DNA from: a virus
Taxonomy: Duplodnaviria > Caudoviricetes
IMG/VR virus record: IMGVR_UViG_3300022407_002384
Coordinates: 1 to 43,138 of that record
DNA length: 43,138 bases
Direction: 5' to 3' (one strand)
Part shown: one piece after another, positions 1 through 43,138 of the stretch
Position numbering within the stretch: the stretch's first letter is position 1
How the letters are laid out: every line of letters starts with the position of its first letter
Position numbers and translations under genes: made by a program
The notes under the pieces: model-generated
The model's input: the letters and a program-made list of their open reading frames with translations, nothing else
Databases searched by the model: none
Told to the model about the DNA's origin: nothing

Positions 1-126
1 CTCATCCTCGCCGGGTGCGCCACGACCGACCCAGAGCTGCGCATCGTGACCAAGATTGTGGAAGTTCCAATCGCCGTTCGTTGCGCCGTCACCATTCCCG
101 AAGAGCCCGCCTATTCGGATTCAAAG
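1..126. repeat. Terminal direct repeat, copy 1 (circular overlap)
   Basis: Bases 1-126 are identical to 43011-43136, and the repeat lies inside the o-spanin ORF. Confidence 0.95.
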
Positions 127-246
127 GCCGCGCTCGATGCTGCGCCGGGAATATTCGAAAAGGTTAGGCTCCTCCTCATCGGAAGGGAGCAGCGCGAAGC
201 CTACAAGAACGAGGTGAAGGCCGCGCTGATCGGCTGCACCGGGTAG
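1..246 (+). CDS. o-spanin lipoprotein, 3' part (gene starts at 42987 and crosses the junction)
   Basis: Joined frame reads MIRPILACLILAGC-ATTDPELRIVTKIVEVP...; lipobox LAGC; directly follows the i-spanin. Confidence 0.8.
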   Translation, partial: LILAGCATTDPELRIVTKIVEVPIAVRCAVTIPEEPAYSDSKAALDAAPGIFEKVRLLLIGREQREAYKNEVKAALIGCTG

Positions 247-265
247 CCTTCGGGGGCGGTTTTTA
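238..265 (+). terminator. Possible intrinsic terminator at the end of the late/lysis operon
   Basis: Imperfect GC stem around CC-TTCG-GG followed by a T run, between convergent genes. Confidence 0.35.
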
Positions 266-302
266 GTTGGATGAGGTTCATCATCAAATCCGGTGACAAA
301 TA

Positions 303-1061
303 TTACCAATGCTCGCGTTCGGAGTCGATCATATCGAGGAAGGTCGTGTTGCTGCCGTCCGATAGCGGCGCGTCCAGCGAGTAGTCCCCAAACTTGCCTC
401 GGAACATCCGGTTGTATTTCGCCTTGGCGGCCCTGACGGCCCCCGCCACGTCCGTTTTGGCGAAGTCTCCGCAGAGGATAGCAAGCGCGGCCTCTTGGCA
501 AACGTCCTCGCGCATCTCGGGCGGGAAGCCACGGGAAACCGCTGCGTTGATCTCCATAAGCAGGTTGTAGTCGTCGCCATTGAGCGGCGTGGCGCGATAG
601 GGATAACTTAGGACTTCGCCACGCGGGCGTTCCTCGCGGGTGTAGAGGCCCAGCTTCTTCCCTAAAACCCACGCGGCGCGATAAGTCGTCCCCGTCGCCT
701 CCGCCAACTGGACAGCCCGCAGGCCCGCGTCATCTACGACCGACCCCAGAGCGACAAGACAGCCTTGAAGCGGCATTTTGTGCGAGGCGAAGACCGTCTT
801 TGACGTAAGCGAAAAGTGCCGGTGGCATTTGTTGAACCGACACCGGAACCATCCAGGTCGAGACGAAACGACATAAGGCCGCTCGGCAAAGCAGTAGATG
901 CAATGGGGGCGCCCGTCCGTTTCAGCCCAGCGCACGTCCGTGAAGATTTCCCGCGCGTCGGAGTCGCTCGCCTTGGGAACCTCTTTGACGTCGATCTTTC
1001 GGGCGGCGAGGGCGCGGGCGAACGCTTCGCCCATTGCCGTGACCGACGCGATGGCGGTCAT
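303..1061 (-). CDS. IS1595-type transposase zinc-ribbon/HTH N-terminus fused to a sigma-like C-terminal segment; no DDE domain
   Basis: RW..DGRPHCIYC...WFRCRFNKCHRHFSLTSKTVFASHKMPL...QLAEATGTTYRAAW matches the IS1595 N-terminus; C-terminus has REDVCQEAALA and YSLDAPLSDGSNTTFLDMI. Confidence 0.7.
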   Translation of the reverse strand: MTAIASVTAMGEAFARALAARKIDVKEVPKASDSDAREIFTDVRWAETDGRPHCIYCFAERPYVVSSRPGWFRCRFNKCHRHFSLTSKTVFASHKMPLQGCLVALGSVVDDAGLRAVQLAEATGTTYRAAWVLGKKLGLYTREERPRGEVLSYPYRATPLNGDDYNLLMEINAAVSRGFPPEMREDVCQEAALAILCGDFAKTDVAGAVRAAKAKYNRMFRGKFGDYSLDAPLSDGSNTTFLDMIDSEREHW

Positions 1062-1282
1062 TCGCCCCTCAATACAGGGTTGGCGGCGGCCATCCGCTCG
1101 CGCTTGATCTGATCCCGGCGCTCGTGGTCGTGATGACGCAATGCGCGCTCCTGTTCGGCGCCCTCGCGTTGATCGCTCACCCGATGGCGGGTAGACTTTT
1201 GGTGAGCCTTCACCCCCTGCCGCGTTTCAAACCGCTTCAGGCAGTAGGGGCAGATATGCCGAGGAAGACCGTGAACGCCCAT
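1058..1282 (-). CDS. Small C2H2 zinc-finger protein
   Basis: HICPYCLKRFETRQGVKAHQKSTRH; start moved to ATG 1282 because AGGAGG lies just upstream; ATGA overlap with the next gene. Confidence 0.7.
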   Translation of the reverse strand: MGVHGLPRHICPYCLKRFETRQGVKAHQKSTRHRVSDQREGAEQERALRHHDHERRDQIKRERMAAANPVLRGE

Positions 1283-1309
1283 ATCGCCTCCTAGTGTCAG
1301 TCGGGCGCC

Positions 1310-1338
1310 ACGATAGCCCCGAATTGATGTGTTTGGAA
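1310..1338 (-). promoter_or_regulatory. Putative sigma70-type promoter for the ZnF/IS1595-fusion pair
   Basis: TTCCAA-17 nt-TATCGT on the minus strand. Confidence 0.45.
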
Positions 1339-1343
1339 CCTTG

Positions 1344-1373
1344 GCCCCTCGCCTTAACTGGCGGGGGGCTTTT
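1344..1373. terminator. Intrinsic terminator-like hairpin
   Basis: GCCCCTCGCC-ttaact-GGCGGGGGGC followed by TTTT on the plus strand. Confidence 0.6.
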
Positions 1374-1385
1374 GCATGTCTGGGG

Positions 1386-1730
1386 CTAGGCGTGAACGCT
1401 AACGCGGCAGCGCGGATTTTCCGCACACGCGGCCATGATCTTGCCGAGGAATATCAGGCCGCCGACCGTGCTGCCCCAGCCGTTGGGCGCGTCGTATTTG
1501 GCGCAAAATGTCGCGTCACTGTTGGCGCCGGTGGCGTATTCTCTGAGGCGGGTCTGGTCGATGCGCTCGAACGCCGCGCCGATAATAGCCGCCGCCTGCT
1601 TCCCGGTTTTGCCGTCCAGTTCGTGCAGACCGCCCCGGCTGTCCTGTGCGGGAATGTGGTCATAGAAGAGCGGCGCGACGTTGAACGTGTAATTGAACGA
1701 CTCTTTGCCAATTGACACGTCGTAGCTCAT
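1386..1730 (-). CDS. Hypothetical phage protein
   Basis: 114-aa ORF with GGAGG-type RBS; NYTFNV...NGWGS motifs. Confidence 0.75.
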   Translation of the reverse strand: MSYDVSIGKESFNYTFNVAPLFYDHIPAQDSRGGLHELDGKTGKQAAAIIGAAFERIDQTRLREYATGANSDATFCAKYDAPNGWGSTVGGLIFLGKIMAACAENPRCRVSVHA

Positions 1731-1758
1731 CTATCTTCCTCCGGGTAGGTGGTGAGGG

Positions 1759-2088
1759 TTAGGCTGCGGCCTTGGCCTTCTTGATCCTGACGTCGTGGTG
1801 CATGTCTGGATAAGCCGTGACCGTGACCCAATCGTCGGGATCAGCGGGCATCGTCAAATAGGACAGGCTGAACCGATAGTCGTATTCGCCGACCAGCGCG
1901 CCATGTGACAGGCGGTCGATGACCTTCTGCTTGTTCCGCTCGCGGCACTCGATTTCAACGGACAGATATGTTCCGTTGCGCCAGCGCGCCGACACATCGA
2001 CCATCATGGGTTTCAGCGTCTCGCTCACCGCATAAACAAGCGTCGAGAGAGCGCCGTGGACGGATAACAGGTCGGGCAGCTTTGCCAT
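1759..2088 (-). CDS. Hypothetical protein
   Basis: 109-aa ORF with GAGGAG RBS, downstream of a good promoter match. Confidence 0.75.
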   Translation of the reverse strand: MAKLPDLLSVHGALSTLVYAVSETLKPMMVDVSARWRNGTYLSVEIECRERNKQKVIDRLSHGALVGEYDYRFSLSYLTMPADPDDWVTVTAYPDMHHDVRIKKAKAAA

Positions 2089-2093
2089 TGCGC

Positions 2094-2150
2094 TTGCTCC
2101 TCGCTTCGATTTCTGACACTATCAACCCATGCCGTCGAAGTCAATTGATA
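2094..2150. promoter_or_regulatory. Overlapping divergent promoters with a possible operator
   Basis: Minus: TTGACT(2144-2139)-17-TAGTGT(2121-2116). Plus: TTGCTC(2094)-17-CACTAT(2117), 6 nt before ATG 2129. Inverted repeat TATCAA...TTGATA. Confidence 0.55.
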
Positions 2151-2317
2151 ACGCCAGAAAACCCGGACGGCCCGTCGTTAATTCGACCGCCTACACCGTC
2201 CGGGTTCCGCCCGCGCTCGATGCCAGGATTGACGCATGGGTCGAATGCCAACCTGACTCCCCCGGCAAGCCCGAAGCCATCCGCCGTCTCGTTGAACGAG
2301 GTCTAGGTGATGGTTAG
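2129..2317 (+). CDS. Ribbon-helix-helix (Arc/CopG-like) DNA-binding protein
   Basis: GRP basic arm, YTVRVP beta strand, ALDARIDAW helix, KPEAIRRLVERGL helix; the only plus-strand gene in the left arm. Confidence 0.75.
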   Translation: MPSKSIDNARKPGRPVVNSTAYTVRVPPALDARIDAWVECQPDSPGKPEAIRRLVERGLGDG

Positions 2318-2334
2318 GACAGCCCTGCTCACAG

Positions 2335-2682
2335 CTACGTCTCCTCGTGATTGAGTGCGCGGAACAGGGCGAGAAGGACTTGCTTGCAGAGCCGGGAGAC
2401 GAAGTTCCAGTCGCGGTCTTTGAACAGCGTGCCCGGCATGGCCTTGAGCGCCAGCGCCAGAATCTCCGCCTCACGCCCCGGCAGCTTCTCCCCGACCAGA
2501 GCGAGAGCGGCGTCTAGGGAGCCCACGAGGTCGGGGATGGTCGGCGCCCGGTTGCCGCGCGGGTCGTAGGCGATACCCTCACGGGTCGTCCAGCCAAGCG
2601 CGAGCAAGATGGCCGCGTTCAGATCAACATCCGGCCCCGTCGCAGCTTCCAGCCTGGCGATGATGTCGGTGTAGTCGGTCAT
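2335..2682 (-). CDS. Hypothetical phage protein (possibly phage ABA-sandwich-like)
   Basis: 115-aa ORF; GPD.DLNAAI...PDLVGSLDAALAL pattern; ATGA-coupled. Confidence 0.65.
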   Translation of the reverse strand: MTDYTDIIARLEAATGPDVDLNAAILLALGWTTREGIAYDPRGNRAPTIPDLVGSLDAALALVGEKLPGREAEILALALKAMPGTLFKDRDWNFVSRLCKQVLLALFRALNHEET

Positions 2683-3776
2683 TTCGTCTCCTCTGGAGGG
2701 GGAGGGAGGGCGGAGGCGGCGGCAACAAGTTCCTCGTAAGCATCCTCGGCAAACTTCCCGAGCGGCCTAACGAAGTCGACGCCATACTCGGCGCACAGGT
2801 TGAACGCCGCCCGCTCCATCATGGCTGGCAGGGCTTTCCTCGGCACCATCACCCACCCATCAGGCTCTGCGAGGGCGGGGGAGGTGTAGAGCGGGGTGAC
2901 GACCACATCCAGATCGACCATCCACGGTTCGGTCCAGTCGTAAAGATCGACGCGACGGCACTTGCGCCCATCTTCGGCCCAGCCCCACTCCTTAAGCCAA
3001 GCCACCGCCTCACCTTGATTGGCGGGGGAGGCACTGGATAGGGTCTCTAGGCGATCACCGGCGCGGCGCATGAGCAGGTCGGTCGCCTCCTCGTCGATCT
3101 CGTCCGGCCCACGGTTCGGGCCACGGTCTGTCCAGATCACTCCCGCGCGCAGCGCCTCGATCAAGTCGGCGTCTTGATTGGCGGGGGAGGGTTGATGGGT
3201 AGAAGGCTGTTTGGCATCCCGGGATTTGTCACTGGCGGTCGGTTTTGCACTGGAGGGCAGGGCGTCCACGGTCGCCAGCAGGTGATTGGCAGCCTTGAGA
3301 AGCCCGTCTTGCTGACCCCGACAGAACGCGCGCGGCTCGCCGGATCGCAGGTCGCTCTCTGCGTTGGATAGTTCCGCCCGCAACGCATCAAGACGATAAG
3401 ACGCCTGCTCCAGTGCAGCGCAGACCGTCAGGCCGTGGTCCCGGGATACCCCCAAACCTTCCTCTAGGGAGGGTTGAGACAGGGCTTCGAGACGCCGGAC
3501 CTGTGACCGAAGTTGCTCTGCTTCCAGTATCCATTCGTCCCGCTCTCTGGTCAGCGCGAGGACGTAAGACGCGGGGTCGCCTGCTAGAACAGCCTCACGG
3601 TCTTCCGGCCATGCGTCGGCCAGGTTGTCGCGCACGTCTTCATCGGACGTTGTGAGGGCTTCGAGACGGTCGGCGAGGGAGAGGGTTTCGGCCCAAACTT
3701 CCCACCGCCTTTCCACACAATCTCGCGCGCTTGCAATCAGTTCCCGATCACCCATTACGGCGTCTCCCTTGGTCAT
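2679..3776 (-). CDS. Mosaic early protein (Ead/Ea22-like organisation)
   Basis: Start moved to ATG 3776 (ATGA overlap); coiled-coil segments, repeated SPANQ linker, EAVAW...PLY and PDGWVMVP modules. Confidence 0.6.
   Translation of the reverse strand: MTKGDAVMGDRELIASARDCVERRWEVWAETLSLADRLEALTTSDEDVRDNLADAWPEDREAVLAGDPASYVLALTRERDEWILEAEQLRSQVRRLEALSQPSLEEGLGVSRDHGLTVCAALEQASYRLDALRAELSNAESDLRSGEPRAFCRGQQDGLLKAANHLLATVDALPSSAKPTASDKSRDAKQPSTHQPSPANQDADLIEALRAGVIWTDRGPNRGPDEIDEEATDLLMRRAGDRLETLSSASPANQGEAVAWLKEWGWAEDGRKCRRVDLYDWTEPWMVDLDVVVTPLYTSPALAEPDGWVMVPRKALPAMMERAAFNLCAEYGVDFVRPLGKFAEDAYEELVAAASALPPPPEETK
3014..3190. repeat. 18-bp direct repeat CTTGATTGGCGGGGGAGG
   Basis: Copies at 3014-3031 and 3173-3190. 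Confidence 0.85.
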
Positions 3777-4081
3777 TGGTCTTTCGCGCTCCCGGGGACT
3801 TGGCTGGCGTCTGCGTAGTCCGCCGCTGCGGGGGCAGTAGCAGGCCGGTTGGCCGGGTCCTCGGCGTAGGCTTTCATGGCCCGCGCTGTATCCATCGCCA
3901 GCGCACAGTGTTCTGGATCGCCACCTGCCGCTAAGCGCCGTTCGGCCCAAAGCCGAACAATGTTGTGGGCGTCAGGGTCTCGGCCCAGCAGGATGAACAT
4001 GGGCTCTCCGGCTCGGCGCTTGGCGAGGCAGTCGTGGTTGGCCTTGTCCGACACGGGCCGGGGTTGATCTGAACCCGTCAC
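3773..4081 (-). CDS. Hypothetical phage protein
   Basis: 102 aa; EPMFILLGRDP motif; overlapping start/stop codons on both sides. Confidence 0.75.
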   Translation of the reverse strand: MTGSDQPRPVSDKANHDCLAKRRAGEPMFILLGRDPDAHNIVRLWAERRLAAGGDPEHCALAMDTARAMKAYAEDPANRPATAPAAADYADASQVPGSAKDQ

Positions 4082-4332
4082 TTCGTCTCTCCTCGATAAA
4101 GGGCGGCGATGGCGTCGGCTGCCGGCCCGGGATGAAGATCAATCGGCCAGCCTCGGGATGCTTGGAGCGCCGACTTCGCATCCTCCCTGCTTACCGGAGG
4201 CCCGGCGAGGATGCGGAGAAGATCACCGACCGACACCGCCACCATCTCGTGATCTTCCCGCGCGGCGCCGGAACAGTCCGTCGCGTCCTCCACCCGCTCT
4301 CGCGCGGCCAGGTATTCGGTCATGGTGGTCAT
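4078..4332 (-). CDS. Hypothetical protein
   Basis: 84 aa; translationally coupled. Confidence 0.65.
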   Translation of the reverse strand: MTTMTEYLAARERVEDATDCSGAAREDHEMVAVSVGDLLRILAGPPVSREDAKSALQASRGWPIDLHPGPAADAIAALYRGETK

Positions 4333-4544
4333 TGGCGCGGGTTCCTCATGCGCGGGGCGAGCGAGAGCTTCACCATGTCGTCAGTCCACGCCCGGACTTG
4401 CGGGTCCGCCAACAGACTGGCGAGCGCGTCCCGGTCGAGCGGATGGCCGTGCGGTGACAGGTATTCCTCGGCGTGGACTGCGATGCTCGCCAGCTTTGCC
4501 AGCAGGTCGGGTCGCAGGTCGTTCAGCGGGTTCCCGCCCATCAC
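4329..4544 (-). CDS. Hypothetical protein
   Basis: 71 aa; translationally coupled. Confidence 0.65.
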   Translation of the reverse strand: MMGGNPLNDLRPDLLAKLASIAVHAEEYLSPHGHPLDRDALASLLADPQVRAWTDDMVKLSLAPRMRNPRQ

Positions 4545-4786
4545 TCCCCCTCCGTCTTGAGAGCGGCGGAAGCGATGCGGATCATCTCCGCTGCAATGTC
4601 GGCGCTGTAAGGAGGATCGAACCGGAGGCGTATCGCGTCCAGCGCCTCCCGCATCTTCCCTGCTGAACGGAGAGCGGAGAGGATTTGACGGACCTCATCG
4701 ACGCCGACGCGGAGGCTCCCTGCGCGCTTGTCTTCAAACGGCTCAAGGCTCTTGATCAGGTCCGCCAGATTGTTCAGGTCAGTCAT
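4541..4786 (-). CDS. Hypothetical protein
   Basis: 81 aa; AAGGAG RBS. Confidence 0.7.
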   Translation of the reverse strand: MTDLNNLADLIKSLEPFEDKRAGSLRVGVDEVRQILSALRSAGKMREALDAIRLRFDPPYSADIAAEMIRIASAALKTEGE

Positions 4787-4858
4787 GTTGGGCTCCTTTG
4801 TGATAATCGGTAGCTGGAAGAGCGGCGATGCGCGTAAACTCGCGCCCCGTGGGGATGG

Positions 4859-5269
4859 CTAGGCGGGCGGCGTCCAGCGCATGACGAACGAGGGGTAGTA
4901 GTCATACGAGTTGTCGGTTCCGACCTCGAACACGACCGCGCCGGATTCGACCGCCCGCATGGTGAGAATGTTCCCGCCGTCGCCCTCCATCGAACACAGG
5001 ACTTTCAGCGTGAGGTGATCAGGCCAAAGGCTCCCGCCCATCTGATACGGCTCGCCGATGTAGGACAGCAGCGGGCCGCAATGGCTGCGGTATCCGTCGC
5101 TGGGGTCCTCGAAGGCCATGTAAACGACGCCATCGAGCCCGAACATGCAGCCGTTTGCGTCTGTGTCTATGGGGTGCCGGAGGTCCAGGTGCGGGACGAA
5201 GTTCATCACCCGCAGGCCGACCAGTTGCTCTAGTCGTTGGGCCGGGGCCTTGGCCGCTTCTTCCGTCAT
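4859..5269 (-). CDS. Hypothetical phage protein
   Basis: Start moved to ATG 5269 (GGAG RBS); FEDPSDGYRS and VGTDNSYDYYPSF motifs. Confidence 0.7.
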   Translation of the reverse strand: MTEEAAKAPAQRLEQLVGLRVMNFVPHLDLRHPIDTDANGCMFGLDGVVYMAFEDPSDGYRSHCGPLLSYIGEPYQMGGSLWPDHLTLKVLCSMEGDGGNILTMRAVESGAVVFEVGTDNSYDYYPSFVMRWTPPA

Positions 5270-5348
5270 CACTTGCTCCACATAACGAGATAGATCGCAC
5301 CGCCTAGCGCAGCGATGCAGATTGCTAGGGATAGGGTCTGGCGAGGGG

Positions 5349-5621
5349 TCATGCGGCGGCGGACTTCTTCGCTCGTGCAGCGGCCAAGGCGGCAACGCGC
5401 TTCTGAGATGCCTCCGCACGCTGGGCAGCGAGGTTGTCTTCTCGCGCCATCTGCGCCTCAGCAAACTCGGCGATTTTCGCTCTTAAGGCGTCGGCATCGT
5501 CGCCCCGGAAAACGACGTTTGAGACTAAGCCCTGCGGCCAGTAGAAATAGCCGACGAAGCGTTCAGCCGGGGCGACGTCATCCGTCGTGGTGTAGATCGC
5601 GATCTTGATGGGCGCGCTCAT
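5349..5621 (-). CDS. Hypothetical protein
   Basis: 90 aa; ATGA-coupled. Confidence 0.7.
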   Translation of the reverse strand: MSAPIKIAIYTTTDDVAPAERFVGYFYWPQGLVSNVVFRGDDADALRAKIAEFAEAQMAREDNLAAQRAEASQKRVAALAAARAKKSAAA

Positions 5622-5815
5622 TCTCTCTCTCCAAACAGATCAGGTTGCGCCAACCGTTCAGCGTGGTCGGCTCTGGCGTCAGCGTTGGCGGCCCAGGTAT
5701 CGAGAACAGGCGCGAAGGCTCTCTGCGCTTGCGATGGTGAGGCTCTGAACACTTCCGCAGCGTGACGATGAGCCCCGGCTGCGAACCGGTAGCTGGCGGC
5801 GGTGAGGGGCTTCAC
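5618..5815 (-). CDS. Hypothetical protein
   Basis: 65 aa; coupled; QPDLF near the C-terminus (sliding-clamp-motif-like). Confidence 0.6.
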   Translation of the reverse strand: MKPLTAASYRFAAGAHRHAAEVFRASPSQAQRAFAPVLDTWAANADARADHAERLAQPDLFGERE

Positions 5816-6471
5816 GCTGCGTCCTCCAACTCAAGGTGCGCGATGAGATGGCGGCCTAGCCATTCGGTGTAGGCCGGGGGAATGGCCTGCGAGAGTTCGG
5901 CGCCCGTCATCCAGTCAATACCCATCGCCTCCGCACGGGCCGCCGTGCTAAAATCCTGCGTGTTATGGGTCCGCCTCCGGTCCCTGCCGTGGCCTCCGTA
6001 AACGCCGATGACGCGCGGCCGGCGGTGTTCGCATTGCGGGGTTAGCGTCGGCGGGTGGCTCATTTCAAACAGGCGGTGGCGGCGCAACTCGGCATCTTCC
6101 GCGCCAAGCCCAAACATCGTTCCGCAGAGCATGACCGGGTTTTGCATCGGAGCGCCGGGGACGTTCTCCATGATCCATGGCCTGCCGCTGGCGTTGAGAA
6201 GCGCCCGCGTCGGCGCGACCAGATCGGGGTGAACCTTCGCGTTGTGCATGGACTTCATGGCGCTGTGCGCCTGACAGGGCGGGCTCGCGTGGATGGCGTC
6301 GAAGCTGGCGACCCATTCAGGATCAAGCGTCATCACGTCGGCCTGAACGAACGCGAACGGGTAGCGTGGGCGCGGGACGATATCGACGCCCGTGACCTCA
6401 AACCCGGCCCGCGCATAGCCCATGCCAGCCCCGCCGGCACAGCAGAACAGGTCCAACAGTCTCGGCTTCAC
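5812..6471 (-). CDS. DNA (cytosine-5)-methyltransferase, short phage type
   Basis: Motif I LDLFCCAGG, motif IV SPPCQ, motif VI ENV, RHRLFE, C-terminal AIPPAY. Confidence 0.9.
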   Translation of the reverse strand: MKPRLLDLFCCAGGAGMGYARAGFEVTGVDIVPRPRYPFAFVQADVMTLDPEWVASFDAIHASPPCQAHSAMKSMHNAKVHPDLVAPTRALLNASGRPWIMENVPGAPMQNPVMLCGTMFGLGAEDAELRRHRLFEMSHPPTLTPQCEHRRPRVIGVYGGHGRDRRRTHNTQDFSTAARAEAMGIDWMTGAELSQAIPPAYTEWLGRHLIAHLELEDAA

Positions 6472-6857
6472 GCTGCGTCCTCCCGCGAGAGGTCCACGCC
6501 TTCACGGGCGGCGAAGGCGTGAATGAACTCCAGGTAATCGGAGAACTCCGGCACGCTCATGTTGCTGGTCCGCATCCCCAGCGCCACGAACCCGTTGCCT
6601 TCAAGGTTGGGGACCACGCGGGCCTCCTTGCGAAAGCTGGCGGTGAGCAGGTCTTTCCAGTCGTCTTCGGATAGCGTCAGGCCGTGCCACGTCAGGCCGG
6701 ACGCGAGCTTTGACAAGAGGGGCCATTGGGCGCGGTTTTGAGAATCCGTGCGGAGCCGCTCGGCAATCTCAACGCGGTAGCCGTCTGGCGCGTTCTGGAC
6801 CTCTTGCAAGATCGCAGCGCGGTTGGACTTGTGGATGATGAAAGCGCGGCGGCTCAC
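6468..6857 (-). CDS. ninB: NinB/Orf family recombination protein
   Basis: RT..QN...W, W.G..LS.DDWK, G.RTS.MSV.EFSDYLE.I.AF..REGV pattern. Confidence 0.9.
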   Translation of the reverse strand: MSRRAFIIHKSNRAAILQEVQNAPDGYRVEIAERLRTDSQNRAQWPLLSKLASGLTWHGLTLSEDDWKDLLTASFRKEARVVPNLEGNGFVALGMRTSNMSVPEFSDYLEFIHAFAAREGVDLSREDAA

Positions 6858-7360
6858 TTGGTCCTCACCGTCAACACCGTCCCGCCATTGTTCAGCGTGG
6901 CGCCGGGGACCTCCTCGCCAGCCTCAAGGGCGGCTTTCACGGCGGGTCGGTCTGCCTCGCACTTCCAGCGGCGCAATTCCTCGGGGAGCCGTTCGGGGTC
7001 GAAGTCGGCGGCATAGGCAACAGAAGGGCTCGCCGGGCGAAGGCTGATCGTCGCCTCCGGGCGCTCGATCTTGGAAAGCCCTACGGTGTCCATAAACGTC
7101 GCCAGTGCGGCGCGGGCGGTATCGACACCCTCCTCAAACCGCTTGCGGCGCTCGGCCATGTCAGCCTCTACCGTCTTGAGGGCGGCGATGTATGCGTTGC
7201 GCTCGCTGATCCAGCGCAGGACACGCGACACCCCCTCCATTGCGTCCGTCTCGCCTTCGATCATGTCGGCGATCAGGTCGTCATCATCCGTCCGCATGGC
7301 ATCGGCGAGGGACTTAGCGGCGGCTGTGGCGCGCTCAAGGCTGTAAGTCGGCGCACTCAT
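6854..7360 (-). CDS. Siphovirus Gp157-family protein
   Basis: Coiled coil followed by ATISLR...D.PAVKAALEAGEEVPGATL. Confidence 0.85.
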   Translation of the reverse strand: MSAPTYSLERATAAAKSLADAMRTDDDDLIADMIEGETDAMEGVSRVLRWISERNAYIAALKTVEADMAERRKRFEEGVDTARAALATFMDTVGLSKIERPEATISLRPASPSVAYAADFDPERLPEELRRWKCEADRPAVKAALEAGEEVPGATLNNGGTVLTVRTK

Positions 7361-8016
7361 TCGGCGGCCATCTGTTCAGGCGTGGCGAGGAGCATCTTCA
7401 GCAGGGTTTCCAGCTCGGCGAGGCGTTCAGGCGCCTTGTCGTCCAGATCGGCGCAAAGGGCGGAACCGGAGTCCCAGACCTTCTGCACGGCATCTGCATC
7501 GCCTTGCTTGGCGCGGAGGGTGGCTTCGAAACGGTTGGCGCGTTCTGCCAGGGTCGGCGTGGCGGGCTTGGCGGGCTCGCGCTGTGGCGCGGTCTCACGC
7601 GGGCCGCTGGCGGCGTTCCCGTCGTCATCCTCGGGAGCCGCGCCGGTCATCGCCAACAGCGCATAGCGCCGCGCATACGTGATCGCAGAGCCCACCCCTT
7701 GCGGGTCCAGTTTCGACGGGCGAAGATGCAGCGTTGATGTGACCGACGAACCGCTTTCGTGCAGTAGCGTGGTCTGAACGGCGACCATCGCTCCGTCGAA
7801 GGACGGAAACTGAAGCGCGCTGACGCCAGCGTTGTTCAGGGCCGGAACGACAGCCTCGACCACGGCGGCGAGGTCTGCGTATTTGTTGGCCCCGAATGCG
7901 TTGTTGGTGCGGGCTTTCTTGATTGCCTCAGTCGAAAGTTGCGCGGCCACTAAAGCCTTCGCCAGCGGGGCGCGGTCGCCGTCCCAGATCAGTGCAAGTT
8001 CGGTCATTTCATTCAT
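7357..8016 (-). CDS. erf: ERF-family ssDNA-annealing recombinase
   Basis: KYADLAAV, TTLLHESG, QGVGSAITYARRYAL...EDDDGN. Confidence 0.92.
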   Translation of the reverse strand: MNEMTELALIWDGDRAPLAKALVAAQLSTEAIKKARTNNAFGANKYADLAAVVEAVVPALNNAGVSALQFPSFDGAMVAVQTTLLHESGSSVTSTLHLRPSKLDPQGVGSAITYARRYALLAMTGAAPEDDDGNAASGPRETAPQREPAKPATPTLAERANRFEATLRAKQGDADAVQKVWDSGSALCADLDDKAPERLAELETLLKMLLATPEQMAAE

Positions 8017-8033
8017 CCTTGAATTTGTCGGGG

Positions 8034-8255
8034 CTAAGCGGGCATCGCCGGGATAGCCAGGTCATCGGGCTTGGGCTGATAGCGAACCGTCCGAAGCCGG
8101 GTGGTCCGAACGATCCGCTCGATGCGGACGACGGTCAGCGTTCCAAAGGCCGCGACGTTGGCATCTGCGAAGTCCAGAGCGGCCCGGCGGTCAGCGAAGG
8201 TGCGGACGGTCACGCGGGCGGCGGTCAGGACGGCAAAGTCGGGGGCGTCAGTCAT
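8034..8255 (-). CDS. Hypothetical protein
   Basis: Start moved to ATG 8255 with AGGAG upstream. Confidence 0.6.
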   Translation of the reverse strand: MTDAPDFAVLTAARVTVRTFADRRAALDFADANVAAFGTLTVVRIERIVRTTRLRTVRYQPKPDDLAIPAMPA

Positions 8256-8399
8256 TGCAGGCGAACTCCTTGGGGCAGTAGCCCTTGCCAGCGCAGTCCT
8301 TGGGGGTGCGGCAGAAGGGGTATGGCGCGCGGACAGCAGCCTTACGCTCGCGGGCGTCGTAAGCCGCATCGGCGGCGTCGGTGGGGGTTCAGTCGCGGG

Positions 8400-8657
8400 T
8401 CATTGGGGAGCCCCCGCGAGGCCGCAGAAACCGTCAACGTAAACCCACTGACCATTGCCGGTGAGGTCCCGTTCGGTCAGTGCGCCAGTAGCAGAGTTGC
8501 GGAAAAGCTGCCTCGCGCCCAGCCGCCAAGCCATGCAGGCAGAGCCGATGCAGAAGACGGCGGGAACCGTGTAGCCATTTACCACTTCCATGTTCCGGCC
8601 ATCGCCTTCCACCCTCGCGAACGGACACCACTTCGCCTTCGCTTCGTCTTCGGTCAT
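8400..8657 (-). CDS. Hypothetical Cys-containing phage protein
   Basis: TEDEAKAKWCPFARV...CIGSACMAWR...GFCGLAG. Confidence 0.75.
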   Translation of the reverse strand: MTEDEAKAKWCPFARVEGDGRNMEVVNGYTVPAVFCIGSACMAWRLGARQLFRNSATGALTERDLTGNGQWVYVDGFCGLAGAPQ

Positions 8658-8935
8658 TGGCCGTGCGCCTTGGCGAGAGCGGCGCGGGCAAGATCTGCAA
8701 GGCCGTCGTGGTCAGCGTCCCGGCCCATGTTTGCCAGCACGTCCTCGATTTCCCGCAGCGCCTCCGCCAGATCAGGAGCGGCGGCTATCAGGCGGGCGTC
8801 TGGCGTGTCGAGATCAACGAACGCAATCGTCGCATCTTCGTCGGATGTGGGGGAAAGCCTCCCGTCAAAGACATGGCTGTTCGCGCCCTCGCGAATGACC
8901 CAAGGCCCCGGCGTGTGTTTCAGATGTGCGCTCAT
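8654..8935 (-). CDS. Hypothetical phage protein (HTPGPW...ARLIAAAPDL family)
   Basis: Start moved to ATG 8935; motif pair common in phage early proteins. Confidence 0.8.
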   Translation of the reverse strand: MSAHLKHTPGPWVIREGANSHVFDGRLSPTSDEDATIAFVDLDTPDARLIAAAPDLAEALREIEDVLANMGRDADHDGLADLARAALAKAHGQ

Positions 8936-9021
8936 TTCTTCCCCCTGTAGTGCCACTCGATAGCCGCCCGCCCGCAGAACATGGCGGCAAGGCCGATGAT
9001 GAGGATGATGGTCTCGAACAC
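8932..9021 (-). CDS. 29-aa hydrophobic peptide
   Basis: MFETIILIIGLAAMFCGRAAIEWHYRGKK; GTG start with GGAGG RBS; TGA overlaps the next ATG. Confidence 0.6.
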   Translation of the reverse strand: MFETIILIIGLAAMFCGRAAIEWHYRGKK

Positions 9022-9024
9022 GGG

Positions 9025-9117
9025 CTAACCTCCGACGCAGACGATGAGGGCAAGCGGCAGCGCGACGCACCAGATCAGGGCGGCCAGCGCAAAGCGGGCG
9101 AGGGCGAGCGGGGTCAT
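9025..9117 (-). CDS. 30-aa hydrophobic peptide
   Basis: MTPLALARFALAALIWCVALPLALIVCVGG; ATGA overlap with the upstream gene. Confidence 0.55.
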   Translation of the reverse strand: MTPLALARFALAALIWCVALPLALIVCVGG

Positions 9118-9389
9118 GCAGCATCACCCTGAACGAGGTAGATACCCCGCGACTGCTGACGCCATGCCAGCGCGTCACGGTAGGAAACGTCAGCCTCTGC
9201 CCAGACCACGCAGAGCGCGTCACGCTCGCGGCCTGTTGCGTTGATGGCGAGGCTGTAGAGGGCCTTGCGAACCCGGTAGAGGGTCGGCATGGAGATGAAG
9301 GCCTTGGCCCCGGTGTGGTCGCGGAAAACAGGGTCGCCGCCAGAAGCCCACAGAACACGGATGCCGTCGTTGAACGGGCGCGCGCTCAT
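9114..9389 (-). CDS. Hypothetical protein
   Basis: 91 aa; coupled. Confidence 0.7.
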   Translation of the reverse strand: MSARPFNDGIRVLWASGGDPVFRDHTGAKAFISMPTLYRVRKALYSLAINATGRERDALCVVWAEADVSYRDALAWRQQSRGIYLVQGDAA

Positions 9390-9622
9390 ATCGACCAGCT
9401 CCGCGTGATGGTGCTGTAACGCTCATCGCCAATGCAGGACTTGCAAGCCCAGCAGTCGAGAGCCTGATCGTCACCGTCGTGCGTCCAGTCGGTGAAGTGG
9501 CCTTCACAGATGCCGCAGGTGAAAAGCTCATCGTGGATGGCGTCTTCGATGGGAGAGCCGTCCGCCATGTAGTCGGCGAGGAAGGCGCGGCCTTCTGCGG
9601 AATATGGATCGATGTATGCCAT
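9386..9622 (-). CDS. Small CxxC...CxxC protein, first gene of the leftward operon
   Basis: CGIC and CWAC..C; GGAG RBS. Confidence 0.7.
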   Translation of the reverse strand: MAYIDPYSAEGRAFLADYMADGSPIEDAIHDELFTCGICEGHFTDWTHDGDDQALDCWACKSCIGDERYSTITRSWSI

Positions 9623-9649
9623 GTGGCTCCCCGGCGGGTTCGTTTCTGT

Positions 9650-9730
9650 CTCACCATAAGACGCCCCGCCGCCACGCCCGTCAAGCGAATTATTTCGGGT
9701 TTGACTAAACAGATTGGCGTGCTATTGGTG
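9650..9730. promoter_or_regulatory. Back-to-back divergent early promoters
   Basis: TTGACG on minus (9684-9679) and TTGACT on plus (9701-9706) followed by TGCTATT; this is where gene orientation flips. Confidence 0.55.
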
Positions 9731-9734
9731 GGGT

Positions 9735-9923
9735 ATGAACGAACCGCACCCACAAGTTATGGACCTTTACCGCCGCGCAAGAGCTGTTCGCGTGCGGATC
9801 GGACGTCTCATGGACGAAGCCGATTTGCACCCTAGCACTTGGTCTGCATGGATGAACGGGACGACGCCGAACGTGGCGAGCCTGGACAAAGTGGATAAGG
9901 CGCTGAAGGCGAGGGGTGGATGA
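9735..9923 (+). CDS. Cro-like HTH regulator
   Basis: 62 aa; IGRLMDEADLHPSTWSAWMNGTTPNVASL is XRE/Cro-type HTH; first rightward gene. Confidence 0.7.
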   Translation: MNEPHPQVMDLYRRARAVRVRIGRLMDEADLHPSTWSAWMNGTTPNVASLDKVDKALKARGG

Positions 9924-10453
9924 TGCAGTCTTCCGCTCATCTGTATTTTATTCGAGCTGCTGACGGTTCTGGGCACGTCAAAATCGGGCGGTCTTCTAAC
10001 CCCGAAAAGCGGCTTTCGAGCCTTAACGGCGGGTCGCCAGTTCGCCTTACTATTGCAGCGGTCGCGCATGGTTGGGGCGAATATGAACGTCGGTTTCACG
10101 CTCTCTTTGCGCGGGTTCGGTGTCACGGCGAGTGGTTTTTGCCAGACCCGGAAATTGACAGCGTTATTCTTGCCATTCAGCAAAACAGTTTTGACCTAAC
10201 GCTGTTGCCAGCGGCAATTGGTGAGTCGCGCGGCGCCGATGGGTCAGCTCCCGTTCGGCTTGCAAAATCACTCCTCGATGAACTGGGAAGCTACACCGAA
10301 GTAGCGGCAAAGATCGGCGTTGCGCCGGGTGTTGTCGCTACCTGGCGCTCCCGAAACGCCATTCCGCGTTCTGCATGGCCTGACCTTATGCTGAGGTATC
10401 CTCGCAAGGCCAAGCTGGCAGCGTTGGTCGCCACGGAGGCGGTCACGCAATGA
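9920..10453 (+). CDS. T5orf172/MUG113-type GIY-YIG nuclease domain fused to a C-terminal Cro-like HTH
   Basis: LYFI...VKIGRS.NPEKRL..L...SP...E..FH..F...R.HGEWF; C-terminal LGSYTEVAAKIGVAPGVVATWRSRNAIP. Confidence 0.8.
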   Translation: MMQSSAHLYFIRAADGSGHVKIGRSSNPEKRLSSLNGGSPVRLTIAAVAHGWGEYERRFHALFARVRCHGEWFLPDPEIDSVILAIQQNSFDLTLLPAAIGESRGADGSAPVRLAKSLLDELGSYTEVAAKIGVAPGVVATWRSRNAIPRSAWPDLMLRYPRKAKLAALVATEAVTQ

Positions 10454-10465
10454 TGCCACCACATT

Positions 10466-10670
10466 TCCCCACGGTCGGCCTGTCCGGTAACGGAAACGGC
10501 AATAACCGATCATGGGGAGCCCCGGAGCGTATTAGCCCCCGCCTCCGGGGAATTATCCCCGCCGCTCATTCCTTTCGCAGAGGATAGCCGGTCGCCTCTG
10601 AAAAGCCTGACCTGATGGATTCACAAGCCGGGAGCGGATCGCGGGGACTTCCTGCCGGCTCAAGGTCAGG
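10466..10670 (+). other. Intergenic run of four hairpins (candidate structured RNA)
   Basis: Stems 10466-78/10506-18, 10520-27/10543-50, 10578-83/10595-600 and 10606-13/10663-70. Confidence 0.5.
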
Positions 10671-10704
10671 AAGACCGGCACTAACGCTAGAGAAAGGAAG
10701 ACAC

Positions 10705-10890
10705 ATGTTCGGATTGCTACGGAAACTGAAGGCGGCGAAGGCCCGCAAGGCCGCTGAACGCCAGCACGAAGAAACCCTCGCCGGGTTTGAACGCCGCATC
10801 GAGGCGGCTCGCGCCAAGCATCAACCCGTCAGGCACATCATGGCTGAACGCACCGACTATATGCACGCGGGTTTGAGGAAAAAGGCATGA
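10705..10890 (+). CDS. Hypothetical basic protein
   Basis: ATG 10705 after AAAGGA; ATGA overlap with the helicase. Confidence 0.7.
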   Translation: MFGLLRKLKAAKARKAAERQHEETLAGFERRIEAARAKHQPVRHIMAERTDYMHAGLRKKA

Positions 10891-12857
10891 GCCCTTATGA
10901 GGAGTTCCTCGCCCGCAAGGCCATCACTGACCCGCACACGGGCCTGACGGACCTTCCCGATCTGCCGGCGATGATGTTTCCTTTCCAGAAGGATATCACG
11001 GCATGGGCTCTGCGGCGCGGTCGGGCGGCGTTGTTCGCCGGGACCGGCCTTGGCAAGAGCCTGATGGAACTGGCATGGGCTGACGCGGTTAGCCGCCACA
11101 CGGGCCGGAACATTCTGCACCTTGCTCCGCTCGCCGTCTCTGCCCAGCTCGTGCGCGAGGCGGACAAGTTCGGCATTGTCGCACATCACGTTCGGGAAGC
11201 TGGCGACGTTCGGCCCGGCATCAACATCACCAACTATCAGAAGATCGAGCATTTCGATCTGTCGGAGTTTGGCGGCGTCATTCTGGACGAGAGCAGCATT
11301 CTCAAGTCAGTGGACGGCCACTACCGCACCCGGCTCATCGAGCAATGCGCGCAAATCCCGTTCCGCCTCGCCGCGACCGCCACCCCGGCGCCGAACGACT
11401 TCATGGAGCTAGGCAATCACGCCGAGTTCCTGGGGGTTATGTCCTATACCGACATGCTGGCGACGTTCTTCGTCCACGACGGCGGAGACACCCAGAAGTG
11501 GCGGCTCAAGGGCCACGCCGAAGACGAGTTCTGGAAGTGGATGGCGTCATGGTCGGTCATGCTTCGCAAGCCGTCCGACCTTGGCTATCCGAACGCCGGT
11601 TATGATCTTCCTCCATTGGAGACGCTACAGCACACGGTCGGCGTCGAATACGCGCCCAGCATGGAAACCGGCCTTCTGTTTCCGATCCAGGCCGCGACCA
11701 TGCAAGAGCGTCTCGCGGCGCGTCGGGCCACTGTGGACGATCGGGTGTTGAGCGCGGTTAGCGTTGTTATGAGCGATCTTTGTGCTAAATATCCAGAATG
11801 CAAAAGTCCCGATGGAAACGACAGTATCAGGAAAACCGGGAAGCCCGATGCGCGGCTGATCCAGAATATGCTGCAAAGTATGCGGAGCAGCAGGCTCGCG
11901 GAAAACGAAGCCCTGATGAAAACCGCGAATACATGCGAGCCTACTACGTCGCGAACCGGGAAAAATGGTCGCGCCGAAGCCCGGAAAAGCAGGCTGAATA
12001 CAACGAAAACCGGCGACAGAGATACGCATCAGATGCCGAGTATCGAGAGCGCGTCAAAATTGCCGTTCGCGACGGGTGCAAAGACGCCAAGCGAAACAGC
12101 CGCCTCAAGTCCGCGTTTGGCATTAGCGCCGACGACTACGCCGATATCCTCGCCAAGCAAGGCGGCGGGTGTTCAATTTGCGGAAGCTCAGAAGGAGACC
12201 GTCGAGGCCGTCGGCTCCACGTTGACCACTGCCACACAACCGGATTTGTCCGGGGGCTTCTCTGCAGCAACTGTAACATTGGCATCGGAAAGTTCCGCGA
12301 CAATCCAGACCGCCTCGACAGAGCCGCTGAATACATCCGTGACGCCGAACAACGACGCATGGGTGATATGGTGCAACCTGAACAGCGAGCAAGCGGCGAT
12401 TAAGGCTGCCCTTGGCGGCCTCGCTATTTCGATAGACGGAAGCCATAGCGAGGACGAGAAGGAGGCGCTTCACATGAAGTGGCTCGCTGGCGATGCGCCG
12501 GTGCTAATTTGTAAGCCTTCGATGTTTGGCCACGGCTGCAATTGGCAGCACTGCCATAAAACCATTTTCGTCGGGCTCAATGACAGCTTCGAGCAGGTCT
12601 ATCAGGCCGTTCGGCGGTTCTGGCGCTTCGGCCAGACGAAGCCCGTGACGGTCCACTTTATCGCCGCTGAGACGGAAGGCGCCGTGGTCGCCAATCTCAA
12701 GCGCAAGGAAGCCGACGCTGACCGCATGGCGGCAGCGATGGTCCTGCACATGGCCGACCTTTCGACGAAAGCCGTTCGCGGTCAGGTTCGGGATCGTCCA
12801 GACTACAATCCGCAACAGTCCGTAAAATTGCCCTCGTGGTTGGAGAATGCCGCATGA
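10887..12857 (+). CDS. SF2 (SNF2-like) helicase with a ~190-aa in-frame insertion
   Basis: Walker A GTGLGKS, Walker B ILDESS, motif III ATATP, C-terminal FGHGCNWQ and QAVRRFWRFGQ; low-complexity insert between the RecA domains. Confidence 0.88.
   Translation: MSPYEEFLARKAITDPHTGLTDLPDLPAMMFPFQKDITAWALRRGRAALFAGTGLGKSLMELAWADAVSRHTGRNILHLAPLAVSAQLVREADKFGIVAHHVREAGDVRPGINITNYQKIEHFDLSEFGGVILDESSILKSVDGHYRTRLIEQCAQIPFRLAATATPAPNDFMELGNHAEFLGVMSYTDMLATFFVHDGGDTQKWRLKGHAEDEFWKWMASWSVMLRKPSDLGYPNAGYDLPPLETLQHTVGVEYAPSMETGLLFPIQAATMQERLAARRATVDDRVLSAVSVVMSDLCAKYPECKSPDGNDSIRKTGKPDARLIQNMLQSMRSSRLAENEALMKTANTCEPTTSRTGKNGRAEARKSRLNTTKTGDRDTHQMPSIESASKLPFATGAKTPSETAASSPRLALAPTTTPISSPSKAAGVQFAEAQKETVEAVGSTLTTATQPDLSGGFSAATVTLASESSATIQTASTEPLNTSVTPNNDAWVIWCNLNSEQAAIKAALGGLAISIDGSHSEDEKEALHMKWLAGDAPVLICKPSMFGHGCNWQHCHKTIFVGLNDSFEQVYQAVRRFWRFGQTKPVTVHFIAAETEGAVVANLKRKEADADRMAAAMVLHMADLSTKAVRGQVRDRPDYNPQQSVKLPSWLENAA
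11764..11797 (+). promoter_or_regulatory. Putative internal (leaderless) promoter for the nested endonuclease
   Basis: TTGTTA-16-TAAATA with extended TG, ending 6 nt before ATG 11798; no SD sequence. Confidence 0.4.
11798..12403 (+). CDS. Endonuclease VII-type (His-Me finger) homing endonuclease nested out of frame in the helicase
   Basis: FGISADDY..IL..QGGGCSICG...LHVDHCHTTG.VRGLLCSNCN.GIG.FRD.P..L..A..Y; basic helical N-terminus. Confidence 0.9.
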   Translation: MQKSRWKRQYQENREARCAADPEYAAKYAEQQARGKRSPDENREYMRAYYVANREKWSRRSPEKQAEYNENRRQRYASDAEYRERVKIAVRDGCKDAKRNSRLKSAFGISADDYADILAKQGGGCSICGSSEGDRRGRRLHVDHCHTTGFVRGLLCSNCNIGIGKFRDNPDRLDRAAEYIRDAEQRRMGDMVQPEQRASGD

Positions 12858-13906
12858 AACAGATTCGCAACATCAAGGCCGTCGATCAGGTCGTGACCGA
12901 TCAATACGCCATCTACCAAGGGGATAGCTGCGAGGTCATCCGCGCCATCCCGGCTGACAGCATCCACTTTGGCGTTCACTCCCCGCCGTTCGAAGGCCTC
13001 TACAAGTTCAGCAACTACGACCGCGACATTTCCAACAATGACGGCGCGGCGTTCTGGGAACATTACGCCTTTCTCATTCAGGAATTGCTCCGCGTCACCA
13101 AGCCGGGCAGGCTCCATTCCGTCCACTGTATGCAACTCCCGATGAGCAAGACACGCCACGGCCATATCGGGATGCGGGACTTTCGCGGGGAGATCATCCG
13201 GGCATACGAGGACGCCGGGTGGATTTTCCATAGCGAGGTCTGCATCTGGAAAGACCCCGTGGTCGCGCAACAGCGAACCAAATCCATTCGGCTGCTGCAC
13301 AAGCAACTGACGAAGGATAGTTCTATCAGCGGGCAGGGTCTGGCCGACTACGTGGTGACGTTCCGCAAGAAGGGCGACAATGAGGAAGCGGTGCAAGGCA
13401 TGTTGGCGCAGTGGATTGGCGCCAAGCCTGACCCGGATCAAATGTCGTGGGCGGATGCCAGAACGGCGGCGGGTATCGACGTTTCGCGGGAAGCCTATGA
13501 CCGCCACGCATCGCAGACCATTTCCGAAGGCCGCACGCCGTGGCCATTCGAGCAGTGGGTTTCCATCCTGGTATGGCAGCGTTACGCCTCGCCCGTCTGG
13601 ATGGATATCGACCAGACCCGCACCCTTCAATATCGCGGGGGTCGCGACCAGAAAGACGAGCAGCACATTTCCCCGCTGCAGCTGGACGTGATCGAGCGGT
13701 GTATCGACCTGTGGAGCAATCCGGGCGACGTGGTGCTGACGCCGTTTCTCGGTATCGGTTCGGAGGTTTTTGCGGCGGTTGAGATGGGCCGCAAGGGCAT
13801 CGGCATCGAATTGAAGCCGTCCTATTTCAAGCAGGCGGTCAAGAACATCGCTCTCGCTGGCCCGCGCTCGAAACCAAACGATCTGTTTTCCGCCGATGCA
13901 GCGTGA
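12854..13906 (+). CDS. DNA amino-methyltransferase (N4-C/N6-A, beta class)
   Basis: Catalytic SPPF precedes SAM-binding VLTPFLGIGS and GIELK; ATG 12854 overlaps the helicase stop. Confidence 0.9.
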   Translation: MKQIRNIKAVDQVVTDQYAIYQGDSCEVIRAIPADSIHFGVHSPPFEGLYKFSNYDRDISNNDGAAFWEHYAFLIQELLRVTKPGRLHSVHCMQLPMSKTRHGHIGMRDFRGEIIRAYEDAGWIFHSEVCIWKDPVVAQQRTKSIRLLHKQLTKDSSISGQGLADYVVTFRKKGDNEEAVQGMLAQWIGAKPDPDQMSWADARTAAGIDVSREAYDRHASQTISEGRTPWPFEQWVSILVWQRYASPVWMDIDQTRTLQYRGGRDQKDEQHISPLQLDVIERCIDLWSNPGDVVLTPFLGIGSEVFAAVEMGRKGIGIELKPSYFKQAVKNIALAGPRSKPNDLFSADAA

Positions 13907-14252
13907 GCCTGTAGGCCCAACCCCTCGCCGTTCCATGACCAGGGCAAGGCGGCTCCGCATTTACATCGCCTGCAATGGCCGGTGTGTTTGCGGGGTCAAG
14001 GTCCCCATGGAAGGAACGGTTATCGACCACCCGACGCAGTTATGGCTCGGAGGCTCTGACGAGGATCATCTGCTGAAGTTCCTTTGCGACCCTTGCAACA
14101 AGCAAAAGACCGCGAAGGACGCCACTGTCAGGGCCAAGGTCAAGCGCATCATTGCCAAGTCTGACCCTGACGCCCGCAAGCCCTCCCGCATGAAATCCCG
14201 CCCGTTCCCCAAGGGGTCGCGGCCCATACCATCAAGGAAGTTCGGACAATGA
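13896..14252 (+). CDS. Small HNH-family endonuclease
   Basis: C.CG...IDH....LGG.D....L..LC.PCN..KT. Confidence 0.75.
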   Translation: MQREPVGPTPRRSMTRARRLRIYIACNGRCVCGVKVPMEGTVIDHPTQLWLGGSDEDHLLKFLCDPCNKQKTAKDATVRAKVKRIIAKSDPDARKPSRMKSRPFPKGSRPIPSRKFGQ

Positions 14253-14896
14253 CAATTTGGACCGACGAGAAGCGCGCCGACATCGCCAAACTCTGGATGC
14301 AGGGACATTCGGCAACGATCATCGGGCGCCAATACGGCGTCAGTCGCAATTCAATCATTGGGGTTGTGCATCGCATGGGAATGAGCGGCATGCGCGAAGG
14401 CCCGTCCATCCCCATGCGAGACAGCGTGAAATGGTCCCCAGACATGGACGCCAAGCTGATCGAGATGGCGAAAAACAAGCTCAACCGCCAGCAAATGGCT
14501 GACACGCTGGGGCTGACCTATAACCAGGTCCTGTCCCGCACGCGCACGCTGAAGATCACCATCGTTGACGCCCGGTCATTTTCGCTGCCTTCGTTCACGG
14601 GGGCAAGCGGAGCCGGGGCGGCTTCCGCAAAGCGCAAGCGCGAGCTGGGTCAGAGCAAGGCCCCGGCGCGGATTGTGTGCGAGCCTGCTGACCCGAACAT
14701 CAAGGGCTGCACTATCCTGACCATCCCTGCCCGTGGGGCCTGTAGATGGCCGCTGACGGGCTCGGGGGCTGATCTGGTTATGTGCGGCCAGCGGTCAAGC
14801 GATGCGACCTACTGCGGCAAACACCATGCGCTAGCGTTCTCCGCCCCCGCCGTCACCGGAAAGCAGCTTTACAGGAGCATTCGCAGATATGCCTGA
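14249..14896 (+). CDS. gcrA: GcrA-like cell-cycle regulator homolog with an extra HTH
   Basis: WTDE....L...G.SA..I....GVSRNSIIGVVHR N-terminus; CRWP......CG......YC..H...AF C-terminus. Confidence 0.85.
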   Translation: MTIWTDEKRADIAKLWMQGHSATIIGRQYGVSRNSIIGVVHRMGMSGMREGPSIPMRDSVKWSPDMDAKLIEMAKNKLNRQQMADTLGLTYNQVLSRTRTLKITIVDARSFSLPSFTGASGAGAASAKRKRELGQSKAPARIVCEPADPNIKGCTILTIPARGACRWPLTGSGADLVMCGQRSSDATYCGKHHALAFSAPAVTGKQLYRSIRRYA

Positions 14897-15164
14897 CAAC
14901 TTCCGACCTGTTGACGCCCCCGACGTTCTGGCGACGTTTGCGGGGTTCACTGAGATGGTGGACCGGTTGCACGTTCAGCCGGTGACTGTCACGCCTCAGA
15001 CCATTGGCCCGATCATGCACCTAAAGCGGTGGTCCGATCAGGACGAACGGTTAGTCGAAATGTATCGGCTTGGCTGGCCCTATAAACGGATGGCTGATGA
15101 GCTTGGGCGAACGGTTCGCGCCTGCAAAGCTCGCCTGTATGTCATCGGCTATGGTCGCCAGTGA
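14889..15164 (+). CDS. HTH protein (GcrA-N/Myb-like)
   Basis: WSDQDERLVEMYRLGWPYKRMADELGRTVRACKARL. Confidence 0.7.
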   Translation: MPDNFRPVDAPDVLATFAGFTEMVDRLHVQPVTVTPQTIGPIMHLKRWSDQDERLVEMYRLGWPYKRMADELGRTVRACKARLYVIGYGRQ

Positions 15165-15454
15165 TGGGCGCGGTGTTGAGCCTCTGGAAAGGCATGATCC
15201 GCACTGATCCGACGATGGCAGAGATTGCGGCACAGGTTGCGGCGGAAAGGCGCATTTCAATTTCTGAATTGAAAGGCGTTCGCCGGGATGCTGGATTGGC
15301 ACACGCACGCCAAGAGGCGATGTGGCGAATGTATCAGCAGGGTCGCTGGTCTCTTCCCCAGATCGGGCGGTTTCTGAACCGCGACCATACGACCGTCATT
15401 CATGGCATACGAGTGCATGAGCGACGCATTGGACAGAACATCGAAATGAGTTAG
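15161..15454 (+). CDS. Stand-alone DnaA C-terminal (domain IV) HTH protein
   Basis: ELKG.RR...LAHARQEAMW......SLPQIGRFLNRDHTTVIHG. Confidence 0.88.
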   Translation: MMGAVLSLWKGMIRTDPTMAEIAAQVAAERRISISELKGVRRDAGLAHARQEAMWRMYQQGRWSLPQIGRFLNRDHTTVIHGIRVHERRIGQNIEMS

Positions 15455-15460
15455 ACACGT

Positions 15461-15494
15461 CGGGCAGGGAGCGTCCAACCGCTCAACCTGCCCG
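15461..15494 (+). other. Intergenic GC hairpin
   Basis: CGGGCAGG-GAGCG-tccaac-CGCTC-aa-CCTGCCCG; no U tract. Confidence 0.6.
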
Positions 15495-15523
15495 CTGACC
15501 ACCGGCTAAAGGAACAAACGCCG

Positions 15524-15904
15524 ATGAACGCCGAGACCATACTTTCCCCGCCTCCAAACTACAAGCCGAAGCGATGCTGCGAGTGCGGCAAGCGGCCATT
15601 TTTTCAGGTAGGAGACGACGGGCCGGGCTGGAAGTGTGAATGCGGGGCCTTTGCCGCCGCTACTCCGACAATGGAAGTCAACGGGCGCCCGGCTCACCGT
15701 GAAACCCATGACCTTCGCGTGGAGGCGCTGGGGCTGTTTAACGCCCTGGTGGAAGACATACACCGGTCTATCGGCGGCCCGCCATACAAGGCGAGGAGCC
15801 GGGCCTATAACATGGGCTCTGCCATCCTGAAGAAGCCGCTGTCTTTCCGGTATCTGTCAGCCGATCAAGCCCGCAAACTCATTCGGGTGTGGTCCGTAGG
15901 ATGA
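15524..15904 (+). CDS. Zinc-finger protein (DUF3268-like)
   Basis: CCECG...WKCECGA...G.PA..E...LR..A...F..L...R.RAY; AAAGGA RBS. Confidence 0.6.
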   Translation: MNAETILSPPPNYKPKRCCECGKRPFFQVGDDGPGWKCECGAFAAATPTMEVNGRPAHRETHDLRVEALGLFNALVEDIHRSIGGPPYKARSRAYNMGSAILKKPLSFRYLSADQARKLIRVWSVG

Positions 15905-16683
15905 GCGTGCAGGCCATTTCCGCAGCGTTCGCCGTTCAGGGCCTTTCGCCATCTGAAAAGCTGGTCCTGTTGGCGCTTGCCAATTTTGCGGATTCGGATG
16001 GCCGTTGCTGGCCGTCGCAAGCCCGGTTGGCCCTAGATACAGGCCTGACAGATCGCCAAATCCGCCGGGTGTTTGTCTCGCTTGTCGATGCCGGATTGAT
16101 GACCAAAGAGCATCGCCGGAGGAGCGACGGATACCGTGCGAGCGACCTGATTACGCTGACAATCTTTGAGGACACGGTGTCCGCAAAGGAAAAACCTTAC
16201 CGGACATTTCAGGACGACCTTACCGGACATTTGGAGCCGATCTTACCGGACACCATGTCCTACCTCACTACGTTAGAACCGTCAGAGGAACCGTCAGTAG
16301 AACCAAGAAAGATAGATCGACCACGTGAGGCCGATCCGTTTGATGAGTTTTGGGCTGCTTATCCTCGCAAGGTTGGAAAGCCCAAAGCGAAGGCGGCCTA
16401 TCAATCTGCGCTAAGGCGCTGCACCGGACCACCCGACATCATGGCCGGTCTGGCCCCGTGGGTGGCCGCTTGGACAGACCCGAGATTTATCCCGCACCCG
16501 ACAACCTGGCTCACCCGCGACGGGTGGAACGACAAACCGGAACCCGCCAATGTCCGACCTGACCACAATTCCGCCCAACTCGCCGCCCGCGAAGCCCGCT
16601 TCGCCGCAGCTTTCGCCGGTGCTGAGAACGCTTCTCGTGCAAGAGCCATCGACGGAGACAGCCTGTCGCTTGATCGGGTCTGA
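15901..16683 (+). CDS. Phage replication initiator (N-terminal wHTH, lambda O-like position)
   Basis: KLVLLALANFAD..G.CWPSQ.RLA..TG; C-terminal FDEFWAAYPRKVGK..A...Y and PHPTTWL...W; contains iterons. Confidence 0.85.
   Translation: MSVQAISAAFAVQGLSPSEKLVLLALANFADSDGRCWPSQARLALDTGLTDRQIRRVFVSLVDAGLMTKEHRRRSDGYRASDLITLTIFEDTVSAKEKPYRTFQDDLTGHLEPILPDTMSYLTTLEPSEEPSVEPRKIDRPREADPFDEFWAAYPRKVGKPKAKAAYQSALRRCTGPPDIMAGLAPWVAAWTDPRFIPHPTTWLTRDGWNDKPEPANVRPDHNSAQLAAREARFAAAFAGAENASRARAIDGDSLSLDRV
16170..16304. repeat. Iteron array / probable replication origin
   Basis: CTTACCGGACA three times with 23-bp period (units begin 16195, 16218, 16241); GGACA-N3-TGTCC palindromes at 16170 and 16248; GAACCGTCAG repeats at 12-bp spacing. 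Confidence 0.8.
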
Positions 16684-17260
16684 CCCGGCTATGCTTGCCG
16701 AAGTCCGCGAGAAGTTGCCGGAAATCAGGGAACACGCGACCCGCCCGGCTGGCGACGAAGGCGTTAAGCGCGTGGTCGGTCCTCGCCTAGCCATCTTCCC
16801 GCCGGGGCAGCGCGTGGACGGCGAGTGGGACGCGTGGTGGTCAGATTACTTCCTCGTGCTGCGCGGCGTCCCTGAGACGGCGCTAGAGGCTGGCATGGTG
16901 GCTTGGCTCAAAAACCCGGATAGCCAATTTATGCCGAAGCCCGGCGCCCTTCTGGCCTTGGCCAAGTCCACCATTAACGGCGCGGCGCGAGCCTATGAGC
17001 GGGCCAAGTCGGCGCTCGAATGGCAACCGCCCCGCGATTACGAAATCCGCCAGATCGAAGCCCCGACCCCGCGTGGCATTGACGAGCCGACACGAAGCGA
17101 CAAGGAACGGGTCAAGGCGATGATGGCCGAGTTCATGGCCAAGCGCCTGGAGAAGCCTATAGACACGCGGCCTCTACCTATTCCATCATCGGTCGATAGC
17201 GTCGGCATCAGCGCCGAAATGCGCGCTCTAATGCAGCGCCGCGAGGCCCGCGAAGCATGA
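16550..17260 (+). CDS. Replication accessory protein (helicase loader/P-like position)
   Basis: Follows the initiator; WW.DY...L...P...L......W......FMPKPG.L pattern. Confidence 0.6.
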   Translation: MSDLTTIPPNSPPAKPASPQLSPVLRTLLVQEPSTETACRLIGSDPAMLAEVREKLPEIREHATRPAGDEGVKRVVGPRLAIFPPGQRVDGEWDAWWSDYFLVLRGVPETALEAGMVAWLKNPDSQFMPKPGALLALAKSTINGAARAYERAKSALEWQPPRDYEIRQIEAPTPRGIDEPTRSDKERVKAMMAEFMAKRLEKPIDTRPLPIPSSVDSVGISAEMRALMQRREAREA

Positions 17261-17391
17261 CCGATAAGCTGACATACACCCTTTACATGGGCCTTCGGCA
17301 ATTCGGCATCTTCATGACCGAAGAGCAGATGGCCTGGCTCATCGAGAAGATGGCGGCCCGTGGCGTTGTGCTTGCGGAGCGTTCCGAATGA
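17257..17391 (+). CDS. 44-aa hypothetical protein
   Basis: ATGA overlaps at both ends; below the ORF-track cutoff. Confidence 0.6.
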   Translation: MTDKLTYTLYMGLRQFGIFMTEEQMAWLIEKMAARGVVLAERSE

Positions 17392-17570
17392 TCCCCCGCA
17401 TCTCCGAAGCTCTAGACGCAGAGCTGCTTAGGCAGACGCACGGGCTGGCCTACATCGACGCTGAACGCCTCGCCCTCGCTGCAATCGAGGAAATCGCAAA
17501 CCAGCTCGCCAAGGAAGGGTTCACACACCCTGCCCGGTGGCTTCGGTCTCAGATCGGGGAAAAGGCATGA
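17388..17570 (+). CDS. Hypothetical protein
   Basis: 60 aa; coupled. Confidence 0.65.
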   Translation: MIPRISEALDAELLRQTHGLAYIDAERLALAAIEEIANQLAKEGFTHPARWLRSQIGEKA

Positions 17571-17761
17571 CCAGAGTTGAAATCCGCCGGCAGGCTGAAT
17601 GCTTCGACTGGTCCGAGTGGTTCGGTGTAGACGACATCGCCTCGCCAAGCCCTCGCCACGTGAGCCGCTACGCAGAGTTGGCGCGCTCAGACCAGACGCC
17701 CGTGATGACGATCCTTCACCGCGCGAACGGGCAGCGCGAGATCATGGGGCGCAATGCATGA
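17567..17761 (+). CDS. Hypothetical protein
   Basis: ATG 17567 overlaps the previous stop. Confidence 0.6.
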   Translation: MTRVEIRRQAECFDWSEWFGVDDIASPSPRHVSRYAELARSDQTPVMTILHRANGQREIMGRNA

Positions 17762-18264
17762 CCTGGTATGTCGCCTATACCGGAGTCCGCCAAGAGCTCC
17801 GCGCCGTCGCATCCCTCGCCGAACGGGGCATTGAAGCCTATGTCCCCTGCGAGAAGCACCTGCGCTCTCACGCACGCATTAAGGACACCGTAGAGCGCCC
17901 GATGCTCCCTCGTTACCTGTTCTTCAAGCTGAACGACGGACAGAGCTTCTACACGGTCAAACAGACGGACGGCATTGAGGGCTTCATCGGTGCCAGCCAG
18001 CCGCAATCTATCCCGTTCGAGTGGGTTCACGAAATCCGCGAACGCGAACGCGCCGGGCACTTTGACTACACCCAAGGCAAGGGGATAACCTACGCCAACG
18101 GCGAGGCGGTGAAGATCATCGGCGGCCCGTTTGCCGGGATGCTCGCCACCATCATGGAGGCCAAGCCGGGCGCAAAGCGGGTGTCGGTGTTCATCAAGGC
18201 GCTCGGGAGGCTTACGGGTGGCCCGGCGAAGATTGCGGTTGGGGATTTGGGGAAGGCGGCGTGA
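17758..18264 (+). CDS. NusG/RfaH-family transcription antitermination factor
   Basis: NGN domain WYVAYT...E......L...GIEAYVP...PMLPRYLF; KOW domain GEAVKIIGGPFAG; lies in the lambda Q position. Confidence 0.9.
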   Translation: MTWYVAYTGVRQELRAVASLAERGIEAYVPCEKHLRSHARIKDTVERPMLPRYLFFKLNDGQSFYTVKQTDGIEGFIGASQPQSIPFEWVHEIRERERAGHFDYTQGKGITYANGEAVKIIGGPFAGMLATIMEAKPGAKRVSVFIKALGRLTGGPAKIAVGDLGKAA

Positions 18265-18269
18265 GAGAT

Positions 18270-18320
18270 GGCGGAAACCCATCCGGGATAGTTTCCGCCG
18301 GTTTCCGCCGGTTTCCGGCA
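18270..18320. repeat. Inverted plus tandem repeat after the nusG-like gene
   Basis: GGCGGAAAC followed by GTTTCCGCCG, GTTTCCGCCG, GTTTCCGGCA. Confidence 0.8.
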
Positions 18321-18371
18321 GCGCAACTCCACCTCTTAGTGATTATGCTGTTAGCATACCAAAGGCTGACG

Positions 18372-18569
18372 ATGGAAAATGACGAGAAAATCGAAATCGA
18401 GATCACAGACGCGATGATCGAGGCGGCGGACGGTTGGACTGTGAGCAGTCTCGATTTCGCCTCCCAACGGGCGGATTCCTACATCCGCATCTTTAAGGCT
18501 ATGGCCGGTGCCTGCCCCGCCCTTTCCTCCGTCAAAATCGTTGATAGACGAGGTCCTGTTTGGGAATGA
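18372..18569 (+). CDS. Hypothetical protein
   Basis: ATG 18372; EITDAMIEA motif. Confidence 0.65.
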   Translation: MENDEKIEIEITDAMIEAADGWTVSSLDFASQRADSYIRIFKAMAGACPALSSVKIVDRRGPVWE

Positions 18570-18876
18570 CGTGGGCGAAGTCCCACCTCTTGCGGTTTCC
18601 AGCGAATTACCCCACAACATGCGGTAATGGACGCTAACGCGTCTCGGGCAAACGGCGGATCGAATAGAGCGGGTAAGGCCCGCGCGCCAGAACCCGGTGA
18701 GAATGAGGGCCAAGGTCCAAATTTTTCACCATGAGGGCGAAGTCGTCTTCAAATCCAAAAACACCGCCCCGCTGCCATGGGGTAGAGCGCGGACCAAGAG
18801 CTTCACGGCGCCCGGTGTCCGCATGGACCCCTGACGCGTTCCGGGCTTGGCAGGCCGGTGCGCCGTGGAGAATGCC

Positions 18877-19389
18877 ATGGTTGGCCGCATTGAGCTTAAC
18901 AAGGGAAACCAAATTGCCTTTGTGGACGACGAGGATGAGCCTCGTGTTCGGGCGGCGGGAAAATGGATGATCGTGTTCGCCGATACGAACCGATACGCCC
19001 AAATGACCCGCAAGCCGTTTCCGCTTCATCACCGATCGCTTCATCGGTTCGTAATGAACGCCAAGCCTGGCGAATTGTTCGACCACATCGACGGAAACGG
19101 CCTGAACAACCAGAAGGCCAATCTCAGGCTGGCAACCCATCAGCAGAACGTCTGGAATTCCCGCGCTCCTCGCTACATGGGCAAGCTATCCCGTTTTAAG
19201 GGCGTCTCTGCTGATGGCGGGCGCTGGACTGCCGGGATCACGTTCCACGGAATTAAGACCTCGCTTGGCCTGTTCACTCACGAGGAGGACGCGGCCCGCG
19301 CCTACGACAAGGCCGCGCTCGAATGCTTCGGCGAGTTCGCCAAGACCAATTGGATGATGGGTCTCTATGCAGACCAGCAGCCCAAGTAA
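18877..19389 (+). CDS. HNH homing endonuclease with C-terminal AP2 domain
   Basis: LHRFVM...DHIDGNGLNNQKANLRLAT..QN..N; SRFKGV...W.A.I......LG.F..EEDAARAYD.AA...FGEFA. Confidence 0.92.
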   Translation: MVGRIELNKGNQIAFVDDEDEPRVRAAGKWMIVFADTNRYAQMTRKPFPLHHRSLHRFVMNAKPGELFDHIDGNGLNNQKANLRLATHQQNVWNSRAPRYMGKLSRFKGVSADGGRWTAGITFHGIKTSLGLFTHEEDAARAYDKAALECFGEFAKTNWMMGLYADQQPK

Positions 19390-19540
19390 TTCGCCGCCGG
19401 TCAGGTCCCAACCCCGCAAAGCGCATACATGACCGCTAGACCGCGCGGCGAAACCCCATCCCGTCTTCATGCTCGGATGCTACGGCAAAGGCTGACTGAC
19501 GGGCCGATTTTGAAATCAATCATAGGAAATCAAATCAACG

Positions 19541-19813
19541 ATGGCTCGCGGTGGACCGCGCCCGGGAGCAGGCAGAAAGCCCGGTGCGCGAGACAAGCTG
19601 GCGAAGGAGACTGCCGAGCGCGTAGCCGCAGAGGGCATCACCCCGCTGGATTTTCTGCTGTCTGTCATGCGTGACGGTGAAGAGGAAAAGGTCAAGCGTA
19701 TCGAGGCGGCCAAGGCTGCTGCGCCTTACGTCCATGCGCGCCTCAACAGCGTTGACGCCAACTTCCACGGCGACATGGAGATAATCGGGAAGATCGTATG
19801 GGGCGGGTCGTAG
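19541..19813 (+). CDS. terS: Terminase small subunit
   Basis: RGG.RPGAGRK.G N-terminus, TPLDFLL..MRD...R..AA.AAAPYVH; directly upstream of TerL. Confidence 0.8.
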   Translation: MARGGPRPGAGRKPGARDKLAKETAERVAAEGITPLDFLLSVMRDGEEEKVKRIEAAKAAAPYVHARLNSVDANFHGDMEIIGKIVWGGS

Positions 19814-21078
19814 AACTTCGCTCCCCCTACATACCGCGCAGCCAGTTCGACCCGCTGCACAAGCGCAAGACGCGCTGGTTTGTTGGGGTAGCGCATCGAA
19901 GGGCCGGGAAGACGGTCGCCTGCGTCAATGACCTGATCAAAGGCGCGGTGCGGTGCGAGTTGCAGAACCCAAGGTTTGCCTACATTGCGCCGCATCTCAA
20001 CCAGGCCAAAGACGTCGCGTGGTCCTACCTGAAAGAGTTCACGGCATTCATTCCGGGCCGCAAGGTCAACGAATCTGAGTTGTGGGTTGAGCTGCCTGGT
20101 GGCCGTCGCATTCGCATTTATGGCGCTGACAACCCGGATCGGCTGAGGGGTATCTACCTCGACGGCGTTGTGCTGGATGAGTTCGGCGACATGGACCCCA
20201 CAGTGTGGTCTCAGGTCATCCGCCCCGCTCTTGCTGATCGGCAGGGCTGGGCGGCGTTTATCGGCACGCCTAAGGGCAAGAACGCCTTTCACAAGGTGTG
20301 GATAGACGCCGCCACTGACGACGCGTGGACGCGCCTGCTGCTTAAGGCAAGCGAGACCGAAATTCTGGCGGCTGACGAACTTGCTGCCGCTCGCCGGGCC
20401 ATGTCCAAAGACGAATACGACCAGGAGTTCGAGTGTTCGTTTGAGGCGGCGGTCAAGGGCGCCTACTACGGCGAGGAGATGGTCAAGGCAGAGGCGCAGG
20501 GGCGCATCTGTCGGGTGGCCTATGATCCTCGCCTTCCGGTTCACACGGCGTGGGACCTTGGCATGTCGGACTCGACGGCCATCTGGTTTGTTCAGGTGGT
20601 CAATCGGGAATACCGCATCATTGACTACTACCGGGCCGATGGGGTCGGGCTGGACCATTACGCGAGGGTCTTGCAGGAGCGAGGCTACCTATACGGCGAG
20701 CACCACCTACCCCACGACGTGCAGGTGCGCGAGCTGGGGACGGGCAAGAGCCGCGTTGAGGTTCTGGCAGAGTTGGGCATCCGGGCGATAGCTGGACGCG
20801 CTCTGCCGGTTCACGACGGCATTCAGGCGGTGCGTATGTTGCTCCCCCTTTGCTGGTTCGACGAGGACCGCTGCCGGGAGGGGATCGAAGCCCTTCGCAT
20901 GTATCGGCGCGAATACGACGAGAAGCGCCAGGAGTTCCGAAACGCGCCGCTCCACGACTGGACCAGTCACCCGGCTGACGCGTTCCGCACCTTCGCAATG
21001 GGATATCGGACGCCATACAATGACTATGAGGAAGACGACCGATATGCAGAAAACCGTAGCGGCGTCACAGGCTACTGA
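19798..21078 (+). CDS. terL: Terminase large subunit
   Basis: HRRAGKT Walker A, VVLDE Walker B, GTPKG motif, nuclease WDLG..D...HD.TSH.ADA. Confidence 0.95.
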   Translation: MGRVVELRSPYIPRSQFDPLHKRKTRWFVGVAHRRAGKTVACVNDLIKGAVRCELQNPRFAYIAPHLNQAKDVAWSYLKEFTAFIPGRKVNESELWVELPGGRRIRIYGADNPDRLRGIYLDGVVLDEFGDMDPTVWSQVIRPALADRQGWAAFIGTPKGKNAFHKVWIDAATDDAWTRLLLKASETEILAADELAAARRAMSKDEYDQEFECSFEAAVKGAYYGEEMVKAEAQGRICRVAYDPRLPVHTAWDLGMSDSTAIWFVQVVNREYRIIDYYRADGVGLDHYARVLQERGYLYGEHHLPHDVQVRELGTGKSRVEVLAELGIRAIAGRALPVHDGIQAVRMLLPLCWFDEDRCREGIEALRMYRREYDEKRQEFRNAPLHDWTSHPADAFRTFAMGYRTPYNDYEEDDRYAENRSGVTGY

Positions 21079-21080
21079 GC

Positions 21081-23198
21081 GTGGCTGACGTCGCCATGTA
21101 TGATGATGAGATGACCGACGCCCCGGAAGACCCGGCGGCTGGGTCGTTCGACATCATCGCCGCCATTACATCGGTTAATCTCGTCCCTGATCTGGATGAA
21201 AACGAAGTCACGTCTATCGGTCGGCGCGTGGTCGATGAATATCAGATGGACCTCGAAAGCCGGAAGAAGGAAGGCTGGGACGCGAAATACAAGGCCGCGA
21301 TGGATATGGCCTTGCAGATCAAAGAGGACAAAAACTACCCGTGGCCGGGTGCGGCGAACATCAAATACCCGCTGATTGCCACGGCGGCCATTCAGTTCAA
21401 TGCGCGGGCTTACCCGGCGATCATTGACGGCTGGAACGTGGTGAAGGGCAAGGTGATCGGCCCGTCCACCCCTGAGAAGCGGGAGCGCGCGGACCGTATC
21501 GCGGCGCATATGTCCTACCAGCTCATTGAGGAGATGGACGGGTGGGAGGAAGACACCGACCGGCTCTTGCTCATGCTGCCCGTTGTCGGCTCGGTCATGC
21601 GGAAGACGTGGTTTGACCCGATCAAGGGTTACAATTGCTCCTCGCTCGTCCCGGCTGATCGCTTCGTGGTCAACTACTGGACCAAGGACCTGGCATCGTG
21701 CCCGCGCTCGACTGAGGAATGCGACTACTACCCGAACGAGATCGAAGAGCGGTTCCGCTCCGGTCTCTGGACGCGGGTAGATATCGGCGAAACTGAATCC
21801 GAAGACGAGTTCGCGCCTCATCGGTTCCTTGAACAACACCGCCTGCTGGACCTCGACGGGGACGGATATTACGAGCCTTATGTCGTCACGGTGCATCAAG
21901 AGACGGGCCGTGTGGTTCGCATCGTGGCCCGGTTCGACGAAGACGGCATGGAGATGAACCGCGAGGAAGTCGTCCGGATCACGCCGGTTCTCTACTACAC
22001 GAAATATGGGTTCGTCCCTTCGCCCGATGGTGCGTTCTATGACATCGGGTTCGGGATGCTGCTGACGGCTCTCAATGAGACGATCAACAGCACGATCAAT
22101 CAGCTCATGGACGCGGGCCACCTTGCCAACGTGCAGGGCGGTTTTCTGGGTTCCGGCATCTCCATGAAGTCCGGCGCCGTTCGGATGAAGCCCGGCGAGT
22201 GGAAGCGGGTGGAGACGACCGGCGGGGCATTGCGGGATAGTGTGGTTCCCCTGCCGGTCAAGGAGCCGTCGTCGGTCCTGTTCAACCTGCTGGGCATGTT
22301 GATCGAAGCCACGAAGGACATCACGGCCACAAAGGACATCCTGACGGGGGAGCAGCCTGCGAATACCCCGGTTGGAACGACGCTGGCGCTGATCGAACAG
22401 GGCCTCAAGGTCTTCACAGCGATTTACAAGCGCATTCACCGCTCACTGAAGGGCGAGTTTGCGCTGCTGTATCGCCTGAACCGCCTCTATCTCCAGCCGG
22501 AAGCCTACTTCGAGTTTCAGGACCAGCAGGGCGTTGTGGCCCAAGCGGACTACGCTGAGAAGGGCGTGGACGTTGTTCCGGTGTCTGACCCAACCGTGGT
22601 GTCGGACATGCAGAAGATGGGCCGAGCGCAGTTCCTGATGCAGTTCCTTGGCAAAGGGCTGAACGATCAGGAGATCATCAAGCGCGTGCTGGAAGCGGCG
22701 AGTATTCCGGACATCAAGTCGCTTATGCCTGAAGGGCCGCCTCCTCCCGATCCCAAGGCGGCGCAGGAGATGATGAAGCTGACGCTGGACAAGCGGAAGC
22801 TGGACATTGATGCGGCTGTCGCGGAGGCGAAGATCGCCGTTGACGACGCCAACGCCCGGAAGATCACGCTCGAAACAGAGATGATGGCGCCGGGCACGTT
22901 TGAACAGTTGATGGCGATGGTTGAAATGGCCGTCGCCAAGAGGATGGGCGAGGACCAGCAGGAACAGCCCGAGCAGCTAGAACAGGGCGAGCCGCCCGAA
23001 CCGCAGGAAATGCCCGATGATGGACCGCCAGAAGTTCTCGGAATGGAAGGCGAACCCGTTGACAGTGGAGTTCCTGAAATACCTGAAGGACAACCAGACG
23101 GCTTTGATGGCGGCATGGGGCCGGGGGGAGAGTTTGACCCCGGAGCACCAATGCAAGGCGGCCCTGATGGGGGAGTTGTCGAACCTGGAATGGGCTGA
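21081..23198 (+). CDS. Portal protein
   Basis: 705 aa after TerL; PWPGAAN...P.I..AAIQF; TT.ALIEQG.KVF.AIYKR; acidic tail. Confidence 0.88.
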   Translation: MADVAMYDDEMTDAPEDPAAGSFDIIAAITSVNLVPDLDENEVTSIGRRVVDEYQMDLESRKKEGWDAKYKAAMDMALQIKEDKNYPWPGAANIKYPLIATAAIQFNARAYPAIIDGWNVVKGKVIGPSTPEKRERADRIAAHMSYQLIEEMDGWEEDTDRLLLMLPVVGSVMRKTWFDPIKGYNCSSLVPADRFVVNYWTKDLASCPRSTEECDYYPNEIEERFRSGLWTRVDIGETESEDEFAPHRFLEQHRLLDLDGDGYYEPYVVTVHQETGRVVRIVARFDEDGMEMNREEVVRITPVLYYTKYGFVPSPDGAFYDIGFGMLLTALNETINSTINQLMDAGHLANVQGGFLGSGISMKSGAVRMKPGEWKRVETTGGALRDSVVPLPVKEPSSVLFNLLGMLIEATKDITATKDILTGEQPANTPVGTTLALIEQGLKVFTAIYKRIHRSLKGEFALLYRLNRLYLQPEAYFEFQDQQGVVAQADYAEKGVDVVPVSDPTVVSDMQKMGRAQFLMQFLGKGLNDQEIIKRVLEAASIPDIKSLMPEGPPPPDPKAAQEMMKLTLDKRKLDIDAAVAEAKIAVDDANARKITLETEMMAPGTFEQLMAMVEMAVAKRMGEDQQEQPEQLEQGEPPEPQEMPDDGPPEVLGMEGEPVDSGVPEIPEGQPDGFDGGMGPGGEFDPGAPMQGGPDGGVVEPGMG

Positions 23199-23241
23199 TT
23201 ACGCCACGTTTTACGAGATCGAAGAAGATTCCACGCCCTAG
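23017..23241 (+). CDS. Small head-module protein overlapping the portal 3' end
   Basis: F.EWK.NP.T..FL.YL pattern; globular-looking composition; AGGA upstream. Confidence 0.65.
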   Translation: MMDRQKFSEWKANPLTVEFLKYLKDNQTALMAAWGRGESLTPEHQCKAALMGELSNLEWADYATFYEIEEDSTP

Positions 23242-23287
23242 AGCGTGAGTAGCAGCCCGCACGGGCAACCCAAGCAGAGATGACCAC

Positions 23288-23602
23288 ATGAACCCCAGCG
23301 GGATAGTCCCGACTGACGTCAAGGTGTTGTTTTTCCCCGACCCGGTTGAAGAGAAGACCGCCGGGGGGATCATCCGCCCTGACATGCTCAAAGAGCGTGA
23401 GCAATACGCCACTGTGAAGGGAACAATCCTCGCAGTGGGTCCTAACGCCTTCCTCGAATGGGGCGCGGGCAACGGTCCAGTGGCCGGTAGTCGCGTCGTG
23501 ACGGCTCAATATGCGGGCCTGAACATCGACGGGGCGGATGGCCGGAAATACCGGCTTTGCAACGATGAAGACATCATCGGCATCCTGAAGGAAGACCAAT
23601 GA
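23288..23602 (+). CDS. groES: Co-chaperonin GroES (Cpn10) homolog
   Basis: EEKTAGGII mobile loop, G.ILAVGP, YAG..I...DG..Y...NDEDIIGIL. Confidence 0.9.
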   Translation: MNPSGIVPTDVKVLFFPDPVEEKTAGGIIRPDMLKEREQYATVKGTILAVGPNAFLEWGAGNGPVAGSRVVTAQYAGLNIDGADGRKYRLCNDEDIIGILKEDQ

Positions 23603-24372
23603 GCGAGGCCCCAGAGAGCGCCGTGGAGCCCGTTGAGGCTGCTGCGGTAGAGCAAGCCGCACCAGAACCTGTCGAGGCTGTAGAGGACAAGGCCAGACGC
23701 CTTGGCTGGCGGCCTAAAGATGAGTTCAAGGGCGACGAAGGCCGCTGGATTGACGCGGACACGTTCGTCAAGCGCGGCGAGGAAATCCTGCCCATCGTGC
23801 AGGCCAATAACAAGGCGCTGGAAAAGGAAGTCGCCAGCCTCAAAAAGACGCTGAAGGAGTTCAGCGCGCACCATTCGCAGGTTGAACAGCGAGCCTATAA
23901 GGCGGCGCTACGGGACCTGGAGGCGCGTCAGGCCGCTGCCGTTGAGGCCAACGATCTGGGCGAAGTGCGCGAAATCACCCGCGAGATTGCCGATCTTGGC
24001 CGTGAGGCGGCGCCGATAAACCGGGAAGACCCCGCTCTGACGGACTGGAAGGATGAAAATCCGTGGTTCGTGAAAGACCCGATCATGCGCGCCGCTGCTG
24101 TGGCGATTGTGGACGGGCTCATTGCAGACGGCGTGACCAATCTGGATCGCCAGCTTTCCGCCGTGGACAAGCGCATCCGGGAGGAGTTTCCGCACAAGTT
24201 CAATAACCCGCGCCGGTCGCAAGCCGCTGCTGTTGAGGGCTCCTCAACGCCACGCCGCACGCCCGGAAAAACCCTCGCCGACCTGCCGCCTGAAGCGCGT
24301 GCAGCGGCGATCAAGTGGGACAAACAGGGTGTTCTCCCCATTGCCCAATACCTCAAGGAGTATCAGTGGTGA
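23599..24372 (+). CDS. Capsid scaffolding protein
   Basis: Acidic N-terminus, long coiled coil, W..ENPWF; located between portal and capsid. Confidence 0.75.
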   Translation: MSEAPESAVEPVEAAAVEQAAPEPVEAVEDKARRLGWRPKDEFKGDEGRWIDADTFVKRGEEILPIVQANNKALEKEVASLKKTLKEFSAHHSQVEQRAYKAALRDLEARQAAAVEANDLGEVREITREIADLGREAAPINREDPALTDWKDENPWFVKDPIMRAAAVAIVDGLIADGVTNLDRQLSAVDKRIREEFPHKFNNPRRSQAAAVEGSSTPRRTPGKTLADLPPEARAAAIKWDKQGVLPIAQYLKEYQW

Positions 24373-24857
24373 GCGACATCAACGAAACACCCCGTGGCCC
24401 CGGTCGCCCTCGCAAAGAAGTCAGTGAATCTGGCGAGGCAGTTCCGGTTTCCCTCCGTCGCAAACGCGGCGCGGCGGGTATGCTTCGGCTCAAGCTGGAC
24501 GCGGAAAAGCGCCCCGGCTACGTCCGCCGATGGGTGGACAATACCCCGTCCCGCATCCTTGCGATGCAGGACCTGGGCTACGCGATGGCCTCGCAAAAGG
24601 CTGGAGACGGCGCGTCCCGCACCGATGGGATGGGCACCGGTATTTCCCGACACGCAGGAAAGCGGGAGAACGGCGAGCCCCAACAGATGGTGCTGATGGA
24701 GTGCCGTGAAGAGGATTACGCCGCTGGCGTGTCCGAGAAGGAAGAAATGCTCAAGCCGTTCGAGGAAGCACTTCGCGCGGGACGCGATACGACCGGCAGG
24801 CTGGGCGATGCATACGAGCCGCGCGATGGGCGCAGCTCGATCTCTCACAAGGGCTAA
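24369..24857 (+). CDS. Hypothetical head-module protein
   Basis: GTG 24369 overlaps the scaffold stop; PGYVRRWV...RI......GY motif. Confidence 0.7.
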   Translation: MSDINETPRGPGRPRKEVSESGEAVPVSLRRKRGAAGMLRLKLDAEKRPGYVRRWVDNTPSRILAMQDLGYAMASQKAGDGASRTDGMGTGISRHAGKRENGEPQQMVLMECREEDYAAGVSEKEEMLKPFEEALRAGRDTTGRLGDAYEPRDGRSSISHKG

Positions 24858-24875
24858 GGCCCAAGGATTTTCAAC

Positions 24876-25454
24876 ATGGCTAATCCAGATCGTCCGAGCG
24901 GGCTCTCGCCTGTTCGGTATCTCTCTGGCGCGCCGTATAATGGGGCGGTCAACTACTACGCGACCGTTACCGGAGATGCGACCGCCATCTTTCTCGGCGA
25001 CCCGGTGAAACTCTCCGGAACCTCGCAGACCATCAACGGCCAGGTTCTGCCTGACGTTGACCAGGCTGCGACCGGTGATGTGATCGTTGGCGTTGTGGTC
25101 GGGGTTCTCCCCACCACGGCTGACAGCGTGATCTACCGCGCCGCCTCGACCCAGCGCATTCTGATGGTGGCTGACGATCCGAACCTCGTGTTCGAGATTC
25201 AGGAAGTCTCCGGCGGAACCGCGCTGACCGCTGACGCCATCGGCCTCAACGCCGATTTCGTCGTCGGTTCGGGTTCGACCTTCACCGGTCAATCCGGTGT
25301 GGAGCTGAACAACGTCGGCGAGGACACCACGAACACCCTCGATCTCAAGATCACGGGCTTCGTCAACCGTGCGGACAATGCCGTTGGCGAAAACGCCAAG
25401 TGGCTGGTCCGCATCAACCGTCATCAGTATGTCAACCAAGTGGCGGGGGTCTAG
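24876..25454 (+). CDS. Capsid decoration/cement protein
   Basis: MAN.D.P.GL.PV, IF.GD.V, V.DDP..VFEIQ; immediately upstream of the MCP. Confidence 0.65.
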   Translation: MANPDRPSGLSPVRYLSGAPYNGAVNYYATVTGDATAIFLGDPVKLSGTSQTINGQVLPDVDQAATGDVIVGVVVGVLPTTADSVIYRAASTQRILMVADDPNLVFEIQEVSGGTALTADAIGLNADFVVGSGSTFTGQSGVELNNVGEDTTNTLDLKITGFVNRADNAVGENAKWLVRINRHQYVNQVAGV

Positions 25455-25457
25455 ACC

Positions 25458-26369
25458 ATGACCGGCGTTATCAACACTGGCTCAATCGCCAAACTTCTCT
25501 GGCCCGGCCTGAATGCGGTCTGGGGCAAGGAATACGCAGAGCACCCGCAAGAGTGGCGTGATCTGGTCGATACCGAAACCTCCGACAAGATGTATGAGCA
25601 AGACGTGCTCATGCCCGGTTTCGGCCTCGCTCCGATCAAGACCGAAGGCGCGAGCATCTCCTACGACAGCACGTCGCAGGGCTACACCACGCAATATACT
25701 CACATCGCCTATGGCCTCGGGTTCATCGTGACCCGTGAAGCCATCGACGACAACCAGTATGAGCGCAAGGCCCTCGGCTCTACTGCTGATCTGGCGTTCT
25801 CCTTCCGTCAAACGAAGGAAAACGTGGTCGCCAACGTCTATAACCGGGCTTTCAACAGCTCGTATGTGGGCGGTGACGGCAAGGAACTGATCGCCACGGA
25901 TCACCCGATCCAGGCGGGCACGTTCTCCAACGAACTGGCCACCCCGGCAGACCTGTCGGAAGCCTCGCTGGAAGACCTCGCGGTTCAGATCATGAACGCG
26001 GTCAATGATCGGGGGATGAAAATCTCGATCATGCCGCGTGCCCTGATCGTTCCCCCGGCTCTGGTGTTCGAAGCCACCCGCATTCTGAAGTCCCAACTTC
26101 AGAACGACACGGCCAACAACGCCGTCAACGCGATCCGCTCGATGGGCCTGTTCCCTGAAGGCGTGAAGGTCAACCACTACCTGACCGACACGGATGCCTA
26201 CTTCATCCGGACCAACGCGAAGAACGGCCTCAAGCTGTTCCAGCGCACGTCGCCCGAGTTTGCTCAGGACAACGACTTCGATACGTCGAACCTGAAATAC
26301 AAGGGTTACGAGCGATATTCGACTGGATGGACAGATCCGAGAAGCCTGTATGCGAGCGCTGGCGCCTAG
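25458..26369 (+). CDS. Major capsid protein
   Basis: 303 aa; L.PGL..V.G.EY, K.EG..I.YD, P..LIVPP.L.F.A..IL, DFDT.N.KYK..ERYS.GW.DPR; followed by a terminator. Confidence 0.9.
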   Translation: MTGVINTGSIAKLLWPGLNAVWGKEYAEHPQEWRDLVDTETSDKMYEQDVLMPGFGLAPIKTEGASISYDSTSQGYTTQYTHIAYGLGFIVTREAIDDNQYERKALGSTADLAFSFRQTKENVVANVYNRAFNSSYVGGDGKELIATDHPIQAGTFSNELATPADLSEASLEDLAVQIMNAVNDRGMKISIMPRALIVPPALVFEATRILKSQLQNDTANNAVNAIRSMGLFPEGVKVNHYLTDTDAYFIRTNAKNGLKLFQRTSPEFAQDNDFDTSNLKYKGYERYSTGWTDPRSLYASAGA

Positions 26370-26379
26370 TGCAACTACA

Positions 26380-26420
26380 GGGGGAGGGTTTCGGCTCTCC
26401 CCCATCTTTCCCCCCTTTTT
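26380..26420 (+). terminator. Intrinsic terminator after the MCP
   Basis: GGGGGAG-ggtttcggct-CTCCCCC followed by pyrimidine/T tracts. Confidence 0.7.
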
Positions 26421-26482
26421 GAACGTCGTGGAGCGATCACGCTCTGGCGGCTCCGGCTGCGGCGTTTGCATGGAGACTTCCA

Positions 26483-27520
26483 ATGACCTTGACCAACTTC
26501 CCTAACGGGATTTCGTCCTTCGGCATCCCCATTGTTGGCGGCGCTGGCATCGCGTTCACCGGCAAATACTGGTTTGTTGACCCGGCCAACGGTTCGGACG
26601 GCAACACCGGCAAAAGCCCGTCTCGCGCGTTCGCCACGCTCTACAAGGCCCATGCTTCGGCTGTGGCGGGTCGCAATGACGTGGTTTACCTGATCGGCAA
26701 CGGCGCCGCGTCGGGCACGGCTCGCCTTTCGACTGCCCTCGCTCAAGCGGTGGACAGTTCGGCGACCGCCGGAACGCTCAACTGGACGAAGAACGCCACG
26801 CACCTGATCGGCATCTGCGCCCCGTCTTCGACCGGCCAGCGCGCCCGCATCGCCCCTCCGACCGGCGTTTACACGCAGGCCACGTTCGGTTCCGGCAACT
26901 TCGTGGTCGTGACCGGCAGCGGGTGCATGTTCCAGAACATCAGCCTGTATCACGGCTTCTCGACCGGCGGGACGAACCAGATTTGCTGGACCGACAACGG
27001 CTCCCGCAACGCCTACATCAACGTCAACTTCGGCGGCATGGGCGACGACGCGTCGGCGCAAAACACCGGCTCGCGTTCGCTCAAGATCGGCTCTGGCGGT
27101 TCGGGCGAGAACTACTTCTATCAATGCACCGTGGGCCTCGACACCGTGACCCGCACGGTTGCCAACGCCTCGCTGGAGTTCGCTGGCGCCACCCCGCGCA
27201 ACCGGTTCGTCGAATGCGTCTTCCCGTTCCAGACGTCGGCGGCTGGCGTGCTGGGCATCATCGGCACCGGCAACGGCTGCATGGACCGCTATCAACTGTT
27301 TGAGCGGTGCTCGTTCATCAACAACATCAGTTCGACCAGCACGGCGATGACGGTTCTCACCACGCTTTCGACGGCTTCGCCCGGCGGTCTGATTCTGCAC
27401 AAGGATTCTACCCTGGTCGGCATCGGCGAGTTCGGTGGGACCAACGGTCTGGCCAACTCGTATGTCGATGGTGGCGCCCCGACTGCGGCCTCCACGGGCA
27501 TCGCGGTCAACCCGTCCTAG
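26483..27520 (+). CDS. Virion protein with a predicted parallel beta-helix (head fibre/spike candidate)
   Basis: WFVD..NGSDGN.G.S...AFAT...A...A......VYL..G cap motif, then N/C/G-rich beta repeats. Confidence 0.6.
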   Translation: MTLTNFPNGISSFGIPIVGGAGIAFTGKYWFVDPANGSDGNTGKSPSRAFATLYKAHASAVAGRNDVVYLIGNGAASGTARLSTALAQAVDSSATAGTLNWTKNATHLIGICAPSSTGQRARIAPPTGVYTQATFGSGNFVVVTGSGCMFQNISLYHGFSTGGTNQICWTDNGSRNAYINVNFGGMGDDASAQNTGSRSLKIGSGGSGENYFYQCTVGLDTVTRTVANASLEFAGATPRNRFVECVFPFQTSAAGVLGIIGTGNGCMDRYQLFERCSFINNISSTSTAMTVLTTLSTASPGGLILHKDSTLVGIGEFGGTNGLANSYVDGGAPTAASTGIAVNPS

Positions 27521-27568
27521 TGACAGGCGGGGGGATGGGAAACTGTCCCCCTTGCCACAGGAGGCGAC

Positions 27569-27838
27569 ATGAGCGGACGCAATAGCTCAGACTTCAAGGG
27601 CGAACAGCGCATCGGGTCGTATCGGGTCACATGCGACCGGTCGGGCTTTGAGTGCTGGGCTGAAGACACGGTGATGGAATGGGACGGGCTGCGGGTTAAG
27701 CGCGAGTTCGCCGACATGTTCCGCCAGCCGCAGGATTTTGTCCGGGGCGTGGCGGACTATCAGAACGTCCCCAATCCCCGGCCTGAACCGCCTGACGTGT
27801 TCATTGCGCCGGGCGATGTGACGCCGGGTGACCTGTAA
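27569..27838 (+). CDS. Hypothetical virion-module protein
   Basis: AGGAGG RBS; CDRSGF...EWDGL.V...RQPQDFVRGV.D...P..RPEP. Confidence 0.75.
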   Translation: MSGRNSSDFKGEQRIGSYRVTCDRSGFECWAEDTVMEWDGLRVKREFADMFRQPQDFVRGVADYQNVPNPRPEPPDVFIAPGDVTPGDL

Positions 27839-28530
27839 TGGCCACATCGGGAACAATCGACTTCACCCTGACGAGCCGCCAGATCATCAGGCGCGCAATG
27901 CGGATGCTCCGGATCATCCCCTTAGGGGAAGACCCGACATCGTGGGAGGCAGACGACGCTATCGACGCGATGAACCTTCTGCTGAAAACATGGGGGGCGA
28001 ACAAGCATCTTTGGCTTTACGCAGAGGGCACTCAGGCGCTCACAGCCACAACGCAAAGCTATGCCCTGACGGGTGTGTTGCGTGTCACGTCGGTTCGTTC
28101 GCGGACAGCCGGGATTGATCTGCCGCTGATCGAATTGAGCCGGTCGGACTATTACGACCTTCCGACCAAAAGCGCGACGGGAACGCCGGTAAACTGGTAT
28201 TTCGACCCGCTCCGCAGCAGCAAGACGCTTTACATCTGGCCGACTGCCTCAACTGGCGTAGCGGCAGCGACTACCCTCAAATACACCTATGCTCGCGTTA
28301 TCGAAGACGTGGATACGCTCGATAACGAGGCGGACGTTCCCCAAGAGTGGCTTGAGGCCCTGACCTACAGCCTGTCGGATCGTCTCGCGTTTACCTACGG
28401 CGCGACCCCGGTTCCGGCCACTGACCGCCGCTACGCCACGATGGGTGAGCAACTGGTCGCCATGATTTCCGTGTCCGACGAAGAGCCGGGCTCACTTTAC
28501 CTGCAACCCTACTATCAAGGAGCCTGGTGA
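27838..28530 (+). CDS. Head-tail adaptor / tail tubular protein candidate
   Basis: 230 aa; K..TG.P..WY, Y.WP, PQEW.EAL...L; position after head genes. Confidence 0.65.
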   Translation: MATSGTIDFTLTSRQIIRRAMRMLRIIPLGEDPTSWEADDAIDAMNLLLKTWGANKHLWLYAEGTQALTATTQSYALTGVLRVTSVRSRTAGIDLPLIELSRSDYYDLPTKSATGTPVNWYFDPLRSSKTLYIWPTASTGVAAATTLKYTYARVIEDVDTLDNEADVPQEWLEALTYSLSDRLAFTYGATPVPATDRRYATMGEQLVAMISVSDEEPGSLYLQPYYQGAW

Positions 28531-29000
28531 TGGCACTCCTACGCCTGCGAGGCGCGCTTGACCGTGCTCTCGCCGTTGTTTCAGTTAGCACGACCGGTGG
28601 GGCCTTCTATCAGAAGGACGACGACACCACGGCGGCGGCTCTGCTGACCAGCCCTGTGGACGCTGACGGCGTGGCATTCGGCACGGCGGGCAACCCGATC
28701 ATCGTGAATGACGTGTCGGGCGGTGGCGCTTCGACGATCTACTCTGACCAGCAGGTTGTTACGGCTTCGGCTGTAGCCCTGACGACGCAAGCCCTGATCA
28801 ACGGCGTGACCATCAAGGCCAAGTCCACTAACACGGCGGCGGTGTTTGTCGGCGGGTCGGGTGTGACCGCAACGAACGACGGAACCGGCAACGGCTTCGC
28901 CATTCTACCGGGTGAGGCGATCTCTTATCCGGTTTCCACGACCGCCGGGATTTACGTCATCGGCACCCTCAACGACATCGTTTACGTGACGGGAGCCTAG
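28527..29000 (+). CDS. Hypothetical virion protein
   Basis: 157 aa beta-rich ORF; AAGGAG RBS. Confidence 0.65.
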   Translation: MMALLRLRGALDRALAVVSVSTTGGAFYQKDDDTTAAALLTSPVDADGVAFGTAGNPIIVNDVSGGGASTIYSDQQVVTASAVALTTQALINGVTIKAKSTNTAAVFVGGSGVTATNDGTGNGFAILPGEAISYPVSTTAGIYVIGTLNDIVYVTGA

Positions 29001-29002
29001 AG

Positions 29003-29785
29003 ATGATGACGTCATTTTCCTCGGCATCGAACAGCAGCCGCTCGCAACTGTTCACGTCCAGTGGGTCGTTTGTTGTCCCCGCCAACGTCTCGGTCGTTTA
29101 CGTCACCATGAACGGCGGCGGGGCCGGTGGTGGCGGTGGCCATGCCACGGGCGGCGCTGGCGGTGGTGGTGGCCCCGGTAACGCGGTTCTGCGCCGTGCA
29201 ATGGCGGTTACGCCGGGTTCAACCCTCACTGTCACGGTTGGGGCCAAAGGCACCGGCGGGGCCATCGGTGTTAGCGGCACGGCGGGCGGTGAATCCCGCG
29301 TGAGCGGCGGTTTGTCTCCCGTTATTGCTGCCTGTGGCGGCGCTTTGGGTGGTGCTGGCGGTGCGGCCAACGGTGGGGCCGGTGGCGGTAGCGGCGTGGC
29401 CGGTGCTGTCGCTGTTATCTCTGGTGGGGCCGGGGGTGCGGGCGGTGCTGCGGCGGGCTCATCGGGGGCTGTTGCGACCTCGACCGGCGATCTGACGACC
29501 GGCACGGGCGGTTCGTCCGGTGCGGGCACGGGCTCGGGCGGCGGTGGTCTAAGCCGCAGCTTTTTCACCACGGGCGGTCTGAGCTATGTGCTGGGCGGCG
29601 CGAACATCGGCGGCGGCGCCGGGGGCTGCACGATCTTCGGTGACGGCGGGGCCGGAACGGCTGCGACTGTCACGGGCGTAGCTGCTGCTGCGACGGCCTA
29701 TGGCGCGGGTGGTGGTGGCGGTGGTCAGAACGCGGCTGGCGGGGACGGCTGCGCCGGGATGGTCTTGATCGCGTGGGAAGGCTAA
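29003..29785 (+). CDS. Glycine-rich virion/fibre protein
   Basis: FTSSGSF.VP..V..V.V...GGG.GG...GG.G..G.V.I glycine-rich domain. Confidence 0.75.
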   Translation: MMTSFSSASNSSRSQLFTSSGSFVVPANVSVVYVTMNGGGAGGGGGHATGGAGGGGGPGNAVLRRAMAVTPGSTLTVTVGAKGTGGAIGVSGTAGGESRVSGGLSPVIAACGGALGGAGGAANGGAGGGSGVAGAVAVISGGAGGAGGAAAGSSGAVATSTGDLTTGTGGSSGAGTGSGGGGLSRSFFTTGGLSYVLGGANIGGGAGGCTIFGDGGAGTAATVTGVAAAATAYGAGGGGGGQNAAGGDGCAGMVLIAWEG

Positions 29786-31153
29786 GTGAAAATCCCCTAC
29801 GGCATCGGGGCTTACAGGCGTTCAAGCGCCAGGCTTCCGGAAATCATCTGCCGTAACCAATACGTCGAAAGCGCCCCGTCGAACGCGGGGGAACTGGTCG
29901 CGCTTATCCCGCGTCCGGGAATGTCTCTGCATCAAACGCTCGGCAATGGCCCGGTGCGGGGAATGTATCGTCAGGACGGCGTGTTGCTGGGCGATATATT
30001 CACCGTGTCGGGTCAGGAGCTGTTCCGGGGTTCGGTATCGCTTGGGGCGATTGCGGGGACCGGTGTGGTGGACGTTGATGCGCTCTCTGCGGAGGTCTTC
30101 ATCGCGGCGGGCACGTTCTATTCCACGGACGGCGTAACGGTTTCGATCATCTCGTTTCCGGATAGCGCCAACGTGGTTTCAGTGGCGTGCATTGACGGGC
30201 TGGTGGTGGCGGTTCGGGAAGACACCGGGCGCATGTATTTCCGGCTCCCCGGAAGCTCGACATGGGACGCGCTGGACTACTTCACGGCAGAGGAAGAGCC
30301 TGACCCGGTGATTGCGGTTCGCAAGGTCGGGAATGAGCTATGGGCGTTCGGGACGTCCACGGTTCAGCCGTTCGCATCTACCGGAAGCAGCGATACGCCG
30401 TTCCAGCCTATTCAGGGCCGGGAGTTCCTTCGCGGGTGTCGGGCGCGTTCGTCGATTGCGGAGCTGGACAATAGTATCTTCTGGGTCGGCGAGGATGGCA
30501 TTGTCTATCGCGGTTCGACCACGCCGATTGTGGTTTCCACCCCTTCGGTATCGGAGCGCATCAAGGCTTGTGACCCGGAAGACCTTTCCGCCTTCACCTA
30601 TAGCTGGGATGGGCACGTTTTCTATGTCTTGAAGACGCTGCAAAGCTCGTGGGTGTTCGACATCTCAACGGGCGAATGGCACGAAGCCTTGTCCTACGGC
30701 CTGCCCTACTGGCGCGGTGGATTGGGTGTCATGGATGGCCTTAGCGTCTATGTCGGCGACACTGAGGATGGACGTATCTGGACGCTGAACGCGGACCTGG
30801 TGGCCGATGGTTCCGACGTGCTGGAGCGCACATTTACGGCGGGGATTGAAACCGATCAGCCGGGATCGTGCGACGTCATCCAGATTGACGCCACATCGGG
30901 CTTTGTGGCGACGGGAACGACGGCCAGCATTGAAATGCGGTGGTCAGACGACGTGGGCAACAGTTGGTCAAACTGGCGCTCGGCTTCGCTGGGCAGCACG
31001 GGCAACTATCGCAAACAGGTCGCATGGCGAGCCTTGGGATTGATTGATGTTCCGGGCCGGGTGTTCGAGTTCCGGCTTACCGATGCGGCTCCGTGGCGCT
31101 TGTCGGCTGTTCGGATGAACGAATCGTTCGTGGGTGGTCGCTCGCGTGGTTGA
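29786..31153 (+). CDS. Packaged-DNA stabilisation / tail hub protein (P22 gp10-like)
   Basis: 455 aa; AE..PD, W.FG..T, WSDD.G..WS......G..G.Y.....W..LG. Confidence 0.8.
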   Translation: MKIPYGIGAYRRSSARLPEIICRNQYVESAPSNAGELVALIPRPGMSLHQTLGNGPVRGMYRQDGVLLGDIFTVSGQELFRGSVSLGAIAGTGVVDVDALSAEVFIAAGTFYSTDGVTVSIISFPDSANVVSVACIDGLVVAVREDTGRMYFRLPGSSTWDALDYFTAEEEPDPVIAVRKVGNELWAFGTSTVQPFASTGSSDTPFQPIQGREFLRGCRARSSIAELDNSIFWVGEDGIVYRGSTTPIVVSTPSVSERIKACDPEDLSAFTYSWDGHVFYVLKTLQSSWVFDISTGEWHEALSYGLPYWRGGLGVMDGLSVYVGDTEDGRIWTLNADLVADGSDVLERTFTAGIETDQPGSCDVIQIDATSGFVATGTTASIEMRWSDDVGNSWSNWRSASLGSTGNYRKQVAWRALGLIDVPGRVFEFRLTDAAPWRLSAVRMNESFVGGRSRG

Positions 31154-32120
31154 GGTTTCTCCCCCTAATGCACGGTTTCCGCTGGGGACCGTCGTCATTG
31201 ACGGCAAAAGCTACCCGGTGTTTCCCGATAAGGACTATCACCGGCAGGGATGGGACCTGTGGCGCCGCACCGGTGGGTTTGACGATAATATTGCGCTGAC
31301 GCTGGCGCTGATCGCCACGGGTGACGCCAGTTTGGCCGGGCTCTCGGCTGATCTGGATTCGGTTCAGCGGGTGGTTTCGGAGGTTCGGGCGCTCATCTCG
31401 CAGGGCGCGACGATTGATCTTGAAGGCGAGGTAAGCGCGCTTCGCAGCGCGGTGGAATCGCTCCGCTCCGGGCTGGATTCGGTCATATCGGACAACGCGT
31501 CGGCCATCATCGGCGATATTGTCAGCGCGCTTCAGGCATCGGCGCAGGCATCGGCATCCGATGAAACCCGGCAAGAAATCACCGATATTGAATCCCAAAT
31601 CGACGCTCTGGGGACCAACATCGCCGCCCTTCGCGGTGACACGTTCGGCACGGAACAGCTTGAAGAGACGAAGGCGGACAAGTCCACGCAGGCGATTGCC
31701 GGAACGGGCCTTAGCGGCGGCGGGACGCTCGGGGCCAACTTCACATTCAATCTCGCTGACACGGTTGTCACCCCAGCCACTTACGGTTCATCCAGTGAGT
31801 ATGTGACGTTCACCGTTGACCAGCAGGGCAGGCTTACGGCGGCTTCTGAGGGCGCTTTGAGCACGTCCAACATCACCGAGGGGTCCAACCTCTACTACAC
31901 GGACGCAAGGGCGCGCTCGGCCCTTAGCGGGACCGGGGCGGTGTCTTACAATTCCGGGACCGGGGTTATTAACATCACGACCCGCACCGGCTGGACCGCT
32001 GCAACGGGCACGGCAACCCGCGCGACATTCGACACGGCGACCGTAACGCTTTCGGCACTGGCTGAGGCGGTCAAGGCGCTACTCGACGACCTGACTACCT
32101 CCAACATCATCGGGGCCTGA
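31146..32120 (+). CDS. Tail needle/fibre-like protein
   Basis: Long heptad coiled coil, then TVDQQGRLTAA and EGSNLYYTDAR fibre motifs; P22 gp26-like position. Confidence 0.6.
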   Translation: MVEVSPPNARFPLGTVVIDGKSYPVFPDKDYHRQGWDLWRRTGGFDDNIALTLALIATGDASLAGLSADLDSVQRVVSEVRALISQGATIDLEGEVSALRSAVESLRSGLDSVISDNASAIIGDIVSALQASAQASASDETRQEITDIESQIDALGTNIAALRGDTFGTEQLEETKADKSTQAIAGTGLSGGGTLGANFTFNLADTVVTPATYGSSSEYVTFTVDQQGRLTAASEGALSTSNITEGSNLYYTDARARSALSGTGAVSYNSGTGVINITTRTGWTAATGTATRATFDTATVTLSALAEAVKALLDDLTTSNIIGA

Positions 32121-32121
32121 T

Positions 32122-32454
32122 ATGGCGATTAAACTCATCACGACCGATACGGTCCTGACCAATGCGGCGGCGTCTATCCTCACGGCGGGGGCCAACGAGG
32201 CGAACACCATCGTCAAGGCGCTGATCTGCAATAACGACGCGGTGGCCAGACTGGTGACGATCTACGTCGAACCGGGCGGGGGCGCGGCAACGAATAAGAT
32301 CATCAACGCCCTGTCGATTTCCACACTGGAAACCAAAACGCTCCCGCTTTCCGGTGTCGCCATTGCGAACGGGGCCATTCTCTACGCCTACGCCGATACC
32401 GGTTCGGTGGTTAACCTGGTCCTGACCGTCTCGCGGACAGAGCAGACGCCTTGA
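32122..32454 (+). CDS. Hypothetical virion protein
   Basis: 110-aa beta-rich ORF in the tail module. Confidence 0.7.
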   Translation: MAIKLITTDTVLTNAAASILTAGANEANTIVKALICNNDAVARLVTIYVEPGGGAATNKIINALSISTLETKTLPLSGVAIANGAILYAYADTGSVVNLVLTVSRTEQTP

Positions 32455-32876
32455 TCCGCCGCGCCACGCCGGAAGACATTCCCGCGCTCGTGGAGCTTGG
32501 AAAGAAGTTTCACGCGGCATCGCCCTACGCGCACCTTCCCTATGTCCCTGAACGGGTCGCCTCGACGGTCGCGCATATCCTTGAAGCTGGCTGCGTGATG
32601 GTCAGCGACGTGGATGGGGTCAGGGGCATGTCGGCGGCGATGGCCGGGCCGATGTGGTTTAGCGACGTTCCGGCAGCGCAGGAGCTGTTCTGGTGGTCGG
32701 ACGGAAGCGGGGAAGCCCATGAGCTAAGGGCGGCTCTGGAGGCTTGGGCGCGGGATCAGGGATGCGCCCTGTTCGTCATGGTCTGCCTTGAAAACGAAAA
32801 GGCCCCGGTTTTGGCAAGGCTGTATCGCCGGGATGGATACCAGCCCGTTGAACATCATTTCATTCGGAGGCTCTAG
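32451..32876 (+). CDS. GNAT-family acetyltransferase-like protein
   Basis: IRRAT.EDIP.L N-terminus; E.WA...G and RLY.R.GY...E. Confidence 0.75.
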   Translation: MIRRATPEDIPALVELGKKFHAASPYAHLPYVPERVASTVAHILEAGCVMVSDVDGVRGMSAAMAGPMWFSDVPAAQELFWWSDGSGEAHELRAALEAWARDQGCALFVMVCLENEKAPVLARLYRRDGYQPVEHHFIRRL

Positions 32877-33872
32877 ATGGCCGCAATTACATCGTCTCTG
32901 ATTGCTGCGGGGATTGGCGCGGCGGGTGCAATCGGTGCGTCTGCCCTTGCCAACAAAGGCGCGTCTGCGGCGGCGAACGCGCAAACGCAGGCGGCGAACA
33001 GCGCCAACGCGACCCAGCTTCAGATGTTCAACCAGCAGCGGGCGGATTCCGAACCGTGGCGCCAGGTTGGCGGTCAAGCCCTGAACCTCATGGGCCAGCT
33101 TTACGGCTTCACCCCGACGTTTAACGCGACCGTTCCGGGCCAAGCGCCGACGACGGGGCCGGGGACGGGCGCACAGACCGTGCAGCAGCAGCTTGCGGCG
33201 GCGGGTATCCGGCTGGGGGCCAAGCAACAGCAGCAGCTTAACTCGGCCATCGCATCGGGCGGGGCGAGTGGCGACCTTGCCCAGACGCTCGCCAATGCCG
33301 GGATCGTTCTGGGTTCGGGTCAACAGCGGGCGTTCGCCGCGTATCGGCCAGAGCAAAACACAACGCCGCAGGCCAGCGGAGAGCCGACCACGACCAGCCC
33401 GACCACGACCACGGGCGCGGCGATGAACCCGACCGAATGGCTTTCCCGGATGCCCGGCTATCAGTTCCGGATGAACGAGGGGACCAAGGCGCTCAACACG
33501 TCATGGGCGGCCAACGGAATGCGGGAGAGCGGGGCCGCTGAAAAGGCGCTGCTTCGCTACGGACAGGACTACGCGTCGAACGAGTTCAACAACGAATGGA
33601 ACCGTCTGGCGGGCCTTGCAGGCGTTGGGCAGGCGGTGAACAGTTCAAACAACGCACTGGCCCAAAACTACGCCAACCAGACCGGCGCGAACACGATGAA
33701 CGCGGGGGCGGCGCGGGCGTCGTCCTACGCTCAACAGGGCCAGAACAACGCCAACGCATTTGGCTATGCAGCGGGGCGGATTTCCAACCTGCCGTGGGAT
33801 ACCTGGGGCAGCGGCGGGGGATCGGGCATCGGTCAGGGCGGTAACAGCGGATTGGACAACTATCGTGGCTGA
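32877..33872 (+). CDS. DNA ejection (pilot) protein, P22 gp7-like
   Basis: Gly/Ala-rich hydrophobic N-terminus, Q/N-rich body, PGYQFR..EG...SG...KAL.RYGQDYAS.EF. Confidence 0.8.
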   Translation: MAAITSSLIAAGIGAAGAIGASALANKGASAAANAQTQAANSANATQLQMFNQQRADSEPWRQVGGQALNLMGQLYGFTPTFNATVPGQAPTTGPGTGAQTVQQQLAAAGIRLGAKQQQQLNSAIASGGASGDLAQTLANAGIVLGSGQQRAFAAYRPEQNTTPQASGEPTTTSPTTTTGAAMNPTEWLSRMPGYQFRMNEGTKALNTSWAANGMRESGAAEKALLRYGQDYASNEFNNEWNRLAGLAGVGQAVNSSNNALAQNYANQTGANTMNAGAARASSYAQQGQNNANAFGYAAGRISNLPWDTWGSGGGSGIGQGGNSGLDNYRG

Positions 33873-34572
33873 GTTCATCAACGCTCTTCGTCAGGGCATG
33901 GCCGATCAGACCGATTGGCAGCAGACGGACACGCGGCGCAAGGCCGGTAAGTCGTTCTCGGCTGGTGACTACGGCGCGGCGTCGGGCATCCTTGCGGGTG
34001 AGGGCCTGCTTCCGGAAGCGGCCCAGATGCGGGGCTACGGTCAGCAGGAACAGGCCGGGCAGGCGGAAGCGGCGCGCAAGGAACAGAAAGACCGGGCCGA
34101 ATGGATGCTGAACGGCGTCAACGGCCTTATGTCGGTTCCGGAAGCCCAGCGCACGCAAGTGTTTGATCGGCACCTTGTTCCGACCCTGCAAGCGATGGGG
34201 GTTCCGCCGGAAATCATCGAAGGCCTGCGCTCTTCGCCAAAGGATGACGCCACCCTTCGCGCGTTCGCCGCTACGCTGGGTCAGGAAGCGGCAAAGCTGC
34301 AAATGTTCAACACGGCTGGCGGCGTTGTCGGCGTTGACCCGCAATCGGGACAAAGCCGGATGCTGTATGAGGCCGAACCGAAGGAGACCGCAGCTCCTGC
34401 CGGATACCGATGGACGGAAAGCGGGGACCTCGCCGTCATTCCCGGCGGCCCGGCTGATCCGCGTGTAATTGGGACGCGGGCGGCGGCTGGACGCGCCCCG
34501 CCCCGGCCTCGCGCACCGTCTCGCGGTGGCAGCAGCAAGCCATCCGTCCCCGCTGGCTTCATTCTGGATTAG
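33865..34572 (+). CDS. Probable DNA ejection protein
   Basis: GTG 33865; Ala/Gln-rich; follows the gp7-like gene. Confidence 0.6.
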   Translation: MAEFINALRQGMADQTDWQQTDTRRKAGKSFSAGDYGAASGILAGEGLLPEAAQMRGYGQQEQAGQAEAARKEQKDRAEWMLNGVNGLMSVPEAQRTQVFDRHLVPTLQAMGVPPEIIEGLRSSPKDDATLRAFAATLGQEAAKLQMFNTAGGVVGVDPQSGQSRMLYEAEPKETAAPAGYRWTESGDLAVIPGGPADPRVIGTRAAAGRAPPRPRAPSRGGSSKPSVPAGFILD

Positions 34573-34577
34573 ACCAC

Positions 34578-35246
34578 ATGGCGACCCAAATCATCGTTGA
34601 AGGCCAGACGGCGACCAACCACGATACCGGCAAGAAAATCGTTTACCGGAAGGGTAAATGGTATCCGGTAGATCAGGACCCCGGCGGCACGAAGCCTGCC
34701 GATGGCGCTCTTGAACCGTTGACGCCGGGAGCGGAGTCCCGCACTCGCCTTGGCCTTGGCCTTGGCCCGGCAGTTGAGGCGCAAAAGCAGTTCTACGCGT
34801 CCGAGGGATGGAAGCCGGGAACTGCTAACCCAGCGGGCGTAAACCCCTTCACGAAGGATTGGGGCGCTCGTCTCGCAGAGGGCATTCCGTGGGATAACGG
34901 TGTCGCAGCTCGCATTATTGGCGGCCAAGACTATCAGGACTACGAACAGGCGTCGAAGACGTTTGAAAGCGCGTTCCTGCCGATCCTTTCCGGCGCCGCA
35001 GTCACGCCGACAGAAGCGCAGCGCATGATCCGCGCCAACCTGCCGCAGATGGGCGACACGCCGCAAACCCTGGCCAAAAAAGCTCGAAACCGCGCCATGA
35101 TGATTAACGCGGCAGCGGACCTCATGGGCAAGCCTCGGCCATTTCCGCGTGTCGGTATTATTGACCTCACCGGGCGCGAACCAGCTTCGGCTCCCGCAAA
35201 GCCAGTCGCCCAAGGTGACGGCTGGAAAGTTCTATCGGTGGAATAA
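34578..35246 (+). CDS. Probable DNA ejection protein
   Basis: SGAAVT..E......P..GD......K...R motif; position. Confidence 0.6.
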   Translation: MATQIIVEGQTATNHDTGKKIVYRKGKWYPVDQDPGGTKPADGALEPLTPGAESRTRLGLGLGPAVEAQKQFYASEGWKPGTANPAGVNPFTKDWGARLAEGIPWDNGVAARIIGGQDYQDYEQASKTFESAFLPILSGAAVTPTEAQRMIRANLPQMGDTPQTLAKKARNRAMMINAAADLMGKPRPFPRVGIIDLTGREPASAPAKPVAQGDGWKVLSVE

Positions 35247-37099
35247 TGGGCATTTACACGATCCAGACCCCCGATGGCCGCAAGGTCAAGATCGAGGCCG
35301 CTGACGAGGCAACCGCCATTCGCGGCGCGCAAGAGTGGGCCAAGTCCAGTCCGGCTACTGTAAAGCCCAAAGGCGAGGGAACGCGCGAGAAGCCATTTGA
35401 CCTCTCGGGTGGCTATGAAGGCGTTACCATCCCCAGAAAGTCCTTTTATCGGGACGCTCGCGGGAACATTCGTCGGAACGACAACGGCTTGATGCGGCCC
35501 GATGGAAAGCCGCAGGGGAACCCTATCGTCCAGTCGCGTCAGGGCATGATCGGGGAAATCGTCAGGTCAACGGCGGCGGGCGTAGCGCAGGGCGCTGATC
35601 AGGTGGTCGGGATGCTTGAAGCCCCGTCGCAGATGATCAACGCCCTGTCCGGTGGCGGGGTGCTCGAAGCGGCGCGAAAGTCCAGAAACCCGTTCGTCTC
35701 CAACGTCGCGGATGCGGCTATCGGCGCGCAAGAGCTGACAAATCAGGTTGGGCAGGCTCTTAACCCTGTCACGCTGGCAAGCCGTCTCGCCCCATCGTCC
35801 CCGCGCCTTTCCACGGAACGCCAAGCCGCATTCGGGCAAGACTACGTTCCCCAGACAGAAGCGGGGCGCATGGGCCGGGCGGTCGGTCGCATGGCCCCTA
35901 ACGCGCTCATTCCCGGAAGCATGGGCGCTCGGGCGGCGAACGTCCTTTTGCCTGGCATCGGCGGCGAAACGGCGCGCTACGCGGCTGAACGCGGGGGCCT
36001 TGGTCCTACGGGTCAGGCGCTGGCGGAAATGGGCGGGCAGATTGCTGGCGGCGTGGCGGCTGGCGTGCGGCTTAGGCCGAAACCGGCTGCCGCTCCCACG
36101 CGCCCGGTCGATAGGTCCGTTCCAATCGTTGACCGTCTGCAAGGTGAAACGACGGCGGCGTATAGGGCGGCGGATGAAGCGGGCGTGCGTTACACGCCGG
36201 AGGCCTTCGGCAGCATGGTCGATTCCGTCGCAGCCGATGCAGCCCAACGCCGCCTTAGCGGAATCCGTCATCCCAAATCGGCGGACATGATCGCCGAAAT
36301 GCAGAAGATGAAGGACGCCGGATATTCTCCGACCCTGACAGAGCTGGATCAGCTACGGCAGGTTGTTCGTCGGGATGTCGCCAGCGCCAGCGATGCGGCG
36401 GAAGCGGCATTTGGACAGCGCATGATCCGTCAGATTGACGACTTTATCGTCAACGCCGGGCCGGACACCGTTAGCGCCGGCAGCGCACAAGACGCGGCCA
36501 ATCTCATCACGAACGCACGACAGGCCAACACGCGGCTTCGCAAGGTCGAATCCGTGACGGACGCGGTAGACAGCGCCACGCTCCGTGCCGGTTCCACGGG
36601 CTCGGGTGGAAACGTGAACAATGCCATTCGGCAAAACCTTCGCCGGGTGCTGGAAGATACCCCGAACCTGACGCCCCAAGAGAGCGCCGCGATGCGGGAA
36701 ATTGTCATGGGCAGCCGCACCCAGAACGCCTTGCGTCAGGTTGGCAAGTTGTCGCCAAGCGGTAACGGCCTTATGGCGGCGGGCAACCTTGCGTCTGCTG
36801 CCAGCTTCGGACCTGCTGGCGCTATCCCCGGCGTGCTTGGCCTCTTCGCCAAATGGGGCGCGGACGCGATGACCAAGCAAAAGGTCACGGGGCTGATTGA
36901 TTTGATGGCGGCTGGAGGAGAGCGAGGCGCTTTGGCGTCTCAACAGCTTTCCGCGATGGCGGCTCGCGACCCGGTTCTGAAGCAAATTCTCGACGCCACG
37001 ACGTCCCGATTGATGGCCCCGAACCCGGCTCCCGCCGCCCTTCCGGCGGCTATGGGTGCGACAGGGCTTTCAGCAGCAACGGCAGACCAAGGGCGATAG
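35246..37099 (+). CDS. Large DNA ejection protein
   Basis: 617-aa Ala/Gly-rich helical protein ending the ejection cluster. Confidence 0.65.
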   Translation: MGIYTIQTPDGRKVKIEAADEATAIRGAQEWAKSSPATVKPKGEGTREKPFDLSGGYEGVTIPRKSFYRDARGNIRRNDNGLMRPDGKPQGNPIVQSRQGMIGEIVRSTAAGVAQGADQVVGMLEAPSQMINALSGGGVLEAARKSRNPFVSNVADAAIGAQELTNQVGQALNPVTLASRLAPSSPRLSTERQAAFGQDYVPQTEAGRMGRAVGRMAPNALIPGSMGARAANVLLPGIGGETARYAAERGGLGPTGQALAEMGGQIAGGVAAGVRLRPKPAAAPTRPVDRSVPIVDRLQGETTAAYRAADEAGVRYTPEAFGSMVDSVAADAAQRRLSGIRHPKSADMIAEMQKMKDAGYSPTLTELDQLRQVVRRDVASASDAAEAAFGQRMIRQIDDFIVNAGPDTVSAGSAQDAANLITNARQANTRLRKVESVTDAVDSATLRAGSTGSGGNVNNAIRQNLRRVLEDTPNLTPQESAAMREIVMGSRTQNALRQVGKLSPSGNGLMAAGNLASAASFGPAGAIPGVLGLFAKWGADAMTKQKVTGLIDLMAAGGERGALASQQLSAMAARDPVLKQILDATTSRLMAPNPAPAALPAAMGATGLSAATADQGR

Positions 37100-37223
37100 C
37101 CCCGATCAACGGCCACGGATTCCACTCGATTGTGTAGCGTTGCCAGATTGGCCGCGTATCCCGCTCGGGGGCGGGTTCGATAATCTCGAAATCGGCATCA
37201 ATGATGTCGGGATTTTCAGACAT
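37050..37223 (-). CDS. 57-aa antisense membrane protein (superinfection-exclusion candidate)
   Basis: MSENPDIIDADFEII...WNPWPLIGAIALGLPLLLKALSHP; TG-G-TAGGGT ends 6 nt before the ATG. Confidence 0.55.
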   Translation of the reverse strand: MSENPDIIDADFEIIEPAPERDTRPIWQRYTIEWNPWPLIGAIALGLPLLLKALSHP

Positions 37224-37303
37224 TCCACCACCCTACCACGGCTCAAGTCGCCGGGCGACCCCGCTCGCCAGTTCGCCACTCACCATAACCGAATAGGTCC
37301 CAT

Positions 37304-39484
37304 ATGACCGGCCAACTTCTGCCCGACGTAATCTTTCGGATGCTCGATAGCTCGGGCAACCCCATCTCCGGCGGAACGGCGACGTTCTATCTAACCGGAA
37401 CGCTGGACGTCGCGGCGATTTACTCCAATGCCGCCCTTAGCGTGACACTGGCGAACCCTCTCAGCACGAACGCCGGGGGGCTGTTTGTCAGCGGGGTTAC
37501 GCCAACCGCTGTTTACCTGGACCCGACCGTTACCTATCGGGCGATCTTCAAGGATGCGTCGGGGACCACGATCCGGGACATTGACCCGGTGAGTGTTATT
37601 AGCAGCGCGGCGTCAACCTCGTTCACGCAGGCCGGGACCGGGGCAGCCACGCAGACGGTGCAAACCAAGCTCCGCCAATACGTGTCGGCGAACGACTTCA
37701 CCGGGGTTGATCCGACCGGCGTTGCCGATAGCACGGACGGCCTGAAGGCGCTGTTTGACTATGCGCTGCCGCTTGGCAAAGGAGTGGAGCTTCAGGGGGA
37801 ATATCTGGTCAGCGGGCCGATCAGTTCGGTTACGACGCTCACCGATTCCGGGCTGCACATTCGCTGCATCGGCAAGGTGGCTATCAACGTAGCCACGGGC
37901 TCCACGGCGTTCCGGTTCCTGCTTTATTGCACGTCGAACAACCCCAACAATGCTTCAATCACTGGCGACGGGTTGGTCATCGATATGAACGATCTGGGCG
38001 CGGAGGCGATCTATATCCGCCATAATTCCGCGACGACGGGCGGCGTGGTGGATTTCTCGGCTCCGGTCACGATCCTCAACTGCAAGCAAAACGACGCAAC
38101 GCAGGTTAACGTCAACGCCGGTATCACCATCATCGGTGATTACGACACGATCACGCTCAACTCTCCCCGCATTGAAAACGTGACCCGGACCAATACCGGG
38201 GGCGGTGCGTGCGTCGGGATTTTCGCATCGGGCTTTAGCGGAACCCTTACCATGATTTCCCCGTATGTTGAGGGGGTGCTAACCGGTAACGGCTCGGCGG
38301 GCGCGGATGCGGACGGGATTTCGTTCTTCGGCAAGGGCAACAGCGGGACGACGAAAACAGAGGGGACGGTCTCGATCATCAACCCCGTGCTGGTGGATAA
38401 TCAGGGCCGCAGCATCAAGTCGCAATGCTCCGACACGACCATCATCAACCCGAAAATCTTCCGGCGCATGGTCGTTTCGATTGCATCGATTAACGACATA
38501 GACTTCCAAAAGGGGAGCGGCGTCGTCATCGAACCCGAGTTCGAATATCGGCTCAACGGTGCGACCACGCCTCTGGGGACCGGCTTTAGCTGCATCGCCT
38601 TCCAGCAGTCCATCACTGACGCGCCCATGTCGTCGAAGTCTATCGGCGGAACGCTGAAGACCGAAGCTGCAATGTCCCGCTATGCCAACACGTTGCACAG
38701 CGCGACGGGGCAATTTGCGGAAACCGAAGTCAGCGGCCTTCGCGTGGTCCCCATTGGGACGTTCGCCACGGCGGCTTTCACGCGCGGCGTTCTGGAGTTC
38801 ACGGCCAGCGAGATTGAGGCGAAGACCGTTGCGACCAGCCTGATCGTGCGGGACATCTACGGCCAACTCGGCTGCTACGGCATCACCTACACCGGCTATA
38901 CCGGCGGCGCCCTGACGGCAAAGCTGAGTGTTGAGGTTACGGACTTCAGAAGCACGCTCACCACGACGGCGGGCTATGTGTTCCGTGAGCAAAGCGGGAC
39001 GGCCATTACGGCGGTCAAGGCGTTCCTGTTCCGCAACTGCTACGGCATCCGCAGCCTGATGCCGGATAACTGGACGTTCAGCTTTGATAGCCTGGTCGCC
39101 GGTTGTCAGTTCGTGGTCAACCTCGCCGCCGTGAGCGCCACCAACCCTCCGGGATGGGCGGCAAGCGGCTATGCGATGATTGAATCCCTGCCGGACATCT
39201 TCGGCACGGGCCTGCGGACGGTTCGCGTCACCGTGGAAAACGCGTCAACGCTTGAAGGCATGTTCTTCACGAACACGGGCGGAACGACGTGGGGGGCTAA
39301 CCAGCTCATCAACCGCACGGCGGCCCAAATCGCGGACAAGACCAACTCTATCAACACGGTTGGAAAGCGGATCGGGCGCATGACGTGGGATTCGACGAAC
39401 AACAGATTGATGGTCGCAAGTAGTTCGGCTGACACGTCGGCGTGGTATATCTGCGATGGGTCGGGTAGCGTCGTCCCGGCTTAG
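37304..39484 (+). CDS. Tailspike / receptor-binding protein
   Basis: D..G.P..GG...FY..GT virion-attachment domain, TVQ.KL...VS..DF.GVDPTG..DST neck, long beta-helix body. Confidence 0.85.
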   Translation: MTGQLLPDVIFRMLDSSGNPISGGTATFYLTGTLDVAAIYSNAALSVTLANPLSTNAGGLFVSGVTPTAVYLDPTVTYRAIFKDASGTTIRDIDPVSVISSAASTSFTQAGTGAATQTVQTKLRQYVSANDFTGVDPTGVADSTDGLKALFDYALPLGKGVELQGEYLVSGPISSVTTLTDSGLHIRCIGKVAINVATGSTAFRFLLYCTSNNPNNASITGDGLVIDMNDLGAEAIYIRHNSATTGGVVDFSAPVTILNCKQNDATQVNVNAGITIIGDYDTITLNSPRIENVTRTNTGGGACVGIFASGFSGTLTMISPYVEGVLTGNGSAGADADGISFFGKGNSGTTKTEGTVSIINPVLVDNQGRSIKSQCSDTTIINPKIFRRMVVSIASINDIDFQKGSGVVIEPEFEYRLNGATTPLGTGFSCIAFQQSITDAPMSSKSIGGTLKTEAAMSRYANTLHSATGQFAETEVSGLRVVPIGTFATAAFTRGVLEFTASEIEAKTVATSLIVRDIYGQLGCYGITYTGYTGGALTAKLSVEVTDFRSTLTTTAGYVFREQSGTAITAVKAFLFRNCYGIRSLMPDNWTFSFDSLVAGCQFVVNLAAVSATNPPGWAASGYAMIESLPDIFGTGLRTVRVTVENASTLEGMFFTNTGGTTWGANQLINRTAAQIADKTNSINTVGKRIGRMTWDSTNNRLMVASSSADTSAWYICDGSGSVVPA

Positions 39485-39522
39485 GGTCAACGTCGTTTAC
39501 AGCAACAGGCGGGAGCTACTTC

Positions 39523-39798
39523 ATGGACTTGAGAGACAGGGCGATAGGCGGGGCTGCGGTAGTCGAGTTCTGCATTCGGCAGATTGAGCATGAACTTGCC
39601 GAAGCGCGGAAGCTGGCGGAAACCGAAGGGCTGGCGACGACGGTTGATCTGATTGACGTGGCCCAAGTCAAAACCCGCAAGGCTCACCGGGCGTTGGAAG
39701 CCCTGCGGACGCAGCTTTCGGCGTCGGTCGGCTCGCCTGATCTCAGCCGGTCTGGTCCGGAAGACAAGCCCGACCCGGAAGAAGACCCGCGCCCGTGA
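39523..39798 (+). CDS. Hypothetical helical protein with acidic/Pro tail
   Basis: GGGAG RBS; GTGA overlap with the next gene. Confidence 0.7.
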   Translation: MDLRDRAIGGAAVVEFCIRQIEHELAEARKLAETEGLATTVDLIDVAQVKTRKAHRALEALRTQLSASVGSPDLSRSGPEDKPDPEEDPRP

Positions 39799-40283
39799 CG
39801 CAGCTTTCGGCCATCTATCTAACGATGACGCTGGGTGTGTTTTTCACATGCTGGCTGGCCTACGGTCTGGACAGGGCCGCAAGCGACGTTTTCACGGCGG
39901 CGACGGTGGTGATGCTGTTCGCGTCTCTTTCCGTGCTGATTCGCATGTGGGTTCCGCCGCCGTGGTCACAAGCGGGGAACCCTGTGCAGGACGTCATTTG
40001 CGCGGCGCTGTTTCTGGGAGCTTACACTGCCACGCGGGCAAAATGGGCGCTGGCGCTGGCGGTCATGTTCGTTATCCAGCTTTCGCTCCATGCCGGATAC
40101 TGGCTAACAGAGGACTTCTCAAACCACGCCCGGCGGGTTTACGCGATCAAGGTCAACACGCTGTATTGCGGCCAGCTCGCCGCGCTATTCATAGCCGGAG
40201 GCGGCCATGTCTTCCGTCGTGGCCTTTATCTCGCTCGTTTGCCTGTTCGGTGGCGTGGCGCTCTTAATCCGCGCGCTGAGTAG
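39795..40283 (+). CDS. Polytopic membrane protein (about 4-5 hydrophobic segments)
   Basis: Repeated hydrophobic stretches and a basic C-terminal tail. Confidence 0.75.
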   Translation: MTQLSAIYLTMTLGVFFTCWLAYGLDRAASDVFTAATVVMLFASLSVLIRMWVPPPWSQAGNPVQDVICAALFLGAYTATRAKWALALAVMFVIQLSLHAGYWLTEDFSNHARRVYAIKVNTLYCGQLAALFIAGGGHVFRRGLYLARLPVRWRGALNPRAE

Positions 40284-40288
40284 CAAGC

Positions 40289-40930
40289 GTGGCAGGGGCG
40301 ATATTCGCTGACGTTCTGAAGTTCGTTCAGGACTGGTCGGCGTTCGGGATAGCCGGTGGGGCCTTGATTGTCCTGCTGGCTGGCAAGGGGCCGCTCACGG
40401 CGCTAGGCCGCTGGCGGGACGCTGTAGCGGCTGCAATTGCCCATCCGTTTCTTGCCGGTGCGCGGGCGGAAAAGCTGGGCAAGGCCGTTCTCGCGGAATT
40501 GAAAACCAACGGCGGCTCATCGTTGAGAGACGCCATCACGCGGATTGAGGAGTTCCAGGTTCGCATGGGCGGGCGTGTTGATCTCGTCATGCTGGCGATG
40601 GATCAAGCCGCTGCGGTTTATGAAACCGACCCCGCCGGTCATTGCTATTGGGCAAGTCCCGCCTATCAGCAGATCACCGGACGCTCTCTCGCGGAGCTTA
40701 ACGGCTGGGGCTGGTCGGTTGTCATCTATCCTGAAGACACTGAACGGGTTCGCGTCGAATGGGAACGCTCTGTGCTGGAGCGGAGATCGTTCAACATGAA
40801 GTTCCGCATGATCCACGCGGACGGCAATGTGTTCCCGGTTCACAGCGTAGCATCGCCTCTGTGGATTGGCGAAGGGCTGAACGCGCGGATTATCGGATGG
40901 TCAGGGCTTGTGACCGTGGAGGATGAATGA
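40289..40930 (+). CDS. Membrane-anchored PAS-domain protein
   Basis: N-terminal TM segment, ELKTNGGSSLRDAITRIE coil, PAS fold VYETD..G...WASPAY..ITG....E..G.GW...IYPED...V...W......F...FRM...DG. Confidence 0.85.
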   Translation: MAGAIFADVLKFVQDWSAFGIAGGALIVLLAGKGPLTALGRWRDAVAAAIAHPFLAGARAEKLGKAVLAELKTNGGSSLRDAITRIEEFQVRMGGRVDLVMLAMDQAAAVYETDPAGHCYWASPAYQQITGRSLAELNGWGWSVVIYPEDTERVRVEWERSVLERRSFNMKFRMIHADGNVFPVHSVASPLWIGEGLNARIIGWSGLVTVEDE

Positions 40931-41292
40931 TCTCCCGCATCTGGAAGGCAATGCTCCTCGCCGGGTCTCTCCGGTTCTGGGCTCAAACAGGCGCGGGCAT
41001 GGCTTTAACGCTGGTGTTCATGGCTTACGGGGCTGTGATCTGGCAGGGGCCGTGGCCTGCTTCTGCGGCGCCGTTGCAGCTTGAATTGCTGGGGCAGGGC
41101 CAGCTTGCGGCGGCTCTCATGGTTCTGGTGGCGCTGGTCTGCATCACGGGCATGAAGCTGGGCGTGTCGGGCGGCAAAGACGGGTTCAAGGCCGACGTAT
41201 CGAAGGACGATGACGAGCCTGTCGCCACGGTGACGACTACAACGACAACCGAGATTGTGGAGCCTAAGGCTACGGGAGCGGGTGGGGGTTAG
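40927..41292 (+). CDS. Holin candidate
   Basis: 121 aa, two hydrophobic segments, charged C-terminus, upstream of the endolysin. Confidence 0.55.
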   Translation: MISRIWKAMLLAGSLRFWAQTGAGMALTLVFMAYGAVIWQGPWPASAAPLQLELLGQGQLAAALMVLVALVCITGMKLGVSGGKDGFKADVSKDDDEPVATVTTTTTTEIVEPKATGAGGG

Positions 41293-41537
41293 GGGCAGAA
41301 CTTGTATGGATACGACGATGCGCTGCGGTTCGCGGCCTGTTGATTTCCAAACTGCGGCTTGAAGTTCTCGTCGACAACCACCTTCATTCCCAACATCGCC
41401 AGACGGTCGATGACAAACTCCGCCCATCCCTTGTCGATTTTGCTGGCCGTCCCTGAATAGGATGTGTGCCCTGCAAGGTTCATTCGCAGCGCAAACATGG
41501 CGTCAGTCATGGCCTTCAGTTCTTTGTTCTCGCTCAT
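41289..41537 (-). CDS. Hypothetical protein on the opposite strand inside the lysis module
   Basis: 82 aa; GGAGG RBS; downstream of the tRNA-like element. Confidence 0.7.
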   Translation of the reverse strand: MSENKELKAMTDAMFALRMNLAGHTSYSGTASKIDKGWAEFVIDRLAMLGMKVVVDENFKPQFGNQQAANRSASSYPYKFCP

Positions 41538-41589
41538 ATCCCCTCCGGTGAAGTGGGCGGCGGCCTGTAGGAAGGGGCCTCCGGGGTAG

Positions 41590-41760
41590 TGGGTGTTGCG
41601 GGCCGGGCTCGATACCGGCTGCCGGAGTCTCTGGGAAAGTCAGGCTTCCTGTTCCGGTAGTTCCCTAGCCGTCCGTCACCTGCGCAGGCGTCGGGCCGTC
41701 AAGTCGCCAATATCACCGGCTCCCAAATGAAATACGCGTGTCCTTCCACGCCGCCGCAAC
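41590..41760 (-). ncRNA. tRNA-like RNA with expanded central domain
   Basis: Acceptor GTTGCGG/CCGCAAC, D-like arm GCGT-GGAAGGAC-ACGC, T-like arm GCCGG-TATCGAGC-CCGGC, 3' ACCCA, ~116-nt insert. Confidence 0.6.
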
Positions 41761-41765
41761 GCCCC

Positions 41766-41794
41766 AAAATCCCACAAAACCCGTGACGATTCAA
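41766..41794 (-). promoter_or_regulatory. Putative promoter for the tRNA-like RNA
   Basis: TTGAAT-17-GATTTT ending 5 nt upstream of the acceptor-stem 5' G. Confidence 0.45.
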
Positions 41795-41822
41795 CGCTTT
41801 TCCGCTACATTGAGGAGTGCAA

Positions 41823-42443
41823 ATGAGCCTGATCAATCCGACCAAGTTCGCCGCCTTCGCCCCTCGCGCTCTGCCCGGCACAGTTGCCGCGCTGGAAGCC
41901 GCTGCATCAAAGAGCGGGATTGCAGATCGCCTCGCTCTCGCTCACTGGCTGGGGCAAATGCACGTCGAGAGCGCGGGCTTTTCCAGGCTCTCCGAAAGCC
42001 TCAACTATTCGTCGGAGGCCCTGCTTAAGCTGTTCGGGCGCCATCGTATCAGCGCGGCGGACTGCGACAAGTTCGGTCGCAAGCCGGGCCAGCCTGCCAA
42101 TCAGAACGCGCTTGCCAACATCCTTTACGGCGGGGAGTGGGGACGCAAGAACCTCGGCAACACTGAACCCGGTGACGGCTGGCGGTTTCGGGGCGGCGGG
42201 GTGAAGCAGATCACGGGCCGCGCCAATTATCGGGAGGCGGGCCACGAAGACGATCCCGACATCCTGCGGACGGACATTCAGGCCAGCGCATATGCGGCGG
42301 CAAACTTCTTCGCCCGGCACGGCTGCATCGGGCCAGCTCGCGCCGATGATGTGGAAGGCGTGACGCGCAAGGTGAACGGGGGTCTTATGGGCCTCGCTGA
42401 ACGCATCGCTGCGACCAAGGCGGCAAAGGCGGTGCTGCTGTGA
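41823..42443 (+). CDS. Endolysin, glycoside hydrolase family 19
   Basis: A..LGQ..VES.GF....E.LNYS, GDGWRFRG.G..QITGR.NY, VTR.VNGG..GL.ER; GAGGAG RBS. Confidence 0.92.
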   Translation: MSLINPTKFAAFAPRALPGTVAALEAAASKSGIADRLALAHWLGQMHVESAGFSRLSESLNYSSEALLKLFGRHRISAADCDKFGRKPGQPANQNALANILYGGEWGRKNLGNTEPGDGWRFRGGGVKQITGRANYREAGHEDDPDILRTDIQASAYAAANFFARHGCIGPARADDVEGVTRKVNGGLMGLAERIAATKAAKAVLL

Positions 42444-42577
42444 ACTGGCGCGACCCTCACCGCTTCACGGGGGCGGACCTGTGCGTCATCGGCGGCGTTC
42501 TGGTCGGCGCTGGCGTCGTCTCGCTATTGGCTATTACCGGGGCTCTGTGGGTCGCTCGGATGGTGGTCGGCGGATGA
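42440..42577 (+). CDS. 45-aa single-TM peptide
   Basis: MNWRDPHRFTGADLCVIGGVLVGAGVVSLLAITGALWVARMVVGG; GTGA and ATGA overlaps at both ends. Confidence 0.6.
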   Translation: MNWRDPHRFTGADLCVIGGVLVGAGVVSLLAITGALWVARMVVGG

Positions 42578-42990
42578 ACGCGCTCCTCGGCTTCATCACC
42601 GGACCCGTAGGCCGCTGGATAGTGGCTGCGCTGGCCGTCCTAGCCCTGCTGGCGGGCGTTCACCATCACGGGGTAACTCAGGGCGCGGCGCGGGAGAAGG
42701 CGAAGGCTGACCGGGCGATCAACGATCCCGTGATCGGCTGGCGCGCTCGGCTCAACCAATGCCAGGCGAACGTCAAAACCATCGACGACGCCATAACATC
42801 CCAGAACGCCGCTGTGGCCGCTTGGAAGGCTGAGAGCGCCCAGCGGGCGGAAGCAGCAGCGAAGGCCGTCACGGAAGCCCGCAAGGCCACTGTCGCGGCA
42901 AATCAACGGATAGGCGCTCTCATGGCTGCGAAGTCGGGCGCCGACCAGTGCAAGAGCGCAGAAGACCTGATCGGGAGCATGGCTCGATGA
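42574..42990 (+). CDS. i-spanin (Rz-like)
   Basis: ATG 42574; N-terminal TM followed by an Ala-rich coiled coil; upstream of a lipoprotein gene. Confidence 0.8.
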   Translation: MNALLGFITGPVGRWIVAALAVLALLAGVHHHGVTQGAAREKAKADRAINDPVIGWRARLNQCQANVKTIDDAITSQNAAVAAWKAESAQRAEAAAKAVTEARKATVAANQRIGALMAAKSGADQCKSAEDLIGSMAR

Positions 42991-43138
42991 TCCGCCCCAT
43001 TCTCGCCTGCCTCATCCTCGCCGGGTGCGCCACGACCGACCCAGAGCTGCGCATCGTGACCAAGATTGTGGAAGTTCCAATCGCCGTTCGTTGCGCCGTC
43101 ACCATTCCCGAAGAGCCCGCCTATTCGGATTCAAAGTC
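42987..43138 (+). CDS. o-spanin lipoprotein, 5' part (continues at the window start)
   Basis: MIRPILACLILAGC lipobox; ATGA overlap with the i-spanin. Confidence 0.8.
   Translation, partial: MIRPILACLILAGCATTDPELRIVTKIVEVPIAVRCAVTIPEEPAYSDSK
43011..43136. repeat. Terminal direct repeat, copy 2
   Basis: Identical to 1-126. Confidence 0.95.

Follow-up and report, generated by a model that had tools for sequence, protein, structure and literature searches.

The window analyzed here is the complete 43,138-nt virus record IMGVR_UViG_3300022407_002384, which carries terminase, portal and capsid genes. A GcrA gene (14249–14896) points to an alphaproteobacterial host, and two of the three best genome-collection matches are Rhizobium and Mesorhizobium. 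On the + strand, positions 10887–12857 hold a stop-free ORF for an SF2/SNF2-like phage helicase of 656 aa, insert included, assigned from the ORF, the fold and domain matches. Structurally, the fold is Snf2-like, the top Foldseek matches being Snf2-family ATPases, and the helicase motifs are intact: I (11040), II (11283), III (11373), IV (12360) and VI (12603). Directly 3' lies an N6/N4 DNA methyltransferase gene (12854–13906, + strand, from Pfam/PHROG-type matches), whose start overlaps the helicase stop; several relatives encode helicase-methylase fusion proteins. Genes for a T5orf172/MUG113-domain protein (9920–10453), a small HNH protein (13896–14252) and a NusG-like protein (17599–18264) are found near this pair.

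The helicase ORF contains a net insertion of 576 nt, or 192 codons (11769–12344, + strand, ends uncertain by ~4 codons), situated between motif III and motif IV, with the helicase frame left open. Alignment with the closest empty alleles, P0006 and P0009, places it at residues 291–482 to 295–486, corresponding to ~11757–12332 to ~11769–12344; the junction is not sharp against these alleles. A preliminary description of this DNA, drawn from its letters alone, had noted ~190 stop-free S/T/A/P-rich codons within estimated bounds of 11766–12403. The stop-free stretch and its composition hold (47% S/T/A/P); the putative mobile unit is larger than the insertion, extending over ~11748–12565 and taking in a downstream helicase tract. 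In the helicase frame, the insert has no PHROG match. An assembly artifact is ruled out by a single contig from the likely source run, which spans 10800–13000 at a depth of 134 with 0 differences, and by an independent contig from another study covering 12151–12416 with 1 difference; three of the four sequencing runs examined are small-share and were used for individual contigs only. Among the best 120 helicases by score, 67 lack the insert, 49 carry it (window included) and four hold short in-frame remnants that retain differing parts of it. The 48 other carriers are long database proteins, known from the helicase protein alone and thus necessarily stop-free forms. The empty alleles rule out that the insert is a normal helicase domain.

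In frame 3 relative to the helicase, positions 11798–12403 (+ strand) encode an Endonuclease VII/DHHRN-type nuclease of 201 aa. The initial reading of an intact, out-of-frame Endo VII ORF is borne out by the match to PF02945 (Endonuclease_7, E 3e-25) and to 7 PHROG Endo VII families. The ATG lies ~30–40 nt into the insertion and the stop falls, as first proposed, in resumed helicase sequence, ~15–20 codons past the junction. The N-terminal part is helical and Arg/Lys-rich. The catalytic residues D143-H144-H146-R152-N160 and the zinc cysteines C125/C128/C156/C159 are invariant among 55 aligned sequences; the protein thus has the D, H, H, R and N residues and the CxxC pairs of the DHHRN/Endo VII class, and the accessible text of PMC6083498 defines the F-CphI family by these same D-H-H-R-N residues. 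The structure model has a pLDDT of 92, and its fold is weakly nearest Hpy99I and T4 Endo VII (Foldseek, E 4e-3 to 8e-2), with no Foldseek match at E 0.001 or better.

For the same DNA read in the helicase frame, AlphaFold pLDDT is <50 over helicase residues 306–320 and 333–487, against mostly 70–90 in the core; on either side of this low-confidence segment are a helix that ends at residue 300 and, at 492, the strand of motif IV. The helicase-frame insert is thus predicted to form a disordered loop just before motif IV. Swr1, Ino80 and Fun30 are described as having large inserts at this position, between motif III and motif IV, in the accessible part of PMC3781322. In one nested relative, L120 (850–1020), the frame is open across the nuclease, the helicase ends ~50 codons later and another short ORF follows; the helicase is thus perhaps dispensable, and the case for a functional loop-bearing enzyme is correspondingly weaker.

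Since the protein database shows only stop-free forms, DNA loci were fetched by nuclease or flank pattern; the collection scans with the nuclease alignment covered 6 and 4 of 64 parts, so that the counts are samples. Among the matches listed, 320 loci match the nuclease; 31 also match the helicase and, of these, 30 are nested. Although fetched independently of the host frame, all 30 nested loci among the matches listed have an open helicase frame. The preliminary description would have taken host-frame stops in homologous insertions as the mark of a split gene; across these 30 nucleases there are none, and 0 of the 30 loci is broken across the nuclease in the manner of Aeh1 nrdA/mobE. The sole unnested member of the 31, L275, has a free-standing nuclease between helicase and methylase, with stops in both shadow frames, an arrangement that may be ancestral or derived. 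This relative (L275:2380–3061) has its own -10-like motif and ribosome-binding site, and its helicase is intact. Viral contigs searched with the helicase gave empty alleles in 23 of 23 cases, and those searched with the nuclease alone gave 1 nested locus of 80.

The stop test covered 32 nested genes, comprising the 30 loci, L245 and L347; L348, a near copy of L347, and L174 were excluded. Not one host-frame stop is seen in these genes, compared with 142 expected from control codon usage and 71 expected from shuffles of their own codons. Free-standing controls (n = 255) are stop-free in 1 and 5 cases for the two shadow frames. By itself, the window gene is unremarkable, the P of a stop-free shadow frame being ~0.05 under control codon usage and 0.93 with its own codons shuffled; the significance of the open frame therefore comes from the family of nested loci. 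The long open shadow frames of L174 and L325 were set aside as chance, since these loci have no helicase match and a high GC content. At the protein level, where Met followed by M/I/T/N/K forces a frame-3 stop, 23 such pairs are seen against 44 expected in the 55 closest nucleases, and 34 against 28 in 41 distant ones; this test, in which members nested in the other frame are mixed, appears supportive.

Nested nucleases occupy two helicase sites and both possible shifted frames. Among the matches listed, site A, before motif IV, accounts for 12 loci in the window's frame and 8 in the other shifted frame, and site B, before motif V, for 11 loci. Resolution of the nuclease tree is poor (6 of 59 branches starred) and does not fix how many invasions took place. 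A nuclease of the same type is nested, stop-free, in an apparent terminase large subunit gene (L245:489–2801). In L193 (2480–3070), a nonsense codon interrupts the nuclease and the host frame is intact. Locus L288 (294–3215) carries a hidden nuclease at site B and an apparent intein in motif II, recognized by eye. In the helicase frame, a CxC motif occurs at both insert ends in 9 of 11 site-B loci (L024, L112, L117, L119, L271, L272, L273, L277 and L288) and could form a metal clasp; this cysteine clasp is absent from the window and from all 12 site-A frame-3 loci examined.

The two overlapping frames carry distinct evolutionary signatures. Over nine pairs (one saturated), dN/dS is 0.09–0.26 in the nuclease frame and 1.3–2.2 in the helicase-frame insert, a comparison of both frames that had been proposed from the outset. 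The nuclease frame is under purifying selection. Insert identity is 0.29 in the helicase frame and 0.29 in the unused third frame, which implies that nothing in the helicase depends on the specific sequence of the insert. Even so, the composition is biased: relative to control shadow frames, helicase-frame inserts contain fewer hydrophobic residues (14.3% vs 21.5%) and less Arg (5.0% vs 12.1%), and D/E/K are higher in both frame types. At four-fold sites where stops are impossible, T/(A+T) is 0.21 vs 0.49 in controls, and G/(G+C) shifts in opposite directions by frame type (0.34 and 0.71; controls 0.45). For insert composition bias, 19 of 23 genes show values below the resampled ones, these tests counting related genes as independent. 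A polar bias that persists even at sites where no stop can arise suggests that the helicase-frame insert is probably translated, and it fits a translated soluble linker, contrary to what is predicted for an excised RNA.

Expression of the nuclease may depend on a signal within the insertion. A predicted extended -10 element, TG-n-TAAATA (11781–11791, + strand), ends 6 nt before the nuclease ATG. In the window it reads TG-C-TAAATA and misses the final T of its relatives; loss of the last -10 T is common in alphaproteobacterial promoters (PMC7703639, accessible part). The promoter-like sequence first noticed before the ATG proves to be conserved in relatives: TAAAnT is present in the 45 nt before the nuclease start at 14 of 31 loci, compared with 1 of 324 control windows, and is missing in the other 17 of the 31. 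At 9 loci the spacing from the end of a TAnnnT to the start is exactly 6 nt; several others have this motif 26–33 nt upstream, with a purine-rich stretch between. A shadow of the -10 motif is visible in the helicase protein of 38 of 49 carriers and 0 of 67 empty alleles. A generic sigma-70 promoter and terminator scan returned 0 sites. From the -10-like element 6 nt before the ATG, we infer that an internal promoter drives a leaderless nuclease transcript.

Comparison with empty alleles suggests a mobile unit that extends beyond the insertion itself. Against an empty contig of ~93% identity, the match ends at 11747 and resumes at 12566, so that the inferred unit, insertion plus variant helicase tract (11748–12565, + strand), would be 818 nt replacing 239 nt. 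Its 3' part (12345–12565, + strand), resumed helicase from motif IV to just past motif V, is a carrier-type allele that may be a co-converted, cleavage-resistant tract. In 30-aa blocks, the window helicase is 77–100% identical to the empty P0006 outside residues 275–364, but over residues 305–364 it is 43–47% identical to P0006 and matches carriers at 73–83%. The trees reflect this mosaic. On the N-terminal helicase tree, the window's helicase nests with four empty alleles (support 99), there are 14 carrier/empty state changes, 5 of them forced, and the insert is disjunctly distributed among related host genes. In the tree of the downstream part, by contrast, carriers separate cleanly from empty alleles. 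The whole-gene tree, in which the two states separate with only 2 changes, is misleading because of the downstream tract; the patchiness appears only when that tract is left out.

A similar mosaic is found among cultured Gordonia phages. Squiddly gp64 (L347) and Malisha gp71 (L348), annotated only as 'DNA helicase', contain the hidden nuclease, and Holliday gp68 (L349) is an empty allele. Squiddly and Malisha are 97–100% identical over codons 226–550 and 65–100% identical elsewhere, and they differ from Holliday up to the same 3' motif limit as the window tract. The ~70 downstream codons appear to move together with the insert, which is the expectation for homing with co-conversion, and the cut site may be downstream of site A and close to motif V, the region that also holds site B. 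For T4 homing nucleases, co-conversion from a distant cut is established in the accessible part of PMC2988022. Ordinary phage recombination could be a source of such a mosaic. The element is real, selected and probably mobile.

The locus is likely a case of splicing-free homing, in which the helicase would be read straight through with the insert as a disordered loop, and the nuclease would be expressed from its own internal promoter. A selfish element that does not splice and persists as a disordered loop was also the initial interpretation, and it stands as the best reading given the 30 of 30 open frames, the predicted disorder, the empty alleles and the conserved promoter-like motif; the other option raised there, an unknown bypass or splicing route, gained no support. 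The leaderless nuclease transcript would start at ~11798. The nuclease would cut helicase alleles that lack the insert, probably at a position near motif V, downstream of where the insertion sits, and repair would copy the insert together with the ~70 codons of resistant helicase sequence. The 656-aa helicase would fold with its 192-aa loop protruding between motif III and motif IV, a position where Snf2-family ATPases tolerate long inserts, and the third codon positions of the nuclease would be tuned to keep the loop stop-free and soluble. Probably, though with appreciable doubt, the family represents a single lineage of splicing-free homing genes, spread across phyla, that occupies several host sites and in which a soluble de novo linker evolved in both shadow frames.

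It is unlikely that the helicase is read through but crippled by the loop, non-essential, and open mainly as a safeguard against a truncated product or polarity on the methylase. The lost helicase C-terminus of L120 fits that idea, as does the methylase coupling, since the start/stop overlap and the fusions would require an open frame for the methylase anyway. However, of 49 carriers, 49 have an intact motif I, 48 motif II, 49 motif III and 49 motif VI, like the empty alleles, the helicase N-half has a dN/dS of ~0.1 between carriers (two of three pairs, one saturated), and the polar bias of the insert also argues against a crippled enzyme. Quite improbable, too, is removal or clipping of the insert as protein after its translation, through non-canonical splicing or through proteolysis to a two-chain helicase. 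An in-frame, stop-free insert is intein-like, and selection on composition would apply to a transient loop too. Yet, in agreement with the early report of no intein motifs, no intein family appears in the Pfam matches of the 48 carriers and no insert has an HN-C/S/T end, the three regular-expression matches in 49 being GQS away from the junction; no helicase-frame residues are conserved beyond nuclease-frame shadows, and the remnants retain different ends. There is only a slim chance that the helicase-frame product is a new removable protein segment, excised or clipped unlike known inteins, with the helicase left working.

Very improbable is the removal of the insert as RNA, by an unrecognized intron, or its skipping by the ribosome in a T4 gene 60-type bypass. 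Group I introns are indeed among the places where DHHRN nucleases are found (PMC6083498, accessible part), and an unrecognized ribozyme could overlap the nuclease ORF. A known ribozyme cannot fit, because only ~30–40 nt lie outside that ORF, in line with the early remark that a group I intron core has no room here. Rfam gives 0 matches for the window stretch with E up to 5, and 0 for 20 related loci at gathering score. Moreover, the insert folds no better than shuffles as RNA (z -0.78), the inserts share no end nucleotides, a bypass would involve a gap of 576 nt with no stop where the gap starts, and removal before translation needs no open, composition-biased frame. There is similarly little probability that the nuclease is a domesticated partner of the helicase-methylase module, resolvase or restriction-like, spread by ordinary recombination. 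DHHRN proteins include resolvases and restriction enzymes beside methylases (PMC6083498, accessible part), and the nearest folds are those of Hpy99I and T4 Endo VII. Against this role, the nuclease is optional, lacking in 67 of the best 120 helicases; it decays, as in the L193 nonsense codon and the four remnants; it occurs at two sites, in two frames, in a terminase gene and at an intergenic position; and a flanking tract is carried along with it.

Homing nucleases in essential-type genes were assumed to require one of four arrangements: an intron, an intein, a bypass signal or splitting of the gene. A splicing-free route was proposed in 2025 from a handful of actinophage cases, the ShiLan domain and Pacc40 gp60, as hidden out-of-frame HNH insertions recognized by computation only (Arsenault, Gosselin, Gogarten 2025, PMC11855218). 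The ShiLan precedent named in the preliminary description is real, its hosts being mycobacteriophage methylases (PMC11855218). Both elements consist of a stop-free in-frame insertion of ~200 codons with a frame-3 nuclease ORF starting near its 5' end, and both combine the lack of an intron or intein signal with predicted disorder, proposed leaderless translation and a disjunct distribution (PMC11855218). Unlike ShiLan, the present element encodes an Endo VII/DHHRN nuclease rather than an I-HmuI-like HNH and resides in an SNF2-like helicase rather than a methylase. Its nuclease stop lies beyond the insertion, in the resumed host, whereas that of ShiLan lies at the insertion's end. Furthermore, the family of such elements extends over many phyla and uses two sites and both shifted frames, and it shows an internal promoter motif and a putative co-conversion tract. 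By sequence, the helicase element is one that would work like the ShiLan element while belonging outside the ShiLan sequence family.

The preliminary description suggested that an Endo VII version in an alphaproteobacterial phage helicase would extend the class; the accessible part of an intein preprint already reports out-of-frame Endo VII genes inside inteins. Those share the frame-3 gene in an open host ORF but have a self-splicing domain, which is lacking here. The F-CphI/DHHRN family shares the C-terminal D-H-x-H...R...N motif and zinc cysteines; F-CphI itself is free-standing and depends on a neighboring intron, other members are intron-encoded, and none of the members described in the accessible part of PMC6083498 is nested in an open host frame. 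The T4-like cases, mobE in Aeh1 nrdA, mobA in gene 60, and SegF/SegG, share intronless invasion of coding genes and co-conversion of flanks from a distant cut, but they leave the host gene in pieces or depend on ribosomal bypass, whereas the helicase frame here is continuous (PMC2988022; bioRxiv 10.1101/2022.08.31.505936, accessible parts). Within the accessible literature, no paper turned up that describes, for this helicase family, an Endo VII element lacking a splicing domain, and a search for Squiddly or Malisha returned only unrelated topics.

The class has been known since 2025, and what is new is the cultured set of Gordonia phages, the carriers Squiddly and Malisha with the empty Holliday. 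The Endo VII/helicase family suggests that the splicing-free route is common and overlooked by annotation, and that it leaves a measurable selective mark on the second reading frame. The nested nuclease would also illustrate how a long dual-coding region can arise in nature by insertion. Carrier and empty phages alike are cultured on Gordonia terrae, which makes splicing versus read-through, as well as homing, directly testable.

Follow-up and report, generated by a model that had tools for sequence, protein, structure and literature searches.

A predicted one-helix membrane protein with a terminal PAS domain in the lysis region of an uncultured phage, a likely remote homologue of the lysis-timing proteins LysF1b and LysA2b

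Introduction

LysF1b of mycobacteriophages is described as a protein with one transmembrane domain (TMD) in the N-out/C-in orientation, whose gene is coupled through an ATGA overlap to that of a 2-TMD protein and whose loss cripples lysis (PMC13056207). Its authors propose that LysF1b activates the 2-TMD protein, and by their own HHpred analysis LysF1b and LysA2b are assigned to PF10874/DUF2746 (PMC13056207; bioRxiv 10.64898/2026.08.27.747656). The LysA2b protein of phage D29 is encoded among minor tail genes, away from the lysins, and the triggering time was reset when LysF1b of phage Girr was swapped in for it (bioRxiv 10.64898/2026.08.27.747656). Loss of either LysF1b or LysA2b delays or blocks lysis (PMC13056207; bioRxiv 10.64898/2026.08.27.747656).

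The DNA analyzed here, referred to as the window, spans an entire virus record (43,138 bases) and is a complete circular assembly, in which bases 1-129 recur at 43010-43138. A protein encoded in its lysis region is compared below with these regulators and with other lysis proteins.

Results

Architecture of the 213-residue protein

The open reading frame begins with GTG at 40289 and ends with TGA at 40930 (40289..40930, plus strand), and the encoded protein of 213 residues, which combines a TM helix, an NGG module, a predicted coiled coil and a PAS domain, was aligned with 22 other full-length relatives obtained from protein searches (28-91% identity). Hydropathy analysis calls a single TM helix at residues 16-32 (40334..40384, plus strand), which is modestly hydrophobic. 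An N-out/C-in topology with a cytoplasmic PAS domain is predicted from the positive-inside count, as K and R residues are more numerous after than before the TM in 25/25 PAS lineages with a called TM (5/30 have none called). The conserved module ELxxNGGSSLRDAIxRIE occupies residues 70-87 (40496..40549, plus strand), with NGGSSLRD at residues 74-81 and NGGSSLRDAITRIE at residues 74-87; N74, G75, G76, S78 and D81 are invariant in the alignment of 56 rows.

The terminal PAS domain covers residues of about 106-210 (40604..40918, plus strand). The original prediction of a TM helix, a coiled segment and a complete PAS domain with no output domain is borne out, including by the two checks that it had named. 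PAS_3 (PF08447) of Pfam matches residues 122-203 with a score of 47.1 bits (cut-off 25.6) and an E-value of 2.9e-12. A first structure model, made with 23 rows, was confident in the PAS domain only; with 56 rows, AlphaFold2 gave a mean pLDDT of 82, with values of 91-98 for the PAS domain and 60-72 for residues 31-80, and a continuous helix at residues 53-103 that runs into the PAS domain. The Foldseek and VIA matches are PAS folds (best VIA Z 15.9, rmsd 1.8, 103 residues aligned), and among solved structures the closest sequence matches are 3NJA and 3MR0 (E about 1e-6). The chain ends a few residues past the last PAS strand, the tail being 5-22 residues long in 46 family rows, and a DIT-type motif is found in the tail of only 1/46 rows, which indicates that there is no output domain.

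Candidate cofactor residues were compared with those of characterized PAS classes. In heme PAS domains of the FixL/DosP and Aer2 types, the His ligand lies in helix F-alpha or E-alpha (PMC10468136). No such His is present in query residues 132-163, which span the E and F helices; across the family, H occurs at position 153 in 11/46 rows and at position 147 in 28/46. The flavin-adduct Cys of LOV domains sits in the E-alpha region, and no Cys is present in query residues 132-163 or among the commonest residues of columns 136-159; in the structure matches, LOV folds tie with other PAS folds. FAD-binding PAS domains of the NifL/Aer/MmoS types use a Trp in F-alpha together with a His or Asn (PMC10468136). 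W158, a candidate counterpart of the FAD Trp, lies in F-alpha in 38/46 rows, and Asn is not among the commonest residues of columns 172-174. The family also carries an H(P)(D/E)D..R-type motif, with H in 28/46 rows and Y in the query; a PAS cluster with this type of motif is described as largely unstudied (PMC10468136).

Selection and the register of the linker

The PAS domain is under purifying selection in the family, with dN/dS between 0.01 and 0.37 in each of the 71 printed pairs; these are non-independent, were filtered of saturated and near-identical pairs and do not include the gene of the window. The linker between N74 and G117, the first Gly of the PAS domain, measures 41 residues in 14/27 lineage units, and of the 11 lengths that fall outside 41-43, 10 keep the heptad phase (48, 49, 50, 55 and 35; p about 1e-4, with the phase window set post hoc). 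In the clade of the window phage the linker is 40, 42 or 43, off the modal 41. Long linkers arose repeatedly, with 8 changes on a PAS-only tree and a single clade rejected (p-AU 0.0003); this tree holds 40/56 rows after removal of 16 near-redundant rows, and its support is mostly weak. In sensor proteins, linker lengths with a heptad period are a mark of coiled-coil signaling linkers (PMC6798134). The heptad steps nonetheless report on register and not on sensing, and a plain oligomer would also yield heptad indels. Of the sensor-gated lysis timing in the original prediction, selection on the PAS domain and its helical register with the membrane module are in agreement, whereas the query has neither a heme His nor a LOV Cys.

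In two close groups the PAS domain is more diverged than the N-terminal half (55-59% vs 80-87% identity): 59% vs 87% for lineages L029/L030 and 57% vs 80% for L048/L055. This divergence suggests domain exchange or changing specificity.

Distribution of the family

The TM-NGG family is wide and almost purely viral. In a viral scan, at least 600 stretches matched and at least 352 were confirmed, of which the best 80 were kept, so that the sampled loci favor PAS forms and under-sample short forms. The dataset comprises 56 PAS loci, with the window included and its duplicate record left out, and 57 short loci; three short loci in which no gene was called were dropped. Clustering at 60% identity grouped them into 30 lineages of PAS forms and 13 of short forms. 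The short forms (64-147 aa) consist of the TM and the NGG helix and then end, and such PAS-less forms are found in many phages. A metagenome pattern scan returned 84 loci, from which an HMM confirmed two new PAS forms (L103 and L117), about 20 short forms and the contig of the window itself. Additionally, several Atlas look-alike clusters of proteins of 183-205 aa are 99-100% viral, one of them with 1,142 members, and constitute a lead rather than an alignment.

In cellular genomes, the GTDB scan confirmed one locus, which looks like a phage segment and whose host label is possibly a binning effect; 400 genomes of the phylum of that record gave no further match. The close relative L090 (G001), which has a complete lysis cassette, lies in a bin labelled Phycisphaerales, and with no other match among 400 genomes of that phylum this host label is doubtful. 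Four queries against 50,697 records of cultivated phages found no TM-NGG-PAS protein, one of them returning a PAS-less form only. None of 5,194 candidates of 374-2,000 aa scored for residues 1-110, which argues weakly against longer fused forms.

Gp108 of Cellulophaga phage phi19:1 was rejected as a member, being a structural look-alike of separate architecture in which the NGG module is absent (0 bits). This 240-aa TM-helix-PAS-like protein (Foldseek E 1e-4) is encoded within gp105-gp113 (L185:5167-9111), 5' of a lysozyme and after three membrane genes, and is possibly an independent PAS recruitment, in a cultivated phage.

The lysis region of the window phage

The window phage has podovirus-type genes for the terminase, portal, capsid, head closure and DNA ejection. 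Two regulatory proteins, a homologue of the GcrA cell-cycle regulator and a NusG-type antiterminator, are encoded 5' of the late genes, at 14249-14896 and 17599-18264. The GcrA gene points to an alphaproteobacterium as the probable host; among cultivated phages, the nearest match to a neighbor of the PAS gene comes from a Caulobacter phage, and we infer that the host is probably a member of the Caulobacteraceae.

The PAS gene is preceded by the genes of a 91-aa protein with a Pro/acid tail (39523..39798, plus strand), which has kin in the relatives L002 and L011 and is similar to gp297 of Caulobacter phage Magneto, and of a 162-aa multi-TM protein (39795..40283, plus strand), which is 45-65% identical in L002 and L011 and matches Magneto gp298 (phrog_13785) at an hhalign probability of 94.8%. 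This two-gene module, in which a small helical protein with an acidic Pro-rich tail (xGxExKP...) is followed by a multi-TM protein of phrog_13785, occurs at 39523-40283 of the window, L002:5184-5983, L011:5247-5995 and L198:3547-4342. Three related phages have it 5' of the PAS gene, and in Magneto (gp297/gp298) it stands alone; without a known family, it looks like a precursor with a membrane processing or export protein. The pair was rejected as a needed part of the system: in Magneto it occurs without an annotated PAS or lysis gene in the vicinity, and it is missing in L090.

As originally predicted, the PAS gene is ATGA-coupled, through an overlap at 40927-40930, to the gene of a 121-aa protein with two predicted TMs (40927..41292, plus strand). 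Searches of Pfam and PHROG found no family for this protein, and the label "holin-like" rests on its size, its two predicted TMs and its position. The endolysin (41823..42443, plus strand) follows after a gap of 530 bp, which contains an 82-aa ORF on the opposite strand (41289..41537, minus strand) and about 280 non-coding bases. The ORF, which breaks up the cassette, is likely an insertion: its G+C is 0.53 vs about 0.6, and it is absent at the same place in the close relatives L002 and L011, where the 2-TM gene and the endolysin gene overlap. The endolysin is chitinase/GH19-like (phrog_181, E 7.3e-57; a chitinase PHROG at 4e-13), with no predicted TM (0 TM) or signal-anchor, and has no Pfam match, "GH19" being a reasonable label that is not Pfam-based. 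Downstream of it are a 45-aa 1-TM protein (42440..42577, plus strand), of which a similar small gene lies 3' of the endolysin in L002 and L011; an i-spanin-like protein (42574..42990, plus strand), named from its position and a weak Rz-like match (phrog_1026, E 0.0099); and an o-spanin-like lipoprotein (42987..43138, plus strand), with a lipobox-like sequence recognized by eye, which by the terminal repeat spans the circular junction. The predicted location of the PAS gene 5' of a GH19 endolysin and spanins therefore holds as to order and, by phrog_181 (E 7e-57), as to the type of enzyme, although 530 bp with an opposite-strand ORF intervene and GH19 is not a Pfam result.

No sigma-70-type promoter and no Rfam match were found in the region. 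The segment 41590-41762 (minus strand), whose ends can pair in a tRNA-like manner, was rejected as a structured RNA; it folds no better than shuffles (z -0.11), and the relaxed ARAGORN output is noise.

Neighborhood of the family

With TM counts taken from our own gene caller and a hydropathy rule, small proteins with at least two TMs occupy 14/57 positions at +1/+2 of the PAS gene vs 5/282 positions four or more genes away (p 2e-8), which corresponds to 18-fold odds at +1/+2, and none are found at -1/-2 (0/56). Such a gene is present at +1/+2 in 13/30 PAS lineages, and a PHROG lysis label within -3 to +4 in 7/30 (the window, L002, L017, L022, L023, L050 and L090). By one or the other of these two criteria, 15/30 lineages have a lysis neighbor and the other 15 have none, so that the predicted linkage of TM-NGGSS-PAS genes to lysis genes is supported by the 2-TM enrichment and is not seen in half of the lineages. 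When genes are counted over the representatives of the 29 other lineages, PHROG lysis labels show no significant enrichment near the PAS gene vs far from it (6/179 vs 2/207, p 0.15).

In L002, L011 and L090, the three closest loci with DNA, the PAS gene, a 2-TM gene and a lysin-type gene occur in that order; BLASTP detects no mutual similarity among the 2-TM partners of these three and the window. One clade (L025, L041, L048, L103 and L117) retains a single 2-TM family beside the PAS gene at 25-49% identity, and in L048, which has a lysis neighbor by neither criterion, the +1 gene is a homologue of the L041 partner (45% identical). The lineages without a lysis neighbor include five among tail genes (L015, L028, L029, L037 and L053), six among replication, metabolic, integrase or packaging genes (L014, L016, L019, L031, L032 and L034) and two with unannotated small membrane neighbors (L012 and L018). 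In L045 (3489-8373), also one of these lineages, the gene order is T7-like, and the PAS gene lies between the tail-fiber genes and the small terminase, the holin position in T7. Papain-family (C1) peptidases are encoded 3' of the PAS gene or of its 2-TM neighbor at L037:6545-7459 and L048:6776-7699, where an endolysin would be expected.

In the short forms, for which hand-picked neighbors were scanned, a wall-hydrolase-type match is found in 6/13 lineages, one of them under the Pfam cut-off. A PAS-less form lies directly 5' of the amidase in Thermobifida phage P1312 and of lysin A in Arthrobacter phage Sonali, and the occurrence of NGGSS.RD motifs in small lysis-cassette membrane proteins of other phages, put forward in the original prediction, is confirmed. 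The PAS-less NGG protein of P1312 (gp40, L175:4890-5333) is annotated as "sensory protein kinase CreC" and has no Pfam domain. Likewise, many LysA2b homologues are annotated as "minor tail protein".

Kinship with LysF1b and LysA2b

The LysF1b/LysA2b HMM was built from 15 proteins, namely D29 gp30 (LysA2b) and 14 relatives from mycobacteriophages, a Gordonia phage, a Streptomyces phage and five prophage-type viral records; its F1-type row is gp35 of Bubbles123, not of Girr. The conserved block of this family, which ends in LRD, aligns gap-free with the NGG block. NGG-module proteins take 33 of the top 35 places on this HMM among 1,522 called phage genes, and 10 bits or more are reached by 33/97 targets, many of them near-copies, vs 1/141 small controls with an N-terminal TM. 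By lineage, the same score is reached by 9/13 short and 4/30 PAS lineages. Reciprocally, an HMM of the short forms gives the top eight ranks among 1,440 non-target sequences to 8/15 LysF1b-family proteins, and an HMM of the N-terminal half of the PAS forms places only one of them, Pukovnik gp32, clearly first. In profile comparison by hhalign, the short forms reach 93% against the LysF1b/LysA2b family, the N-terminal half of the PAS forms reaches 68%, and these two reach 99.6% against each other. The hhalign score of 39.6 exceeds those of all 60 column shuffles (mean 21, max 36.5), one of which came within 3 points; the soluble part alone gives 29%.

The query itself scores 2.2 bits on the LysF1b HMM, which makes its link to LysF1b/LysA2b a transitive one, through the family; for its closest relatives the scores are near 0 or negative. 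PF10874 matches 0/38 family sequences at E up to 0.5 and gives no match to the query. The charged fraction of query residues 33-105 is 27% vs 50-55% in D29 gp30 and the F1-type gp35, which is borderline relative to the 30-50% typical of the cytoplasmic part of LysF1b/LysA2b proteins. The function of LysF1b is known from mycobacteriophages only, and the host of the window phage is probably an alphaproteobacterium. Taken together, the profile tests indicate that the TM-NGG module is likely a remote homologue of the LysF1b/LysA2b lysis-timing proteins. The D29 regulator, which has one TMD, is unlinked from the lysins and can be swapped, which fits the scattered loci and the interchangeable 2-TM partners observed here.

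Discussion

A lysis role of the 213-aa protein, all of its possible forms taken together, appears probable. The reading that we tentatively prefer, with a likelihood somewhat short of even, is that of a LysF1b/LysA2b-like lysis timer in which the cytoplasmic PAS domain controls activation of the membrane module via the predicted coiled coil; true ligand gating is possible but doubtful. The protein would accumulate late as a one-pass protein of the inner membrane, oligomerize through the NGG helix and either license the adjacent 2-TM holin-like protein or form a lesion together with it, which would free the cytoplasmic endolysin before the spanins act. As there is no C-terminal output domain, any effect of the PAS domain must pass through the preceding helix or a partner, and it may thus signal backwards into that helix. 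The weakest step is the input, which would be a small cytoplasmic ligand or a partner protein and not heme or a LOV flavin adduct.

The same LysF1b-like regulator might carry a PAS domain that does not sense, serving as a fixed dimerization cap or a steric brake, so that lysis time would have a single intrinsic value. This is unlikely, though far from negligible: the query lacks a heme His and a LOV Cys, the family carries the motif type of a PAS cluster described as largely unstudied (PMC10468136), any oligomer would be expected to show purifying selection and heptad indels, many phages have PAS-less forms, and the PAS domain of VqmA also serves dimerization (bioRxiv 10.1101/2021.04.15.439952). 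However, a domain of 105 residues is kept across 30 lineages although forms of 65-95 aa suffice elsewhere, and the excess divergence of the PAS domain in L029/L030 and L048/L055 fits changing specificity. It is quite unlikely that the protein has no lysis role and shares only the late operon, as a late membrane protein whose PAS domain binds or jams host PAS sensor kinases or which blocks superinfection. The 15/30 lineages with no lysis neighbor, the non-significant PHROG enrichment (p 0.15), the GcrA regulator of the window phage and the unrelated 2-TM partners of the four close loci would be accommodated by such a role, but the 18-fold odds of a small 2-TM gene downstream with 0/56 upstream, the likely kinship with tested lysis regulators and the position of the L045 gene, that of the holin in T7, all argue against it. 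The D29 regulator is moreover itself unlinked from lysins (bioRxiv 10.64898/2026.08.27.747656).

The original prediction also allowed for an antiholin, by which the 2-TM holin would be held inactive until a PAS signal releases it. The ATGA coupling, the single 2-TM family kept at 25-49% identity in the clade of L025, L041, L048, L103 and L117, and the control of a holin by a soluble domain in T4 (PMC13056207) are compatible with this idea. Loss of the likely kin LysF1b and LysA2b, however, delays or blocks lysis, which is the opposite of what an antiholin would give and, by analogy, makes "activator or timer" likelier than "antiholin"; the predicted topology is opposite to that of T, and the partner changes family between close relatives in the clade of the window phage. 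An antiholin is accordingly rated as improbable. A releasin like Mu gp25, which would free a membrane-tethered endolysin with no holin, is very improbable: one TM and a helical cytoplasmic part are described for the releasin (PMC13056207) and one short form has a weak DUF2730 match (E 0.029), yet Mu gp25 scores 3.7 bits on the short HMM and 1.5 bits on the PAS HMM, the endolysin has no predicted TM, and a 2-TM holin-like gene is present.

If the preferred reading of a PAS-controlled, LysF1b-like timer is correct, lysis would be tied to host state post-translationally, through the PAS domain. Burst size is set by lysis time, and in the literature consulted the clock for it resides in holins and their regulators, the printed phage PAS sensor, VqmA, working through transcription. 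No publication on a PAS protein in a lysis cassette was found by titles and abstract starts, with little subscription literature covered. In its widest form, a proposal that we consider possible though rather unlikely, a widespread family of uncultured phages would have placed a ligand-sensing PAS domain on an ancient one-helix lysis timer, a host cytoplasmic signal would set the minute of lysis via the coiled coil with no change of transcription, and LysF1b-type timers would extend beyond mycobacteriophages to phages with spanins. The long-standing question of whether phages purposely adjust lysis to host physiology would become testable with a cassette of four genes. Should the PAS domain not sense at all, the homology still points to a function for a large viral family that lacks annotation (phrog_9869 and the PAS forms) and would bring LysF1b-type control into phages of Gram-negative hosts.

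Among known systems, LysZ of corynephages and the Mu gp25 releasin (DUF2730) are likewise one-TM accessory proteins of lysis cassettes. The releasin differs in that it needs a SAR endolysin, and it gives no meaningful score on the family HMMs. LysZ, set apart here by its description, is proposed to be N-in/C-out and to act on lipoglycans (bioRxiv 10.1101/2025.06.24.661397; PMC13056207). Holin T of T4, to which the original prediction drew an analogy, is also a lysis protein in which one TM is joined to a globular soluble domain, and its lysis time can respond to an outside event; however, T is N-in/C-out with a periplasmic domain (PMC13056207), whereas the family is predicted to be N-out/C-in with a cytoplasmic PAS domain. 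The distinction from T is drawn on topology, and the analogy fails on it; LysZ and T were both rejected as models for their opposite topology. VqmA of vibriophage VP882 is a phage PAS protein that binds the host autoinducer DPO and steers the life cycle, but it is a soluble PAS-HTH transcription factor that decides between lysis and lysogeny (bioRxiv 10.1101/2021.04.15.439952), whereas the 213-aa protein lacks a DNA-binding part, and its action would be at the membrane, directly on lysis. The closest likeness is to LysF1b (Girr gp35 and NormanBulbieJr gp33) and LysA2b (D29 gp30). The 213-aa protein differs from these in its extra PAS domain of 105 residues, in a gene that lies upstream and not downstream of the 2-TM gene, in a charged fraction of 27% vs 50%, in having no PF10874 match and in a probable alphaproteobacterial host with spanins encoded by the phage. 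It resembles them in its single N-terminal TM, the predicted N-out/C-in orientation, the basic residues after the TM, the long cytoplasmic helix and the ATGA coupling to a 2-TM gene, and, as a family, in sometimes lying among tail genes away from lysins.
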